NCBI GenBank assembly: GCA_963729045.1
Contig: CAVSMN010000021.1
Coordinates: 120,888-184,887 of the forward strand
Reading direction: 5' to 3'
DNA length: 64,000 nucleotides
Source: an uncultured Nitrososphaeraceae archaeon
Lineage (GTDB): Archaea > Thermoproteota > Nitrososphaeria > Nitrososphaerales > Nitrososphaeraceae
Shown one piece after another: positions 1 through 64,000 of this stretch; the stretch's first letter is position 1; every line of letters starts with the position of its first letter. The notes beneath the pieces are model-generated. The model was not told where the DNA came from and did no database searches. It worked only from the letters and a program-made list of their open reading frames with translations. Made by a program: the position numbers and the translations under genes.

Positions 1-1
1 G

Positions 2-169
2 GAAATTATGACTAGTGGTTCTCAAAGAAAATATCACAAAAGTATAGAAATACCGACAGAAGCAGATATCGATTCAGCTAAATCTAACTATACTAATGGT
101 ATTTTAGAAATCGTTTTCAATAAAAAAGAAAATGTGAAACCAAAAGGTAAGGAGGTAAAGGTAGAATAA
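2..169 (+). CDS. Hsp20/alpha-crystallin small heat-shock protein, 3' end only (partial)
   Basis: Manual translation EIMTSGSQRKYHKSIEIPTEADIDSAKSNYTNGILEIVFNKKENVKPKGKEVKVE*; aligns with the C-terminus of 22032..22697 (AQRKYHKNIELP...YNNGILEI...GKEIKIE). Confidence 0.9.
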   Translation, partial: EIMTSGSQRKYHKSIEIPTEADIDSAKSNYTNGILEIVFNKKENVKPKGKEVKVE

Positions 170-2351
170 TGTTGCACAATTGCCATTAATTTTTTGTTCA
201 TGCGGTACATGAGTCTTTCAAAATAATAAACTAAAATGGCAGAAGGAGAGCACTTCAAGAAGCTTCAAACCGATGTTGAAGATCTTCTTAAACGTATAAA
301 GCAAGAACATTAAAAAGAGTCATCCTCAAAAATTGTCTCTGTAACAAGCCTAGATGAATGGTCAACTATTATGGAATATTTCTACAGGAAATGGATCCTT
401 GGTAGTTTGAACCGGTTGTTTAAGAATATTCAATGTCTAAAACATAAGCCTTGGATTATAGATTTAGAGAGATCTACTAATTTTTTGTCTCATTTATGTA
501 CAATTTGCATTCTTTTCTGACTTTCCACTGCTATTTTCCAATGTTTGAGTAAAATACTAAAAAATAATTCATAGATTGGGTCGGTGAGCCCTCAATTCAT
601 AAGATAATGGAACTGAGGGTTTTTTGCTTGAAATAATCTCGGTGATTCTTTAGTTTTTTAAATAATATAATGTAATGTCTATGCTGCTGCATATGCATAA
701 TGATATATTCAAAGCTTTCATAACGCCTTTGGAATTAAATCAGTCTATTATAGTTATATAACATCATGTTCAAAAGATTTGAAAGTAAATAACAGTAAAT
801 AATTTAATGACTTTGTGTGATTGATAATTGATAACCATACAAACAGTAAAGTCATTCAAGAGAATGGTCCGATTTCTTAACCTCATACATACAAAACACA
901 CCAGATCAATAATTGTCATTGTATTTCTCTTTAGGTCAAAGATTGATGCTTCCTTCCCTAAACCTTTCTTTACAACTTGATGTTTAGTTTAGTTTCATAT
1001 GATTCTATTGTACCCATTATTCTTTTATATTAATAATGATCATATGTATTGACTATTCTACAATTCATAGTACAGTAACTGTTACCCTATATGAGTAACG
1101 AATACCCGTTAATAAAAAGCTAGCTAGCACTGGTTGAGGCTATTGAGTAAATAGTTACTACAGTTAGATATTCTAACTTGATGATTGTAATTTACATTAA
1201 TAACATTTTCCCACAGTATATGAATACAATGGTGTTTTGACAGGTAATGAGTCGGAATTCTAGGTCACACGCTTCAACATGGCTCCTCCTTCATAGCTAG
1301 TAATAGTGATTATTTTTTCTCAGCTTTCCTCTGAGACTGAAGAGAGTTGTATTTAGTGAATTGATAAGCATCGGCGTTATAGACATCGGCGCCAGAGAAA
1401 TATCGATAATATAGAGACAAGTCTATTCATCAATTTAGGATTTTGTAGAAACCGAACTATTAGTAATTTAATGTAACGTCCAAAATCAATTGAGGTATAT
1501 GTGATAGAAGTAAAATCAATAGCTAGAGTTGATCCATGTTCCATTCAAAGAATAAAAGCCGGAGGTCCTAGCACAGTTGGATGAAGACAATAGTGGACAT
1601 ACAACTTATCAATGGACTCAACCATTTGTACAATCAAATACACCACCTGTTGTCCTGTGTGACCCTGTATAGTTAAGCCTACTTTTACACTATCTAATTT
1701 TTCGCCTTTAAAAATCCTACAATTCAAAATAGAAATGGCAATTAATACTAATTTGATTTTGAGATAAAATATTATTCCTAGGTACAACACTGCTTTCACA
1801 AATAACAACTTGATTAGCTTGATTTCCAATTCTTACTTCATCTAGTGTCGCAAATTACTATTGCATCCATAAAGCAAGGTAGTATAAGTAAAACAAGATA
1901 AAATATTTGATGATTCGAGTTCACAATTAGTGGGTGATGATCTACGGGTCTCTCACCTCATAATCTACAATACTCTTAATGAGCAGCGTCTACCCTCTAG
2001 AGTCTATATAAAAAATCGAATATGAACAATTAGAATCATTACTTATGTTCTGAGATTTTAGGAATACCCACATGATTTTCACCATACTATAGATCTTGAT
2101 GTTCATTATCGCAGTGAACTTGCACACGGATAGGGCCTTCATCTACTAAACAACACGCAAATTTAGCAGAAAAAAGTCCGATTAGGGGTTTGTCTAGTCC
2201 GTAATGTCCATAATTTCAGTTGCACTAATAGCCAAAAAGCTTTGAAAGCCAAGCCAGAGTGAATCAGGAGGGACTATGCACGTGAATTTGCAATACTCAA
2301 TTTTAAAGATGAAATGAAAGATAAAAGCATCGGACTGTCATAGTTAAGTCA

Positions 2352-3356
2352 TTGCAGCATCCTGGAAAAAAAATTAATTTATCCATCTCAGTTCTTGATT
2401 TGGTAATGGTAAATGCTGGCAGTTCTCCGAACCAGTCAATGCAAAATAGTTTGGATTTAGCTCGACATGTGGAACGATGGGGGTATAATCGATATTGGCT
2501 GGCAGAACATCATAACATACCTGGTATAGCAAGTGCAGCTACCTCAGTGCTCATCGGGTTTATTGCAGGAGGTACTTCTACCATTCGAGTTGGCTCAGGC
2601 GGGATAATGCTTCCAAATCACAGTCCTCTTGTCATAGCCGAGCAATTTGGAACCCTGGAGAGTTTGTATCCTGGTAGGATTGATCTAGGTATAGGTCGAG
2701 CCCCAGGAACTGATAGGCTTACTTCTATGGCCTTGAGGCGTGGTATTCTGGATGAATCAGAAGAAGATTTTCCCAACAGTGTAGAGGAATTAATGAACTA
2801 TCTGGCACCCCAAACCATCACGAAGGAAGTAAGGGCTACCCCAGGAGAGGGATTGAATATACCTATCTGGCTTTTGGGTTCTAGTATATTCAGTGCTCAA
2901 CTAGCCGCAGCGCGGGGATTACCATTTGCATTTGCAAGCCATTTTGCTCCTGCCTACTTGGAATCTGCTGTAAATATATACAAAGAACGATTTCAGCCAT
3001 CTAAAACTCTACAAGAGCCTTATGTCATGGCTGCAGTAAATGTATTTGCAGCTGATACTGACGAGGAGGCAAGTCGTTTATTCACATCTGTACAACTAAT
3101 GGCATTGGGAATGATTAGAAGAAACCATGGACTACTACAACCCCCAATAGACAACATCGATGAGATATGGGACCAACTTGAAAAATATGCAGTGGGTGAA
3201 CGGCTCAAATACTCATTTGTTGGAAATCCTTCTAAGGTTAAGAAGGGTTTAGAATCCTTTTTGAACAGAACTCAGGTAGATGAAATCATGGGTGTTTCTC
3301 ATATTTACGACCATACTGCAAGACTTCGCTCTTTTGAGATTTTATCTTCACTCTGA
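2352..3356 (+). CDS. LLM-class (luciferase-like) flavin-dependent oxidoreductase
   Basis: [50 protein letters not shown] motifs. Confidence 0.92.
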
Positions 3357-4076
3357 CAATAACAAAATATAGCAGATCACTATCCCTGAGCTATTACAAA
3401 AATAGTTAACCTGCTCCCTTTCTAAATTTGTCACATATGTCTTGATATTTCGATGATTATTTGATTCTATAAAATTGCCATTATTTGTTTTGTAATACAA
3501 GGCGATTCAAATCGTATGGCCCTAGTAATATTACCTTGTTCTATGTTGCAGTAGCGCCACGACGCCAATAAAACCAGCAACATAATAACCAAAAGTCTGA
3601 TGGTTCAACTCAATGACTTGAGAATTTTGGCATTAAATAGAATGATGTTCAAAATATTCAAAAGGGCCGTTGGTTGTATCAAGCTGGCGTTCAAATTTCG
3701 ATTTAATATTGATGTCTGCAAACACTATGTTGTATTTCCACTCAACGATAGAGATTGCTAAGTGAATCTCCTAACTTTTGACCTATTGAAGGCGCAGAAC
3801 AACTCATTAATAATACAAATTCAGAAACGGTTGATAGTTCCATCTTTGAACAAATGGATATTTGCTTGCTAAAGAATGGATCATACAATGTTAATCGACA
3901 TTCAAGTTATTTATTACCGTTGCCACTAATTACAAAACAAGATATACAAGATATGAGAACTCACCATTCTTTATTGTTGAAGAAATAAAAGAAGTAGTGA
4001 TTACAGAGCTATTGTGATCAGAAAATTCCGCCAGTTGTAGACAATCTTTTAATAATTACTAATTAATCACCAATAC

Positions 4077-5037
4077 ATGGATAAAATTTCTAATTTTGAC
4101 AAACAATATAGAAAACCTGCTTCTCTGATGATTGTTTTTGTAATATGGTCATCGATTTTTTCTATGATTGTTTCAATTAATACTGGAGATTTAGATATTA
4201 GTTTATTCCCAACAGTTTTTGCTCAAAAGAATCAAACAGGAGTCGGAGATGTTCAAAAAGAGTCTTTGGTAAGAGATGAATCGTTGCAAAAACAGGACAC
4301 AATAAACGATGATAATAAACTTCAACCCGGTATAGTTACCAATCCTGGACCCCAGAACTGTGGAATAAATCCAAATGCACCGCCATGCTGTACACCTGGA
4401 GAGGATAAAGGATGTATCGGCGAAGTACCCAGAACTGTGGAATAAATCCAAATGCACCGCCATGCTGTACACCTGGAGAGGATAAAGGATGTATCGGCGA
4501 AGTACCCCAGAACTGTGGAATAAATCCAAATGCACCGCCATGCTGTACACCTGGAGAGGATAAAGGATGTATCGGCGAAGTACCCAGAACTGTGGAATAA
4601 ATCCAAATGCACCGCCATGCTGTACACCTGGAGAGGATAAAGGATGTATCGGTAATGATGATAAGGTAAGTATTATGCAATTAGGAACAAATCCACAAAA
4701 TCTAAAACCAGGAGACGAATTTAAAGTGCTGGCAACGGTAATAAATAACTTGAATGTCCCAATAAAATATACTGGAGCCCAATGTGGGGGTTCACCTTTA
4801 GATATTCAATTTGATAACAATGTAAATATTAACTATGCCATAGCATGTCAGGCAATATCTACAGAAACACTAGATACTCATGAAACAACAACAGTACAAG
4901 GGAAAGGATATGAAGTATTAACAGCAGAAAACCCTGGTAAGGTGAATGCACAAGTCACATTCAATTATGGAGTAGAAGGCGACGACGCTAATCAGAAACA
5001 AGTAGCAGAATCGTTTTCATTCGATATAATAAATTAA
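4077..5037 (+). CDS. Secreted protein with four Cys-rich 26-aa repeats and a C-terminal beta-rich (Ig-like?) domain; two apparent frameshifts
   Basis: Hydrophobic N-terminus ending VFAQ; ORFs 4077..4445, 4412..4600 and 4567..5037 join if one C is restored at about 4430 and about 4585. Confidence 0.75.
4350..4652 (+). repeat. Tandem repeat, 4 copies of a ~78-bp unit (QNCGINPNAPPCCTPGEDKGCIGEVP)
   Basis: cagaactgtgg starts at 4353, 4430, 4508 and 4585 (spacing 77, 78, 77); complete units differ only in CCC vs CCCC. Confidence 0.97.
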
Positions 5038-5273
5038 CAGATAACATCCATCGCAATTCACCTTTCCTCAAAATCTTTATCAAACAACTTTTTTTATCTG
5101 TCTATATGTTACCTTCTGTCATATAATTATTAAGTTCATAGGACACTTTTATGATTTCCACCGACTCAGCGCTATGTTCTATTAAATAGGCTGGTAAGTT
5201 TTTTTATCCTCGTTCATTAACAATTACACATAAGCTTAATAGTTAATCTCTCATCCTATTATCTGACAAAACC

Positions 5274-6968
5274 ATGAATAAGTCAACACAATCGATTACC
5301 TTATTTGTCCTTTTGTTTATCTTATTTTCATTTAGTTGTTCATCGTCTACTATTTTTCTGTCATACGGCGCTTATTTCAAAGCACCTGCATCACCCGATG
5401 GTCCGGTTCTAAATGACCCTAACCTTGTGGTCGAAAAAGTCAACGACAAACCTTTAAACATTCCTACATCCTTAGCGTTCTTTGGACACAATGATATACT
5501 TGTAACTGAAAAAGAGACGGGTAAGGTAATTAGAGTATTGGATGGACAAGTTAAAGAGAATGTTCCTCTTCTAGACGTTGAAGTGGCTACTGCCATGGAG
5601 AGAGGATTGTTGGGATTGGCTCTTTCAAAAAGCATGAACGACACTAAAACGTATGTTTTTCTATATTACACAGAATCAGGTGGTGGTAAAGATGGTGATG
5701 ATTTTAATGCCGGTGTAGAGCCTGTGGGTAACAGATTATACAAATATGAATATCATGACGGAAAATTGATAAATCCTACGCTTCTTTTGGACTTGCCTGC
5801 TACCCCTGTGAACAATAAAGGGGAGCACAATGGGGGCAAGGTGATAATTGGCCCTGATAGCAACATTTACACGGTAATTGGAGATGTGGGTGCTCACAGA
5901 ACACAATCTCAAAATGTTGTTAATGGTCCTGCAGCTGATGGTACAAGCGGCATCATCAGGCTAACTCCTACTGGTGAATTTGCCGGAGACCCTATTTTTG
6001 GAACTGAGGGTCCATTAAGGTACTATTATGCAATGGGTATCCGCAACAGCTTTGGTATGGACTTTGATCCTGTATCAGGTACCTTATGGGCAACAGAAAA
6101 CGGACCAGCAGCGGGAGACGAAATAAATATGGTTGAACCTGGCTTTAACAGTGGATGGGCTCAAATCCAAGGATTTGCTGATAGCGATATTCTTAATCGC
6201 GGTAAATCTGCAGAAGATTTGTTGATTTTAGGAGATGCCAAATACAGTGACCCTGAATTTTCTTGGAACACTACTGTTGGAATAACCGATGCTAAATTTT
6301 TCTCATCTGACAAACTAGGTAAACAGTATGAGAACAACCTATTTGTGGGGGATATTAACAACGGCTATATCTACCGATTCACTCTAAATTCAGAAAGAAA
6401 TGCTATCGAAATAAACAGAAGCTCCTATGAGGGAAATTTGGATATCTTGGCTGATAAACAGGTAAATACTCCGAAAGAGGTTATTCCACTCATATTCGGA
6501 AGTGGTTTTGGAGGTATTACAGATTTAGAAGTGGGACCAGATGGATATCTATATGTTTTGACTTATTTCGGAGAAATCTATAGAATCATTCCAAAGTTAG
6601 ACCTTATTGATTCCGATAATTCTTTACATGCAAATAAATCACAGTCACCACTGACCCAAACCGCACCTTCCGTTTCTAATTCAACCATAGTACAAATAAT
6701 GGGTATTGAGGGTGACAGGTCCTACAATCCTAATCCTGTAGTGGTCCAAGAAGGTCAAACAATTCTATGGGTAAACGGTGATGCAATCTCTCACACAGTA
6801 ACCTCAAATTCTCATAAAAATGGATACGAAAATAACTCTGGAATATTGTTTGACTCTACCGCAATATTGCCGGGACACTTTTATAGTAAGGTGTTTGATC
6901 TATCTGGCACTTATTCGTATTATTGTTTCTACCATCCTACCATGATTGGGCAAGTAATAGTAGAGTAA
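5274..6968 (+). CDS. PQQ-dependent sugar dehydrogenase (GSDH beta-propeller) fused to a C-terminal cupredoxin domain
   Basis: Signal peptide; ERGLLGLA, HNGG, GIRNSFGMDFDP, ENG...DEIN; C-terminal HTVT...YYCFYHPTM type-1 Cu ligands. Confidence 0.9.
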   Translation: MNKSTQSITLFVLLFILFSFSCSSSTIFLSYGAYFKAPASPDGPVLNDPNLVVEKVNDKPLNIPTSLAFFGHNDILVTEKETGKVIRVLDGQVKENVPLLDVEVATAMERGLLGLALSKSMNDTKTYVFLYYTESGGGKDGDDFNAGVEPVGNRLYKYEYHDGKLINPTLLLDLPATPVNNKGEHNGGKVIIGPDSNIYTVIGDVGAHRTQSQNVVNGPAADGTSGIIRLTPTGEFAGDPIFGTEGPLRYYYAMGIRNSFGMDFDPVSGTLWATENGPAAGDEINMVEPGFNSGWAQIQGFADSDILNRGKSAEDLLILGDAKYSDPEFSWNTTVGITDAKFFSSDKLGKQYENNLFVGDINNGYIYRFTLNSERNAIEINRSSYEGNLDILADKQVNTPKEVIPLIFGSGFGGITDLEVGPDGYLYVLTYFGEIYRIIPKLDLIDSDNSLHANKSQSPLTQTAPSVSNSTIVQIMGIEGDRSYNPNPVVVQEGQTILWVNGDAISHTVTSNSHKNGYENNSGILFDSTAILPGHFYSKVFDLSGTYSYYCFYHPTMIGQVIVE

Positions 6969-7636
6969 GTGACTATTTAGTTCTGATGAACTAATAAATA
7001 AATCAGAAAAAATAGTTACCATTGTTATGTCGACTCGTTTTATGTCTTCTTTAATCTCTTGTTTTTTGGGAAAAGTTATCGAATTTCCAATCATATGTCT
7101 GGATTTCTGCCTTCTTCCATTGATTTTAGATCAATATCTAGATATGATTTACCACATCTCTCTTAGAAGGTATTTCATAATTCCAGTCTTGAGCAATTTG
7201 CATATACTATTTGTTACGACATATTTAAGGTATTTATTAATGGGCCATTGATTACGAATTATTATATTGATTAATAACTTGTTTCACCTGATTACAAAAG
7301 GACTCTGTTAAGTGATAACAAGGAAAAAAATCCATGACAGAAGCAAAAATATAAAAAGAAATATTAACAGACGAAAAAATATGGTACAACGGCTAGAGGA
7401 ATGTTATAGTTATTTTAAGATATTCCTTTAGTTATTGGGTATTATTTTATATTTCATCGATACCATCAAACAAAAAATCAAAAATACTTTATTATTCTAT
7501 CAATATCTGTTTGCTCTATCTGATCCACAGTTACTTCCGCTTCCAAAACAATCTTTTATTATAATTATTATATGATTTATTATACTACTTTTAATGATAG
7601 GTTCTATATGGTTTGTTTGTAATCAGTGTTTATTAA

Positions 7637-7864
7637 ATGGTATCTAAGAAAGTTACACCAAAGGATGATAAGAAAGGATTAGCATCTGCTGATAAGGAAA
7701 CACAAAAGAAGGTCGCAAGTAAAGGCGGAAAGGCCAAAGCCAAGGCCACTAGTACAAAGGCCACTAGTACAAAGGCCACTAGTACAAAGGCCACTAGTAC
7801 AAAGGCCACTAGTACAAAGGCCACTAGTCCTAAGAAGACCAGTGGCAGTGCTAAGAAAAAATAA
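7637..7864 (+). CDS. Small Lys-rich KGG-motif stress protein with KATST repeats
   Basis: GLASADKETQKKVASKGGKA resembles the KGG stress-induced motif; basic repetitive tail. Confidence 0.75.
   Translation: MVSKKVTPKDDKKGLASADKETQKKVASKGGKAKAKATSTKATSTKATSTKATSTKATSTKATSPKKTSGSAKKK
7742..7828 (+). repeat. 15-bp tandem repeat aaggccactagtaca (5 full copies + 1 partial)
   Basis: Read directly; encodes KATST. Confidence 0.95.
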
Positions 7865-8023
7865 TATCTAATTCATAATATATTATTTTTAATAAATTTT
7901 ATTTCTTTATTAATCGTGAAACCATATGAAATAATGGCATGTTTAATTAAATAAGATCTGTCTTATGATAAGTCCATTTTGCAAATAAGAGTATTTCGTA
8001 ATTCCATATTATTTTTGGTTAAT

Positions 8024-8338
8024 TTATGAAAACAACTGTTTAAGTGATTCATATCTTTTGATATATTCAATTCCTTTTGGAGATATAACATAGTGAGGAA
8101 CATCTGTGTATTTACTATTCAATAAGAGATTCTTATTAGTAACGGGTTTAATGAACTGATTAGATAATAATGATGATAAAGTATGTTTATTTGTTGAGAT
8201 TCTGTACTTAGTTAGAGGGATAGGCTGGTTTTCTAAATAAAGCAGAGCATCATATACACATTCATAGTGGGTCCTGTACCCGTTTACTTTTACTTTTTGG
8301 CTTCGAATTGCCACTGCCATGCCTGATTCAAACATCAT
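8024..8338 (-). CDS. Putative winged-helix DNA-binding protein
   Basis: C-terminal YVISPKGIEYIKRYESL resembles the wing plus helix of archaeal wHTH proteins. Confidence 0.55.
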   Translation of the reverse strand: MMFESGMAVAIRSQKVKVNGYRTHYECVYDALLYLENQPIPLTKYRISTNKHTLSSLLSNQFIKPVTNKNLLLNSKYTDVPHYVISPKGIEYIKRYESLKQLFS

Positions 8339-8598
8339 AAAATAAATACAAATCTTAATACAACCATCGATTAAAAATACCCTATTTTTATTGCAGTTAG
8401 ATGTAGTAGTAAAATCATTGATAATATAGTCAAGAAAGCTAAAAAGTAATTTTGTCAGCGCAAATTAAGGCTTTCCAAATAAAATCTACCATACTTTCAT
8501 CTTCAGTGTTCTATATAAATAGTAATTTTAAAAAATATGATTATTCTAAGTAGATCTTCCCAAAGTTGACTTTATCAAATACCACCGAAATAATGGCT

Positions 8599-9147
8599 TC
8601 ATAATATTAATACTGCCGCACTAACTACCGTTGTCCATAGACCATCCTTGTTTCCTGCAGCTGACTGGGTGAAATTTTGTGTTTTGTAAATCTTTCCTGA
8701 AAGTTTCCATTGTTCTTCGTTTTGATCCCATGAAAGTGTTGGATCAGTGGGTAATCCGATTGTTGTGGCAAGCATTTCCATGGCCAAATCCTCTGCATAA
8801 TCTCCGGCCTTCGAAGCTGTTTCTCCAGTTGAGTGGTGTTCTGACAAATACCCATATTGAGCATCATCTGCTGGCCTAGCTAATCCAATGGATGCGGCAA
8901 TTAGTCTGTTTGGCTCATTAGTAGCTGATCTCGCCATTACCGTAAAAACAATTTGTCCTGGTTTCAGATATCTTCTGCCTTCTCCTCTATTTACTATCTT
9001 GCACTGTGGTGGTTTGATACTAGATACCGATACCAAATTCAGATCGCTTATCGAAGCATCACGTAAGGCAAGTTCAAAGCTAGTGAGATAATCTTTGTGG
9101 GTGCCTCTACCTTTAGTAAAAAACATAATTTTCGGAATATATGCCAT
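8599..9147 (-). CDS. pdaD: Pyruvoyl-dependent arginine decarboxylase
   Basis: FFTKGRG...SFELALRDASI...NLVSVSSI (Ser-Ser self-cleavage site), GYLSEH, WTTV; start set at MAYIP (ORF extends to 9195). Confidence 0.92.
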   Translation of the reverse strand: MAYIPKIMFFTKGRGTHKDYLTSFELALRDASISDLNLVSVSSIKPPQCKIVNRGEGRRYLKPGQIVFTVMARSATNEPNRLIAASIGLARPADDAQYGYLSEHHSTGETASKAGDYAEDLAMEMLATTIGLPTDPTLSWDQNEEQWKLSGKIYKTQNFTQSAAGNKDGLWTTVVSAAVLIL

Positions 9148-9763
9148 AGGGTCTGACAATGGTATTTTTTTGCAAAGTTCATTCTCTCCAACCATCTCTA
9201 GACAAGTTGTGTAAAGGATAGGATAAAAACATGATTTTTGAATTGATCGATTGATTAACCGTCTCTAAGATGTATAGATTTTTTTGCCTTATAGATACAT
9301 CGACTTACCTATACACATGTAATAAAGATCCAAGAAATTGTTATTTGACAATGTAAATCGGGTTTTAGACTTTAGAATGGACTCTAATTAATGATAAAGT
9401 TAAGAATCCAGGTGGTTGATATTTTTTTGCATTATCATCTTTGAACTTGGTATTATATATGCACAGAATTTTTATGGTAATCTTATCAATGAATCCATGT
9501 ATATAACTAGGAAAGTGTGATCCATTCTATTTTCTCAATTATCATTACTTTTACCGATCACGTTATTCATTGAAAATTCTGAATTGATCACCTTATACAA
9601 TGGAGTCATATTGAGGATTTGTTATTGATGATTTACCAGCCTAATATCGGTACATCTCAATATCGCAGTGAATGGTGATTTTTCTCAATTTACATCAAAC
9701 AGAGTTATGTATCAACGCTTTCCACTAATAAGATTAAAATATATAATAGTGAACTTTGATTTA

Positions 9764-10636
9764 GTGGCAAAAGTCATAGCATTCCATTCGTACAAAGGCG
9801 GAACAGGTAAAACCACTTTAGCAGTAAACCTTTCTGCAAACCTGGCGTCAAAGGGATACCATGTTTTACTTGTTGATATGGATGTCTATGCTCCAAGCTT
9901 ATATGTTTATTTCAATATTCAACCCAAGAAATGGATTAATGATTACTTGAATGATAAAATTACCTTTTGTGATTCCATTTATGATTTCTCTCATGTATTG
10001 AAAGAATTTAATTCAAACACGCAGATTAACGATATAAAAGGCTCCTTTCATGCTGTTTTTTCTAATCCATCAAAGAAAGAAATAACCGATTTAGATTCCG
10101 TTATGAGGAAGGATTCATCAAAGTCTCACATGTTAAAAAAAATGTTATTTTTAAAAGAAACAGGTATTACAGTTACAGACTATGATTATATCATTCTGGA
10201 TACAAGTCCGGGTATTCGATATTGGTCAATTAATTCCTTGGCCATTTCGGATACTATCTTTTTGTCACTAAAGATGGATAATATAGACGTGGAAGGTACT
10301 AAACATATGGCTATGGATGTGTATGGTTCTTTTACAAGTTATGGAACTAGATCTTATTTGTTGTTGAATAGAGTTGCAGGCTATTGCGAGCCTCCAGTAA
10401 CCCTTGATACAGGTAACTCTAAGTATGGTGAAAATATTTCTTCTTTTAGGTCTTTGCTATTAGAACAAAATGAAACAATTAATAATTTGGAAAAGTTAAT
10501 AAAAATGGATGTAGTTTCGATGATCCCTTGTTATTGTGATATGCAATTTGAAAGACAGGAATATTTAACTGTCTTAAAAAATCCAAATCACCCTTTTTCA
10601 AAGAAAGTCGATGAATTATCAAAGAAAATCGAATAG
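9764..10636 (+). CDS. MinD/ParA-family ATPase
   Basis: Deviant Walker A KGGTGKTT, VDMD, ILDTSPG; start set at GTG 9764 (ORF opens at 9668). Confidence 0.9.
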   Translation: MAKVIAFHSYKGGTGKTTLAVNLSANLASKGYHVLLVDMDVYAPSLYVYFNIQPKKWINDYLNDKITFCDSIYDFSHVLKEFNSNTQINDIKGSFHAVFSNPSKKEITDLDSVMRKDSSKSHMLKKMLFLKETGITVTDYDYIILDTSPGIRYWSINSLAISDTIFLSLKMDNIDVEGTKHMAMDVYGSFTSYGTRSYLLLNRVAGYCEPPVTLDTGNSKYGENISSFRSLLLEQNETINNLEKLIKMDVVSMIPCYCDMQFERQEYLTVLKNPNHPFSKKVDELSKKIE

Positions 10637-10737
10637 TTCTCATATCAAATCCGAGCTGTTGAGGATCGCTTAGTCTCAAAGCTCATAGGCCTCCTCAAAG
10701 GAAAAAAAGAAATATCTACCTAACATAGTAATGTTAG

Positions 10738-12162
10738 ATGAAACATTTCCCTGGTAATGACATAATAGGTAGAAACCTACAGCGACCTGATCTTGGAGTG
10801 TATCTAATTTCTGGGCCAAAGTTATCGGGAAAATTACACTATTGCAATAATTTTATATTAAATGGCCTGACAGACGGGGTTTTTTGTATTTGTATCAGCT
10901 CTTCATTCATAGAAAAAAAATATAAAAGCATTTTTTTTCCGGGGTTGGAGAGCTTGTGTCTTAATTTGACAGTGTTAAATCCATATACATTAAAGGGATA
11001 TGATGGAGCCAGTTTTGAAAATAGTCAAGCGCTCACACATCTTTTTGAAGAGGTTAGACAAATAATTGAAACCCAACTAAATCGACCTGTTTACTTTGTG
11101 TTAAGTTCATTGACTAACTTTCTAGAAAATTTTAACGATCAAGATGTAACCAAATTTGTAACTAGTTTGGTCTTTCTGCTCAAAAACCATGAGGTAAATT
11201 CAATATTTTCTATTGATAGCACAGACCCCAATTCATCCATATTTATTAACAAAATAGCACATCTTTTTGACGGACTATTTGAAACTAAGTTACCTTCAGA
11301 TTCTTCTCAGTCGCAAAAGTACATAAAACTAGTATCTATGTTTGGGAATACTAAATGTAAATCAGATTGGATAAATTATACACTGGACGATAACAATATC
11401 ATAACATCTATTAGTAATCAAACTAGACTAATTTGCAATTTATGTAAGGAACAGATTGATGAATCTCCAGTATTCTATCAAGAACTTTCTTTTCATCAGG
11501 AACATTTAGCCATTTACATGAAATTAGTTAATTTTTACGGAAATTCTAAAATTGCAGAATTTGGATCATCTGGAATTTTATATACAAATTTCTTCTTTAT
11601 TGATATAGTTGGATTGTCAGATCCTTCTCTGTCGGTCAAAAATCAGATAGAAAAGATCCAGATACTAAATAATTTGATCAATTCGTGTAATTCTTATAAA
11701 AAGGACCGAGAGAAGAAAATTCTTCCTACTGGAGATGGTATGGCGATCGGTTTCTTAACCGATCCTAAACTACCTGTAGAATTAAGTCTGGAACTTCACA
11801 AAAAACTAGGAATACATAATTCAAATTCATCAAATCAATCTATAATACAAGTGCGAATTGGAATTGGTTCGGGACATGTTTTTATAGTCAATGATTTGAA
11901 TGATAATCAAAATTTATGGGGTCCAGGTATAATACTTGCTAGGAGAGTTATGGATTTAGGCGATCAAGGTCACATATTGATCGAAGGAAGTTTTGCAAAT
12001 AACTTATTTAGTATTGACAGTGAATTAAAGAAAGACATACATTATCTCGGGAATTACAGTATAAAACACAACCAAAAAATTGATGTTTATTCCCTATATA
12101 ATCAGTACGCCGGCAATGCAGAAATTCCACAAAAATTTTTAGATTTACCTAAATCCATTTGA
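10738..12162 (+). CDS. Multidomain protein: degenerate KaiC/RAD55-like domain + LIM-like Zn finger + class III adenylate/guanylate cyclase domain
   Basis: LISGPKLSGK, FVLSSL, HLFDGLFE (KaiC-like); CNLC-x16-HQEH; FIDIVGLS, TGDGM, VRIGIGSG, WGPGIILARRVMD, IKH (cyclase). Confidence 0.8.
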   Translation: MKHFPGNDIIGRNLQRPDLGVYLISGPKLSGKLHYCNNFILNGLTDGVFCICISSSFIEKKYKSIFFPGLESLCLNLTVLNPYTLKGYDGASFENSQALTHLFEEVRQIIETQLNRPVYFVLSSLTNFLENFNDQDVTKFVTSLVFLLKNHEVNSIFSIDSTDPNSSIFINKIAHLFDGLFETKLPSDSSQSQKYIKLVSMFGNTKCKSDWINYTLDDNNIITSISNQTRLICNLCKEQIDESPVFYQELSFHQEHLAIYMKLVNFYGNSKIAEFGSSGILYTNFFFIDIVGLSDPSLSVKNQIEKIQILNNLINSCNSYKKDREKKILPTGDGMAIGFLTDPKLPVELSLELHKKLGIHNSNSSNQSIIQVRIGIGSGHVFIVNDLNDNQNLWGPGIILARRVMDLGDQGHILIEGSFANNLFSIDSELKKDIHYLGNYSIKHNQKIDVYSLYNQYAGNAEIPQKFLDLPKSI

Positions 12163-12485
12163 TACATTCTATATTATCACCCCTAAATCTTCAAATTCTT
12201 AATTGTTAAATAACCAATAGCATCCTTATGGAATCCATTTCCTATTGCTGGCTACATTTTATGCTAACCAAATTTAGTAATACTGTTTCTTTTTAAAGGC
12301 TTGTCTTTAAACAATTACAATTATTGGCGATAATCCAATTTTTATTGCTCGTATTAGTACCCTCATATCCTCTTTACCTAAGAATAATGGTCTTCCTTTT
12401 TTGTGAGGGACCTCTTAACAGATATTAATTGCATATCAGTCATTCTTGAGAATGTTTTTATATCTTTACCATACCAAAAACCTGT

Positions 12486-12749
12486 ATGGCTATTTTTCTT
12501 GATGTTCATAAAGTGCCATTTAAAGAAGAAAATCTCCAAGAGCTGGTTAAGGCTCCCATAGACGAATATGGGGTCACACACGTCAACTTATTCTACAATA
12601 TGGAAGCTGGTGTATGTTTTTGTTTATTAAGTGCTCCCGATAAAGAAGCCGTAATTAAGCATCACGATAAGGTTAACATAGAATGTGAATGGATTACAGA
12701 AGTTAGTATGGCAACAGGTAATGAATCCCTAAAATTTACCACCAAGTGA
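12486..12749 (+). CDS. DUF4242 (SCO4226-like nickel-binding) protein
   Basis: MAIFLDVH...GV...FCLLSAPDKEAVIKHH...WITEV pattern. Confidence 0.8.
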   Translation: MAIFLDVHKVPFKEENLQELVKAPIDEYGVTHVNLFYNMEAGVCFCLLSAPDKEAVIKHHDKVNIECEWITEVSMATGNESLKFTTK

Positions 12750-12908
12750 ACTTGTTTATATGCATAAGATTAACTTGGGGTAAAAATCGGGTGTTAGAAT
12801 AATGGAAATTGACATAAAAACAAAACAAAGAACCTTATCAATTATTTAAAATTTGTTACCTTCGGGTTCCATTAGAAGGTAAATTTGAAAAGATAATCTT
12901 ATATTCGT

Positions 12909-14046
12909 ATGTGGGTTAATAACCTTAAGTTATTAAAAATGCCCACAGGTTCTGGCATAAAGGAAGTCAATGTAAAATATACCCTTGATGAATCCATTAA
13001 TCTTATACTTAAAATATTTTCTAATACCGAGCAGCATTTGGAAATAATTATAGATCATGATTGGTTATGCCATTTAGTGGAGTATTCATCAATTCTTACA
13101 TTCTTCAGGAAATTGAAATTGCGCAATATCGACATCAAGATCGTAGTCGAAATTGACAAGAAGAGCGCAAATTATTCTAAGCGTCTAATGAAATTTTCTG
13201 ATATAAGACATTCAGATAATCTAGAGGGGTGCAGCTTTAGAAACGAGCACTCATATTGTTTCTGCCACTTCTCTGAAAATGGATTAAGCGATCTGGAACA
13301 AGAAATCGAGCCACTGGAGAAATTGACTCAATTCTTTTACGTGGATAACAGGAATTTTGTCAAACAACAAGATTCTTTATTTAAGCATCTATGGGGTGAT
13401 TCCGTTCCAGCAAGGGAAAAAATAACAGAAATTGAAAAAAGCGTAATGGAGGTCATACTAAACCATGAACCCCAGTCAGAAATAGATGTCAATTCAAGTG
13501 AAATACTTTTTCGGATTGTGGAATCTTGTGTAGATCAAATACTAATCTTAATTCCCTCAACTAATCTCTTTTGGGATTTTTACAATAGCAATCTGTTTGT
13601 CTCAATCTCAAAGATGTTAGTCAAAGACGTGACGGTAAAGATCCTAATTCACTTGGAAGAAGGACAAACGGCCGTAAAGGATGAAATACGATATAAACTC
13701 AAGGAACTATCTCAGGATTTGGACATTAATACTAATTTTTTCTCCAAAAAAATTCCTCAATTACATCTATCAATAATTGTGGACAATGTTGTTTTGGTAG
13801 AAATTGATTACGGGAACGAAGGATCTGTTCTTTCAACAAAAGAACTTGACCCAATGAGTGTCCTTTTCCATTAGTGATACTCGGGTATCGTCCTCAACTT
13901 CAGTATTTGACATTTTGTGGATACAGTCTGATTTTGAAAGACAAAAAAAGATTAAACAAACCTATTTTGATATTTTTAAAGGATTTAATATGAAAAGCGA
14001 GAATTATAGTAGAGATTGGAATTTTGAAAAAAAAAGTAACAAATAA
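12909..14046 (+). CDS. Hypothetical sensor-like protein with two TrmB/PLD-fold-like repeats; one frameshift near 13860
   Basis: Two similar modules ending FKHLW and FDILW; resembles N-terminal regions of Nitrososphaeraceae histidine kinases; ORFs 12909..13874 and 13858..14046 overlap. Confidence 0.55.
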
Positions 14047-14349
14047 TCTAACTTCTATGCCCTATAATATTCTTTTAAATAACATCCTTCGTTCGTTTTT
14101 TTCATATTGATTGAAACATTGATTAGATTTCTAGAATCTAACTATTTTGCCTACTATTAGGATGTTTCTACTAATGGGCTCATACCAGTGCTTCTATTCT
14201 CAAAGAATTCAGACGTTTTCTATCATGTCTACAAATCAATAGTATAACAAGATATGCATGCAGGTAAATTTATCAATATTTTTTGATAATTTATTTCGTT
14301 TATTTAATGATCAATGAAATTTAAATTAATGAAATAAACAAGGGGAGAG

Positions 14350-15333
14350 TTAAACGAAATTAAACTGTATTTTTATTCCATCATGATCGTAAACATAAAA
14401 TGAAGAATTTTGGTGGAAATCTGAATCAAGTATCTTTTCATCCATCGATATGCCATTATTAATGAGGTGGTTTTTGAATGAGTCTTTCTCTTTTTTGTTA
14501 TTAGGTATCTGGATTGCAAAATGGTCTAGTCCTACTTTACTCAAGTCATTTGCACTATTAGGTAGGATGTTTGTCCCAATCCAAGTATTTGTGGCAATGT
14601 GATGATGATATCTATCTGCGGCAAAAAAATGGGCTCCTGGATACGAAGCAGTATGGTAAAGTCCAATCATATCTTGATAGAATTTCTTGGCTTTAGTAAG
14701 GTTTGATACGTGTAAATGAACGTGACCTATCGATGTTTTCTTAGGAAGACCATTCCATGCTCCATAACTTTCATGATTTAATAAATCCTTGACATCGAGT
14801 GATTCTGTTACCATGTGTATTTTGTTCGCATCAGTCCATATCCATTCAGATGGTAGCCTATCATGGTAAACCTCGATCCCGTTATTATCGGGGTCGTGGA
14901 GATATAAAGACTCAGAGACGGCGTGGTCGGCCAAACCTTCATAGTATCGTGGATCGAGATTTTTCTTAATGTGCTGGAGAAATGATGCTAAAAATTTTCT
15001 TTCAGGCAGTAATATGGCAAAATGATAAAGCCCTGCCTCTCTTTTTGTTAGGCTGGGATTACTCGAAACACTACTATTGACACTATCTATCTGACTCAAG
15101 ACTAGCAATGATGAATTCTCATCCTGTCCAGGCTCACGAGAACCAAGACATACTATATTTTCTTTTGGTTTGTTTTCTAATATCTTAAATCCTAAAATGG
15201 ATTGGTAAAAATCTATGGAATTCTGTAAATTAGAGACTTTTAGGTGAACATGATCAATCTTTAAAGATGGGCTGGCGATAAATCTATTTTCTTCATCATT
15301 ATTACTATATTTACTATTATCACTATCATTCAT
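14350..15333 (-). CDS. VOC family protein, CatE-like catechol 2,3-dioxygenase/glyoxalase
   Basis: HVHLKVS, GLYHFAILLP, DHAVSESLYLHDPDNNGIEVY, IGHVHLHV, YHHHIATNTW. Confidence 0.88.
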   Translation of the reverse strand: MNDSDNSKYSNNDEENRFIASPSLKIDHVHLKVSNLQNSIDFYQSILGFKILENKPKENIVCLGSREPGQDENSSLLVLSQIDSVNSSVSSNPSLTKREAGLYHFAILLPERKFLASFLQHIKKNLDPRYYEGLADHAVSESLYLHDPDNNGIEVYHDRLPSEWIWTDANKIHMVTESLDVKDLLNHESYGAWNGLPKKTSIGHVHLHVSNLTKAKKFYQDMIGLYHTASYPGAHFFAADRYHHHIATNTWIGTNILPNSANDLSKVGLDHFAIQIPNNKKEKDSFKNHLINNGISMDEKILDSDFHQNSSFYVYDHDGIKIQFNFV

Positions 15334-15994
15334 ATATATATTTTAATTCTGATCTATTTAATACCAAATGCCATTTCAAAAGATCAAAATAAAAAACTAA
15401 TTAGATAAAATATGGGAAATTTGTTTTGAGGTAGTAAATTTCTCTTTCTGCATTCTTTATTTATTGAAATCAATTTAGAACCGGGGTTATGTATTGACGT
15501 GACATACATGACAGTATCATAATAAATCTCAAGTTTTTTTTTCATAGTTCATCTACCATCAACGGCTTACAATCTATTGAAAACTCTGTAACTTTAAATT
15601 ATGACAATAAGGTACTGGAATGAGAAATGGAGCAATCGTAAAGATAGCATTGATATAACTCCAAATTCAACTTCTGAATCATTTGATATTAAAATGAGTT
15701 AATTTCCTCACAATATTTTGATGGATGTACAATATCAGTATAGTGGGCAACCCTATAATTGAACAATGGTAACTAACTTACAACTCACTCGTTTTTTAAA
15801 TTTCTCTTTTAATCCTTTCTAACGGAACATGGGATTTTATCATAGTATAGCTGTTAGCAATAAGAAGTAGTTTTATTTGACTCTAAATGATCTTGCCCAT
15901 TATATTGAAACTTGTGATTATACTAGTTGGTAATTCAGATAAAAAAAAGTAGTTTTGTTTACTGCATGAGAATAAGTAAAAAATTACTTCGTTC

Positions 15995-16510
15995 TTACTT
16001 TGTACTCATTAATTGTCCTCTTATTTCACCATCTGGATATTGAACTGTGTGAATGTTAACATAAGTACTATTACCCTTAATTGCAGTCATTAAGTCAGAA
16101 ATTGTTTTTCCTTGTAACGGTCCTTCCAAATTAATTCCTGTTAGAGTACCATTTATAGTAAGCCCATTTTGATTTGGATTCTGTGTGGGATCGAATGTGA
16201 ATAGAGTCACTGCGATTGGTCCGTTTTCTCCTAGAATTCCACTGTGGATATGAGCCGCGGTTACATTCTGGATGCCAGAAGCATTAACGTTAAAGTCTAG
16301 TGTATCATTGTTTGGGAGAATGGGGGTAAATCTTGCCTCTCCTGTTGCTTGAGTATCCACTGCTGGAACTTCCTCTTGACCAGTAAGGTTAGCAACAAAA
16401 TCGTGGTTTGCAAATGCTGTTGATGTACTTGAAACTGCTGATACCGCAAAGACACTTCCTAGTGCTAGGGCGATGCTTACAAATAACATTCTGTTATTTT
16501 TGATTGTCAT
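15995..16510 (-). CDS. Secreted CHRD domain protein
   Basis: Signal peptide; LTGQEEVP, AAHIH, YVNIHT..YPDGEIRGQ. Confidence 0.92.
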   Translation of the reverse strand: MTIKNNRMLFVSIALALGSVFAVSAVSSTSTAFANHDFVANLTGQEEVPAVDTQATGEARFTPILPNNDTLDFNVNASGIQNVTAAHIHSGILGENGPIAVTLFTFDPTQNPNQNGLTINGTLTGINLEGPLQGKTISDLMTAIKGNSTYVNIHTVQYPDGEIRGQLMSTK

Positions 16511-16970
16511 CCACTTAATGTCAATAATGTGATATATAACCACTTTGTTAAGCTTCTCAGTCTTCTAGAAATCTATCACAGCCCAAATAATCACTAAAAA
16601 TATTTTAGTTAGTTTGAGCAATATTTATCAAATAACCATATTTGGATAATTCTAAATCCTATCTACATGACTTTGCATATTTTTCAAAGGGTGGATGGTC
16701 AAGTCTTGTAATTCTATATTTTTGTCGATTTATGATTTTACTTCCAAAGAAGAGTTTCATTTCAAAACCATTACGTCATGTTGCAATACCAAAATGGCCG
16801 CAGATTACAAAGGTGGTAATAATTATCCTATTGTAAATTGATATTTGTTGACCATAGATGTCGGTAAACCCATATATATAACGACCTAAGCCCTGATGAG
16901 GGTTCCAATGATGGAAACTCTATGAAAACAGTATAGTAGTCAATCCCATAGTAGGATGACGCTATAATTT

Positions 16971-18139
16971 TTAGACCTTATCACTCGAACTATTGATAAC
17001 CGGCCATTTTTCCTTACGTAATGAACCCATCACGGTGTGATTCAGATTGAGATGAGCTTGTACAAGTTCTTTGGGCGTCAAAGCCATCCACTGATTTAGC
17101 GAAATATCTTGAAAGCGAGAACTTTTAAACATCTCCAGGAAACGCAATGGTTTATCACCAATATTTTCGATATAGTGACCCATCGCAAATGGGACATACC
17201 CGACATCGCCAGCCTGGTAGTCAAAAGTCCGTGCTTTACCTTCTGATGCAAATACTCCCATTCGGGCAGAACCTTCAATATAATATTGCCATTCATCAGT
17301 ATTTGGATGCCAATGCATCTCTCGCATCCCTCCTGGCTTGACCTCCACAAGTCCTGCCGCTATGTTGGTTGCTTCTGGGAAATTGGACGAATCGACCAGA
17401 CGAACCGTACCACCACTAGTCGCCAATGGATCTTGATTCAGAAAATGATAGCTAAAAGATCTTTGTCCCTGATTGCTGACAATCTTGTCAGATGCTAATG
17501 GTCCAGGTATCTCGGTAGGAAACATGTACGTACTTGTGATCAAGTTCGTGCATCGGAATATTGGCGAATTCGATCATTTGCAAGCCAAAATTCTTTCCTA
17601 GTACTTCTTTGGGGGTATGGGCAAACCAATCGGTAATGAGAAACGTTGAATCTTCAGAAAAGTTGCCATCATCAAAAACGAGGAGAAACTCGCAGCCTTC
17701 TTCTAATCCTTGGATCGAATGAGGAATACCGGGAGGAAAATACCATATATCTCCAGTACCTACATCGTCTAAGAAGTTACAACCATCTTGGTCAACTGCA
17801 CTTATTCGTGCCCTTCCGTTGAGCATATACGCCCACTCCGCCTCCTTATGCCAGTGCAATTCGCGTACCCCTCCGGCATTTAACCGCATGTTAACGCCAG
17901 CGAGCGTCGTAGCGATAGGTAACTCTCTTGCTGTTACTTGTCGTGTCCATCCACCTTTCTGAAGTCGATTGTGTGCCAAAGAAAATGAAAATTTCAAATT
18001 CGGTAATGTACCTGAATCAGGTACTAGGTGGTGTAAGAATATCGGGGTTCTGACGGTCTAATTCTTTATTACGTGGACCAGGATCGGTTCCACCTGTATC
18101 AGGTCCAATAGGTTCTGGTATGGATCTTTCTGAGACCAT
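16971..18139 (-). pseudogene. oxdC: Oxalate decarboxylase (bicupin, OxdC-like) split by two frameshifts
   Basis: MVSERSIPEP...[13 protein letters not shown] (manual), [17 protein letters not shown] lid, REMHWHPNTDEWQY; extra base at about 18020 and 4-bp gtac duplication at about 17526-17533. Confidence 0.88.
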
Positions 18140-18843
18140 TTTATAACACCACTTCTTGATTAGGGATAATAAAGGTGGTATTATTCATCCCACTCTTTGA
18201 TGACCATGAACAACTAAAAGTCTTCTTATCTTGGTTTACCTTGTTTGTTTTACAATACTTCCAAATATCTGCCATTTTTTGCATCATATACGTAAAGCCC
18301 AACCAAGGAATGATTTATACTTAGTGGAATATGGAATGCATGGTATATATCAGAATAATCCCACCAAAGTCAAATTAGTAATTTAAAAATTGCAATTCAA
18401 ATGGCAAAATTTTTTTGCAGTAAAGTGCTGACCTTTTTGATTCATATGCCCAAAGCCTGTCAGAATGATTTTGAAGTATACCATACCGTCTCAATATTAG
18501 TAAAGAGATAAATTGAAAATAAGATGTTTATCCATACTGTCCTTTTGAATCTCTCCTATAAACGGGACAGCTTTATCAAATATCAACTATATTTTACGCG
18601 CCATCATTTTCGTCCAAATGGGATATTTATGGTGGTACTGTTGAATAGTTATCGGATAAGGAACCTATTTGTAAACAGGCAAGGATAAGTTTGAATTCCA
18701 ATAACAAAAAATGCCGTGAATATAGAAACAAAATAGGACAAAGAGAACTGATAAAGTTAGATTGTCATTAAATTTATTCTTGTGTTTTAAACGGGTTAAA
18801 TTTTACCATAAACTAAGAAAGGACGACCTCCACAATTAATCTC

Positions 18844-19278
18844 ATGAGCGAAGTATATGCAATTTCTGCAGTAACTCTAATTATCAGAAACATGAAAAGA
18901 TCTTGTAGCTTTTACTCTAAAGTACCTGGTTTTGAATTGATTTATGGTGGGTCTATTGATGATCCGTTTACTACTTATCAGATTGGAAAGCGTAAGCAGC
19001 ATATGTATTTGAACCTCGAACTCGAAGGTTCTGCAAGTAGCACTTGTTTTAGTAAATGTCAGCCTAGATTTTTTGGTAGAATAATTTTTTACACGGCGGA
19101 TGTAGACAAATTATATTCGTATTTTGTCAATAACCCGTCTTTCTCGAATTTAATTCTGCTTGTTCACGAACCAGTGGATGCCCCTTGGGGAGAAAGGTAT
19201 TTCCATATAAGGGAACCAGATGGACATGAACTTTCATTTGCTCACCCTATGAAAAAGAAACCAATCCAGCAGAATTAA
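18844..19278 (+). CDS. VOC/glyoxalase family protein
   Basis: PVDAPWGERYFHIREPDGHELSFA. Confidence 0.88.
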   Translation: MSEVYAISAVTLIIRNMKRSCSFYSKVPGFELIYGGSIDDPFTTYQIGKRKQHMYLNLELEGSASSTCFSKCQPRFFGRIIFYTADVDKLYSYFVNNPSFSNLILLVHEPVDAPWGERYFHIREPDGHELSFAHPMKKKPIQQN

Positions 19279-19591
19279 TATGATTTATTGTCTCTCTTGA
19301 TTTGAATTTGTGATTATTAATAAGCGAGTTTCAGTGTCAGTTCCATTACCATTTAAAGCGATTTATTTTGTTCAGATCGTGTTATCCGCTATTGAGATGA
19401 AAGAGTATTGAACAATGTCCTAGAGTGAGTTGATATTTTAAACGAATTTACTGCTAAATCTGGTAATCTACTCTGGCCAAAAAACATAAAAATTATTTAG
19501 TCGTACTAGAATTTCAAGAATGTAAAAAGATGAAATAATATTTTCTGCAGAGCGTTACAATTTTTATACTATGATGTAAATGTAAAGGAGT

Positions 19592-19810
19592 ATGTATACT
19601 TTAAGATTAATACTATTGGTCTGTATGCTTGCAACCATAACTTTCATTTCTGGAATAATAGGATTTTCGTCTCAAATATATGCTAACACTCCAACAACAG
19701 CGGAGCTTCCTGCAACCGTTGGAAACGCATCACCATCAGATTTGGGATTAACAAATAGTACCGTGCCAGCAGAAAACACAACAACTGTAACACCAGTATC
19801 TCCTCTGTAG
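19592..19810 (+). CDS. Small secreted hypothetical protein
   Basis: Signal peptide ending IYA; Thr/Pro-rich mature part. Confidence 0.6.
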   Translation: MYTLRLILLVCMLATITFISGIIGFSSQIYANTPTTAELPATVGNASPSDLGLTNSTVPAENTTTVTPVSPL

Positions 19811-19974
19811 CAGAGGAGGGGAAAAATTTAGTAAAAGATTGGATAACATACCCACAAAATAGAAACATGCTGGAATCATTATCAGGGAATTGGGGAATTT
19901 AATTAGGTAATGCAATAATAGGTATATCATTGATATTCAAAATATTTATTTAATATACTGTTGACTCTTTGACT

Positions 19975-20250
19975 ATGAAATTTTTAATACGAGTTTCATT
20001 TCCTACTTCACTTGGAAACGAAATGGTAAATGATCCAACCTTTTTAAAAAAAATAGAAGAATATATAAGAAACACAAAGTCAGAATCTGCATTTTTTACT
20101 CTTTCTGATGGAGAAAGGACTGCTATGTTTGTAATGGATATATCCTCTCCTGACCAAATGTATAACGCTTGTGAACCTTTGTTAATGCTAGGCGGAAAGG
20201 TCCACCGGGATATGATAATGACCCTAGATGACATAAAAAAAGGACAGTAA
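19975..20250 (+). CDS. Small ferredoxin-like-fold hypothetical protein (DUF3303/GYD-like)
   Basis: MKFL...GN...E.AFFT..DGERTA.FVMD......EP pattern; T-run after stop. Confidence 0.6.
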   Translation: MKFLIRVSFPTSLGNEMVNDPTFLKKIEEYIRNTKSESAFFTLSDGERTAMFVMDISSPDQMYNACEPLLMLGGKVHRDMIMTLDDIKKGQ

Positions 20251-20455
20251 CTTTTTTTTATAAATCGCTACTAATTTCCATTTTTATATGAATTATTGTT
20301 ACCTTTACAGGTTAGATTGGGTTGTCTTGAAGACCATGATGTTGGATCTATCCGAAAATCTGTTCCACTATTAAAAATAACAGTTCACAAAATGGAGTTT
20401 AAAGATCGATTTATGCTATGGATAGCAAAAGCCTTTTTAACTTGCTGATTTAACA

Positions 20456-21111
20456 ATGAGAAGTTAACAGGAGTTATATAATTGTCGTAATGACCCTAGT
20501 GTGCCAATTTTCTTGATTGCATTAAATCAAAATCTATCTTATCCATTGCAAGTGCATGCGCAAATAAACAACACTGCTAATACTATTTCTAGTAATGTTA
20601 CATCAGATATGGCCAATAAAGTTATATCTGAACTGCCAATTGTTCTTCGCGGAATTGTCTCATCCGAAGATTTTAATAATGTGACTTTGAAAGCTGGGGA
20701 AGATCCACATGGTGCACCGCTACTTCCTAATAGGGATGACGGAACAATATATTCTAGGTATAGTAACGTTTACTGCAACGAAACCGGTGGAAGTGGGCAT
20801 TAGCCACAGACTGAATATTGACAATAATACTTTTTCTCAGCTTGATACAGATAGATTTGGAGAACTATATTCTGGATACCATAATGACACAGGAGAACGC
20901 GGAACCCCAGGCGTCTTAAGTGCTCCGTCAGTTATCGCGCCTGATTATGGGAACTGCACCTCCATATTTCTCTGCATCCATTCCTTTCGTAGGTGATTCA
21001 GTATGGCTGAGAACGATTAACGGCGAACCTTTTATCGCAGTATATGAAGTATTTGCAAAGATAGTTCAACCTGAAGGAGTTGTCGATTTGGAAACCGCCC
21101 TGATTAATTGA
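20456..21111 (+). CDS. Secreted hypothetical protein, multiply frameshifted
   Basis: Three overlapping ORFs join as ...DGTIYS/GIVTFTATKPVEV...PDYG/TAPPYFSASIPFVG...; start uncertain. Confidence 0.55.
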
Positions 21112-21279
21112 TCCTACTAACATCCATCCTCAGATGGTTTTTTCCTAACGATTGCCTTTTGAGAATTACTTTTAAGGTCGTGGGTTAAAGAACACGGGTT
21201 ATTCTCGCTCCGAAAAATATTTTGAATGACAGATGGAGACATAATGATAAGATTTATTGATTGTGCTTATTTACTTACT

Positions 21280-21573
21280 CTAATTTTTTTGATCATTTGC
21301 AACTTTGATCATATTCTCCTTTTCATGGTTTAATTCATCATCGGTCAAGTTGATGGCCGATATTATTGTGGGATTAGCCCCATTTGGAGGATCATCGGTA
21401 AAAATGATTACGTGGGTAGACGTCTTTAATATACTAATTACTGATTCATCATATGATGGCAGGTTCAATTCGAGATCTTTTATTGGAACCACAGATCCTA
21501 GATCGTCAATATCCAGTAAAGTGACATTTACCTTGTGTTCTACATCGCTAATTTTATTAATCTTAACTAGCAC
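21280..21573 (-). CDS. Hypothetical protein
   Basis: 97-aa ORF with protein-like acidic composition. Confidence 0.55.
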   Translation of the reverse strand: MLVKINKISDVEHKVNVTLLDIDDLGSVVPIKDLELNLPSYDESVISILKTSTHVIIFTDDPPNGANPTIISAINLTDDELNHEKENMIKVANDQKN

Positions 21574-21965
21574 TAATATAATACATCGCCTTCTTTAATA
21601 CATTTTTCTACTGGCCAGATACTATATACGTAGGAATCAGGGGATATTTTACATGATGATACGACTCGGAAGTTAATCTTTCATACTATTAGACGCTCTA
21701 TATGTTACACAAGGTCAGCACAAAGATAAAAAAATCAAATCTTTTTTGAAACAGTCTAAATTAACCAGATCAATGAGAATAACCATGACATTAGATTAAC
21801 CATACTAAATAATATCATATGAAGATCATAAAATAATTGAAATCACCAATTTTGCTAGGTGTAATCACAAACATCAGGTATCCTATTTTTGTTTTGGGTG
21901 TATTGAGACCGTATTTGATGCTCAATATGATGGTGAACCTCATAATAATTCTATATTTTGTTCTT

Positions 21966-22011
21966 ATTACATAATGTAAGAAAACTTTATATAATGTAAT
22001 GTTTATTACAT
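21966..22011 (+). promoter_or_regulatory. BRE/TATA-like promoter of hsp20 flanked by ATGTAA/TTACAT inverted repeats
   Basis: gaaaactttatata at 21980-21993; ttacat-a-atgtaa upstream and atgtaat-gttt-attacat downstream. Confidence 0.5.
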
Positions 22012-22031
22012 ATGTTAGGTGTATATGATAA

Positions 22032-22697
22032 ATGAGCAATAAAGACATTATACCAAGCGATTGGATTAGCAGATTCTTTGAGACAGGTCTAGGAAAAGGC
22101 AGAGGAAGAGGATTAGGATTGTTTAACAGAGATGCATTCAGCGATTTTGATGATATCCATAAGGAAATGAATAGAATGTTTGATGTATTTAATGATATCT
22201 CAAATAACGCCCCAAAAGAACTCGTAAGGGAATATGAAACAAAAGAAGGTGGCAAAGTTAGAGAAGTAGGGCCAATAGTGTATGGATATTCAATGACTAT
22301 CGGATCCGATGGTAAACCTCATGTTCGGGAATTTGGAAATATCAAATCTTTGAATGACAGTTCTGTAAAAAAAATAGGAACACAACCTGATAATATCTCC
22401 CAAATATCTGCAGAAAGAGAGCCATTAGTTGATGTGAACTTGACCGATAAAGAAGTCAAAGTAGTGGTTGAAATGCCCGGTATCAGAAAAGAAGACATAA
22501 AAGTAAAAGCATATGACTCGCAAGTTGAAGTAACAACATCAAAGGATGCTCAAAGAAAATATCATAAGAATATAGAACTTCCAGAGCTAGCAGAAATTGA
22601 GACTGCAAGATCAGCATATAACAATGGCATATTGGAAATAACCTTCGACAAAAAGAAAGTTACTAAACCCGCAGGTAAGGAAATCAAAATAGAGTAA
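22032..22697 (+). CDS. Archaeal Hsp20 small heat-shock protein
   Basis: GPIVYGYSMTIGSDGKPHVREFGN, REPLVDV, EMPGI, YNNGILEI. Confidence 0.95.
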   Translation: MSNKDIIPSDWISRFFETGLGKGRGRGLGLFNRDAFSDFDDIHKEMNRMFDVFNDISNNAPKELVREYETKEGGKVREVGPIVYGYSMTIGSDGKPHVREFGNIKSLNDSSVKKIGTQPDNISQISAEREPLVDVNLTDKEVKVVVEMPGIRKEDIKVKAYDSQVEVTTSKDAQRKYHKNIELPELAEIETARSAYNNGILEITFDKKKVTKPAGKEIKIE

Positions 22698-22963
22698 ATA
22701 TAAATCACATTCCAGACATTCAATAATTTATTTTTTTAATATTCTTCTAAAATAATAATCACATTTCAGTTATGTTTTGTTCAAAAGCATTTGATATTAA
22801 CAATATTTTATATGAAGGCGAGTATATGCGGTCATAATCGACAATAGACCAAGATAAACAATAAGGAATCTAAAACTACCAGTCATTCATCTTTTCTCAA
22901 GAACCTTTTAATCCTATTTGGATACCATCTGTTCTAAAAAAATGTCAAAAAAGGTTACAAATC

Positions 22964-23662
22964 ATGAAAAATATAAAAAGTAATTGGTGTATCTATGACA
23001 TGGATACCCTGGAATTTGATATCTCTACGATGAAGGCTCATCTTAGATATAATCTATTAATTTCTCTAATAACTCCTAGACCAATTGCCTTCATTTCAAC
23101 ATTAAGTGATAAAGGAATCCCAAACGCGGCGCCTTTTTCGTTTTTTAATTTGATGGGGAATGACCCTCCAATTGTGGCTATTGGTATTGGCAAAGATGAA
23201 ACTAGAAAAAATGATATGAAAGATACTGGGTATAATATCCAAAAGACAAAGGAGTTTGTCATAAATATTGTAAACGAAAGTATTTTAGAGCAAGTGAACG
23301 TGACATCCATTGATTTTCCACCAGAAATTGACGAATCCAAAATTGCTGGGCTAACCAAGATGCCTTCTATAAAGGTGAAACCACCAAGGATCGCGGAGTC
23401 ACCAGCTAACCTTGAATGCCGCCTAGCAAGTACTGTAGAAATTGGAAACACCCGCATAGTGTTGGGGGAAATTATCTACCTACATATAAAGAAAGAATTT
23501 TTAGATCCTTACGAGAATCAAACGGTTCATACCGATCTAATCTCCCCAGTTGGGAGGATGCACAAAAACTGTGTGTATACCCGAACTACTGATTTGTTTA
23601 ATTTACCGCGTTTATCTTTTAAAGAATGGAAAGAGCAGGAGAAGAGTAGTAAAAATATATGA
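22964..23662 (+). CDS. Flavin reductase family protein (DIM6/NTAB)
   Basis: PRPIAFIST, NAAPFSFFN, KDT..NI....EFVIN, PPRIAESPANLEC. Confidence 0.92.
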   Translation: MKNIKSNWCIYDMDTLEFDISTMKAHLRYNLLISLITPRPIAFISTLSDKGIPNAAPFSFFNLMGNDPPIVAIGIGKDETRKNDMKDTGYNIQKTKEFVINIVNESILEQVNVTSIDFPPEIDESKIAGLTKMPSIKVKPPRIAESPANLECRLASTVEIGNTRIVLGEIIYLHIKKEFLDPYENQTVHTDLISPVGRMHKNCVYTRTTDLFNLPRLSFKEWKEQEKSSKNI

Positions 23663-23674
23663 ATAGGAATAACC

Positions 23675-24094
23675 ATGGAATGTGCCATGTTGCCCTCTAT
23701 AGGCATAGATTCTCCGAATAATATTGATTTTTATTTTTATTCTAATGATTTGGGACTTCGGCTTGTAAAGTTAACGCTAAACCAAGATGATTCAAAGTCG
23801 TATCATCTTTATTTCGGTGATAAAACAAGTCGTCTAGGGACAATACTTACATTTTTCCACTGGCCAGAAATACCTAATGGTCGCCAGGCACTTGTCTTAC
23901 CTATCTGGAAAACAGGTATTATTGCAGCAGGGTCAGCAGATCCAATATTACCAAAAGAGCAAGTAAATGGTCTTTTACGACTATTGCAGAATGTTCGATC
24001 AGATATAACTTTGAAATTGCAACAGGACGGACATAATCTTCATGATAAAGACATATTAGACACAAAAGAATGGATTGAGAATATTTCTTTGTAG
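23675..24094 (+). pseudogene. Chimeric remnant: N-terminus of a MhqO-like ring-cleaving dioxygenase joined to the C-terminus of an alpha/beta carboxylesterase
   Basis: LGLRLVKLTLNQDD..SYHLYFGD...GTILTFFHWP followed by AAGSADPILP...GHNL...TKEWI. Confidence 0.7.
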
Positions 24095-24853
24095 ATTCTA
24101 ACACTAACTATTTTTTCATTCACCAAAATAAAAAACAAGTTTGGCAGAATTTATCATGTTAAAATTTTATTTTTCCTTTTGAAATGTAATTAACCGTGAA
24201 TCTACTCACCATTCTTCCTATATTGAATATTTTTTTTAAAACGTTTTTCATACCTTCTTTGTTATGTTCCCATGAAATATTCTCATATTCATATCTAGTA
24301 AAGAGTATGAAGTGAAGTTTATCAGACGATTATATTATTCACTAGAATTTCAATCGCTAGAATTTCAATCAAATTCCAGCAACCAATACAATTGTCTTAG
24401 TAACGAACAAGTAAAAAACGCTTGTAGGTGAAATTTGATACTATAAAAAGTGAAAATAATTATTTCCTGCTCGGGATTTAAACGAATCAACATAATTTGC
24501 ATCCAGACGAGCGTATTTCAACTCACCTGGATGTAAGCATCAAGCCTAAATGATGCAGATCATGATGACACTTCATGAATATTAAATATTTGGATGACCA
24601 TTAATTGGGATGATACTCTAGAAAAATAATCAAATCCATTGAAAGCAAATGAATGGAAATCTTCAGCTTATTAAAATAAGCATGAAAATACGTTTAATCG
24701 TACCGAGTAAAGTTATTTTGTATGTAGTAAACCACATCTCCTACCCAGATAATACGTAAGTCTCAAATGTCTTACAGGACTAAATCAAGGTTAATCTCCA
24801 AAGTCTAATTAACTGTTTTTTTAAATAAAAAATGATTATATTAAAAAAATAAA

Positions 24854-25285
24854 TTAATTAACTTGGTCTCCAAATGCAGTTATGTTAGTAGTCGCCAATC
24901 TAATATACGAAACGACCTCAAACAAGTTAAAAGTATACTTTTCATTTGGCTTTAATAGAAAAGATGGCTGCGTAACATATTCATTGAATTTGCCCAAACT
25001 ATTTCCCTCTTTGTCAAAGAATTCACCAGTGATTTCAATATCATGCACATCAAATGTATTATTATTCCTTACTGCTCCATCCACTTCTACCATACCTTGT
25101 GCAGTCTTGGAGGTCACCAGATCCTCTACAGGCATAAACACCTTTCCAGATTTTTGATTACTGTTATTCTGATTATCAGCAGTTTCATTTACCTGTGCTC
25201 TTGCACTATTTTTGAATTCATAAAAAGGGTCCGCAGATGAGGCAACCATCAATAGTGACAAAATGATAGTAATTTCCTTTAACAT
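24854..25285 (-). CDS. Secreted FxLYD-domain protein
   Basis: Signal peptide; VDGAVRNN...EITGEFFDKEGNSLG...LKPNEKYTF. Confidence 0.75.
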   Translation of the reverse strand: MLKEITIILSLLMVASSADPFYEFKNSARAQVNETADNQNNSNQKSGKVFMPVEDLVTSKTAQGMVEVDGAVRNNNTFDVHDIEITGEFFDKEGNSLGKFNEYVTQPSFLLKPNEKYTFNLFEVVSYIRLATTNITAFGDQVN

Positions 25286-25597
25286 TATTAATTAATAGAT
25301 GGTATTCCATAATAAATTTTCTTATTGAATTATGTTAAACCGTTTGAATATCTGAGGAATAAATACATCTGAAGATGGAAGAATACGGGTAATAGTAGAA
25401 ATTCTCTAGATAAAAGAAGGGAATTATTTGTACCAGTTTGGATGTTTGGTAATTAGAAGTTGTGAAAAAAAGGAATATCAATACTTTTTCAGAAGAAAAA
25501 CCAATTGGAAGGATAGCTTGACAACAACAACTTTTTCTATATAGAACGATCGTGCTGAAAGTTTTATAATGTTCCTTGTCGCAAATGGGTTTTATAA

Positions 25598-26471
25598 TTG
25601 AATTTCTATATCGGTTGTTCTGGTTGGAGTTACAGTGGATGCAAAGGGACGTTTTATCCAAATGATATAGATAGCAAAGATTATTTGTCATATTATTCCA
25701 AATTTTTTGATTTTGTTGAGGTTGGTTCGACTTAGTATAATATTCCATCGAGGTTTGCGGTTAGAGATTGGAAAGACAAGACACTATCTGATTTCAAGTT
25801 TACATTAAAGTTTCCAAAGATTATAACACATGAAAAAACCTTGAGGATGTTTCCAAGCCGTTGTCCATTTTTTTTACTGCTTTAGAGCCTGGGATTGAAA
25901 AAATCTTGTTATTACTAATTCAGCTTCCACCCTATCTAACTGTGAAGAAGGGGTTTGAGTCATTACAGAGAATGACTCAATCTTGATACCCGATTTAGAT
26001 ATGCGATTGAAGTTAGGCATTCCTCCTGGTTTGAAGACGAGATATTTGATTTTCTAAAAGAGCAAAACATGTCGCTGGTTTGGAGTGTTAGAGAGGAATT
26101 AACTACCCCTACAATAATAACAGTCGACCAAATTTACGCTAGATTTATTGGGGATAGAAGTATAAATGAAAAGGATTTTGGCAAAGTTGTAAAGGTAAAG
26201 GATCGAACAACAGAAATGATCGAATATATGAGAAATTTTGAGAGGATACAAAATGCTGAAAATAATATCCACGACGTGCTAATAGCGCTTCAACAATCAC
26301 TTTGCGGGATTTGGTCCTTAGTCCGTGAATGATTTCTTGAAGATTATGAACAAATCGGAGAAATCTTGGAAGAGTGACCTAGAAAGTCGGCAACAAAACA
26401 ACTCAAATCAAGCCCATAATAAATACCAATCAAGTATATCAGATTTTAGCAGATTTCATTTTAAAGCATAG
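25598..26471 (+). pseudogene. DUF72 family pseudogene
   Basis: Manual: FYIGCSGWSY...FYP...FVEVGST*YNIP...KFPKIITHEK / IQLPP / YAIEVRHSSWF / YARFIGDR / FNNHFAGFGP*; in-frame TAGs at 25733 and 26319 plus frameshifts. Confidence 0.88.
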
Positions 26472-26683
26472 AATCTGAATTAACATTTTGCATTCTAATA
26501 TGCTTGGAATAACTGATGTGTATCATTAAGAATATCTATGAGGAAAGTCCGTGATTATTCACTGATGTTTTTACTATCCGATATCACTAATGTCATATAG
26601 CATTTAACCGGACCACACCAACTACTCATAAATGTAAAGAGAAGAAAACATCGAGCGATACTATTAATGTGGATCTATAATAA

Positions 26684-27574
26684 TTATAGCGTATTTGATA
26701 GATATTTCTTTGCTTTCTCTAATACCTTTTTTTCATTTTCGGGCAAAGGCTGATTGTTTATTAATTCTTTAAATTGTAGCGAATTTATGATTGCCTTTCC
26801 ACCAAAGTGATTATTAAAATAAACAAAAATCGTATCAGTATTTTCCTTTATTCTATTGATCTTACTTACCCATGGAATAAGTTCCTTTTCAGAATACAGA
26901 TAATCATACCAATAATGATCTCTAGTAGTGTTTCTTCCATGGAATCTAACTACTGCCAATTTATTAGATGTCAAATTATTTTCATTTGATAAAAATCCAA
27001 GATTCTCTTGCGCAGGAGAATCAGTTAAGACGGATGCAATACTAAAGTGATGGAGTAATTCAAACACTCCCTCCGTATTCCATGAATTATGTCTGAATTC
27101 TATGGCGATATTGTCGTGATTTTTAAGATCAGATTGATTTCTCAGAGCATTCAAAAACTTTTCCAATATATTGGACTCATTAATGGTAAAACTGGGTGGC
27201 AGTTGAATTATTATCGAGCCTAATTTCCCTCTACTTTCAAGTGGAGATATTTTTTTGAGGAATTCATTCAAATCAGATACCACATTCCTGCTGATATCTA
27301 ATCTCTTTTCATGAGTAATTATTTCGGGGACTTTGACTGATATTTTAAAATCGTTAGGGGTTGTATTAGCCATTCCTAAAAATAAACCTTCATGCATGTG
27401 TTCATAGAATCTCTTATAGAAAGTAGCATCCATCTCGACAGCATTAAAAAATTGAGAATAATATCTCAGTTTTCTCGTTTTATTATCTGGGTAAAATACA
27501 TTTAACCATCCACCCTTTTCTGGTGAACCGCCATAGTTCCATCCAGAACATCCTAGATATAATTGAGAACACAT
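26684..27574 (-). CDS. DUF72 domain protein
   Basis: LGCSGWNY, VEMDATFY, QLPPSF, IEFRHNSW, VRFHGRN, YFNNH. Confidence 0.93.
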   Translation of the reverse strand: MCSQLYLGCSGWNYGGSPEKGGWLNVFYPDNKTRKLRYYSQFFNAVEMDATFYKRFYEHMHEGLFLGMANTTPNDFKISVKVPEIITHEKRLDISRNVVSDLNEFLKKISPLESRGKLGSIIIQLPPSFTINESNILEKFLNALRNQSDLKNHDNIAIEFRHNSWNTEGVFELLHHFSIASVLTDSPAQENLGFLSNENNLTSNKLAVVRFHGRNTTRDHYWYDYLYSEKELIPWVSKINRIKENTDTIFVYFNNHFGGKAIINSLQFKELINNQPLPENEKKVLEKAKKYLSNTL

Positions 27575-27707
27575 GATTAGATTGATTATGATTTCTCAAT
27601 AATTAAGAAAATCGGTTCGTTTTCCTCTCATCCAATTGGATTAAAAATAATCAAAAATGGTGATTTTATTTTTAAAGTTTTAATCACTTCAATGTATACT
27701 CCTCATT

Positions 27708-28361
27708 ATGAAGATTGGTATATTAGGATCAGGAGAAGTAGGTCGAAGATTGGCGGATGGTTGCTTAGATCTTGGCCACCACGTTATGATTGGAACACGT
27801 AATCCTGCAAAAGAAGAAATACAGAAATGGATAAACAACCTCAAACATAAAGAAAATGCTTTTGTTGGATCATTTGCCGATGCAGCTTCTTTTGGTGAAT
27901 TAATTGTCATTTCTACTTTCTGGGGGGGCACTGAGAATGCAATTAATTTGGCTATTTCATCCAATTTTAATGATAAAATAGTCGTTGATACAACAAATCC
28001 ATTAGAATTTGCTAAGGATTCACCCCCAAAACTCTCACTCGGCTATGATAAATCTGCTGGTGAGGTAGTTCAATCCTTGCTACCAAATTCAAAAGTTGTA
28101 AAAGCCTTTAACATAGTAGGTAATCCCCATATGATTCATCCAGATTTCCCGGGAGGTCCACCAACTATGTTTATTTGTGGCAATTTTAAGGATGCCAAAG
28201 ACACGATCATTGAAGAATTATTAACCCCATTTGGTTGGGAGACAATAGACATCGGGGGAATTGAGCAATCGAGATTGTTAGAACCCCTTGCCATGTTATG
28301 GATAACTCATTACCTTCAAACCGGGTTGGGAAACCATGCCTTCAAGTTGTTAAAAAAATAA
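27708..28361 (+). CDS. NADPH-dependent F420 reductase-like oxidoreductase
   Basis: IGILGSGEVG, VDTTNP, SAGE, VVKAFN, DIGG. Confidence 0.88.
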   Translation: MKIGILGSGEVGRRLADGCLDLGHHVMIGTRNPAKEEIQKWINNLKHKENAFVGSFADAASFGELIVISTFWGGTENAINLAISSNFNDKIVVDTTNPLEFAKDSPPKLSLGYDKSAGEVVQSLLPNSKVVKAFNIVGNPHMIHPDFPGGPPTMFICGNFKDAKDTIIEELLTPFGWETIDIGGIEQSRLLEPLAMLWITHYLQTGLGNHAFKLLKK

Positions 28362-28827
28362 TACCGTTTTATACATTTGTATTTTTTTATGTTGGATACC
28401 TGTCTACTTGCCATTACATGAAGGTCGTTTATTGAAAAATTGTCTAGAGAACCGTAAATCACAAATATTGTAACCTCTTCCATGGGATATATCGATTTTA
28501 CTTGCTAGAAACTTCAATCTTGTTACTTATAAACAAAATAATAAACTAAAATCTCTCCATTTAAAAATGAATATAATTCGTTTTGTTCTCCATTGGAAGA
28601 ATTTATGCGTAACCTATGCATGATAACATTACTGATGTTCAAAAGGCCATCAAGATAGTCCAATCAAAATCTGTGATTAACGCCGTAGGCGACTAGTCTA
28701 TTTAAATAGCTTTTAATTTACAAGATATGCAAGTAACAATATTAATTCTTGAATCCTATCTGATGTTTCACCAAGGTTACTACTAGTATAAAATATCCTA
28801 TTAAATATTGTCAACGAAAATATTGAC

Positions 28828-29322
28828 CTACCTTTCCTGCCCCAACATTTTGTTGATTTTATCTATAAATTTGTTGATATTCTCAACATGAGTTCCTTCC
28901 CAGTAAACTTTTGAACATTTTGAACATTCATAAATTGTGGATATACTCTCATATACTTTCTCTGGAACGGGATAAGATGTCATTGTCTTGTCAAGTTTTC
29001 TAAGAGTGCCGTTACAAATTGAACATCGAGTATTTGCGTTCGGAACCGGATTGATATGTTTGATATCACATCTCCCTAATATAAAAACCAAATTTTCAAC
29101 TTCATTGTCATCAGGGAGTAACAATCCATTCCTGCTCAATTTTGAGATCTTTAAATAGAGTCCTCTGTCTCTAGTTACCAATAGCTTGTGATCATGATTA
29201 CTTTTATTGATTAGAAAATCATCACTAGCGTCTAACCAGAATTCGGTGTCAAATCCCATTATTCTTAATTTCTTTGCAATATTTCCTCCCATGCAGTCAA
29301 TAATAAATTTTGGGTGATCCAC
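28828..29322 (-). CDS. Mut7-C RNase domain protein (PIN-like + Zn ribbon)
   Basis: FIIDCM...KLRIMGFDT, LVTRD, RCSICNG, ECSKCSKVYWEGTH. Confidence 0.92.
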   Translation of the reverse strand: MDHPKFIIDCMGGNIAKKLRIMGFDTEFWLDASDDFLINKSNHDHKLLVTRDRGLYLKISKLSRNGLLLPDDNEVENLVFILGRCDIKHINPVPNANTRCSICNGTLRKLDKTMTSYPVPEKVYESISTIYECSKCSKVYWEGTHVENINKFIDKINKMLGQER

Positions 29323-29707
29323 TTCATGATCAGTAGGTATCTGTTACTTTTAGTTATTCTAAGAACCAGTATGTTTATCTAGATACCAACCGTTATAGTG
29401 GAAAACCATGAATACTATTTCGCCCTTTTTATATGATTGACCTTTTTTCACTTCAATGACTCTTGATTTTCCCTCTTTTCTTGATCATGATTAAGATGTT
29501 GATATTGGCAATCTAATCAAATCATTCTCTTTGGGCATTTTTCTCCACACTCACTTTCAGTTGCAACTTTCAACCGAGAATAGATCGTAGAATATTTTAT
29601 TCAATAGTCTTATCAAAGATTAAAGATTTCTAGATGAAAAATCGAGGTTTTAGTAAATTTTAGCTATGAAAGTAAGATTATAAGTGTTGATGATTAATTA
29701 TTTTAGA

Positions 29708-29974
29708 ATGTCTGTTGATAATGATGTTCGAAATAATCTGGCAAAATATGAGAAATTCAAGGGTGGAGAACCTGAGAAAGTAATGCTATATCATAAACTC
29801 AAACTAGAAAACCTGGAGATAATAAGTGACAAGACAAACTATCTGGATATGGACACAGCCAAGATTCCAATAGTAGATTTTGTATGCGATATATGTAATC
29901 TTCCAATGGAGGCACAACAACATCCATCCAAAGTAGATCTCGTCTGCATAAATTGTAATCAGACATATCCTTAG
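29708..29974 (+). CDS. Hypothetical protein with C-terminal Zn ribbon
   Basis: CDIC...CINC. Confidence 0.65.
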   Translation: MSVDNDVRNNLAKYEKFKGGEPEKVMLYHKLKLENLEIISDKTNYLDMDTAKIPIVDFVCDICNLPMEAQQHPSKVDLVCINCNQTYP

Positions 29975-30145
29975 TACTTGGACTAATTTTTGATCATCGT
30001 ATTAACTTTGAAATATCCAGAACTAATTTTAAGCGAGTCCCGTACTTAGTTTCTGATTACTAATATTGCAATGTCTTTGATTTTATATTAAATGAAATCA
30101 TTCTAGAGTGGCAACAGCGAGTCAAAATCTCGAGGAAAAGGTGTC

Positions 30146-30524
30146 ATGAAGCAGTATCCCATTCATTTTAGGACAGGGTTTGTTATTTCCGAAGGGAAAA
30201 TAAAAGAATACAAGAAACTGATAAAGGAAACGAGCAAACAAACTGGTAGAGGTCAATGAACCTGATAAAATAGGTTACCAATTTTATTTCGAAAAGTCTA
30301 AGGCAAAATGCATTGTACATGAAACATATATGATCCAGAAATAGTATTTGCTCACATTCGAGGGGGTTGCCCCAAATACAGTTCTTCCAAGGATTCATGA
30401 TATATGTAGGATAACAAGATTTGAGGTTTTTAGGAGCTTCAACGACTAGTTACGTAAGGCGATAGAAGGCTTAAATCTGCAAACCTCCATTCTATATACG
30501 GGTTTTAACCGTTTAATTCGATGA
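30146..30524 (+). pseudogene. Antibiotic-biosynthesis-monooxygenase (ABM)-like pseudogene
   Basis: Manual: MKQYPIHFRTGFVISEGKIKEYKKLI / VEVNEPDKIGYQFYF...KCIVHETY / ...RITRFEVF...*...YTGFNR; frameshifts and a TAG at 30447. Confidence 0.7.
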
Positions 30525-30739
30525 TGTGTAGGTGGCCGATTCACGAAAGAATAATTGTGTACTCTCAAGCAAACTATTGAGAAAGATTGCATTAGACTCA
30601 CCGAAAGATCTTTTTGAAAAACTTTTGGCTGGCTTGTTTGATCAACTCCTAGTTCTGTTTTAACCTACTTAAACCCATTCAAAATAGATCAAACATAATA
30701 TTTTTATCAATCAATTTTCTATATGATTAAAGATGTGTT

Positions 30740-30985
30740 ATGTATTCCGATATTTCTACAAGCGATACTGACATTGCAAAATTCGAAAAGTTAAAGGACA
30801 ATTTTAGTTGGTTTTATTCAAATTATGATAGAATTGAGAGGGATATTCACAATCAGTATATTGCTGTTAAAGATAGAAAGCATATTGATAACGATGTCAA
30901 CCTCGAAGCTCTTATAAAAAGACTCAATTTGAAGAGCTATGACGAATCAATAGCTATCGAGTTCGTAAATTCTAAAAGTCAATAA
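30740..30985 (+). CDS. Hypothetical protein (DUF5678-like)
   Basis: NFSWF..NY......NQYIAVKD...ID.D..L pattern. Confidence 0.6.
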   Translation: MYSDISTSDTDIAKFEKLKDNFSWFYSNYDRIERDIHNQYIAVKDRKHIDNDVNLEALIKRLNLKSYDESIAIEFVNSKSQ

Positions 30986-31153
30986 TATCGACAATTGCTT
31001 TTTTTATTCTTGTCCGCGTTTTGATATGACTATTTACACTATGATTGATTAGAACTCATAGATAATTGGTGAATTATGGAATCAAAATGTAGAATACATT
31101 GCAGATAACTTTTAAAAATATTTTATATATTTCGAATTATCAATGTTGTTTAG

Positions 31154-31351
31154 ATGGTAAGATACGTAATAAAAGAGGGAAAAGGACCTATGGAAGTGAA
31201 GGTTGGCAATGATAGTAAATGGATTTGCATGTGTGGATTAAGTCAAAACCAGCCGTTTTGTGATGGTGCTCATAAAAAAACACTAAATGAGGAGGATGGA
31301 AAAGTCTACAAGTACAATACTGATGGTACCAGAACTGAAATACAAATTTGA
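31154..31351 (+). CDS. CDGSH iron-sulfur domain protein
   Basis: ICMCGLSQNQPFCDGAH. Confidence 0.93.
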   Translation: MVRYVIKEGKGPMEVKVGNDSKWICMCGLSQNQPFCDGAHKKTLNEEDGKVYKYNTDGTRTEIQI

Positions 31352-31603
31352 ATAAGCAATGTAATCATTCTTATAATTTATTTTTTTTAAATTGAAACAA
31401 AAAAGTTTTAAATGATTTCCTTTATGAAAAAAGTTTTAAAGTTAATTTTCGCTAGGAAAATAACATATTCCCGAAAAATTCATGAGTGTGCATGACCTTA
31501 TCAATTGCCTTTTAATTTAGATATTGGAATTATATTAATTGTTAGAAAGTTGCGATTAAAATAGGTAGATGGTAATATAGTTATATACACACTATACTAT
31601 ACA

Positions 31604-31963
31604 ATGGAATCCGATTATAAGTTTAGGTATGTGAATGATTACATTACAAATTTACTAGATGGAAATATGACACTTCAATATGAGGATGTGGATTTGAAAA
31701 GTGTAAAAAAACCTATCGAATATCTCGACAAGATTGAAAAATGGTTGGAATTTAGAAATAGAATTAGAGATGAGGATCCAGATGAATTTACCAAACTTAC
31801 AGGTGAATTGTTTACCCATCTCTTAGCTATACGACTGGCTGGTGTGGTAATAGACCACTCTTGTGAATATTGTGATATGACTGGTAACGAAGAAATCCTA
31901 GATACCGAACCACTATCACCTTCGACTACAATTAAAGAATCAAATAGGGACGCCGAGGTGTAA
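31604..31963 (+). CDS. Hypothetical protein
   Basis: 119-aa ORF, TATA-like ttatata upstream, HSCEYC motif. Confidence 0.6.
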   Translation: MESDYKFRYVNDYITNLLDGNMTLQYEDVDLKSVKKPIEYLDKIEKWLEFRNRIRDEDPDEFTKLTGELFTHLLAIRLAGVVIDHSCEYCDMTGNEEILDTEPLSPSTTIKESNRDAEV

Positions 31964-32157
31964 ATTTTGATCAAAATCATTTTTTCCTGAAACAATTCTG
32001 TTAAATCACAATATCTCCATGAAGATTCAATAATTAATATAATGATGCTTATTTGATAAAAAGACAATCCATTAGGTCTGTTAATCCATTACTGAGTCTT
32101 AAAAAACAATAGATATTAATTTGATAATTTTTATTGAGATCCGCAATAGGCTCCTCT

Positions 32158-32532
32158 ATGAATCTATTAATAGAGGCGGCTACGAAAAGTTTAAAAAAAT
32201 CATATAATCCTTACTCTGGTTTATCTGTAGGTTGTGCCTTAAAAACTTCTTCTGGCAAAATCTACGATGGAGTTAATATTGAAAATTCAGTTTTTGGACT
32301 GACCATGTGTGCCGAAAGGGTTGCAGTGTTTAAGGCCGTTTCTGAAGGGAACGTCGACATAGAGGAAATTGCATTGGTAGCTTCTACAGGAAAACCAATC
32401 TATCCCTGCGGTGCCTGCAGACAAGTGTTATATGAATTCAATCCTAATACAAAAATATATTCAAGTGATGGTAAAACTCTAATTTTATTGGAAATTCTCC
32501 CTTTTGCATTTTCGAGGGATGCGTTAAGTTAA
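32158..32532 (+). CDS. cdd: Cytidine deaminase
   Basis: PYS..VG.AL, GVNIEN, CAER, PCGACRQ. Confidence 0.95.
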   Translation: MNLLIEAATKSLKKSYNPYSGLSVGCALKTSSGKIYDGVNIENSVFGLTMCAERVAVFKAVSEGNVDIEEIALVASTGKPIYPCGACRQVLYEFNPNTKIYSSDGKTLILLEILPFAFSRDALS

Positions 32533-33384
32533 ATTCGCTACTTTAGTTGATCTCTTCTCCACCAAACTTGATTTCTTGAATTAAAGTGCAGCCTATATTG
32601 TTATGTAGAATAGTTTGAGGAACTTGTTGTATCATGTCATTAAGGTTTTCCACATCAAGATATACATCGTTTGCATCTTTCTTCAATGATCTTGCTCCTG
32701 AGTGTTGCGTCGATGGTTACCTCAGCTTTATCCTTAGTATGTATACTTTCTGCCTTAAACTCTGTTACTTTTTGAAGAATATTCTTAACTAAAATGTAAT
32801 ATGCAAAAGGAATTATTGTATGAATTCCTGGTGCTACCGATTTCTACTATGTATCCATCCTTAAAACTAATTCCTTCTACGTACTGATTGAATAGGATGA
32901 GAAAAGAGGAAATAATAATATAAATCCTGCTACTAATAATCCGCAAATTAGTATTTCTATGCTGGCATTTATCTTAATCCCATAGATGTAATTAAGACTT
33001 CCATAACCAAAACCAATACCATCTGGATACCTGAACCTTTTTTCGGTGAATTTGTTCTTAAAAGAAAACAATTAGCATTTCTTGAAGTGGGGATAACTAT
33101 GTGAAGCAAAGCAAACTTAAAATGTTATTATGAACAATTGAAAATATTTTCTAGTGTACTTTTGATTGATCGCATATATCTTATCATCTTTATTTTACAT
33201 GGATCTAAAGGTCGTTCTGCTTAAATTACTTTTTTTATTTTACTAAGGTTCAATACTGTTACTGCAATGAATACCAAATCCTTACATTTCATATCTTAAT
33301 TCTTAGTTTCAAGGAGATTTTAATAACCCCAAAGGGTAAGTAACGAAACATATATACTTAATTCTAGATAACACTGTTTGCAGA

Positions 33385-34305
33385 ATGTCTAATATTGGCA
33401 AAAGTAAGGTGGCGCTTGTAACAGGTAGTTCTACCGGTATTGGATATGAGACTTGTTTAGCACTAGCCCGCAACAGTTTCGTTACTTGTGCTACAATGAG
33501 GGACAAAAAAAAATCTAGGGATTTGGAGAGAATTGCAAGGAACGAAAATCTACAAATAAAGATAATTGAAATGGATGTAGACATAGACCGTTCTGTTTAT
33601 GAGGCAATTGAGAAGATAACTACGGAATTTGGTAAAATAGATATACTTGTAAATAATGCTGGATATGGTCTCTTTGGGGCCTTTGAAGACTTTTCAATGG
33701 ATGAAATAAAGAATCAATTTGAAACTAATGTTTTCGGTGTGATCAGAGTAATTCGTGAAGTACTTCCTATAATGAGGCAACAAAAAGCTGGAATTATTAT
33801 TAATATTAGTTCCATATCTGGGCTTGCTGGAGTTCCTACCCAATCTGCATACTGTGCCACAAAATTTGCTGTTGAGGGGTTAAGCGAAGCTCTTTCTTTT
33901 GAGTTAGAATCCTTTGGAATAAAATTAATATTAATAGAACCTGGTGTGATAAATACAGAATTCGTAAAAGATTTAGTCGTACCTTCCAATAAGTATGGGA
34001 TTGATAAGAATAGGGATCTAGTATCCACATCATATGATGGAGAAAAGAAAAAATCCTTGTCCCTTTACAGCAACACAGTGGACAAGTTCTTGTCCTTTTA
34101 TTACAATGCCATGAGCCATGCGCCTCATCCACACCTTGTGGCTGACGAAATAATTCGAGCAATTGCTAATTCTTCCAACAGTGAGAATGGAGCAACTTTA
34201 TTGAGAATTGCCGTTGGAAACGATTCCAAAGAATATTCAAAACTCAAAAAGGAGTTATCTGATAAAGACTTTCACGAATTATTAAAAACGAACCTATTGA
34301 AATAA
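33385..34305 (+). CDS. SDR family oxidoreductase
   Basis: TGSSTGIG, NNAG, YCATK, IEPG. Confidence 0.95.
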   Translation: MSNIGKSKVALVTGSSTGIGYETCLALARNSFVTCATMRDKKKSRDLERIARNENLQIKIIEMDVDIDRSVYEAIEKITTEFGKIDILVNNAGYGLFGAFEDFSMDEIKNQFETNVFGVIRVIREVLPIMRQQKAGIIINISSISGLAGVPTQSAYCATKFAVEGLSEALSFELESFGIKLILIEPGVINTEFVKDLVVPSNKYGIDKNRDLVSTSYDGEKKKSLSLYSNTVDKFLSFYYNAMSHAPHPHLVADEIIRAIANSSNSENGATLLRIAVGNDSKEYSKLKKELSDKDFHELLKTNLLK

Positions 34306-34914
34306 AATTACATGCGATGTTCGGGCGATTATATAAAGAGATAAACTGTATTCGTTTTATGCCAGATTTTCTAATAATTGAATTTCTCATGCAAGAAAAT
34401 TCTCTCGACCTGTCAAAGAAATAAAAAACAAATTCTGTCTACAATTCTATTCTTACTCATATCCATCCAATATATCACTTTCCCATTTTGACATTTCTTA
34501 GAGCACCTCTCAAAATTGCCTTCTTTAATACGATGTGTTGAAGTGAAATATTCTCCAATGACTGCTACTCCATTATAATGGGCCCGCAATTGTCTTAAGC
34601 AATAATGAAGAAAAAGTTGGATCATCATTGATCAACTTCAATATTAGTAAAATAAATGGAGACCTTAAGATGAACAGCATGAATGTTGAATAGTTGATGA
34701 AAGATGCTGCATGAGTAATTTTAGACCCTGTTCATCTTGAAATTTCAAAGTGTCTCATTAATGTCCTTTGTTTTGTGGCGAGTGGTCATTTTTTAAGCTT
34801 AGTAACGGCACTAACTTGCTTTCTAAAGAGTAGAAACCCATCGCAAATTTAACTATGCTTATTAAAGCTCTCATCAATTTATGATTTATAAATATCAAAT
34901 TACAATCTAGAGAT

Positions 34915-36192
34915 ATGATTATGCCAATGTCAAATGACGATGGTAATAGTAATAACAAGAATAGTTTGGTGATTAAACCAACAGAGCTAAAGAGAAAAAT
35001 GGATAAGGGCGATGATATTTTTATTTTAGATGTCAGAAGTAGGCAGGAACATGATATGTGGACTATTTCTTATGATAATTATCCTGATTCACTTGTAATC
35101 CCTGTAGATACACTGGCTTCTCTCGAATCTCTAAGACAGATTCCAAAGAATAAAGAAGTTATCACGTTTTGTGCTCATGGTCAACGTTCATCTATGGCAG
35201 CAAGAACTCTCTCGTCTTTAGGATATAATGTTAGAACTGTTGAAGGGGGTATGGCTGGATGGAGTAGATTATATGATGTTGCTGAAGTAAATTTAGATTC
35301 AAATATTACTTTGAAAATTTGGCAGGTAAGACGCATATCAAAGGGGTGCATGAGCTATGTTATCGCATCCACTAAAGATAAGAAAGCAACAATTATTGAT
35401 GCAACATGCGATATCGACACTGTTATCAACACTCTGCTTCAAGAAAATGAACTTACAGTTAGCAGAGTACTTGATACTCATATGCATGCAGATCACCTTT
35501 CAGGTTCAGTCAGAGTTGCTAGAAAATATGGATCAGAGGTAGCGATTAGTGGGTTTGAAAACTACGCTACAGAACAGGTATCATCTGAACAGGACCCAAA
35601 ATGTAAACTAATTTCAACAGGACAAAAATTTGAATTAGGGGATGGATTCTATTTAGAAGCTATTCACACCCCAGGGCATACAGATGGTAGCATGAGTTTC
35701 TTATTGAAAATTCATAGAGTTACTAAAAATGATTACACCAACAAACAGCAAAGTAGTGGCGTTACTTTTGCCAAAAATAGTGACAATGATGAACCAGATT
35801 ATTATCTTTTTACAGGCGATACTATTTTTGTAAATGGGGTGGGAAGACCAGATCTTCGTAATAAATCACAGGAATATACCAATAAACTTTTACACACTTA
35901 TTATAACGTGATATTTAACCTACCTGACAAAACAATTATACTTCCAGCTCACTATAGCTCTGGTTTTGAACATGAAAAACCCGTTCTTGATTCACTGGGA
36001 TCGATTAAACAAAAGCTGGCATCCATACTGGATTCCAAAAATACATTCATAGACTTTGTAACTTCAAATATCCCTCCCCATCCTATGAATTATGAAAAAA
36101 TAGTCTACTTAAACAAAAACTTGACTTCCTGTGATATGGTAAATCAAACAGATCTAGAGTCTGGTCCAAATTCTTGTTGTATCAGAGCTTAA
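34915..36192 (+). CDS. Rhodanese + MBL-fold hydrolase fusion (persulfide dioxygenase-like)
   Basis: ILDVR, CAHGQRS, GGMAGW; THMHADH, TPGHT, FTGD, GRPDL, PAH. Confidence 0.92.
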   Translation: MIMPMSNDDGNSNNKNSLVIKPTELKRKMDKGDDIFILDVRSRQEHDMWTISYDNYPDSLVIPVDTLASLESLRQIPKNKEVITFCAHGQRSSMAARTLSSLGYNVRTVEGGMAGWSRLYDVAEVNLDSNITLKIWQVRRISKGCMSYVIASTKDKKATIIDATCDIDTVINTLLQENELTVSRVLDTHMHADHLSGSVRVARKYGSEVAISGFENYATEQVSSEQDPKCKLISTGQKFELGDGFYLEAIHTPGHTDGSMSFLLKIHRVTKNDYTNKQQSSGVTFAKNSDNDEPDYYLFTGDTIFVNGVGRPDLRNKSQEYTNKLLHTYYNVIFNLPDKTIILPAHYSSGFEHEKPVLDSLGSIKQKLASILDSKNTFIDFVTSNIPPHPMNYEKIVYLNKNLTSCDMVNQTDLESGPNSCCIRA

Positions 36193-36411
36193 TAATTTAT
36201 GCTTCTATTTTATAGTAACGATTATCTGGTTCTCAATATTGACTGTTGTGGGGTTATCAAAGTTGGTACAGATCAATTATGAATATTTAGCCAATATCGG
36301 ACCTTACTTGCTAAATGACCACCTACCTACACCCAAGAAGACTCTATGACAACCAAACAGAGTCATTAAAAGTATGGAAAATCTTAAGTGAAAGGAATAT
36401 GTATTCTATTT

Positions 36412-36825
36412 GTGACTACAAACGAGCCTTTGAGGGAAGTCGTTCAAAAATTAGCTGAAACTTTTAACGATCCTCAAATTAGACAAACGTCTTATTTTGA
36501 CTTTTATGATGATTCTCTTGTTATACATGGTTTTCCTCCTAATTTACCAAATAACAAAGAGGGTTTTAAGCAATTTATCTATATTCTGTGGAACGCGTTC
36601 CCTGATATAAGAATCTTATTTGATGACATTATTATTGAGGAAAGTAAAGTTGTTTGCCGATACGTTTTATCTGGAACTCATAAAGGGGAGTTTTTGGGTA
36701 TACCTCCAACCAATAAGTCTTTTAGAGTAAATGGTATGACCATCTTTTACTTTAAGGATAGAAAATGTGTTCAGCGTTGGAACCTAGTAGATATGACATC
36801 TTTAATGGAACAGTTAAAACCATAG
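36412..36825 (+). CDS. SnoaL-like ester cyclase
   Basis: AFPD, GTHKGEFLGIPPTNK, D..SLMEQL. Confidence 0.9.
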   Translation: MTTNEPLREVVQKLAETFNDPQIRQTSYFDFYDDSLVIHGFPPNLPNNKEGFKQFIYILWNAFPDIRILFDDIIIEESKVVCRYVLSGTHKGEFLGIPPTNKSFRVNGMTIFYFKDRKCVQRWNLVDMTSLMEQLKP

Positions 36826-37030
36826 TCACACCCACTTGATTCATGTCAAACTATTAAGAATAGTCCTGAAAGGGCAACAGAACGTTCATGGTATTGATCA
36901 ATTTTATTAAATTTATACTGCAATTTTTACCAAGCATATTGTTAGGGGTCGGCCTTTCCCATTAGTTAATGACATACTATAGAGTCATACACAAGTAGAA
37001 ACCCCTGATTCACATTCTAATGTGACAGTG

Positions 37031-37357
37031 TTAGACATACTTTTGCATCTTAATTACGATGATTCTTGAATGGACTTTCCCTCTATGGCCTGACGAAAGT
37101 TCATAAATAACTGATTTAAATTTTCTTGATAAAAAATACTCTAAAAATGAAACAATTGTCCTTCCATGCATATCGGCTGTAAAAATTGTTATCAATTCTG
37201 GTTTTAGGTCGATAACGAACTTTAATAATTCATCGATCCGATATGAACCTGAATGCATTCTATCGCCTTTAAAATGGTGACTCAAAACCATGTACTCTTG
37301 AGCCTTTGTTTGATTTGAGTCGGTCCCTGCCGAAACTATAACTATTTCATTATTCAT
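37031..37357 (-). CDS. Hypothetical protein
   Basis: 108-aa ORF with ATG start; no recognised motif. Confidence 0.45.
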   Translation of the reverse strand: MNNEIVIVSAGTDSNQTKAQEYMVLSHHFKGDRMHSGSYRIDELLKFVIDLKPELITIFTADMHGRTIVSFLEYFLSRKFKSVIYELSSGHRGKVHSRIIVIKMQKYV

Positions 37358-37980
37358 CTATGCATACATCATCTATTCATATATCTTAAAATAAATTTGT
37401 TCATATGAATTACTTTCGGTATTTGATTGAGGCGTACCAATTAAGAATTTAAAAATTTGTGATTTGACTGGTCGATTTTGCTATTCACATAATCTATCTG
37501 TCCTAGCAGACAATCAACTATGTCTACTTACTACCTGGATACTAGAACATTCGCATTATTTTATCCGTGTTTATCATTGTTTAATGCTTCCGCATATCAT
37601 CCAAACAAAAAAAGGACAAATGGATTGACATGCAAATTCATTTTAGGATTGAATTGCCGAAAGACTGATTGTCTATAGTGCTATTACTATAAGTACCAAC
37701 AAAAGGAATGAATATTTGCTAATAAAATGATCTTATCTACTTGAATTATTTTTTGATAACAAATCGTTGCGTACAAACATAGACTAAATTGTTAAACTAT
37801 TTTATCTTTAAAATTAGGGAAGTAAATCCTAATACGAAATATTTCTAATAATGGATAGTGTCAATAAAGCCACATAATTTAATTTAAATGATTTCCACTA
37901 TTTTGTAAACTAACATATATTAACCTAATTTCATGCTTTATTAACTATGTTATCTAAATTTAATTATCTAGGGTGATAAT

Positions 37981-38535
37981 ATGTCCTTTGACTACCTGCA
38001 CTATGTGGCTTCTTATAAGAAAAATATAAAAAATCAAAATAGTAAAAGTGATAAACATATATCGCTACCAAAGAGAACCTCTGCACGTACACTTTTATAT
38101 AATGATAAGAACCTGACAAAGGTTCATCCGAATTCTAAAATAAAGAAAAATAAGAAATACCGAGTCTTGGTAGCCGAATCAAACTCTGGTGTACGGGCAA
38201 TGATCAAATTATATTTAGAATCTTTGAATTTGAATTACATTGCTGTTGATAGGGGAGATGAAGCTTTACATCTTTTTTCTAATACTGTTGACAACAGAGG
38301 GAAAAAATATGATGTTGTGTTACTGGATACTCATTTAGATGGACTATCTGGATTAGAAGTCGCAATCGAGATTCATAAACAGAGTCCCGATCAAAGAATA
38401 ATGATCATGAGTGCTTCACCAAGAGAACACCTGTCTAATGAATTACTAAAATCGACCAAAATACGTGAGAGCGATATTTTTGCGAGACCATTTAGACTCG
38501 CAGAATTGATTTGTTCAATAGAACCAATACCCTGA
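37981..38535 (+). CDS. Response regulator receiver protein (atypical)
   Basis: VLVAE, YDVVLLD, SGLEVA, IMSA, RPF instead of KPF. Confidence 0.85.
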   Translation: MSFDYLHYVASYKKNIKNQNSKSDKHISLPKRTSARTLLYNDKNLTKVHPNSKIKKNKKYRVLVAESNSGVRAMIKLYLESLNLNYIAVDRGDEALHLFSNTVDNRGKKYDVVLLDTHLDGLSGLEVAIEIHKQSPDQRIMIMSASPREHLSNELLKSTKIRESDIFARPFRLAELICSIEPIP

Positions 38536-39248
38536 TTCCGAATTATTTACATTGGTATGTGATATGATTTCTCTTACCTATCCATTTAGTTTTAGGTTTT
38601 ATTAATACCCAAATTCCCTACCTGAAGAGGTTTTGATTCTATCGATAATATATTTGGAGAATTGATATACGTCCATCATTCATAAGTAGAGACAAGTATT
38701 TGCTTATACCAATTTTAGATTATTCATATTATGAGGACGACCTAATGTAACCTGAAGTGTAACCTAACGTATATACCTTCAAGTAAGACCTTCCTAAATC
38801 AAACTATTAGGCCAATCTTTGCGATTAGCATAAACGTTGTTCATCTAATCCTATTTATAGATAACTGGAATTCAGATTGGAATATCTGATCTTGTTTATT
38901 GGATCGGTCGATTTTTGGATCTGATTTGAAATAATTCTATTTCAACATGAACTATCGTATCATTCAGATTAAAAGAATCCTGATGGGCATGGGCAATATG
39001 AGAATCGAGGAAGAAATCTTGGATTCGCACATTTTGAGTCTATTTGCCCACACAAATAACTTTGTTTATGATTTGTTTAATTGGAATCGGGAACCCTATC
39101 CATGTCCATCAATAACGAGGATTATCAACGATCTACCGATTTTCCAAATCTGATGATCTGATAGGTCGGAAAAATATTGAATAATCTAATTAAGATGCCT
39201 TAAAATGTTATAAGCAATGAACTCACGAAAATCTAAGGGAGTTTAGAA

Positions 39249-39701
39249 TTGGGTGTGATATTTTCAGATATTGAAAAAGCAGGAGATTTGGCAGAGCAAG
39301 TAGCCTTACAAATTAAGAATTCCAATGGCAATCTCAGAGCTGTTTATTATAAGCTTGAAGAAATTTTGATTAATTATAGGAAAAATAACGTTGATGTGGA
39401 TTTGATTATGCCGGCTATCTATGAAGTTGATTTTGAATTTAGCAAGACGAATCCTGATGGTAGATCTGTATGGATTGCATATGCAGATGCATTACATGAA
39501 GAGTTATGTAATTCAAACGGCAGTCTTCACAAAATGGTGAAATATGAGAACAATTTAAAAGGCGCATCCCTGGTCAACCACATAATGGACCAACTAAATT
39601 TACCACCGAGTTCAGCTCTGTTGATAAGTCCAATAGCTGCCAGTATCTTGGGCCTCGGAGTAACTGCGTTTTGCAAACATGAAAATAAAAAATGTGACTG
39701 A
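39249..39701 (+). CDS. Hypothetical protein
   Basis: 150-aa ORF with a hydrophobic C-terminal segment. Confidence 0.65.
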   Translation: MGVIFSDIEKAGDLAEQVALQIKNSNGNLRAVYYKLEEILINYRKNNVDVDLIMPAIYEVDFEFSKTNPDGRSVWIAYADALHEELCNSNGSLHKMVKYENNLKGASLVNHIMDQLNLPPSSALLISPIAASILGLGVTAFCKHENKKCD

Positions 39702-39816
39702 TCGCCTTCAATCATGGATGCATAAGTCAATTTCAATCAAATACAATAATATGGCCATTTACGTCAAAAACCTTTGAGAGCAAAATTAATTATAAAGTCA
39801 TATTACAAATAAAACA

Positions 39817-41817
39817 TTGCGGTTAGCAGATTATGGTAAAAACGTTGTTATCTTACCCATATTGCTCATATCTTCAGTAATTTTGGGAATCTTATCCTAT
39901 AATTATTTCACTCAAACAGCAAATCAAATTCAAGATCTGGCATTAAATGATTTGCAAACAAATTCAGAGATTGAAGTATACAGCATTTCAAACATCCTTC
40001 AAAACTCTATATATTTTGTAAATTCAAATTTGGAAAGAATTGTCAATTCCCCGTCTATTACAAACTGGAATATTACTGGAATTCAGAGATTACTTGACCT
40101 CGCCCTGAATTCTACTAACTATATTGCAGATGGGTATTACCTATTAGATAGCAATGGGACCTTAGTTACCTTTACCGGGATAAATAAAGAACAATATGCA
40201 CCTTACAAGGGTATCAATCTAGGCCATAGAGATTATTTTAAAATTCCAAAGCAGAATGGAACCATTTATACAAGCACTGTGATTGAATCTAACGACAATG
40301 TACCAAGAATCTATATTTCGTTCCCTATTACTAGGAGTAATAATACTGAGTTACTCGATCCTGCTGTAGACCTGCAGCAATCCAGAAACAATTCTATCTC
40401 TTTCAAAGGGGTAGTAGTGGCTTCTATAGCTGCAAAAACCCTTGGGAGTTTCCTTGAAAGTCAATTGCATCCTAAATTTAATGGTGAAATAGGGTTTCTT
40501 GATAGAGACGGTACCATAATATATTCACCCAATCAAACCTTTATAGGCAAAGATTATTTTGGACCGGAATTTCAATCTTTCATGAAAACCTCTCTTAAGG
40601 ATAATGAGGAGAGATTTAACAATATTATACATAAAGCTCTTGGTGTTGAAAGTGGTGTAGATGAATTCAACTTTGAGAATTCTACGACCACAATAGCCTA
40701 CCAGGCAGTAATAGTTCCAGGCAGCCAGGGAAAGGAGAATAGAATTGGTACTTTGTTCATAACGGTTCCACATACTCTAGCAGGGGATGTAATAGGTCTA
40801 ATTAATACACAAAATCTAGTTAGTTTTGCGATAATCTTTGCAATTGCCTCGATATCAGTCATAGTAACAATTATCTTGCTAAGATGGAACCGAATTCTAA
40901 AGAATGTGGTGGATCAAAAGACCTCCCAATTAACAGATTCGATTGAAAAATTAGAAAAAGCCAATGAAAACTTGCAATCACATGACAAGTTACAAAAAGA
41001 GTTTATCAACGTTGCTGCGCATGAACTACGGACTCCGACCCAGGCAATATCCGGAAATTTAGAATTAGTTGAAATGACATATCTTCCATCGATCCTACAA
41101 GAAACATCAATAAATCAAGAAGAAATCACTAGAGAATTTGAGAATTTGGTCGAAGATAAGGAAAAGTTGGCCGAGTTCAGAAAGGCACTTATCTCCACCT
41201 ATAGGAATTCACAAAGACTTGAGAAACTGGTGAATGACATACTAGATACTTCGCGAATTGAAGGTAATAGATTAGAGTTACATAAAGAATCATTTAATCT
41301 AAATGAAAAAATCGAAAATGTAATTAAAGATATAAGCAACAAATCCGATAACTATAAAGAGCAAAATAATCTACATAATCCGATAACGATAGACTTTGAA
41401 CCTCAACAGGATCCAATTAACGTATTTGCTGATAAGATAAGAATTTTTGAGGTCCTTTCAAATCTGTTAAATAATGCAATAAAATTTTCAAAAGGTAAAC
41501 CAGTCACTATTTCAGTCAGGAAGTTAAAGGATAATAACGAACATTTTTCTAGTAATGATAAGGAAAAGGGAAATATTCAAGATATCGATGGTACAGAAAT
41601 AATTATAGTATCTGTTACCGATAGAGGGATGGGTATTGACGTAGAAATTTTGCCTCGCCTATTTACAAAATTCGCAACCAAGTCAAATCAAGGCACCGGA
41701 CTAGGTTTGTATATAGCCAAAAATATAATTGAAGCGCACGGGGGACAGATATGGGCTCAGGATAATGCCGATGGAATAGGTGCCACCTTTTCATTTAGTT
41801 TACCGCTAGATCAATAA
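39817..41817 (+). CDS. Membrane sensor histidine kinase with Cache-like extracellular domain
   Basis: Two TM helices; HRDYF; H-box AHELRTP; NLLNNAIKF, DRGMGI, LFTKF, GTGLGL. Confidence 0.95.
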   Translation: MRLADYGKNVVILPILLISSVILGILSYNYFTQTANQIQDLALNDLQTNSEIEVYSISNILQNSIYFVNSNLERIVNSPSITNWNITGIQRLLDLALNSTNYIADGYYLLDSNGTLVTFTGINKEQYAPYKGINLGHRDYFKIPKQNGTIYTSTVIESNDNVPRIYISFPITRSNNTELLDPAVDLQQSRNNSISFKGVVVASIAAKTLGSFLESQLHPKFNGEIGFLDRDGTIIYSPNQTFIGKDYFGPEFQSFMKTSLKDNEERFNNIIHKALGVESGVDEFNFENSTTTIAYQAVIVPGSQGKENRIGTLFITVPHTLAGDVIGLINTQNLVSFAIIFAIASISVIVTIILLRWNRILKNVVDQKTSQLTDSIEKLEKANENLQSHDKLQKEFINVAAHELRTPTQAISGNLELVEMTYLPSILQETSINQEEITREFENLVEDKEKLAEFRKALISTYRNSQRLEKLVNDILDTSRIEGNRLELHKESFNLNEKIENVIKDISNKSDNYKEQNNLHNPITIDFEPQQDPINVFADKIRIFEVLSNLLNNAIKFSKGKPVTISVRKLKDNNEHFSSNDKEKGNIQDIDGTEIIIVSVTDRGMGIDVEILPRLFTKFATKSNQGTGLGLYIAKNIIEAHGGQIWAQDNADGIGATFSFSLPLDQ

Positions 41818-41892
41818 GCCTATGAACGCTACTTAGATTTGCAACAACATGTTTTAGTATGATGTTTGCCTCTGACGGCTATTTGACGGGAT

Positions 41893-41921
41893 TATGAGAT
41901 TTTGTTTATCAAAATCTCATA
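41893..41921. repeat. Perfect 12-bp inverted repeat with 5-nt loop
   Basis: tatgagattttg-tttat-caaaatctcata, about 75 nt after the kinase stop. Confidence 0.85.
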
Positions 41922-42485
41922 GTCACCAATAATTCAGCGGTATCAAAATTGACTTATTTTAGGGTAATGATAGGCATTTTTCAAAAAGGTTACTCGAAGA
42001 AGAGATTAAAGGATGGGAATTCTATATCAAAGGTTTATCCCACTCGGGACACATCCAGATTTTCTTTGTGAAGTCATCATTATATAGTCGTTATCATATT
42101 CTACAGCGGGATGTAATGTTATGTCCATATTCTGACTTCCTAGAGCCCTCAAATGTAATATTAAAAAGGGTAGCAGTTTGTATAAATAATTCGGTTGGGT
42201 TCGAATCGCTAATTGTAATAAAAACCAAAATATATAGTAACAGATATGAAAAAAGATGAACCAATTCTTATTAGTCATAGTCAATTATTTTGAAATGGTA
42301 CTTTGCAATATTGGATGAAAAACAATTCCTAGGGCCCTATCATGATATAAAAAATATAGTCGAGATTGATTTTAACGAACCACAATGGTTTGATATCTTA
42401 AAGGAGCATTTTATGAAAATATCTTGGAAGTTATCAAATTTTCGAAATAACTGATAATAATGCTATCTCATCAAAAAAAATATAT

Positions 42486-42665
42486 CTATTCGCTGTGAAT
42501 AATTCCTTTAATCTTCTGTTTCATTTCATCGGTTATATCTTCTTCTTTCATATTGTGATGACTTTTGGCATGCTCTATGCCATTTTTCAAAACTTCCTCA
42601 TCTGTTTCACCTTTTACGATATAATCACAATCAAATCCAGCTTCTCTACAACTTATCGTTTTCAT
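42486..42665 (-). CDS. DUF1059 small metal-binding protein (not in ORF track)
   Basis: Manual: MKTISCREAGFDCDYIVKGETDEEVLKNGIEHAKSHHNMKEEDITDEMKQKIKGIIHSE* (59 aa; C-x6-C...H-x3-H). Confidence 0.9.
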   Translation of the reverse strand: MKTISCREAGFDCDYIVKGETDEEVLKNGIEHAKSHHNMKEEDITDEMKQKIKGIIHSE

Positions 42666-42952
42666 AGTTATCCTTGGACTTGCTACCTATAAATAATTAT
42701 TGTACCATATCCGGGTTTCTATTAGTTCAAAATTATTGTAGTTCAAACCTGTTTCACAATAAAGCTACTGTATTTTGACTAATTCTTATCGAATATGTAT
42801 CATTATGTATAAATGGTCCTAAATCAAAATAATTAATTTCGAGTTGGTTTCGATCGCACTGTGAAAGTTGCCGATGACTCAAATGACTCTTTTAATCACC
42901 TTCTCTACAATTTATAAAAATAATGGTGTTTGGGCTTGCCTAAATATCGCTA

Positions 42953-43570
42953 TTATTGTAGAGTTAGATTCACTTGAGGAACACTAGTTTTGACCAATGG
43001 GTTTGCTTGGAATTGTGGTAGTTCGGTGAATCCCCATGGTTTTAGTCCTATCAGTCCGTTATAATTGAAAATAACGTTTGGGAAGATTTTCAGGAAAGTG
43101 TTATAATCTCTAACGCCGTCATTATAATAGGTTCTTGCAACCGTTATTCTATTCTCGGTTCCTGCTAATTCGTCCATCAATCTAGTCACGACCTGATCTG
43201 ATTTCAAAGAAGGATATGCCTCATAAGTTAATACAATCCTACCAAGAGCACTCTCAATCAAATTGCTTAGCTGAGTTTTTTGAGAAATATCACTGTTCGG
43301 AGTGGACATCCATTGTGTTCTCAAGTTAGTTATTTCATTGAGAGTTTGTTGCTCAAATTGCATATATCCCTTTACAGATTGAACCAAGTTGGGAATTAAG
43401 TCATAACGTCTTTGCAATTGCGTATCAGTATCTGCTGCCAACCTCTTTACATTCTCATTTTTTGCCAAGGCTGCGTTAAATCCAGAATAATAGGTAACAA
43501 TGAATATAACAATGATGATCGCAATAGTTATGATTATGCCTAAGGATGCCGCTATACTCTTGCTTACCAC
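42953..43570 (-). CDS. lemA: LemA family protein
   Basis: N-terminal TM; QLQRRYDLIPNLV, EAYPSLKS, ELAGTENRI.VAR..YN, FPN. Confidence 0.93.
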   Translation of the reverse strand: MVSKSIAASLGIIITIAIIIVIFIVTYYSGFNAALAKNENVKRLAADTDTQLQRRYDLIPNLVQSVKGYMQFEQQTLNEITNLRTQWMSTPNSDISQKTQLSNLIESALGRIVLTYEAYPSLKSDQVVTRLMDELAGTENRITVARTYYNDGVRDYNTFLKIFPNVIFNYNGLIGLKPWGFTELPQFQANPLVKTSVPQVNLTLQ

Positions 43571-43620
43571 ACTATTTTCCTCTGTTGTCTAAATTGACAT
43601 GACTGTGCTATAAATAAACA

Positions 43621-44225
43621 TTATCGTCCGGCACCGCCACCACTGGAGTGTCCTCCACCGCCACCACTGCCTCCACCGCTACCACATTCCTCCACCGCTA
43701 AATCCACCCGCTTCCGCTTCCGCTTCTACCACTCCACCCACTTCCACTACTTCCGCCGTACCAACCTGCTCCTCCGTAACTTCCCCATCTTCTCCAGTTT
43801 CGTCCGCCTCTTCTAAGGGATAGTAGTAAGACGCTCAAAATAATTATTACAATGATTATAATTCCAAAGTACGTCTACTTGAGACTGTTGCTGAAGTTCT
43901 TTTGTCAATTCATAGTTCGGGTCATCGTTAGAATATCCAATGTATTGTCCCAATGAAACTACTGTATTTAGAAGCCCCTGATCGAGTACAGTAATATTTC
44001 CATTTTTAGCATAAAGATCTTTTGCAGGCACCAGGTAGGTGTCTAGTATTTCTCCAGCAATTCCATCCGTGATATTACCTTCGAGTCCTCTACCAACCTC
44101 AATCCGCATTGAACCCCCAGATGTGTCAGGTTTAGAGGAAAATAACAATAAAATCCCATTGTCCTTCCCGCCCTTGCCAATTCCCTTTATTCCGTCAAGA
44201 TTTAATTCATTAAATATGTAATTTG
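43621..44225 (-). pseudogene. TPM (DUF477) domain protein with Gly-rich tail; 5'-truncated and frameshifted
   Basis: GIGKGGKDNGILLL...MRIEVGRGLEGNITD; tail ...GGHSSGGGAGR* ending at 43621; directly upstream of lemA. Confidence 0.8.
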
Positions 44226-44517
44226 AAAGGACTAAAGCTACCCTTTTTTCTCCTGAGTCGGATTCACTACTGTTATTGCCTCAACAGTATAATCAACTGT
44301 ATTTTTATCTTTTTATTTATTGACTCCGTTACTGTATCAAATGAATCTTATGTTTTGACTAATTAGAAATCTCTTAAATACAAAGGAATAATCTTTCATC
44401 CGCATTTCATGGGATAAAAGTAATCTCTTTTTTTAAAAAGTTAATACGTCGTTTTTGATGATCGGCTCTTAATCAATTAGATTATTGACCACTTGAAATT
44501 GACATTCACTATTACAG

Positions 44518-45321
44518 TCATTTATGATTCGATGATTCCATCTGTAATAAAACCTTGTCCACTACTTTTTTGTTTCTTTCTAAATAACTAGGCGATTCTA
44601 TATCTATCCAATCTGTTCCACTAAAAAACACATCGTAACAATAGATACTATTATTATCACTAATTCTTATTTTTGATAGAATATCTGAAGATAGATCAAA
44701 ACTTTTTCCATCCTTCTCATTTGATTTTATTCTTAAAAAATTCATTATTCTATTGTTGAAAAGATAAATTCCTGATGCTTCGGGGTGTTCAAGCTTGACA
44801 ATTGGTTTTTCACTGAATTCCTTAATTAGGTACATATTTTTGTTAAATTTCTTGTCCAGGATCAACCTGCCTGTTTCCTCCTTACGATGTGACCTGGCTA
44901 TTACTATTCCTATCAGTCCTTCATCTGTTTCAGAATTGATTTTGGTATATTCCTCAACAAGACTGTTTATGTCCACAGCACACAAGTTGTCAGCATACCA
45001 TACCATGAAGAAGGTCTCCTTCTCCAATCTTTTCATACACTCCAGGAGCGCACCACCAGTTCCCTTTTTTCTATCTTCAATAAAAATAATTTTCTTGTCG
45101 ATAACGCGTTCCTTGCCCTCTAGATAATTAATAATTTGTTTTCCGTGAGAGTCAAATTCACAAACTATTATGATTTCCGTAATATGTGAGAATTTGGAAA
45201 CATATCTTATTATGTAGTCAATCAAGGGCTTTCCATTAATCGGAATCAACGCCTTTGGACTATAATCACTAAATGGTCTCGCTCTAGAGCCTATGCCACC
45301 TGCCAGTAATACTATCTTCAT
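44518..45321 (-). CDS. Sugar-phosphate nucleotidyltransferase family protein
   Basis: LLAGGIGSR.RP....PKALIPINGKP, GTGGAL, YADN, FSEKP. Confidence 0.92.
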   Translation of the reverse strand: MKIVLLAGGIGSRARPFSDYSPKALIPINGKPLIDYIIRYVSKFSHITEIIIVCEFDSHGKQIINYLEGKERVIDKKIIFIEDRKKGTGGALLECMKRLEKETFFMVWYADNLCAVDINSLVEEYTKINSETDEGLIGIVIARSHRKEETGRLILDKKFNKNMYLIKEFSEKPIVKLEHPEASGIYLFNNRIMNFLRIKSNEKDGKSFDLSSDILSKIRISDNNSIYCYDVFFSGTDWIDIESPSYLERNKKVVDKVLLQMESSNHK

Positions 45322-45590
45322 CCAATCTAATTTTGCTCATGAATTTATAAAATAGTATCTGAAAAAATGCTAAAAGAGAAATAAATGCACCAATCTTACT
45401 GCTATCCATGATAAATCTAGTCTATTATCAATGATCTGTATCCTTTTTGATTCTTTAGGCTCAATTAAGTCATTTGGCTATTTGAAGGGCCATGAATAAT
45501 ATGTTACGACTATGCCAGTCTCAAAAGAATATTCTCATAGTCAAAAAAATTCGTATTAGGTTTAATAACTTTATTTCATATTGTTAATTC

Positions 45591-46094
45591 ATGCTAGAAA
45601 AACAAATCAATGAAATGAAAGAGAATATAGATATAGGAATAGAAGCAGAAAACAGGAAAGAAGTTGTAGGTATTCTTAATATCTTGTTAGCAGACGAATA
45701 CCTGCTATTTACAAAAACACGTAATTACCACTGGAATGTAGTAGGCAAAGATTTCAAAGAGCGTCATGAATTTTTTCAGCAACAATATGAAAAATTAGAT
45801 GGGATGATTGACGAAATAGCTGAACGAACCAGACAATTGGGTGGAGCCACAGTCGCTACAATGAATGAGTTTATGCGTATTACCAATTTGAAGGAAAAAC
45901 CTGGTGAATATCCATCTGATTTAAAAATGATATCAAATTTATTAACCGATCATGAAAGCACCATAAAATATCTACGAAAAAGTGCCGATAAGTGCGATGA
46001 GAAATATAATGACATGGGGACTAATGATTTTTTGATAGGCTTGATGGAAATTCATGAAAAAATGGCCTGGATGTTAAGAACCCATTTAGACTAG
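45591..46094 (+). CDS. dps: Dps DNA starvation/stationary-phase protection protein
   Basis: KTRNYHWNVVG, H.FF, DEIAER..QLGG, HEKMAWML. Confidence 0.95.
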   Translation: MLEKQINEMKENIDIGIEAENRKEVVGILNILLADEYLLFTKTRNYHWNVVGKDFKERHEFFQQQYEKLDGMIDEIAERTRQLGGATVATMNEFMRITNLKEKPGEYPSDLKMISNLLTDHESTIKYLRKSADKCDEKYNDMGTNDFLIGLMEIHEKMAWMLRTHLD

Positions 46095-46677
46095 ATGGAT
46101 ATAATAAGGCCATATCGATAAAAAACTAAAAGATATCTTGTCTATTTTTTTATTAATTTTATCCCATGACTGATCAAAAGACATCATAATGAAATATTTT
46201 AGGACCATATTTCTAGAGACAATACATAATCATATAAAAATGGTTTCAATAATTGGAGATCTAAATTTAAATTGGTAGGGAATAACATTATCCATATAAT
46301 TTATTGGATTTGATATTAACATTGTTACTATCAATTTCCACCAAGTAAGATATTAGTACAATGGATAAAATGCTCATTCTAGACAAGTATACTATTTTCT
46401 TGAAAACAACAATGATCGAGATCTTAATATAGGTAAAATAAAAATTGTAACTAGATCCCTTTGGATTTTCACACTGCAGGGGCTTATTCTAGGTGTGATT
46501 TCTATTCATGAATACGGTTACAGATCTTCTAACTGATTTATAGGGGTAATCCTTTATTATTTATACCTAAATTCTCCTTATTAATTGGAAGAATAATAAT
46601 AGCATTAGAATGATCGATTTTCCTTTAAAGTCCAAACCTCGTTCCTTTTGATCTAAATGGTCGGTTGAGGAAAGAAG

Positions 46678-46905
46678 GTGGTTAAAGTTATGAATATAAT
46701 AGATATCCCTTTCATAGTGGAAGCAAAAACTATGAGTAATCTAAAAACAAAAAATGTTTCATATTATTTTAGTGAATCGACTCATAGTCTTTGTCTAGAT
46801 AAAAAAACTATAATGCTGGGCCAAGTAAACTCTTACGAGAGACTTTTGGATATATCTAAAGATCAAAGAGACATGCGGTTATTGAAAAAGAAATTTCAAA
46901 ATTAA
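46678..46905 (+). CDS. Hypothetical protein, possibly degenerate
   Basis: Short ORF; probable frameshift near the 3' end. Confidence 0.35.
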   Translation: MVKVMNIIDIPFIVEAKTMSNLKTKNVSYYFSESTHSLCLDKKTIMLGQVNSYERLLDISKDQRDMRLLKKKFQN

Positions 46906-47211
46906 AGATTGCCATCGAATTGATGAAAAGTCAAGTATTCTTTTGATCATTGGATTATGTTGATATGATACATATTTTAACCTCCATATTTATTAAATCA
47001 AAATATTATGCCCGCGATTTCTGAAAAAACTCAATCCCAAGATGGTTAGAATGATACGATTTACTTTTCGGGGTATATGTTCAATTCTTGCTATTTGATG
47101 ATTAAATAGGTGATATCAAATCTTTTCAATGATCAATACCAGTCATTGATCTGAAAACCAGACAGACAAATTAAAATAACGTAGATGGGTAAATCCCATG
47201 GTAAGTACAAC

Positions 47212-47295
47212 ATGGATACAAAATGGAAGATTATTAATGGTGTGGCCGTAGCAATTTTCATAGCAGCCGCTTTTTATTGGATTGCAAATTCTTAA
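47212..47295 (+). CDS. Putative 27-aa single-TM microprotein
   Basis: Manual: MDTKWKIINGVAVAIFIAAAFYWIANS*. Confidence 0.5.
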   Translation: MDTKWKIINGVAVAIFIAAAFYWIANS

Positions 47296-47699
47296 GTTTC
47301 AGAATGACATATTCATAAATTATCTATATTGCTCTTGTTTATCTCATAAGGTGGAGAATTATTAAAGTAATGAACATTCTCTTGTTCCGATATTCAAATT
47401 TAAGCGCCCAACTTTTGCAGTCTTGAATTTAGAATACTAGCCTCTTATTTATTATGTTCTATGTTCTCTAACTACCTCCAAATCCCAAGAATGTTTATGG
47501 AAGTGTAATCTTAGATCACAGGAAAAGTCATCCAGTCGATAGGCGGCTCGTTAAATCAACAAGAACCTTTCAAACATAATGCTCTCAAAAATTCAATTTA
47601 CTATTCCTATATTTCATAAATTTGATTCACATCCAAGGATTGGTTTGAAAAACAAAAATAAATTTGGAGTCGAGGTACGATCGTTTATAATTTAAGAGA

Positions 47700-48007
47700 C
47701 TACTTAGCTATCTGATTACATGCGAAATATTCCATACCCTGCCCCACGATACATCCTGAAATGAATCCTTCGTAATATGCTCTATCATTAGGTCCACATT
47801 GATTAAATGCAGTTTGGTTGTATGGTTTACTTTGGTCTCCATCATTAAAGCCTGACCTATAGCATGCCTCATTCAATGGATCTCTCATTCAAATCTGTTA
47901 TTTTCATCATCGTCATCGTCACTACTGGCATATGTAACCATAGCATCGGTAACACCCATAGTTCCGATTACGCCTAGGATTGCTATGATCGTGTAAATCC
48001 TTAACAC
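47700..48007 (-). CDS. Secreted Cys-containing hypothetical protein, one frameshift near 47888
   Basis: Manual N-terminus MLRIYTIIAILGVIGTMG...YASSDDDDDENN joins RDPLNEACYRSGFNDG...YYEGFISGC. Confidence 0.6.
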
Positions 48008-48554
48008 TAGTTAGTGTCCTCTCCCATTATCTTCTGAACGTTTGACAATTACAATTAAATTTGTCATCATGGTCCTATTACGATTAGCTAGTTAGGCTTT
48101 TCTATCTGATAAGGTCTGAATGTGTCGTTAGTATCAAATAAATCCCAAATCACTCAATCAATTCATTACCTTTTATGGACATGTCCCATCCTTGATTGAT
48201 ACAAGATGTGATAATGGTCCTCGAAAGCAGAGATTTATAAAATTCTAAATTCAATACTGTGACTTCTATTCTAAACCATAGGTCTCCAATTGTTCAATTC
48301 ATAGAATCAATATAGTATGGCATATCCTACTAGATATTCAGGCTTGATTTCCCATTTATTAAGGGACACAAATTCAACAACATATATGATTATCCTTCGT
48401 TACATCGATATCATTTTAGAACCAGGATGTAACTGGTTGCGAGGTATTATGATTGAGCATTAAAAGTGGGTATGAATAGAATCAAAATCATTACACTCTT
48501 AGCGGTATAAGAATGGGAAAGTCAAAATTTAATTATTAGAAAAGGAACTAAGAA

Positions 48555-48956
48555 TTGATGCAATCTTCTAATTCGGATATCCGGAATAGAAAGGTGGTAA
48601 TGATTTGTGAAGACGAACAGGAATTACTTGACCTTTACTCCAGGGTGTTGGAATTGAAATATAACGTCATCAAAGTTTGTTCAGGAGCCGAATGTATACA
48701 TGAATACCTTGAGAAAAAAGCAAAGGGATCACCAATTGATCTCCTTTTCCTGGATTACAAATTAGGTGATATGCTAGGCGATGATGTAGCGAAAAAGATA
48801 AAGAAAATGAATGGGATTAAAATTATTCTGATTTCCGCATATAATTTGGATGAACCAACTAAAAAAGAACTTTTTGAAAATAAGTGTATCGAAAAATTTC
48901 TGCAAAAACCGATTCGAATGAGACAAATAATTCAGGTAGCGGGGGAAGCAATCTGA
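48555..48956 (+). CDS. Stand-alone response regulator receiver
   Basis: ICEDE, LFLDY, ISAY, QKP. Confidence 0.92.
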   Translation: MMQSSNSDIRNRKVVMICEDEQELLDLYSRVLELKYNVIKVCSGAECIHEYLEKKAKGSPIDLLFLDYKLGDMLGDDVAKKIKKMNGIKIILISAYNLDEPTKKELFENKCIEKFLQKPIRMRQIIQVAGEAI

Positions 48957-49726
48957 AATAATTTAAAAAAATCTATTTTCTATATAATTACATATTGTAT
49001 ATTAATTTAAGACTGAACATTTGGAGTTTTTTTAACATTAGATACCCCTTTGGGATAATGGAGATTCCAAAATGGCAGCTACCTGTATCAGGCTAAGATT
49101 TAGGACGCTATTGTGGATATAAGGTATTACATCATAATTCAATGGGCTGATCTTTTGCTTTCATTTAGCCGTTTTCTTACTAGTTGTTTTGTGATATCTA
49201 ACACTTTACCTCATACAATGAAAACAAAAATGACCAAAAATCTGATGACTTATCAATAAAGTTCATTCTTATCATGATTACCCGTCTCTAATTATGGATG
49301 ATATATGGGATTGGGAAAGACGATATTGATTTGAGCTTGGGTAACTCTGCAGCTATGGGTTTGGATATTTGTCTTTAATTGTAGAATGTTCTGGAAAACC
49401 ATCAGAAGCACTTGCGATATTGGTATATTCCATTCGATTTCTGGCTTAATTGAGAAGACCCGTTCTCAATACTAATTGAAAAGTCACATCGATGATTTTA
49501 TTTAGGCAAGGTTATGTGGCATTTTACAGGAATGGTGAAGATTATTTGATGGTTAATAACCGGAATTATCAACAAAAACAACACTTTAAACTATTTTGAG
49601 TATAGTGTAAAGATAAGTTAATGAAAGGAAAAACGGTATGAGAAGATGTTCCATTTTCATACAGTACCATTCAATTTTTTGTTCTTACAAAAAGGATAAT
49701 TTGATAAAGATTGGTTAGATTGCCTG

Positions 49727-50284
49727 CTAAAGATATCCAATGATAAAAAGAGCCATAGCAGCTGCCATAGCAGCACCCCATACCAATTTATTCCAATCAA
49801 AAATCTTTTGTCCATCTAAGACTCCCATAGGTATGAGATTAAACATCGCGATCCAACCGTTAAAAGAGGCACCGACTGCAAAGTAGGGATTATAGGAACC
49901 GTAAGTCAAAGTTAAAATCAAAAACGAAAAACCCATAGCCAAATTAGTAAGCGGTCCAACAAGAGCAACTCTGCCAAATTTAGAGCGATCATTTAGTCTG
50001 ACCATCACTGCTCCGGGAGCTATGAACTTGAATGGCATTATTGGGAGAGCAGAAATTGCCGTCAGAATAAGACCATAGATTTCGGCTCTAAATTCTGCCC
50101 AGCTACCATAATATTGGGCCAAGAACTTATGAGCTAATTCATGGACTAGAAAAGCACTGGTAAAAATTGCAAGGAATTGCCAAGAGAAATATCTGTAATT
50201 ATTCAGGGAAAGTCCTACACAAATTACAAGCGCAGTAGCTAATGAAAGATGAAGAAGTTCGGTCTTTGAAGTTTTTATACTCAA
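49727..50284 (-). CDS. M50 family (site-2) membrane metalloprotease
   Basis: HELAH, APGAV, VGPLTN, FNLIPMGVLDG. Confidence 0.92.
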   Translation of the reverse strand: MSIKTSKTELLHLSLATALVICVGLSLNNYRYFSWQFLAIFTSAFLVHELAHKFLAQYYGSWAEFRAEIYGLILTAISALPIMPFKFIAPGAVMVRLNDRSKFGRVALVGPLTNLAMGFSFLILTLTYGSYNPYFAVGASFNGWIAMFNLIPMGVLDGQKIFDWNKLVWGAAMAAAMALFIIGYL

Positions 50285-50288
50285 TAAA

Positions 50289-50519
50289 TTACCTATCGAT
50301 TCTTAAACCCGGATGAGTTGATTTCTTATACTGTTTGTCGTTAAAGAGCGTATCTTGCTTTCGCTTATTGTATGAATACAAGAAAGGACATGAATGATGT
50401 ATTGGATTTCTATGATTACTGCAAAAGTATTCTTTACAATAATTACATCTAAAGGGAAAACCATCCAACAGTCCGCAGGTATAGCACTGAATAGGATTTT
50501 CTTTTCTTTCTGTAGTCAT
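50289..50519 (-). CDS. AN1-type zinc finger (probably the N-terminus of the M50 protease)
   Basis: CYTC....PFRCNYC...FCSNHRNP..HSC. Confidence 0.88.
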   Translation of the reverse strand: MTTERKENPIQCYTCGLLDGFPFRCNYCKEYFCSNHRNPIHHSCPFLYSYNKRKQDTLFNDKQYKKSTHPGLRIDR

Positions 50520-51097
50520 ATTGAATAATTACTGGATTCTAATGTGCATGAAATAGTAATCAAACATCCAGAGATAGCCAATGGTAACCCACCACTATGA
50601 TTAAGACATGATGGAAAATCTAGTTTTTTCCCACCCAGATAATTGAACCTCACAATCCTCATATACTATATTAATAAGTTCAATTATATCAAATTACCTT
50701 AAAAATTCCACTCAGATTTGTTTTGGATAACATATTGATTAATGCCATTTGACCAAATTGATTTTTTTATTATTGTTCGCAGATAAATGGAATCCACGAA
50801 GCATTAATTTTTGAGTTTTTGATAATGATAAAATTTCAAAATAGTAGTAGTATTTGATACTTGTGAGGACGTAAAGTTCAATTTCAACAAAACAGCATAA
50901 ATCTAATATTTCAATGGCTTTATTATGGAAATTATTTTTGAAAATGAAATTAAGTCAAATATACCCTGTCTTAAAACATTGAGATGATACAGAAATTAAT
51001 ATATCTACATCTAGTAAACCAGTTGTTATTAGGGCAAACTACTTAGATACCTAAATCATGGACTATTGAAATTCGGAATAGGAAGATTTACATCTTA

Positions 51098-51298
51098 TTA
51101 CTGAGAAAACGGCGGAGACATGTTATGAGTATTTATGGCAACTTCTGCTGTATTATTTGAAGGGCTAGTTTCATTGATTATAGTCATTGGTAAATCAGGA
51201 GTTGGACTTTGTGCTTGCATACTTGGAATTACGGGTATTGCAAAAAGAATCGAAGATGCAAAGAGTGCAGAAATCAAGAATACACATGATTTATTCAT
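51098..51298 (-). CDS. Small secreted hypothetical protein
   Basis: Signal peptide ending MQAQ; Pro/Thr/Asn-rich. Confidence 0.55.
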   Translation of the reverse strand: MNKSCVFLISALFASSILFAIPVIPSMQAQSPTPDLPMTIINETSPSNNTAEVAINTHNMSPPFSQ

Positions 51299-51756
51299 TT
51301 CCCATTTACATTTATATCAAAGTATTTAACATCTATTAAGAATATTAACTTAAAGTAAGAATATTTGAAATTACTATTGTAATATGAGAATTAGACAATA
51401 CAATCTTTTGAAAGCCCACTTCATTTATGCTTAATTTCATTCATCAGATGCCAAACGAACTTTCCATAATGTTTACCAAACATCATAGGAATTGGTCAAA
51501 TGATATATTGGAAAAAATAATAAAGATTTCGCGGGTAAAGTCACTCCAACAACCTGTACTTTTTAAGAAATATCATCAAATACCCGCACTCAATGCTTCG
51601 AATTCGTAAAATGAGATAAATTTGTTGGATTATAAAACAATAACATATTGTTCGCAATCCAAATAATTCAGGTAGGACGATTGGGATCACTTGAATAACA
51701 CTGTTTAAAATTAGATGGGGAACCCTATCCAATATAGTTAAGAACTTACTAAAAGT

Positions 51757-52401
51757 CTAACCTATAGAATCAAATTTAGACAGTGATTTCCACAAATACC
51801 ACGTAGCGATACTTCTATAAGGTTTCCATCCAGAAGATACTTCCAGCATATATTCATGAGTAGGTAGTTCAGCTAAATTATATAATTTTTGGATTGCCTT
51901 TTTTACTCCCAAATCATCCAAGGGAATTACATCTTCTCGCTGCAGGCAAAAGATAAGAAACATCTCCGCAGTCCATCTCCCAATACCTTTTACTTTTACC
52001 AATTCAGTTATAACTTCTTCATCTTGCAAATCGGGTAAACCATGAATATTTAATTCACCGGAGACGATCTTCGTCGACAAATTTTTAATGTATTCTATTT
52101 TCTTGAATGACAATCCTATAGTAAATCTCAAGACAGTGTTTGAAGTAGAAATAATCTGTTCAGGAGTTGGTAAAGTATCACCATAATACCGTAGAAATCT
52201 GGAGTATATCGCATTTGCAGCACTGCCTGCAAGCTGCTGATAGATTATGGATTTCAACAAAGATTCAAAGAGATTACCGTGGATCTGAATTGAATAATTT
52301 CCTATAGATTTAATTAATCTCCCAAGTAGAAGGTCTTGTTTTGAAAGTAATTCTAATGGATCCGGATTCGTCATTCCTACACTAGAAATACTTTTGATCA
52401 A
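51757..52401 (-). CDS. DNA-3-methyladenine glycosylase II (AlkA family, HhH-GPD)
   Basis: SIIYQQL, VKGIGRWTAEMFLIF, P.DDLG, WKPYRSIATWYLW. Confidence 0.93.
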   Translation of the reverse strand: MIKSISSVGMTNPDPLELLSKQDLLLGRLIKSIGNYSIQIHGNLFESLLKSIIYQQLAGSAANAIYSRFLRYYGDTLPTPEQIISTSNTVLRFTIGLSFKKIEYIKNLSTKIVSGELNIHGLPDLQDEEVITELVKVKGIGRWTAEMFLIFCLQREDVIPLDDLGVKKAIQKLYNLAELPTHEYMLEVSSGWKPYRSIATWYLWKSLSKFDSIG

Positions 52402-53786
52402 GTTTTAAGAGTTACTTTATCCAACCTACTTTCGTTAATTCAAGATAAACCAGATCTTAGTCTCTGCATAGTAATTACTGGGAACTAAATTTTATTGTAT
52501 AACATTGTCTGGTTAGAATCCTTACTAAGATCTTCTGTTTCAAGACCGTAATTAATACTAGGATCTTAAATGTCAGAGCATAGGAGAGATTTATACGTAA
52601 GATGGGTGGGAATGAGGAAGTAAATATTGAATATATTTTTATAATCCTAAACTCTGAAACAAATGACAAATACTTAACAGATCAATTGAAATCGAGAAGA
52701 AAAAAACATCGTCAGATCCCTTCAAATTAAATCATCTCAAAAAATTTTACTGCCATTGTTACTTTTTATGATTCTGAATAATAGGATTGTTGTTTATGTA
52801 CAACCATCAGGATATTAAAAGACATGAGCATCATCAACGGGTCCACATTGATTACAGAAACTGTTCATTTCATTCGACCCTTCTTCTGATAACGTTAGAA
52901 CCGCAACTTTTTTCTATTCTATACTTTTTACTTTTATATTTCAGTAAGAAAAAGTTTGTACAGGTTCCTGTGACGATAACACTATAAGAAAATGGTAACC
53001 ATTCAATCAAAGGAGAATAATTGCTTCCCCTTGTGGATGAATTTTATCTTATTTACACATCTATGATAAAAAGCTCTACAAGCGCGTGGAGGCTATTTGT
53101 ATGGTATTAGGAAAATAAGTTATGCTAATGCCCCATCTCATGTTATATTTATTGGTGAATTGTATCCCACTCTAGAAAAAGACATTCCTGCTGACATTGA
53201 TTCAACAAATAATACGGTTCAAAATTATCTATTCCATGATAAATCAAAAATATGAACAAAAGATTACATCGATGATCTCTGGCTGCGTATATGTGAAGGG
53301 CAGAATACAAATAACAAAGAAGCGAGGCAATTCTGATTCTGTGGCATACTGCGGACTAAATTAAATAAATGAGTAGTTTGACAAGTCTACGAATACGCTT
53401 GCATCAAATACTAATTCCACTACGTTGTGAAATGGTAACGTAAGAAAACTACATTGTTTTGCCGTATTACCAACCTCTGCAGTCCATATTCCATTTTCTT
53501 CCGATACTGAAAGTGCTGGACTAATATCCATGAAGGGAAGGAAAACCCGCATATCATGGGAGTTAGTCAAATGCCAATAAATGATCAGTAAATTATCTTC
53601 GAGTCCATTTGGGGTAACCGAATTCAGATTATAGGTCAATGCTTTCCCAATTTAAATTCAATGTTCCATTACGGTAGGTTATTCTAATTTCTAATTAACT
53701 CGGTGCTCTCCCACTTGCATGTGGGTCATTGGATACGATTTTAATAAATTGCAAATTCTTAATAACAATATTGATAATATAGTTTT

Positions 53787-54482
53787 ATGACATATAACAA
53801 ATTTTTTTCAATTTTATTTATCTCGATGATGGCGACAATTTTTGCCGGCATTTTAACAATTCCAGGTGTAAATATGCTTACTTACGCAACATCATCGCTA
53901 GGGGAATCAATCCAACAGAGCCAACAAGATCTTCAATCGACCATAAATAACCAAGTCCAACAATCGATTACAGATACCATCAACACCATAAACGATAGCA
54001 ATGATTCAACTGTTGACACCATCGCAAGCAATCAAACACAAAATACGGGTTCCTCAAATAACTTGATAAAAGGAGGGATTACGAGCTTGCAGAACGATCC
54101 ATCGGATAATACCACCACTTGGATATTGGGCGGTGTATATAGGATGGAAAATCTTAGTTCCGAAGCTCCAACATTTAATGCATCATTCTATATGGTAAAA
54201 ACAGATGGTAATTCTTCTCATTCTCATGACATCTATGACTTGGTTTTGATCACTCCTATAATTGATAATACAACAAGTAATTCAACACACATTAATGGTA
54301 CGACAACTGTGACCATGAAAGACGGGCCCATAACTAATGTACCTACAAATATTACCATACTAGGTGACAGTGCTATTAGTATTTGGATAAACCCATCTAA
54401 AGTCAATAATCATTTTGGAGATTCGCCCGTTTATGGAACTCAGGAATTGAAATGTGTGGATAAACCTGCACTCTGTAAATGA
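53787..54482 (+). CDS. Secreted hypothetical protein
   Basis: Signal peptide; Q/N-rich linker; MVKTDG..SHSH, NHFG..PVYG. Confidence 0.8.
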   Translation: MTYNKFFSILFISMMATIFAGILTIPGVNMLTYATSSLGESIQQSQQDLQSTINNQVQQSITDTINTINDSNDSTVDTIASNQTQNTGSSNNLIKGGITSLQNDPSDNTTTWILGGVYRMENLSSEAPTFNASFYMVKTDGNSSHSHDIYDLVLITPIIDNTTSNSTHINGTTTVTMKDGPITNVPTNITILGDSAISIWINPSKVNNHFGDSPVYGTQELKCVDKPALCK

Positions 54483-54869
54483 GTTGAAGGCGGTTAAAAT
54501 GCCGCAACTCGACAATAGATTGTACAAGACTACATAAAGAGAACCTTAAGACTATTGGATATCTATACACAGATCGAGATTTAGGGATAACTGTAAACTC
54601 TTTGTAGCAGAAACCTATCCTTTTTGGCTTATTTTTTCATAATGGAAGAAATATAGTCAAACTATGTGTTGAAATCAAGAAATATGATGATTACAACGTA
54701 GCAAATTCTATTTATTTCGCACATCCTTGATATCTTTTCGAAACAAAGATGGCTAAAATAGTAGTTTTGATCATTTTAATTACTGCCTGCTGAGCATGAG
54801 AATACGTGATAGCATACAAATTACATTTTGATAGGATGATAGTAATCTTCCAATACATTAAATACTAAA

Positions 54870-55871
54870 TTGACTATTGTATATCGATTTGAATTGGATT
54901 ATCCTGATTATGTTAACGGTTTAGAAACAATCAATAATCAAAATCTGTCATGGGTTTACCTGGAAAGACCCACCCGAGAAAAAATGGATTTAGTATCCAA
55001 AAATTTTCCTATTCATGAGTTGAATATCGAAGATTGCTTGTCGAAGAATCAACTCCCTAAAATCGATCGATATGACGATCATATATTTGTCATACTCCAA
55101 TTTCCAACTACTCTCAAAGGAAGAGCTGCCCCAAACTTTACTCAACTCTCCTTGTTTATAGGTAAGGACTATCTAATTTCGATTACTCAGGGCGATCTTT
55201 ATCCATTAACTGAACTATTTAGAACTTGTAAGAGCGGCAGTCAGAAGATCAGGAATAATTTCATGGGAGGATCTCCAGGTTATCTATTACATTCAATTTT
55301 AGATGCACTGGTTGATAATCTACTTCACATATTAATGAAAATTATTGGAAACTTAGACGACATTGAAGATGAAGTATTTGATGATAAAGTGGCAAATGCT
55401 AAGGAAATATCAATCCTCAGGAGAGAAATTACAACACTTCGCAGAATAGTCTTGCCGTTAAAACGAATCATGATGGAAATCACATCCAGAGATGTTAAGA
55501 GATTTTCAAGCAGCGCAGCGGCAGAGGATCTGATTGATTATTTTGACGACATTAATGATCATATATCAAAAGTACTAGAGGCCCTCGATGAATCCAAAGA
55601 AACAATTGAAATTTACAAAGATACTGATAATATGCTGAATTCGGAAAAAACGAATAAAATTCTAAGTTTTTTAACAATATTGTTCACACTCTCAATTCCA
55701 ATTACTGTAGCGGGGACCTTTTATGGAATGAACATTGTAATACCTGGTAGTGTCAATGAGGGGGGGAAAATTATCGATTACTTTCCACTCATTTTGACCG
55801 CATCACTTTCGTCACTGGCTGCAGGAGTTATGGTGTTATACTTTAGAAAGTTAGGCTGGTTCAATTCATAG
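54870..55871 (+). CDS. corA: CorA family Mg/Co transporter
   Basis: HELNIEDC, PKID.Y, YGMN signature, two C-terminal TMs. Confidence 0.93.
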   Translation: MTIVYRFELDYPDYVNGLETINNQNLSWVYLERPTREKMDLVSKNFPIHELNIEDCLSKNQLPKIDRYDDHIFVILQFPTTLKGRAAPNFTQLSLFIGKDYLISITQGDLYPLTELFRTCKSGSQKIRNNFMGGSPGYLLHSILDALVDNLLHILMKIIGNLDDIEDEVFDDKVANAKEISILRREITTLRRIVLPLKRIMMEITSRDVKRFSSSAAAEDLIDYFDDINDHISKVLEALDESKETIEIYKDTDNMLNSEKTNKILSFLTILFTLSIPITVAGTFYGMNIVIPGSVNEGGKIIDYFPLILTASLSSLAAGVMVLYFRKLGWFNS

Positions 55872-56326
55872 GATCATATTGGGATATTTCCATTTCTTTA
55901 CCATCTGTATTCAATTCAACCAAATCATATCATTTCACTGAATCTTTAGGGTAGAGGTGGGGGCAGACCAATACTTGTCCTTTCTGCTTCCACCTTTGCT
56001 TAATTACAACCAATAATTTCATTATTTTAATTCATCCCTTTTGTATTTACGATTATAAGAATGGAGCTTATATGTCCATTCAGTGTCAGAAAACTAAGTG
56101 CGAATAGTATGACCGTATTTTAGTGGTGGTATAAAATTACATTTGATGAATTTCGAGATTCGCTCGACAAAGTGGGAAAGCCTATATGACCTAGTGGCAA
56201 GGATTCTACCATGTCTATGTCTTGTCTTGACTGTGAAGAATATTTTGATAGGATGTATCCTAGATGGTGAAGTAAACGATACCAGTATGTGTATCGTCCG
56301 ATTAAAATTGATTTCACAAGCTCCTG

Positions 56327-56575
56327 TTATTGGTATCTTTCAATATTGGGCAATCCTTGTTTGTAATAAATTGTAAAGTTTTGACCTTGAGAATAAGGAC
56401 AATTTTCTACTGACCTAGGTATACCGTCCGAAGCCTCAACTATGCAAGTACCATTTTGTTTTATCTTGACCACTACAAGCTCTTGAATACTTGGACTAAA
56501 CAGCTGTTGCAAGGATCCACCCATTAAGATAAAAATTAAAACTATTCCTGCAATTATGAATAAAAAAGCTAACAT
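56327..56575 (-). CDS. Small membrane-anchored hypothetical protein
   Basis: N-terminal TM; GTCIVE...CPY. Confidence 0.65.
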   Translation of the reverse strand: MLAFLFIIAGIVLIFILMGGSLQQLFSPSIQELVVVKIKQNGTCIVEASDGIPRSVENCPYSQGQNFTIYYKQGLPNIERYQ

Positions 56576-57455
56576 TTTTGGTGAAGATCAAAATCCATTT
56601 TCTTATTCCAATATATTAGAATTCTGCCTTGTTATATTACTATGTTTTCATATTTTATTGAAATCTGACCGGATAATACAAATTAGCCTTGATATCTTTC
56701 TATGGTTTTGACATCGGCATCATTTATTTGACTATTCTTTTAGTCCCATGATGATTGCAATATGAAGTCAGGAAGTCTACATTTATGCTAGTTATTAATG
56801 GTGGAAACAGTTGATAATTTTAATCAAGATTAATTTTTGGCAACTTATCAATTCTTTATGTGTAACCATAGAGTGTTCATATGATTCAAGATGCTTGATG
56901 AATTGAAGTAGGCTAAGCAATTGGATACCAATTGAGTAGTTTGACAAATTTGTAACATTTCACGTCTCTCATAATGATTATTAGCAAGCTAATTAGCCGG
57001 TACGCATCAGAAGATGCTTTTCTTCTTGCATGGGATTGGTATTACATATCGCCACCTAAGATTAGATTAGCTATCAGGGATCTTCAACTAAAACCATTCT
57101 TAAAAAATCCGCTTCAACTAGATACCTATATTACAGATATTTGTAGAGAACTGGACTGATATCTTTTTGATTTTGAGTCGTGATACTCAAATTAGTGTAG
57201 TCCTAGTTTAAGACCGCGTTCTGGCTGATACAATATTGTAGTGATTTTCATCAGTTAGGAACTTGTGCTACTTATTTTCTAAGATGTCTTAAAATTCCTT
57301 GAGTATAATGTTTAGTTGATGCAATAAAAACATTGCGATTGATAGAACAATAATTTATTTTAATGAGAACATCTATAATCTGCATAAAATAATTAGGTTC
57401 ATAGTCTTGTACATGGAATTGAGATTATTTCAACTAAGGATCAAAGTTTCAATTT

Positions 57456-58887
57456 ATGAATGAAAAGAATTCTCAAAAAGATGCATGGTTTGCACTAGCA
57501 ATTCTTAGCTGTCTAGCACTAATAACTATGTACGGAGAGACTATGCTGATTCCCGCGATCCCTTATTTAATAAATGATTTTGAAATATCTTATAATACCT
57601 CATCATGGATTTTGACTGCCTACTTGGTTGCTGGTGCAGTAATGACTCCAATTATAGGTAAACTTTCAGATGTTTATGGAAAAAAAAAGATGTTGGTGAT
57701 TGTAATGGTGATATATTCTGTCGGGAGTTTGTTGGGAGGAATGTCTAATGATATCTTTATGATGGTAATATCTAGAATAATCCAAGGAACTGGCCTAGCT
57801 ATGTTTCCCGTTGCCTTTGCAATTATTAGAGAGAAATTTTCCAATGAAAAGCTTGCGGTAGGTCAAGGAATTTTTACTGCAGTTTTCTCAGCAGGTGCCG
57901 TAATCGGCCTTGGATTAGGGGCAACCATTGTTGAATATTTTAGTTGGCATATGACATTCCTCTCAATAGTTCCTTTAATGGTAATATTATTGGTTGTAGT
58001 ACTAAAGTGGGTTCGAATTGACTCAGAAAAACTCGTTTCAAGAATTCGAGGTAGTATAGATATATGCGGGACTTTGGTGTTGGTATGTTTAGTTTCAGCT
58101 TTCCTTGTGGGTTTGACTATATTACCAAATACTATTTCTAATCCAAACAACAATCAATTGATTCTAACTTTAGCTCTTTTGATGATCTCCATTGTCCTCA
58201 TACCGATATTCATTTTCACACAGAGGAGGGCTCAATACCCTATTATGGATCTTAATCTGATGAAAGACCCTGTTCTTTTACCTGTTAATATATTAATAAT
58301 GACCATTGGTATTGCCTTTTTCATAATTTACCAAACTTTGCCAATTTTGATACAAAGTCCTATTCCCCTCGGATTCGGTGGTGGTCCGGTAGCCACTGCA
58401 AATGTTCAGCTTCCATTCATGATTTTGTCATTTGTAATTTCAGTTTTATCAGGATTTTTAATATCTAAAATAGGTAACATAAAGCCAACTTTGTTCGGAA
58501 GTATTTCAAGTACTTTTGGCTTCTTGCTGCTATTCATTTACCATCCATCCGAACTCGTGATATCGCTAGAACTCTGTGTTATCGCAATAGGATTAGCACT
58601 CGTAGAAATAGGTGCTTTTAATATATCATTGGTATCTGCACCTTTAAACCACAGTGGTACAGCATTAGGAATAACTATGTTGTTATTTTTGATTGGAATG
58701 TCATTAGGTCCGGCCATTTCTGGTATCTATTTAGAGAGCTTTAGATCTACGATTGACAATACCCATGAGTCATATCCAACCCCAGGTCGCTTACGATTTG
58801 ATCTTTTTAATCGCCTTATTAATATCAATCTTGTCTGTAATACTTTCGCTATTCATAACAAAAAAACTAGTAAGTAAGGTAATCTAG
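57456..58887 (+). CDS. MFS transporter (DHA2/EmrB-like); frameshift near 58785
   Basis: WILTAYL, GKLSDVYGKK, SRIIQG; last TM (VAYDLIFLIALLISILSVILSLFI) lies in another frame, stop at 58887. Confidence 0.9.
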
Positions 58888-59188
58888 TTTGCTAGATCAA
58901 ACCTGCTTGATTCAACTATTTGTGATTGAAAATACTTGAATAATGATAGTCCTATTTTTCACTTGTAGTGACAATTTGTTTAATGAAACAAGAAGTTAAG
59001 TATTTAAATAGACATTTGAATTTCGATATTTTTACTATCTTAAAATACAAATTGAAGAATACCACGGAAATGCTTTAAGTAATCTGATAGTGGCTTTTAT
59101 GAATGAGAAATCAATGATTCTAAATGTAAGATTTCATTTAATTAGATAAAACGTATATAAATTCCCCATAAGAATTAGAAATTACCTC

Positions 59189-59563
59189 TTGAAAAGAGAA
59201 CTCGATGACATTTTTAAAGCATATATTGTACAACTAGTTCTTGATAAAAAAACAGAACAGGCCCTAGAAAAATTAAGTCGATTTTATGAGATTAGGCCAC
59301 CCGAAATCGGGGTAGGTACGATCAAAGGGAAGAGAAGAACCGTGTACGCAGTTTATGTTCAACGAGAATGTAAAATTTATTGTATAAATTCAGAAATTTT
59401 TTACAATCCATTCATAATAATGCATGAGTTCTACCATCATTTGCGTACCACAGCAGGAGTTCATAAGGGATCGGAAAAACATGCTAATATGTATGCTAGA
59501 GGCTTTATTGATTCATATAAAACTATTATTAATAATATGGGGCAGAAAGATAAAGGTCCATAG
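59189..59563 (+). CDS. Hypothetical protein with HExxH (minimal metallopeptidase-like)
   Basis: IIMHEFYHH...SEKHAN.YA. Confidence 0.7.
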   Translation: MKRELDDIFKAYIVQLVLDKKTEQALEKLSRFYEIRPPEIGVGTIKGKRRTVYAVYVQRECKIYCINSEIFYNPFIIMHEFYHHLRTTAGVHKGSEKHANMYARGFIDSYKTIINNMGQKDKGP

Positions 59564-60920
59564 CTAAATTTTATGTCCGTTTGAAAAATTAATTTAAGAG
59601 TTGTCAATCAAACCTATCTTACGTGAGTAAATTTTTTGTCATTTTTTTGTTAACCTAAAAATCATTACTGTACTTTTTTCAGGATTAGTAGAGTTTCGGC
59701 TCATTCGATCTTTTCAATAACTCAAAAACTGGAAATAGTTGTTAAAGCCAGTGAAACTGACTTTACCTTTTATATATTATATATTATTTCCTTGAAGCAC
59801 CTATTTTTTGAGGCTCATCAAATCTTGTAGTTGACTTTTTTTCTTTCCTTGAATTATTTTAATATAGTAATTTTTCAATTACCATTGTTTTCATAACTTA
59901 TTTATTACTTTTCTGGCATATTGACTGTTAGAAATAGAAACCTTGTTGATCGGTTGCATTTAGTCATTATACATATGTTTATCCCATTGTGTCATCTTGT
60001 GATTTATTGCTTATAAATGCTCAGTCTCGATTGGTAATATCTAAATAATACAATAATCTTCGAAATCTGCTTGCTTTTGGTAAGCCAGTATTGTATTTAC
60101 AAGATGGAGATTAATATATCAAATTATAGTAACTATCGAGAATTATGTTTTCAGTTGGTAGGGGATATCATTTCCGCAAATATATGATCCGAATTTAATT
60201 CCTTTGACCAATGCATCTCCTGCATCAAAATTGAAGAATACATGATTGATTGCTGATGAATTTGGTTTAAGTTTGATGATTATTGTTAGACTCATACAAA
60301 TGGGACAATCTTTAGTTAAACCATTAGGTTCCTCCAATATCCTTAAATTGTTACAATAGTCGTTTCTGATGATCGAGTTTAGATGATTCGGTACCCTGGA
60401 AATAAAGTCATTGATTTCATAAGGAACCATCTATGATCCAATGTTTTAACAAGCTGAAAAATCAATGTAAAGTTTTGATAAATACGATTTGATAATCCCG
60501 CAAAAATGATTCTACTTAATCTATTCATTTAGTATGAGTAGATGATAGGAGACATTCTTGGTCTTAGGTAAAATTATGCATAAGACTAGTAGGAAGAAAA
60601 CAGCTTGTTTTTTTGATATAATTTGATATCCCTTTGTGAATTGATATGCGCTAATCATTCCCTTTTTTTTATAATAATATTCGATTACTTGCTATCCGTT
60701 AAATTATACAATTGGTAAATGACCCTTCGTCTTGGGTAATTAATACCTGATCATTATACTGAAATCGTAGAAGATTGCAGGGATATTAGAATTATAATTT
60801 GCTTAAAGTTATCAGATGATTTTTCTGTTATCGTATCTTTCTTACTATAAAAAATATTGTACATTTTTTTAAGTAATCAGTTATCAAACTCCTTTATTAT
60901 ATAATGCTATTATTTCTTGA

Positions 60921-62639
60921 ATGATAAAGATGTTATCATTAAGTGTGCTACTAATATTAACAGTACCTGATTATAACCGGACCAACTGCACAAATGGTTT
61001 TCTATCAAAGCGTTACTGCTCAAAGATCAAATAGTTACGAAAGTAGTACCTCAAATTTTGATATAAATAGCATATTTAATAACCTTCAAAACAAATTTCT
61101 AAATCCAATTGATGGATTGAATTCCGACAATGCTGAAGTTCAAGGATCAAATAGTTACGAAAGTAGTACCTCAAATTTTGATATAAATAGCATATTTAAT
61201 AACCTTCAAAACAGTTTTACCGATCCACTGGGACAAGTTGACATAACTTTTCCTCCTGGACCTACTGACTCTATGGTTCCTGTAAATCAACCAAGCTCCA
61301 CTGACTCTATGGTTCCTGTAAATCAACCAAGCTCCACTGACTCTATGGTTCCTGTAAATCAACCAAGCTCCACTGACTCTATGGTTCCTGTAAATCAACC
61401 AAGCTCCACTGACTCTATGGTTCCTGTAAATCAACCAAGCTCCACTGACTCTATGGTTCCTGTAAATCAACCAAGCTCCACTGACTCTATGGTTCCTGTA
61501 AATCAACCAAGCTCCACTGACTCTATGGTTCCTGTAAATCAACCAAGCTCCACTGACTCTATGGTTCCTGTAAATCAACCAAGCTCCACTGACTCTATGG
61601 TTCCTGTAAATCAACCAAGCTCCACTGACTCTACGGTTCCTGTAAATCAACCAAGCTCCACTGACAAACCCTCCACCTCTGAAGAATCAATTGCTCCACT
61701 GACAAACCCTCCACCTCTGAAGAATCAAGCTCCACTGACTCCACTGACTCCATAGCACCTCAGAGCGATAAATCCAAGGACGAATCAATCTCCACTGACT
61801 CCACTGAGCAAACCCTCCACACTCTGATAGAATCCAAGGACAATCCACTGACTCCACTGACTCCATAGCACCTCAGAGCGATAAATCCAAGGACGAATCA
61901 AGCTCCACTGACTCCACTGAGCAAACCTCAGCACCTCTGATAGAATCCAAGGACGAATCACACTGACTCCACTGACTCCATAGCACCTCAGAGCGATAAA
62001 TCCAAGGACGAATCAAGCTCCACTGACTCCACTGAGAAACCCTCCACCTCTGAAGAATCAAACTCCACTGACTCCACTGACTCCATAGCACCTCAGAGCG
62101 ATAAATCCAAGGACGAATCAAGCTCCACTGACTCCACTGAGAAACCCTCCACCTCTGAAGAATCAAGCTCCACTGACTCCACTGACTCCATAGCACCTCA
62201 GAGCGATAAATCCAAGGACGAATCAAGCTCCACTGACTCCACTGAGAAACCCTCCACCTCTGAAGAATCAAGCTCCACTGACTCCACTGACTCCATAGCA
62301 CCTCAGAGCGATAAATCCAAGGACGAATCAAGCTCCATTGACTCCACTGAGAAACCCTCCACCTCTGAAGAATCAAGCTCCACTGACTCCACTGACTCCA
62401 TAGCACCTCAGAGCGATAAATCCAAGGACGAATCAAGCTCCACTGACTCCACTGAGAAACCCTCCACCTCTGAAGAATCAAGCTCCACTGACTCCACTGA
62501 CTCCATAGCACCTCAGAGCGATAAATCCAAGGACGAATCAAGCTCCACTGACAAAGTCTCAAATGCAGCTATTGAAAAACCGGTAGGAATTACGAAGGTA
62601 ATATCTCCAACCAATACAAATCCTACAATTGAAAGCTAA
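60921..62639 (+). CDS. Secreted Ser/Thr/Asp-rich repetitive surface protein; several frameshifts
   Basis: Signal MIKMLSLSVLLILTV/LIITG...VTAQ; three repeat classes; ends ...TNPTIES* at 62639. Confidence 0.75.
61021..61213 (+). repeat. Direct repeat of about 70 bp, 2 copies 120 nt apart (SNSYESSTSNFDINSIFNNLQN)
   Basis: Lines 61021 and 61141 are near-identical. Confidence 0.95.
61264..61665 (+). repeat. 36-bp tandem repeat x11 (TDSMVPVNQPSS)
   Basis: actgactctatggttcctgtaaatcaaccaagctcc; last copy has atg>acg. Confidence 0.97.
61666..62552 (+). repeat. About 105-bp tandem repeat x8 (DSIAPQSDKSKDESSSTDSTEKPSTSEESSSTDST)
   Basis: catagcacctcagagcg at 61751, 61864, 61979, 62084, 62189, 62294, 62399, 62504. 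Confidence 0.95.
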
Positions 62640-63051
62640 TCCTGAAATCAGCAGGTCATGAAGTTTCAGAGCTAAAATTTTTTTTATCTTACACATATCG
62701 GTTGACATTTAACAAAAAGAAATCTGAAAGATTAGATTATGTGCAACCTTTTTAAGGATTGAATAATTAATACAAACTGCTGACACCCAAATTATCAAAG
62801 CAGTAAACTTATATCGAATCATAGTCACATTTTTTGAGAGTCTTATCCAGTTAAGCCTGTCCCCATATTCCATTTTAGTTCACTGCCAAACTTGAGCCTT
62901 GTAAATAAAAATTGACATGGCAAAGATTGACCGGAATTTAGATATCTTTTTTTGGTAAATTAAGTTAGATGAAGTCCTATTATCCGAGTACAGCAATCTT
63001 ACAAATAGGTTCAAGATTGGTGTTTAATAAAGACCGTCAAGTTTAGAGGGT

Positions 63052-63330
63052 ATGTCTAAAAATGATCAGCAGAGCCAGTGTGAGCATATTAATCAAGCCG
63101 ATTTGGAAAAGCCAGGGAATACACAGGGTTGTGAAGAATGTGAAAAAACCGGTTCAGAATGGGTACATTTGAGACTTTGTCTAACATGTGGTCATGTCGG
63201 ATGCTGCGACGCTTCGAGAAATAAACACGGAACAAAGCATTTTAAGGATACTATGCACCCTGTAATCAAATCATTTGAACCAGGAGAATCATGGAAGTGG
63301 TGTTTTGTGGATGATATATTTGCAGAATGA
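63052..63330 (+). CDS. Stand-alone UBP-type zinc finger protein
   Basis: CEH, GCEEC, WVHLRLCLTCGHVGCCD.S..KH..KH, HPVIKSFEPGE.W.WC. Confidence 0.93.
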   Translation: MSKNDQQSQCEHINQADLEKPGNTQGCEECEKTGSEWVHLRLCLTCGHVGCCDASRNKHGTKHFKDTMHPVIKSFEPGESWKWCFVDDIFAE

Positions 63331-63918
63331 GGTTTTAGATACGATGTAGAAGGAGTTTATCGAATTGAATCACTTGCTCCAAATCTAACAGAGATGTCAT
63401 CCAATTGATAACTTTTTCTAACTGGTAAGCTTCCTCCGTCAACCAAGCTTTAACGACAAGTTTATTTTTAGATAAAGGATAAACCGTTTTGATTTAGTTA
63501 TCTACAATAGGCATTTGGGGATGACATTTCAGCGAGAATTATGTAAGTATTGATAAACTATGAGAATACCTTACTAATAATATCTTTAAACAAATAAAGA
63601 ATAGAATTCTCAAGGCTTAAAAATAAAAAAATCTTTATGATTAATTAGGTCATAATGCTTTTCGCATCGTAAATTACTAGATATGAAAATTATCCAACAA
63701 TAAAATTCTTCACAACTCAATTAACGTGATAATTTCATTTTTCTCTCAGACCAACACAGACACACTATTTAGAATTATTGCAGCTTGTAATTTAACCAGA
63801 TTCTATCCTCTTTAATTATACCTTAGCATAATGCTCGTATCGCTTTTCTATTCCTCTATTACTCCCGGTTTCGATCTATATCTACGACTTATTCAGTTCT
63901 GCCGGTTCCATAATACTG

Positions 63919-63999
63919 CTAATCTGGTTCTGATGATTTAGATTCATTTGGAGACTTGGGCTCAGAATCTACATCATTTTTTCTTTCAGCCAATTTTAA
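63919..63999 (-). CDS. Possible 3' end of a gene entering from the right edge
   Basis: LKLAERKNDVDSEPKSPNESKSSEPD*. Confidence 0.35.
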   Translation of the reverse strand, partial: LKLAERKNDVDSEPKSPNESKSSEPD

Positions 64000-64000
64000 C

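Follow-up and report, generated by a model that had tools for sequence, protein, structure and literature searches.

Four consecutive genes on the + strand of the window (the whole 64,000-nucleotide stretch of DNA that was analysed; Table 1) constitute a real, uncharacterised signalling neighbourhood confined to Nitrososphaeraceae, and they are arranged as two recurring gene pairs rather than as a single operon. The core pair consists of a ParA/MinD ATPase gene and a gene encoding a fusion of a FlaH/KaiC-like domain, a C2H2 zinc knuckle and a class III cyclase homology domain (CHD), while the accessory pair comprises a DUF4242 protein and a tandem PLD-fold protein. In these soil ammonia-oxidising archaea the neighbourhood is likely a second-messenger module, albeit a putative one. 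All four genes lie where the original prediction placed them, and its domain calls for ParA/MinD, KaiC-like/Zn/cyclase and DUF4242 hold.

Table 1. Features of the four-gene neighbourhood (window coordinates).
Feature	Position	Strand	Basis or remark
TATA-like block TTAAAATATATAA	9734..9746	+	18-30 nt upstream of ParA GTG
ParA/MinD-family ATPase, 290 aa	9764..10636	+	Pfam AAA_31, 2.5e-24
Purine-rich + AAATATCTAC block, candidate internal promoter	10700..10719	+	19-38 nt upstream of fusion ATG
Fusion protein, 474 aa: FlaH/KaiC-like RecA-fold + zinc knuckle + divergent class III CHD	10738..12162	+	Pfam, AlphaFold2, Foldseek
KaiC/FlaH-like domain, aa 20-221	10795..11400	+	family profile
Zinc-knuckle linker C233-x2-C236-x16-H253-x2-H256	11434..11505	+	52-sequence alignment
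Class III CHD, aa 280-455	11575..12102	+	residue alignments to 5oyh, 3mr7
Oligo-T run TTTCTTTTT, candidate archaeal terminator	12286..12294	+	~125 nt past fusion stop
Second oligo-T run after fusion gene	12397-12402	+	T-rich runs kept, 6 aligned loci
TATA-like block GAGAATGTTTTTATATCTTTAC	12448..12469	+	17-38 nt upstream of DUF4242 ATG
DUF4242/SCO4226-like protein, 87 aa	12486..12749	+	PF14026, 48 bits (cut-off 28.5), 1.4e-12
TATA-like block GATAATCTTATAT upstream of fourth gene	12892..12904	+	invariant in 7/7 aligned loci
Fourth gene, 5' part: tandem PLD-fold sensor-type, no HKD motif	12939..13856	+	alignment, AlphaFold2, Foldseek
1-nt insertion splitting fourth gene	13855..13857	+	DNA alignment, 4/4 close relatives
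Fourth gene, 3' part, out of frame in window	13858..14046	+	relatives' loci

As predicted, linkage of the genes extends across Nitrososphaeraceae. In 25 of 27 related loci (from 25 relatives), whose fusion proteins are 35-94% identical to that of the window, ParA and the fusion gene share a strand and are 61-1046 nt apart; ParA stands upstream in 22 of these and downstream in 3, and in the two genomes with duplicated core copies (G035 and G036) both copies retain it. Of the assessable loci, 17 of 24 have the DUF4242 gene no more than 2.2 kb from the core and 16 of 23 have the PLD-sensor orthologue no more than 4 kb away; of the 16 loci with both accessory genes, 14 have them side by side (121-806 nt). 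The sensor gene is inverted in eight loci and gene order is altered in others; as the clustering recurs over the 27 loci through such inversions and order swaps, it goes beyond chance. Five loci contain the core pair only, DUF4242 is ~11 kb distant in one genome, and in another (G034) the DUF4242-sensor pair lies on a different contig and the fusion gene has no adjoining ParA.

Across the 37 Nitrososphaeraceae genomes the genes also tend to be present or absent together; 26 of the genomes carry the fusion gene, whose distribution within the genus is patchy (22 of 33 genomes). A DUF4242 orthologue (at least 60% identity) occurs in 25 of the 26 genomes with the fusion gene and is intact in only one of the 11 without it, and the PLD-sensor orthologue occurs in 23 of 26 versus 3 of 11 (two of these three are broken), counts that overstate the support, since related genomes are non-independent. 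Two complete single-contig genomes (G012, G015) lack the fusion gene, DUF4242 and the PLD-sensor altogether. Except for a stand-alone REC in 4 of 17, no further gene family common to the compared loci was found, and no receptor or effector gene is encoded inside the cluster. The fusion gene is broken in three genomes and the sensor gene in the window's genome and two others; such frequent breakage suggests either a dispensable module or error-prone assemblies.

The four genes do not make up a single operon. A separate invariant TATA-like block precedes each of them, and oligo-T runs lie between the fusion gene and DUF4242; hence, co-transcription of all four genes is unlikely. Upstream of ParA, all 7 aligned loci have an identical TTAAAATA between variable flanks, and its position 23-31 nt before the predicted GTG at 9764 supports that start; the TTAAAATATATAA block would fit the promoter of a leaderless or near-leaderless mRNA. 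All 8 aligned loci share GAAA.A.AGAAATAT.TA without change, the remainder of the 101-nt ParA-fusion spacer being unconserved, and GAATGTTTTTATATCT.TA is invariant upstream of DUF4242 in 7 of 7. A weak hint of termination after the fusion gene comes from RNA-library contigs of two studies, which end at 12161 and 12162. Contigs of a soil RNA library cover ParA and the fusion gene at 90-99% identity, one of them bridging the spacer (10564-10779), and contigs of a second library, at 95% identity or above, extend over the ParA, fusion and sensor genes, with the caveat that RNA libraries can contain DNA.

The intact ATP switch of the cluster is ParA, not the KaiC-like domain. ParA keeps all ATPase motifs (deviant Walker A KGGTGKT, D38/D40, Walker B D146), and in a 15-sequence alignment C208, C256-x-C258 and H276 are invariant (GYCxP...PCYCDIQF...HPF). 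Its nearest solved relatives are Soj, ParA, MinD and FleN, and its paralogues adjoin other signalling genes.

The fusion protein has 1604 homologues at E<=1e-3, and Foldseek relates its AlphaFold2 model (mean pLDDT 85.8) to FlaH 4yds (TMt 0.67), KaiC and the Rv1900c CHD (TMt 0.80-0.82). Residues 20-221 score below the cut-off of PF06745 KaiC (23.5 versus 26.6 bits), and the fusion-family profile hits KaiC (1.9e-16) and FlaH (2.6e-8). The proposal that this domain serves as an ATPase switch conflicts with its motifs: the P-loop reads G26-x4-G31-K32-L33 (GKL, not GK[ST]), Ser replaces Asp at the Walker B position (VLSSLT), and the KaiC Glu-Glu is Ser-Leu/Phe throughout the family. Distant orthologues retain GK[ST] and DSLT, which the window's subclade lacks, and in the window's genome the domain is probably a nucleotide-binding or inactive regulatory one. 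Among 52 aligned sequences C233 of the zinc knuckle is invariant, and C236, H253 and H256 recur in 90% or more; three distant members have Cys instead of His as the fourth ligand. The knuckle is modelled as strands followed by a helix from 254.

The CHD passes the PF00211 cut-off (27.5 versus 21.9 bits, residues 286-453). The metal ligands D289 and D333 as well as R403 are invariant in the 52 sequences, and the WGPGIILARRVMD block is nearly so. At least 90% of these family members have L329, N392 and I399 at the positions of the canonical Lys, Asp and Asn (substrate Lys and Asp, catalytic Asn), a replacement of three of the six canonical cyclase residues. Given this, we can only infer cyclase activity: of the second-messenger synthesis originally predicted, the fold, the metal Asp pair and the Arg stand, while the synthesis itself is unproven. 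Other CHDs in the window's genome retain Lys, Asp and Asn, the closest CHD paralogues (L002, L003) have likewise lost the Asn, and the genome offers a setting for cyclic-nucleotide signalling, with 16 PF00211 matches and one cNMP-binding protein.

Both accessory proteins have fused relatives in which they form the input domain of a kinase. DUF4242 orthologues share 66-97% identity, compared with 35-94% for the fusion protein. DUF4242 has seven invariant residues (H8, H32, C44, C46, H59, H60, C67) and is an unfused version of a domain that serves as histidine-kinase input. Of 15 long relatives scanned, the ten that measure ~300-400 aa have the kinase architecture DUF4242-HisKA(-HATPase_c), and no cyclase domain turned up in any of the 15, unlike the DUF4242-cyclase fusions that the original prediction cites from bacteria; a word-based search, itself weak, found no longer DUF4242 forms. 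PMC4186839 describes SCO4226 as a nickel-binding DUF4242-family protein with three Ni-1 ligands, and none of the ligands given there is kept (D43 to N, S46 to A, H76 to T); a nickel-sensor role is unsupported. The invariant Cys/His residues may leave room for another metal or redox site.

The fourth gene is represented by an ORF at 12909/12939-13874 and a 62-aa ORF in another frame. The ATG at 12939 fits the 'MP..GIKEV' start of the relatives, and the upstream ATG at 12909 is also open. An extra base at ~13856-13857, relative to 4 of 4 close relatives, is either a true frameshift or an assembly error; both pieces share one stop-to-stop frame in all 16 relatives' loci that have both and align there as a single protein, and the 3' part is the most conserved stretch of the family (FDxLWIQSD.E.Q.K.KQTYF..FKG). 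A bicupin gene of the same window is split similarly. The model of the 5' part (mean pLDDT 67.3) matches PLD3, F13, Pss and TrmBL2 in Foldseek, and the alignment contains no HKD motif. The label of kinase-less sensor proved apt: in all three long paralogues tested from the window's genome this module forms the N-terminal ~340 aa of histidine kinases, and the fourth protein is a free copy of a domain fused to such kinases in these archaea. The family has 2-23 matches per genome in the genus, and one paralogue that stands alone scores above the PLDc_2 cut-off of Pfam. With its substituted KaiC-like P-loop and Walker B and its 1-nt frameshift in the PLD-sensor, which may be an assembly error, the module of the window's genome looks partly degenerate.

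The suggested MinD:cyclase complex was put to structure prediction. ParA with the fusion protein reached an ipSAE of 0.40, against 0.00 for the best of three controls, and runs agreed in at least 70% of contacts with a partner pLDDT of at least 73; this score falls in the 'weak' band. In the calibration of the tool, 116 solved complexes out of 157 reached the mark, as did 2 mismatches out of 215; scores up to 0.60 came from only 18 of the 157 and from both passing mismatches. Hence, the modelling lends weak support to a predicted binding of ParA to the fusion protein.

We consider it about as apt to be right as wrong that the two pairs, separately transcribed, work together, the ATPase switch and the sensors acting via the fusion protein with a putative cyclic-nucleotide output. 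ParA/MinD would be an ATP-dependent dimer switch working with the three-part fusion protein, whose FlaH/KaiC-like domain may serve oligomerisation or nucleotide binding. Binding of the unfused sensors and of ParA to the fusion protein would set its oligomeric state and thereby control head-to-tail dimerisation of the CHD, which would convert an NTP into a cyclic-nucleotide messenger. What we observe are the genes with their folds, conserved residues, linkage and co-occurrence; the binding, the cyclase chemistry and the direction of signal flow are those we infer.

The functional unit may instead be ParA and the fusion protein only, with DUF4242 and the PLD-fold protein as a separate two-gene sensor unit that often adjoins the core through shared descent and signals elsewhere, e.g., to REC proteins or kinases. 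The distinct promoter-like blocks, the terminator-like T runs, the adjacency of the accessory genes, the core pairs without DUF4242 in 7 of 24 assessable loci and the DUF4242-sensor pairs on contigs without an intact fusion gene in five genomes (G034, G002, G022, G008, G027) all speak for such a split. However, linkage persists through inversion of the sensor gene and three gene orders, DUF4242 co-occurs phyletically with the fusion gene, and in G002 the pair still has a decayed remnant of the fusion gene next to it; we regard separate units as possible, though on the unlikely side. Slightly more doubtful is that the CHD is no cyclase and is a pseudo-enzyme for nucleotide binding or dimerisation, or catalyses another nucleotidyl transfer. 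This would accord with the three replaced residues, the Asn loss common to the closest paralogues and the more canonical CHDs of the same genome, but the invariant metal Asp pair and Arg and the near-invariant WGPGIILARRVMD are unusual for dead enzymes. Moreover, the top structural match of the CHD is Rv1900c, which is reportedly active despite missing the canonical Lys and Asn.

Like MinD- and FlaH-type proteins, which act in this way on archaella and pili, the core pair could position or assemble a cell-surface or cytoskeletal structure, the CHD being only a regulatory appendage; FlaH is the top structural match of the fusion's N-terminal domain, and relatives are annotated at source as 'archaellum biogenesis ATPase FlaH'. 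PMC4858521, which reports ATPases of the KaiC family and FleN/MinD-like ones close to type IV pilus loci of archaea, points the same way. We nevertheless find this improbable, as pilin, ArlI/ArlJ and secretion ATPase genes are not common to the 17 compared loci, among which only signalling-type families recur. Least probable of all, and by our judgement barely credible, is a role in anti-virus defence as a cyclase-plus-effector system, in which the PLD-fold protein would be the nuclease effector. PLD-fold nucleases do occur in defence systems, and the patchiness within the genus, the duplications, the frequently broken genes and an IS element next to one copy would be compatible with this. PADLOC, however, gave no match for the fusion protein or DUF4242, only a P-loop-level match for ParA (PDC-M28B, 4.2e-8, residues 3-46) and a 0.007 match for the PLD-fold protein, which lacks HKD and belongs to the multi-copy family whose long paralogues are histidine kinases; the cluster is flanked by housekeeping genes, with no defence island.

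Returning to the reading in which both pairs act via the fusion protein, we compared its components with known systems. The fusion shares the CHD fold, the metal aspartates and the catalytic arginine with class III cyclases (Rv1900c, Ma1120, CyaB), but has Leu, Asn and Ile for Lys, Asp and Asn and a conserved ParA/MinD partner gene, and its regulatory part, unlike the N-terminal regulatory domains of those cyclases, is a FlaH/KaiC-like RecA fold with a zinc knuckle, a combination for which we found descriptions only in automatic source annotations. Archaeal KaiC-like/FlaH (ArlH) ATPases are reportedly proposed as signalling hubs; like these, the fusion has a single RecA-fold KaiC-like domain joined to an output domain among signalling genes, but the output is a CHD, its family lacks the catalytic Glu-Glu, both the Walker A Thr/Ser and the Walker B Asp are missing from the window's copy, and the cluster has no KaiB-like gene. 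ParA has KGGTGKT and the Walker A' and Walker B aspartates in common with Soj, ParA, MinD and FleN, yet it belongs to a family-specific subfamily with three invariant Cys and one His, has no ParB, MinE or MinC partner and is paired with a KaiC-CHD protein. DUF4242 equals SCO4226 in length and falls in the same Pfam family, but scores under the NCBIfam equivalog cut-off (28 versus 125), has its own invariant Cys/His set, and its nearest fused relatives are histidine kinases. Finally, the fourth protein has a tandem PLD-like fold, as do the non-catalytic ligand-binding domains of the TrmB type and PLD clan; it differs from them in having neither HKD motif nor DNA-binding HTH, in the use of its module as histidine-kinase input by paralogues, and in the unique, highly conserved C-terminal tail of ~60 aa of its orthologues.

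The neighbourhood holds a class III cyclase whose regulatory architecture is undescribed and whose partner gene is conserved. The original prediction described four consecutive forward-strand genes as one cyclic-nucleotide signalling module, and the list of open reading frames together with family scans recovered all four. Its observation stood; a single operon appears unlikely, and the KaiC-like ATP switch was not supported. The accessory genes are better described as free sensor domains, and cyclase chemistry appears plausible from the sequence. We distinguish a core pair, a ParA/MinD-like gene and a gene whose product fuses a KaiC/FlaH-like domain, a zinc knuckle and a class III CHD, from an accessory pair encoding a DUF4242 protein and a PLD-fold sensor.

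Genes of the neighbourhood, with their positions in the window and family matches
Feature	Position	Strand	Family match
ParA/MinD-type ATPase	9764-10636	+	AAA_31 2.5e-24; KGGTGKT
Fusion protein, 474 aa	10738-12162	+	PF00211 27.5 bits (cut-off 21.9), residues 286-453; PF06745 KaiC 23.5 bits (cut-off 26.6), residues 20-221
DUF4242/SCO4226-like protein	12486-12749	+	PF14026 48 bits (cut-off 28.5)
Fourth gene (PLD-fold sensor)	12909/12939-13874, and 13858-14046 (62-aa ORF, different frame)	+	none

The fusion family comprised 1604 members at E<=1e-3 when searched among proteins of 260-830 aa, many of them carrying automatic names only (e.g., 'KaiC/GvpD/RAD55 family RecA-like ATPase/class 3 adenylate cyclase'), and a 92%-identical protein is attributed by one source to Candidatus Nitrosocosmicus. 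The full-length fusion was present in 26 of 61 genomes (the window's own and 60 relatives), all 26 belonging to the same family, which accounts for 37 of those searched; among the 24 genomes from beyond it, 4 gave cyclase-domain-only matches. When the window's proteins were placed on 27 loci from 25 relatives, linkage of the four genes proved to be recurrent. ParA lay 61-1046 nt from the fusion gene, on the same strand, in 25 of the 27 loci (upstream in 22, downstream in 3), DUF4242 was no more than 2.2 kb away in 17 of 24 assessable loci (3 loci ending within 400 nt were set aside), and the sensor orthologue was no more than 4 kb off in 16 of the 23 loci assessable for it. The ParA exceptions are L050, a locus without ParA, and L043 (genome G003), where an IS DDE transposase ORF stands directly upstream of the fusion gene, the contig ends 1.8 kb further on and the ParA orthologue lies on another contig. 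The gap between DUF4242 and the sensor gene was 121-806 nt in 14 of the 16 loci with both; 8 loci had the sensor gene in inverted orientation, and the gene order differed in three further ways. A comparison of 17 loci revealed no further shared gene families, ParB, MinE/MinC partner genes included, except a stand-alone REC gene in four. This gene adjoins ParA (L038:8420-8791, L052:9546-9914, L053:1998-2417 and L054:5515-5910) and hints at a link to a phosphorelay, although genes of this kind abound in these archaea.

Within the family (37 genomes), with orthologues of DUF4242 accepted at a threshold of our choosing (at least 60% identity), DUF4242 accompanied the fusion in 25 of 26 genomes, whereas of the 11 that lack the fusion one has an intact copy and 2 more have remnants, and the sensor orthologue was present in 23 of 26 vs. 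3 of 11, two of these three being broken; since the genomes are close kin, neither these counts nor those of linkage represent independent events. Neither the fusion nor the DUF4242 and sensor orthologues occur in G012 and G015, both of which are complete genomes. Other genomes count against tight coupling: the fusion gene and the DUF4242-sensor pair are on different contigs in G034, the ParA-fusion pair is intact on contig C120 of G002 with the DUF4242-sensor pair on C93, and G031 has the core pair only, its fusion gene being split. That split (locus L047) falls at aa 85/96; the fusion gene is also frameshifted near aa 288 in G025 (L057) and interrupted by an in-frame TGA within the P-loop in G019 (L048). 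Next to its intact DUF4242-sensor pair, G002 also carries the decayed N-terminal part of a fusion gene, with 6 stops (G002:C93:11860-12318, - strand). The relatives fall into identity tiers of 82-94%, about 70%, 51-62% and 35-44%, which, along with the rearrangements, suggest that several lineages are represented.

Rather than one operon, the four genes appear to form two pairs with separate promoters, as judged from four conserved TATA-like blocks; none of the RNA contigs crosses 12199-12492. A TATA-like block is located 17-47 nt ahead of each gene's start and is invariant, while the rest of the spacer varies (ParA, 7/7 loci; fusion gene, 8/8; DUF4242, 7/7; sensor gene, 7/7). Oligo-T runs follow the fusion gene on its 3' side, and contigs from both soil RNA libraries, X1 and X2, end at 12161 and 12162. 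The X1 contigs cover ParA and the fusion gene at 90-99% identity, and those of X2 do so at no less than 95% and reach the sensor gene as well; DNA may be present in RNA libraries, and such contigs are not proof of transcripts. The same holds for the one X1 contig spanning the ParA-fusion spacer (10564-10779), and the lack of X1 or X2 contigs on DUF4242 or the 12199-12492 spacer is not evidence of silence. On our reading of these data there are four promoters, and transcription that starts at ParA may run on into the fusion gene. A hairpin considered in the ParA-fusion spacer was dropped because it is not conserved in relatives, and an Rfam scan of 9100-14400 gave no match at E<=1.

The AlphaFold2 model of the fusion protein (mean pLDDT 85.8) places its N-terminal domain closest to FlaH (Foldseek, 4yds, TMt 0.67), with KaiC also matched. 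By fold and by profile similarity (fusion-family profile against KaiC, 1.9e-16, the window's protein alone scoring below the PF06745 cut-off), this is a KaiC/FlaH-like RecA-fold domain. The proposal that it acts as an ATPase switch did not hold: the intact ATP switch of the neighbourhood is ParA, and the KaiC-like domain lacks the Walker A Thr/Ser and the Walker B Asp. Where GxxxxGK[ST] and the Walker B Asp would be expected, the window has GPKLSGKL and VLSSLT. GKL and VLSSLT are shared by its subclade, GK[ST] and DSLT being retained in distant orthologues, and the catalytic Glu pair that follows strand 2 in KaiC (FEE motif) aligns to Ser-Leu in the family consensus. The linker that follows bears the zinc knuckle C233-x2-C236-x16-H253-x2-H256, in which C233 is invariant and C236, H253 and H256 persist in 90% or more of 52 sequences, Cys replacing His as the fourth ligand in three distant members.

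The C-terminal domain belongs to the class III cyclases both by its PF00211 score and by fold (Foldseek, Rv1900c CHD, TMt 0.80-0.82, among other cyclases matched). Its metal aspartates D289 and D333, set by alignment to 3mr7 and 5oyh, are invariant in the 52 sequences. L329 and N392 stand at the substrate-specifying positions, where Lys/Asp would denote ATP and Glu/Cys GTP; of the transition-state residues, R403 is invariant, and I399 takes the place of the Asn in 90% or more of the members. Sinha et al. (2005) reportedly found Rv1900c to be active although it, too, has neither the canonical Lys nor the canonical Asn. Cyclase chemistry of the fusion protein appears plausible. In the same genome, the canonical Lys, Asp and Asn are retained by three further proteins with a cyclase domain. 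The closest paralogues of the divergent CHD, L002 (G000:C9 of the own genome), L003 (G000:C21:15108-18722) and L004 (G000:C10), carry the CHD at the N-terminus followed by a common, unassigned region of ~260 aa, the longest having a long C-terminal extension as well; all three are without the catalytic Asn.

ParA has a deviant Walker A motif of the KGGxxK[ST] type (K11, G12, G13, T14, G15, K16 and T18 invariant, T17 in at least 90%) and invariant Walker A' and Walker B aspartates (D38, D40, D146). Moreover, C208, C256, C258 and H276 are invariant in GYCxP...PCYCDIQF...HPF, and these three Cys and one His may constitute a metal or redox site. The same motif recurs in a paralogue elsewhere in the genome and delimits a Nitrososphaeraceae ParA/MinD subfamily, with sites at the window's ParA gene, L064:3189-4043 and G000:C15 (L065:3137-3850). 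Further ParA paralogues of 42-49% identity occur in every genome of the genus, one of them directly after a split histidine kinase. Complex prediction, by which a MinD:cyclase contact was to be checked, gave ParA and the fusion protein a score of 0.40 vs. 0.00 for the best control, a level (0.60 or under) at which only 18/157 solved complexes and both passing mismatches lie, the mark itself being reached by 116/157 solved complexes and 2/215 mismatches. With contact agreement between runs of at least 70% and partner pLDDT of at least 73, the model lends weak support to ParA possibly binding the fusion protein.

Each of the two accessory proteins is a free-standing sensor domain. Orthologues of DUF4242 share 66-97% identity and an invariant set of H8, H32, C44, C46, H59, H60 and C67, and the window's protein belongs to PF14026, scoring 28 bits on the NF033706 equivalog (cut-off 125). 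A nickel-sensor reading was rejected because none of the three SCO4226 Ni-1 ligands is kept: Asp43, Ser46 and His76, as given in an excerpt of PMC4186839, read N, A and T. No fusion of DUF4242 to a cyclase, as had been asserted for bacteria, was found: none of the 15 long relatives scanned among the best 150 of 215 (E<=1e-3) has a cyclase domain; ten, of ~300-400 aa, are DUF4242-HisKA(-HATPase_c) kinases, one cluster of which is attributed to Nitrososphaera, and three are tandem DUF4242 proteins. A separate, weak search for longer DUF4242 forms returned none. A legend in PMC4186839 includes DUF4242 homologues to which NCBI gave the name 'gualylate cyclase', and the assertion may stem from such names.

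The model of the fourth protein is of moderate quality (pLDDT 67.3, with the C-terminal 60 aa poor) and matches PLD3 (E 3.6e-8), F13, phosphatidylserine synthase (Pss) and TrmBL2 in Foldseek, in keeping with a duplicated PLD-like fold. The HxKxxxxD (HKD) motif is absent from the nearly invariant columns of its alignment with the relatives' proteins (A2), in which no His-x-Lys is conserved. The family has 2-23 matches per genome within the genus; in the own genome a stand-alone paralogue exceeds the PLDc_2 cut-off, and all three long paralogues tested are kinases with HisKA and HATPase_c, which bears out the earlier label of 'kinase-less sensor'. A defence-system reading was rejected, PADLOC giving no meaningful match. 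Elsewhere in the window, a 75-aa Lys-rich protein with a run of five exact 'KATST' repeats (window 7637-7864, + strand) is kept at 75-97% identity in four relatives and adjoins a 104-aa winged-helix-like gene.

In the window the sensor gene is split. Both pieces lie in a single stop-to-stop frame in 16/16 relatives' loci with both and can be aligned as one protein, and against 4/4 close relatives the window has one surplus base near 13856-13857. A similar single-base frame change leaves a bicupin gene (16971-17997, - strand) as a pair of cupin ORFs of 190 and 169 aa that overlap, this gene being unbroken in four relatives' loci (L035, L036, L039 and L057), and several kinase genes elsewhere in the assembly are also fragmented. 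Hence, the frameshift of the sensor gene may be an assembly error. Among the contigs from public runs, none gave useful coverage of 13816-13860.

A comparative-genomics paper (excerpt of PMC13577086) counts class III cyclases among Nitrososphaeraceae-specific genes, with extra copies specific to Nitrosocosmicus, and does not elaborate. In the own genome, PF00211 gives 16 matches at about 14 loci. These many cyclases stand against very few recognisable receptors, the sole cNMP-binding domain being fused to a pyridine-nucleotide-disulphide oxidoreductase (G000:C1, L067:9333-11003, - strand). An array on G000:C8 (L066:3843-9640, - strand) holds a histidine kinase with a PLD-type sensor, a REC, a cyclase with canonical Lys/Asp/Asn, another REC and MASE3/HisKA/HATPase_c pieces, its last kinase being split into overlapping ORFs; it is a second association of a PLD-type sensor with a cyclase. 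We speculate, as a long shot, that in ammonia-oxidising archaea the fusion CHD, with Leu/Asn/Ile at the Lys/Asp/Asn positions, would yield a nucleotide messenger of a non-canonical kind, and that a ParA-type ATPase with a Cys3-His metal/redox site and two free-standing sensors would gate this output. If true, the regulatory logic of such a second-messenger pathway would be undescribed in any domain of life.

The soil ammonia oxidisers among the Nitrososphaeraceae drive nitrification, and next to nothing is known of how they perceive their environment. A full-text literature search found no paper on the fusion or the cluster; Makarova et al. (2017), on the KaiC hub, lay outside that search and may mention the fusion. 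The conserved core pair, in which a ParA-type switch accompanies a KaiC-like/cyclase fusion, offers a concrete, testable entry point to archaeal nucleotide signalling, and the accessory proteins illustrate that sensor domains fused to kinases in these archaea also serve in free-standing form. The ParA/KaiC-like-cyclase pairing is relevant, too, to the proposed idea of a 'KaiC-like hub'.
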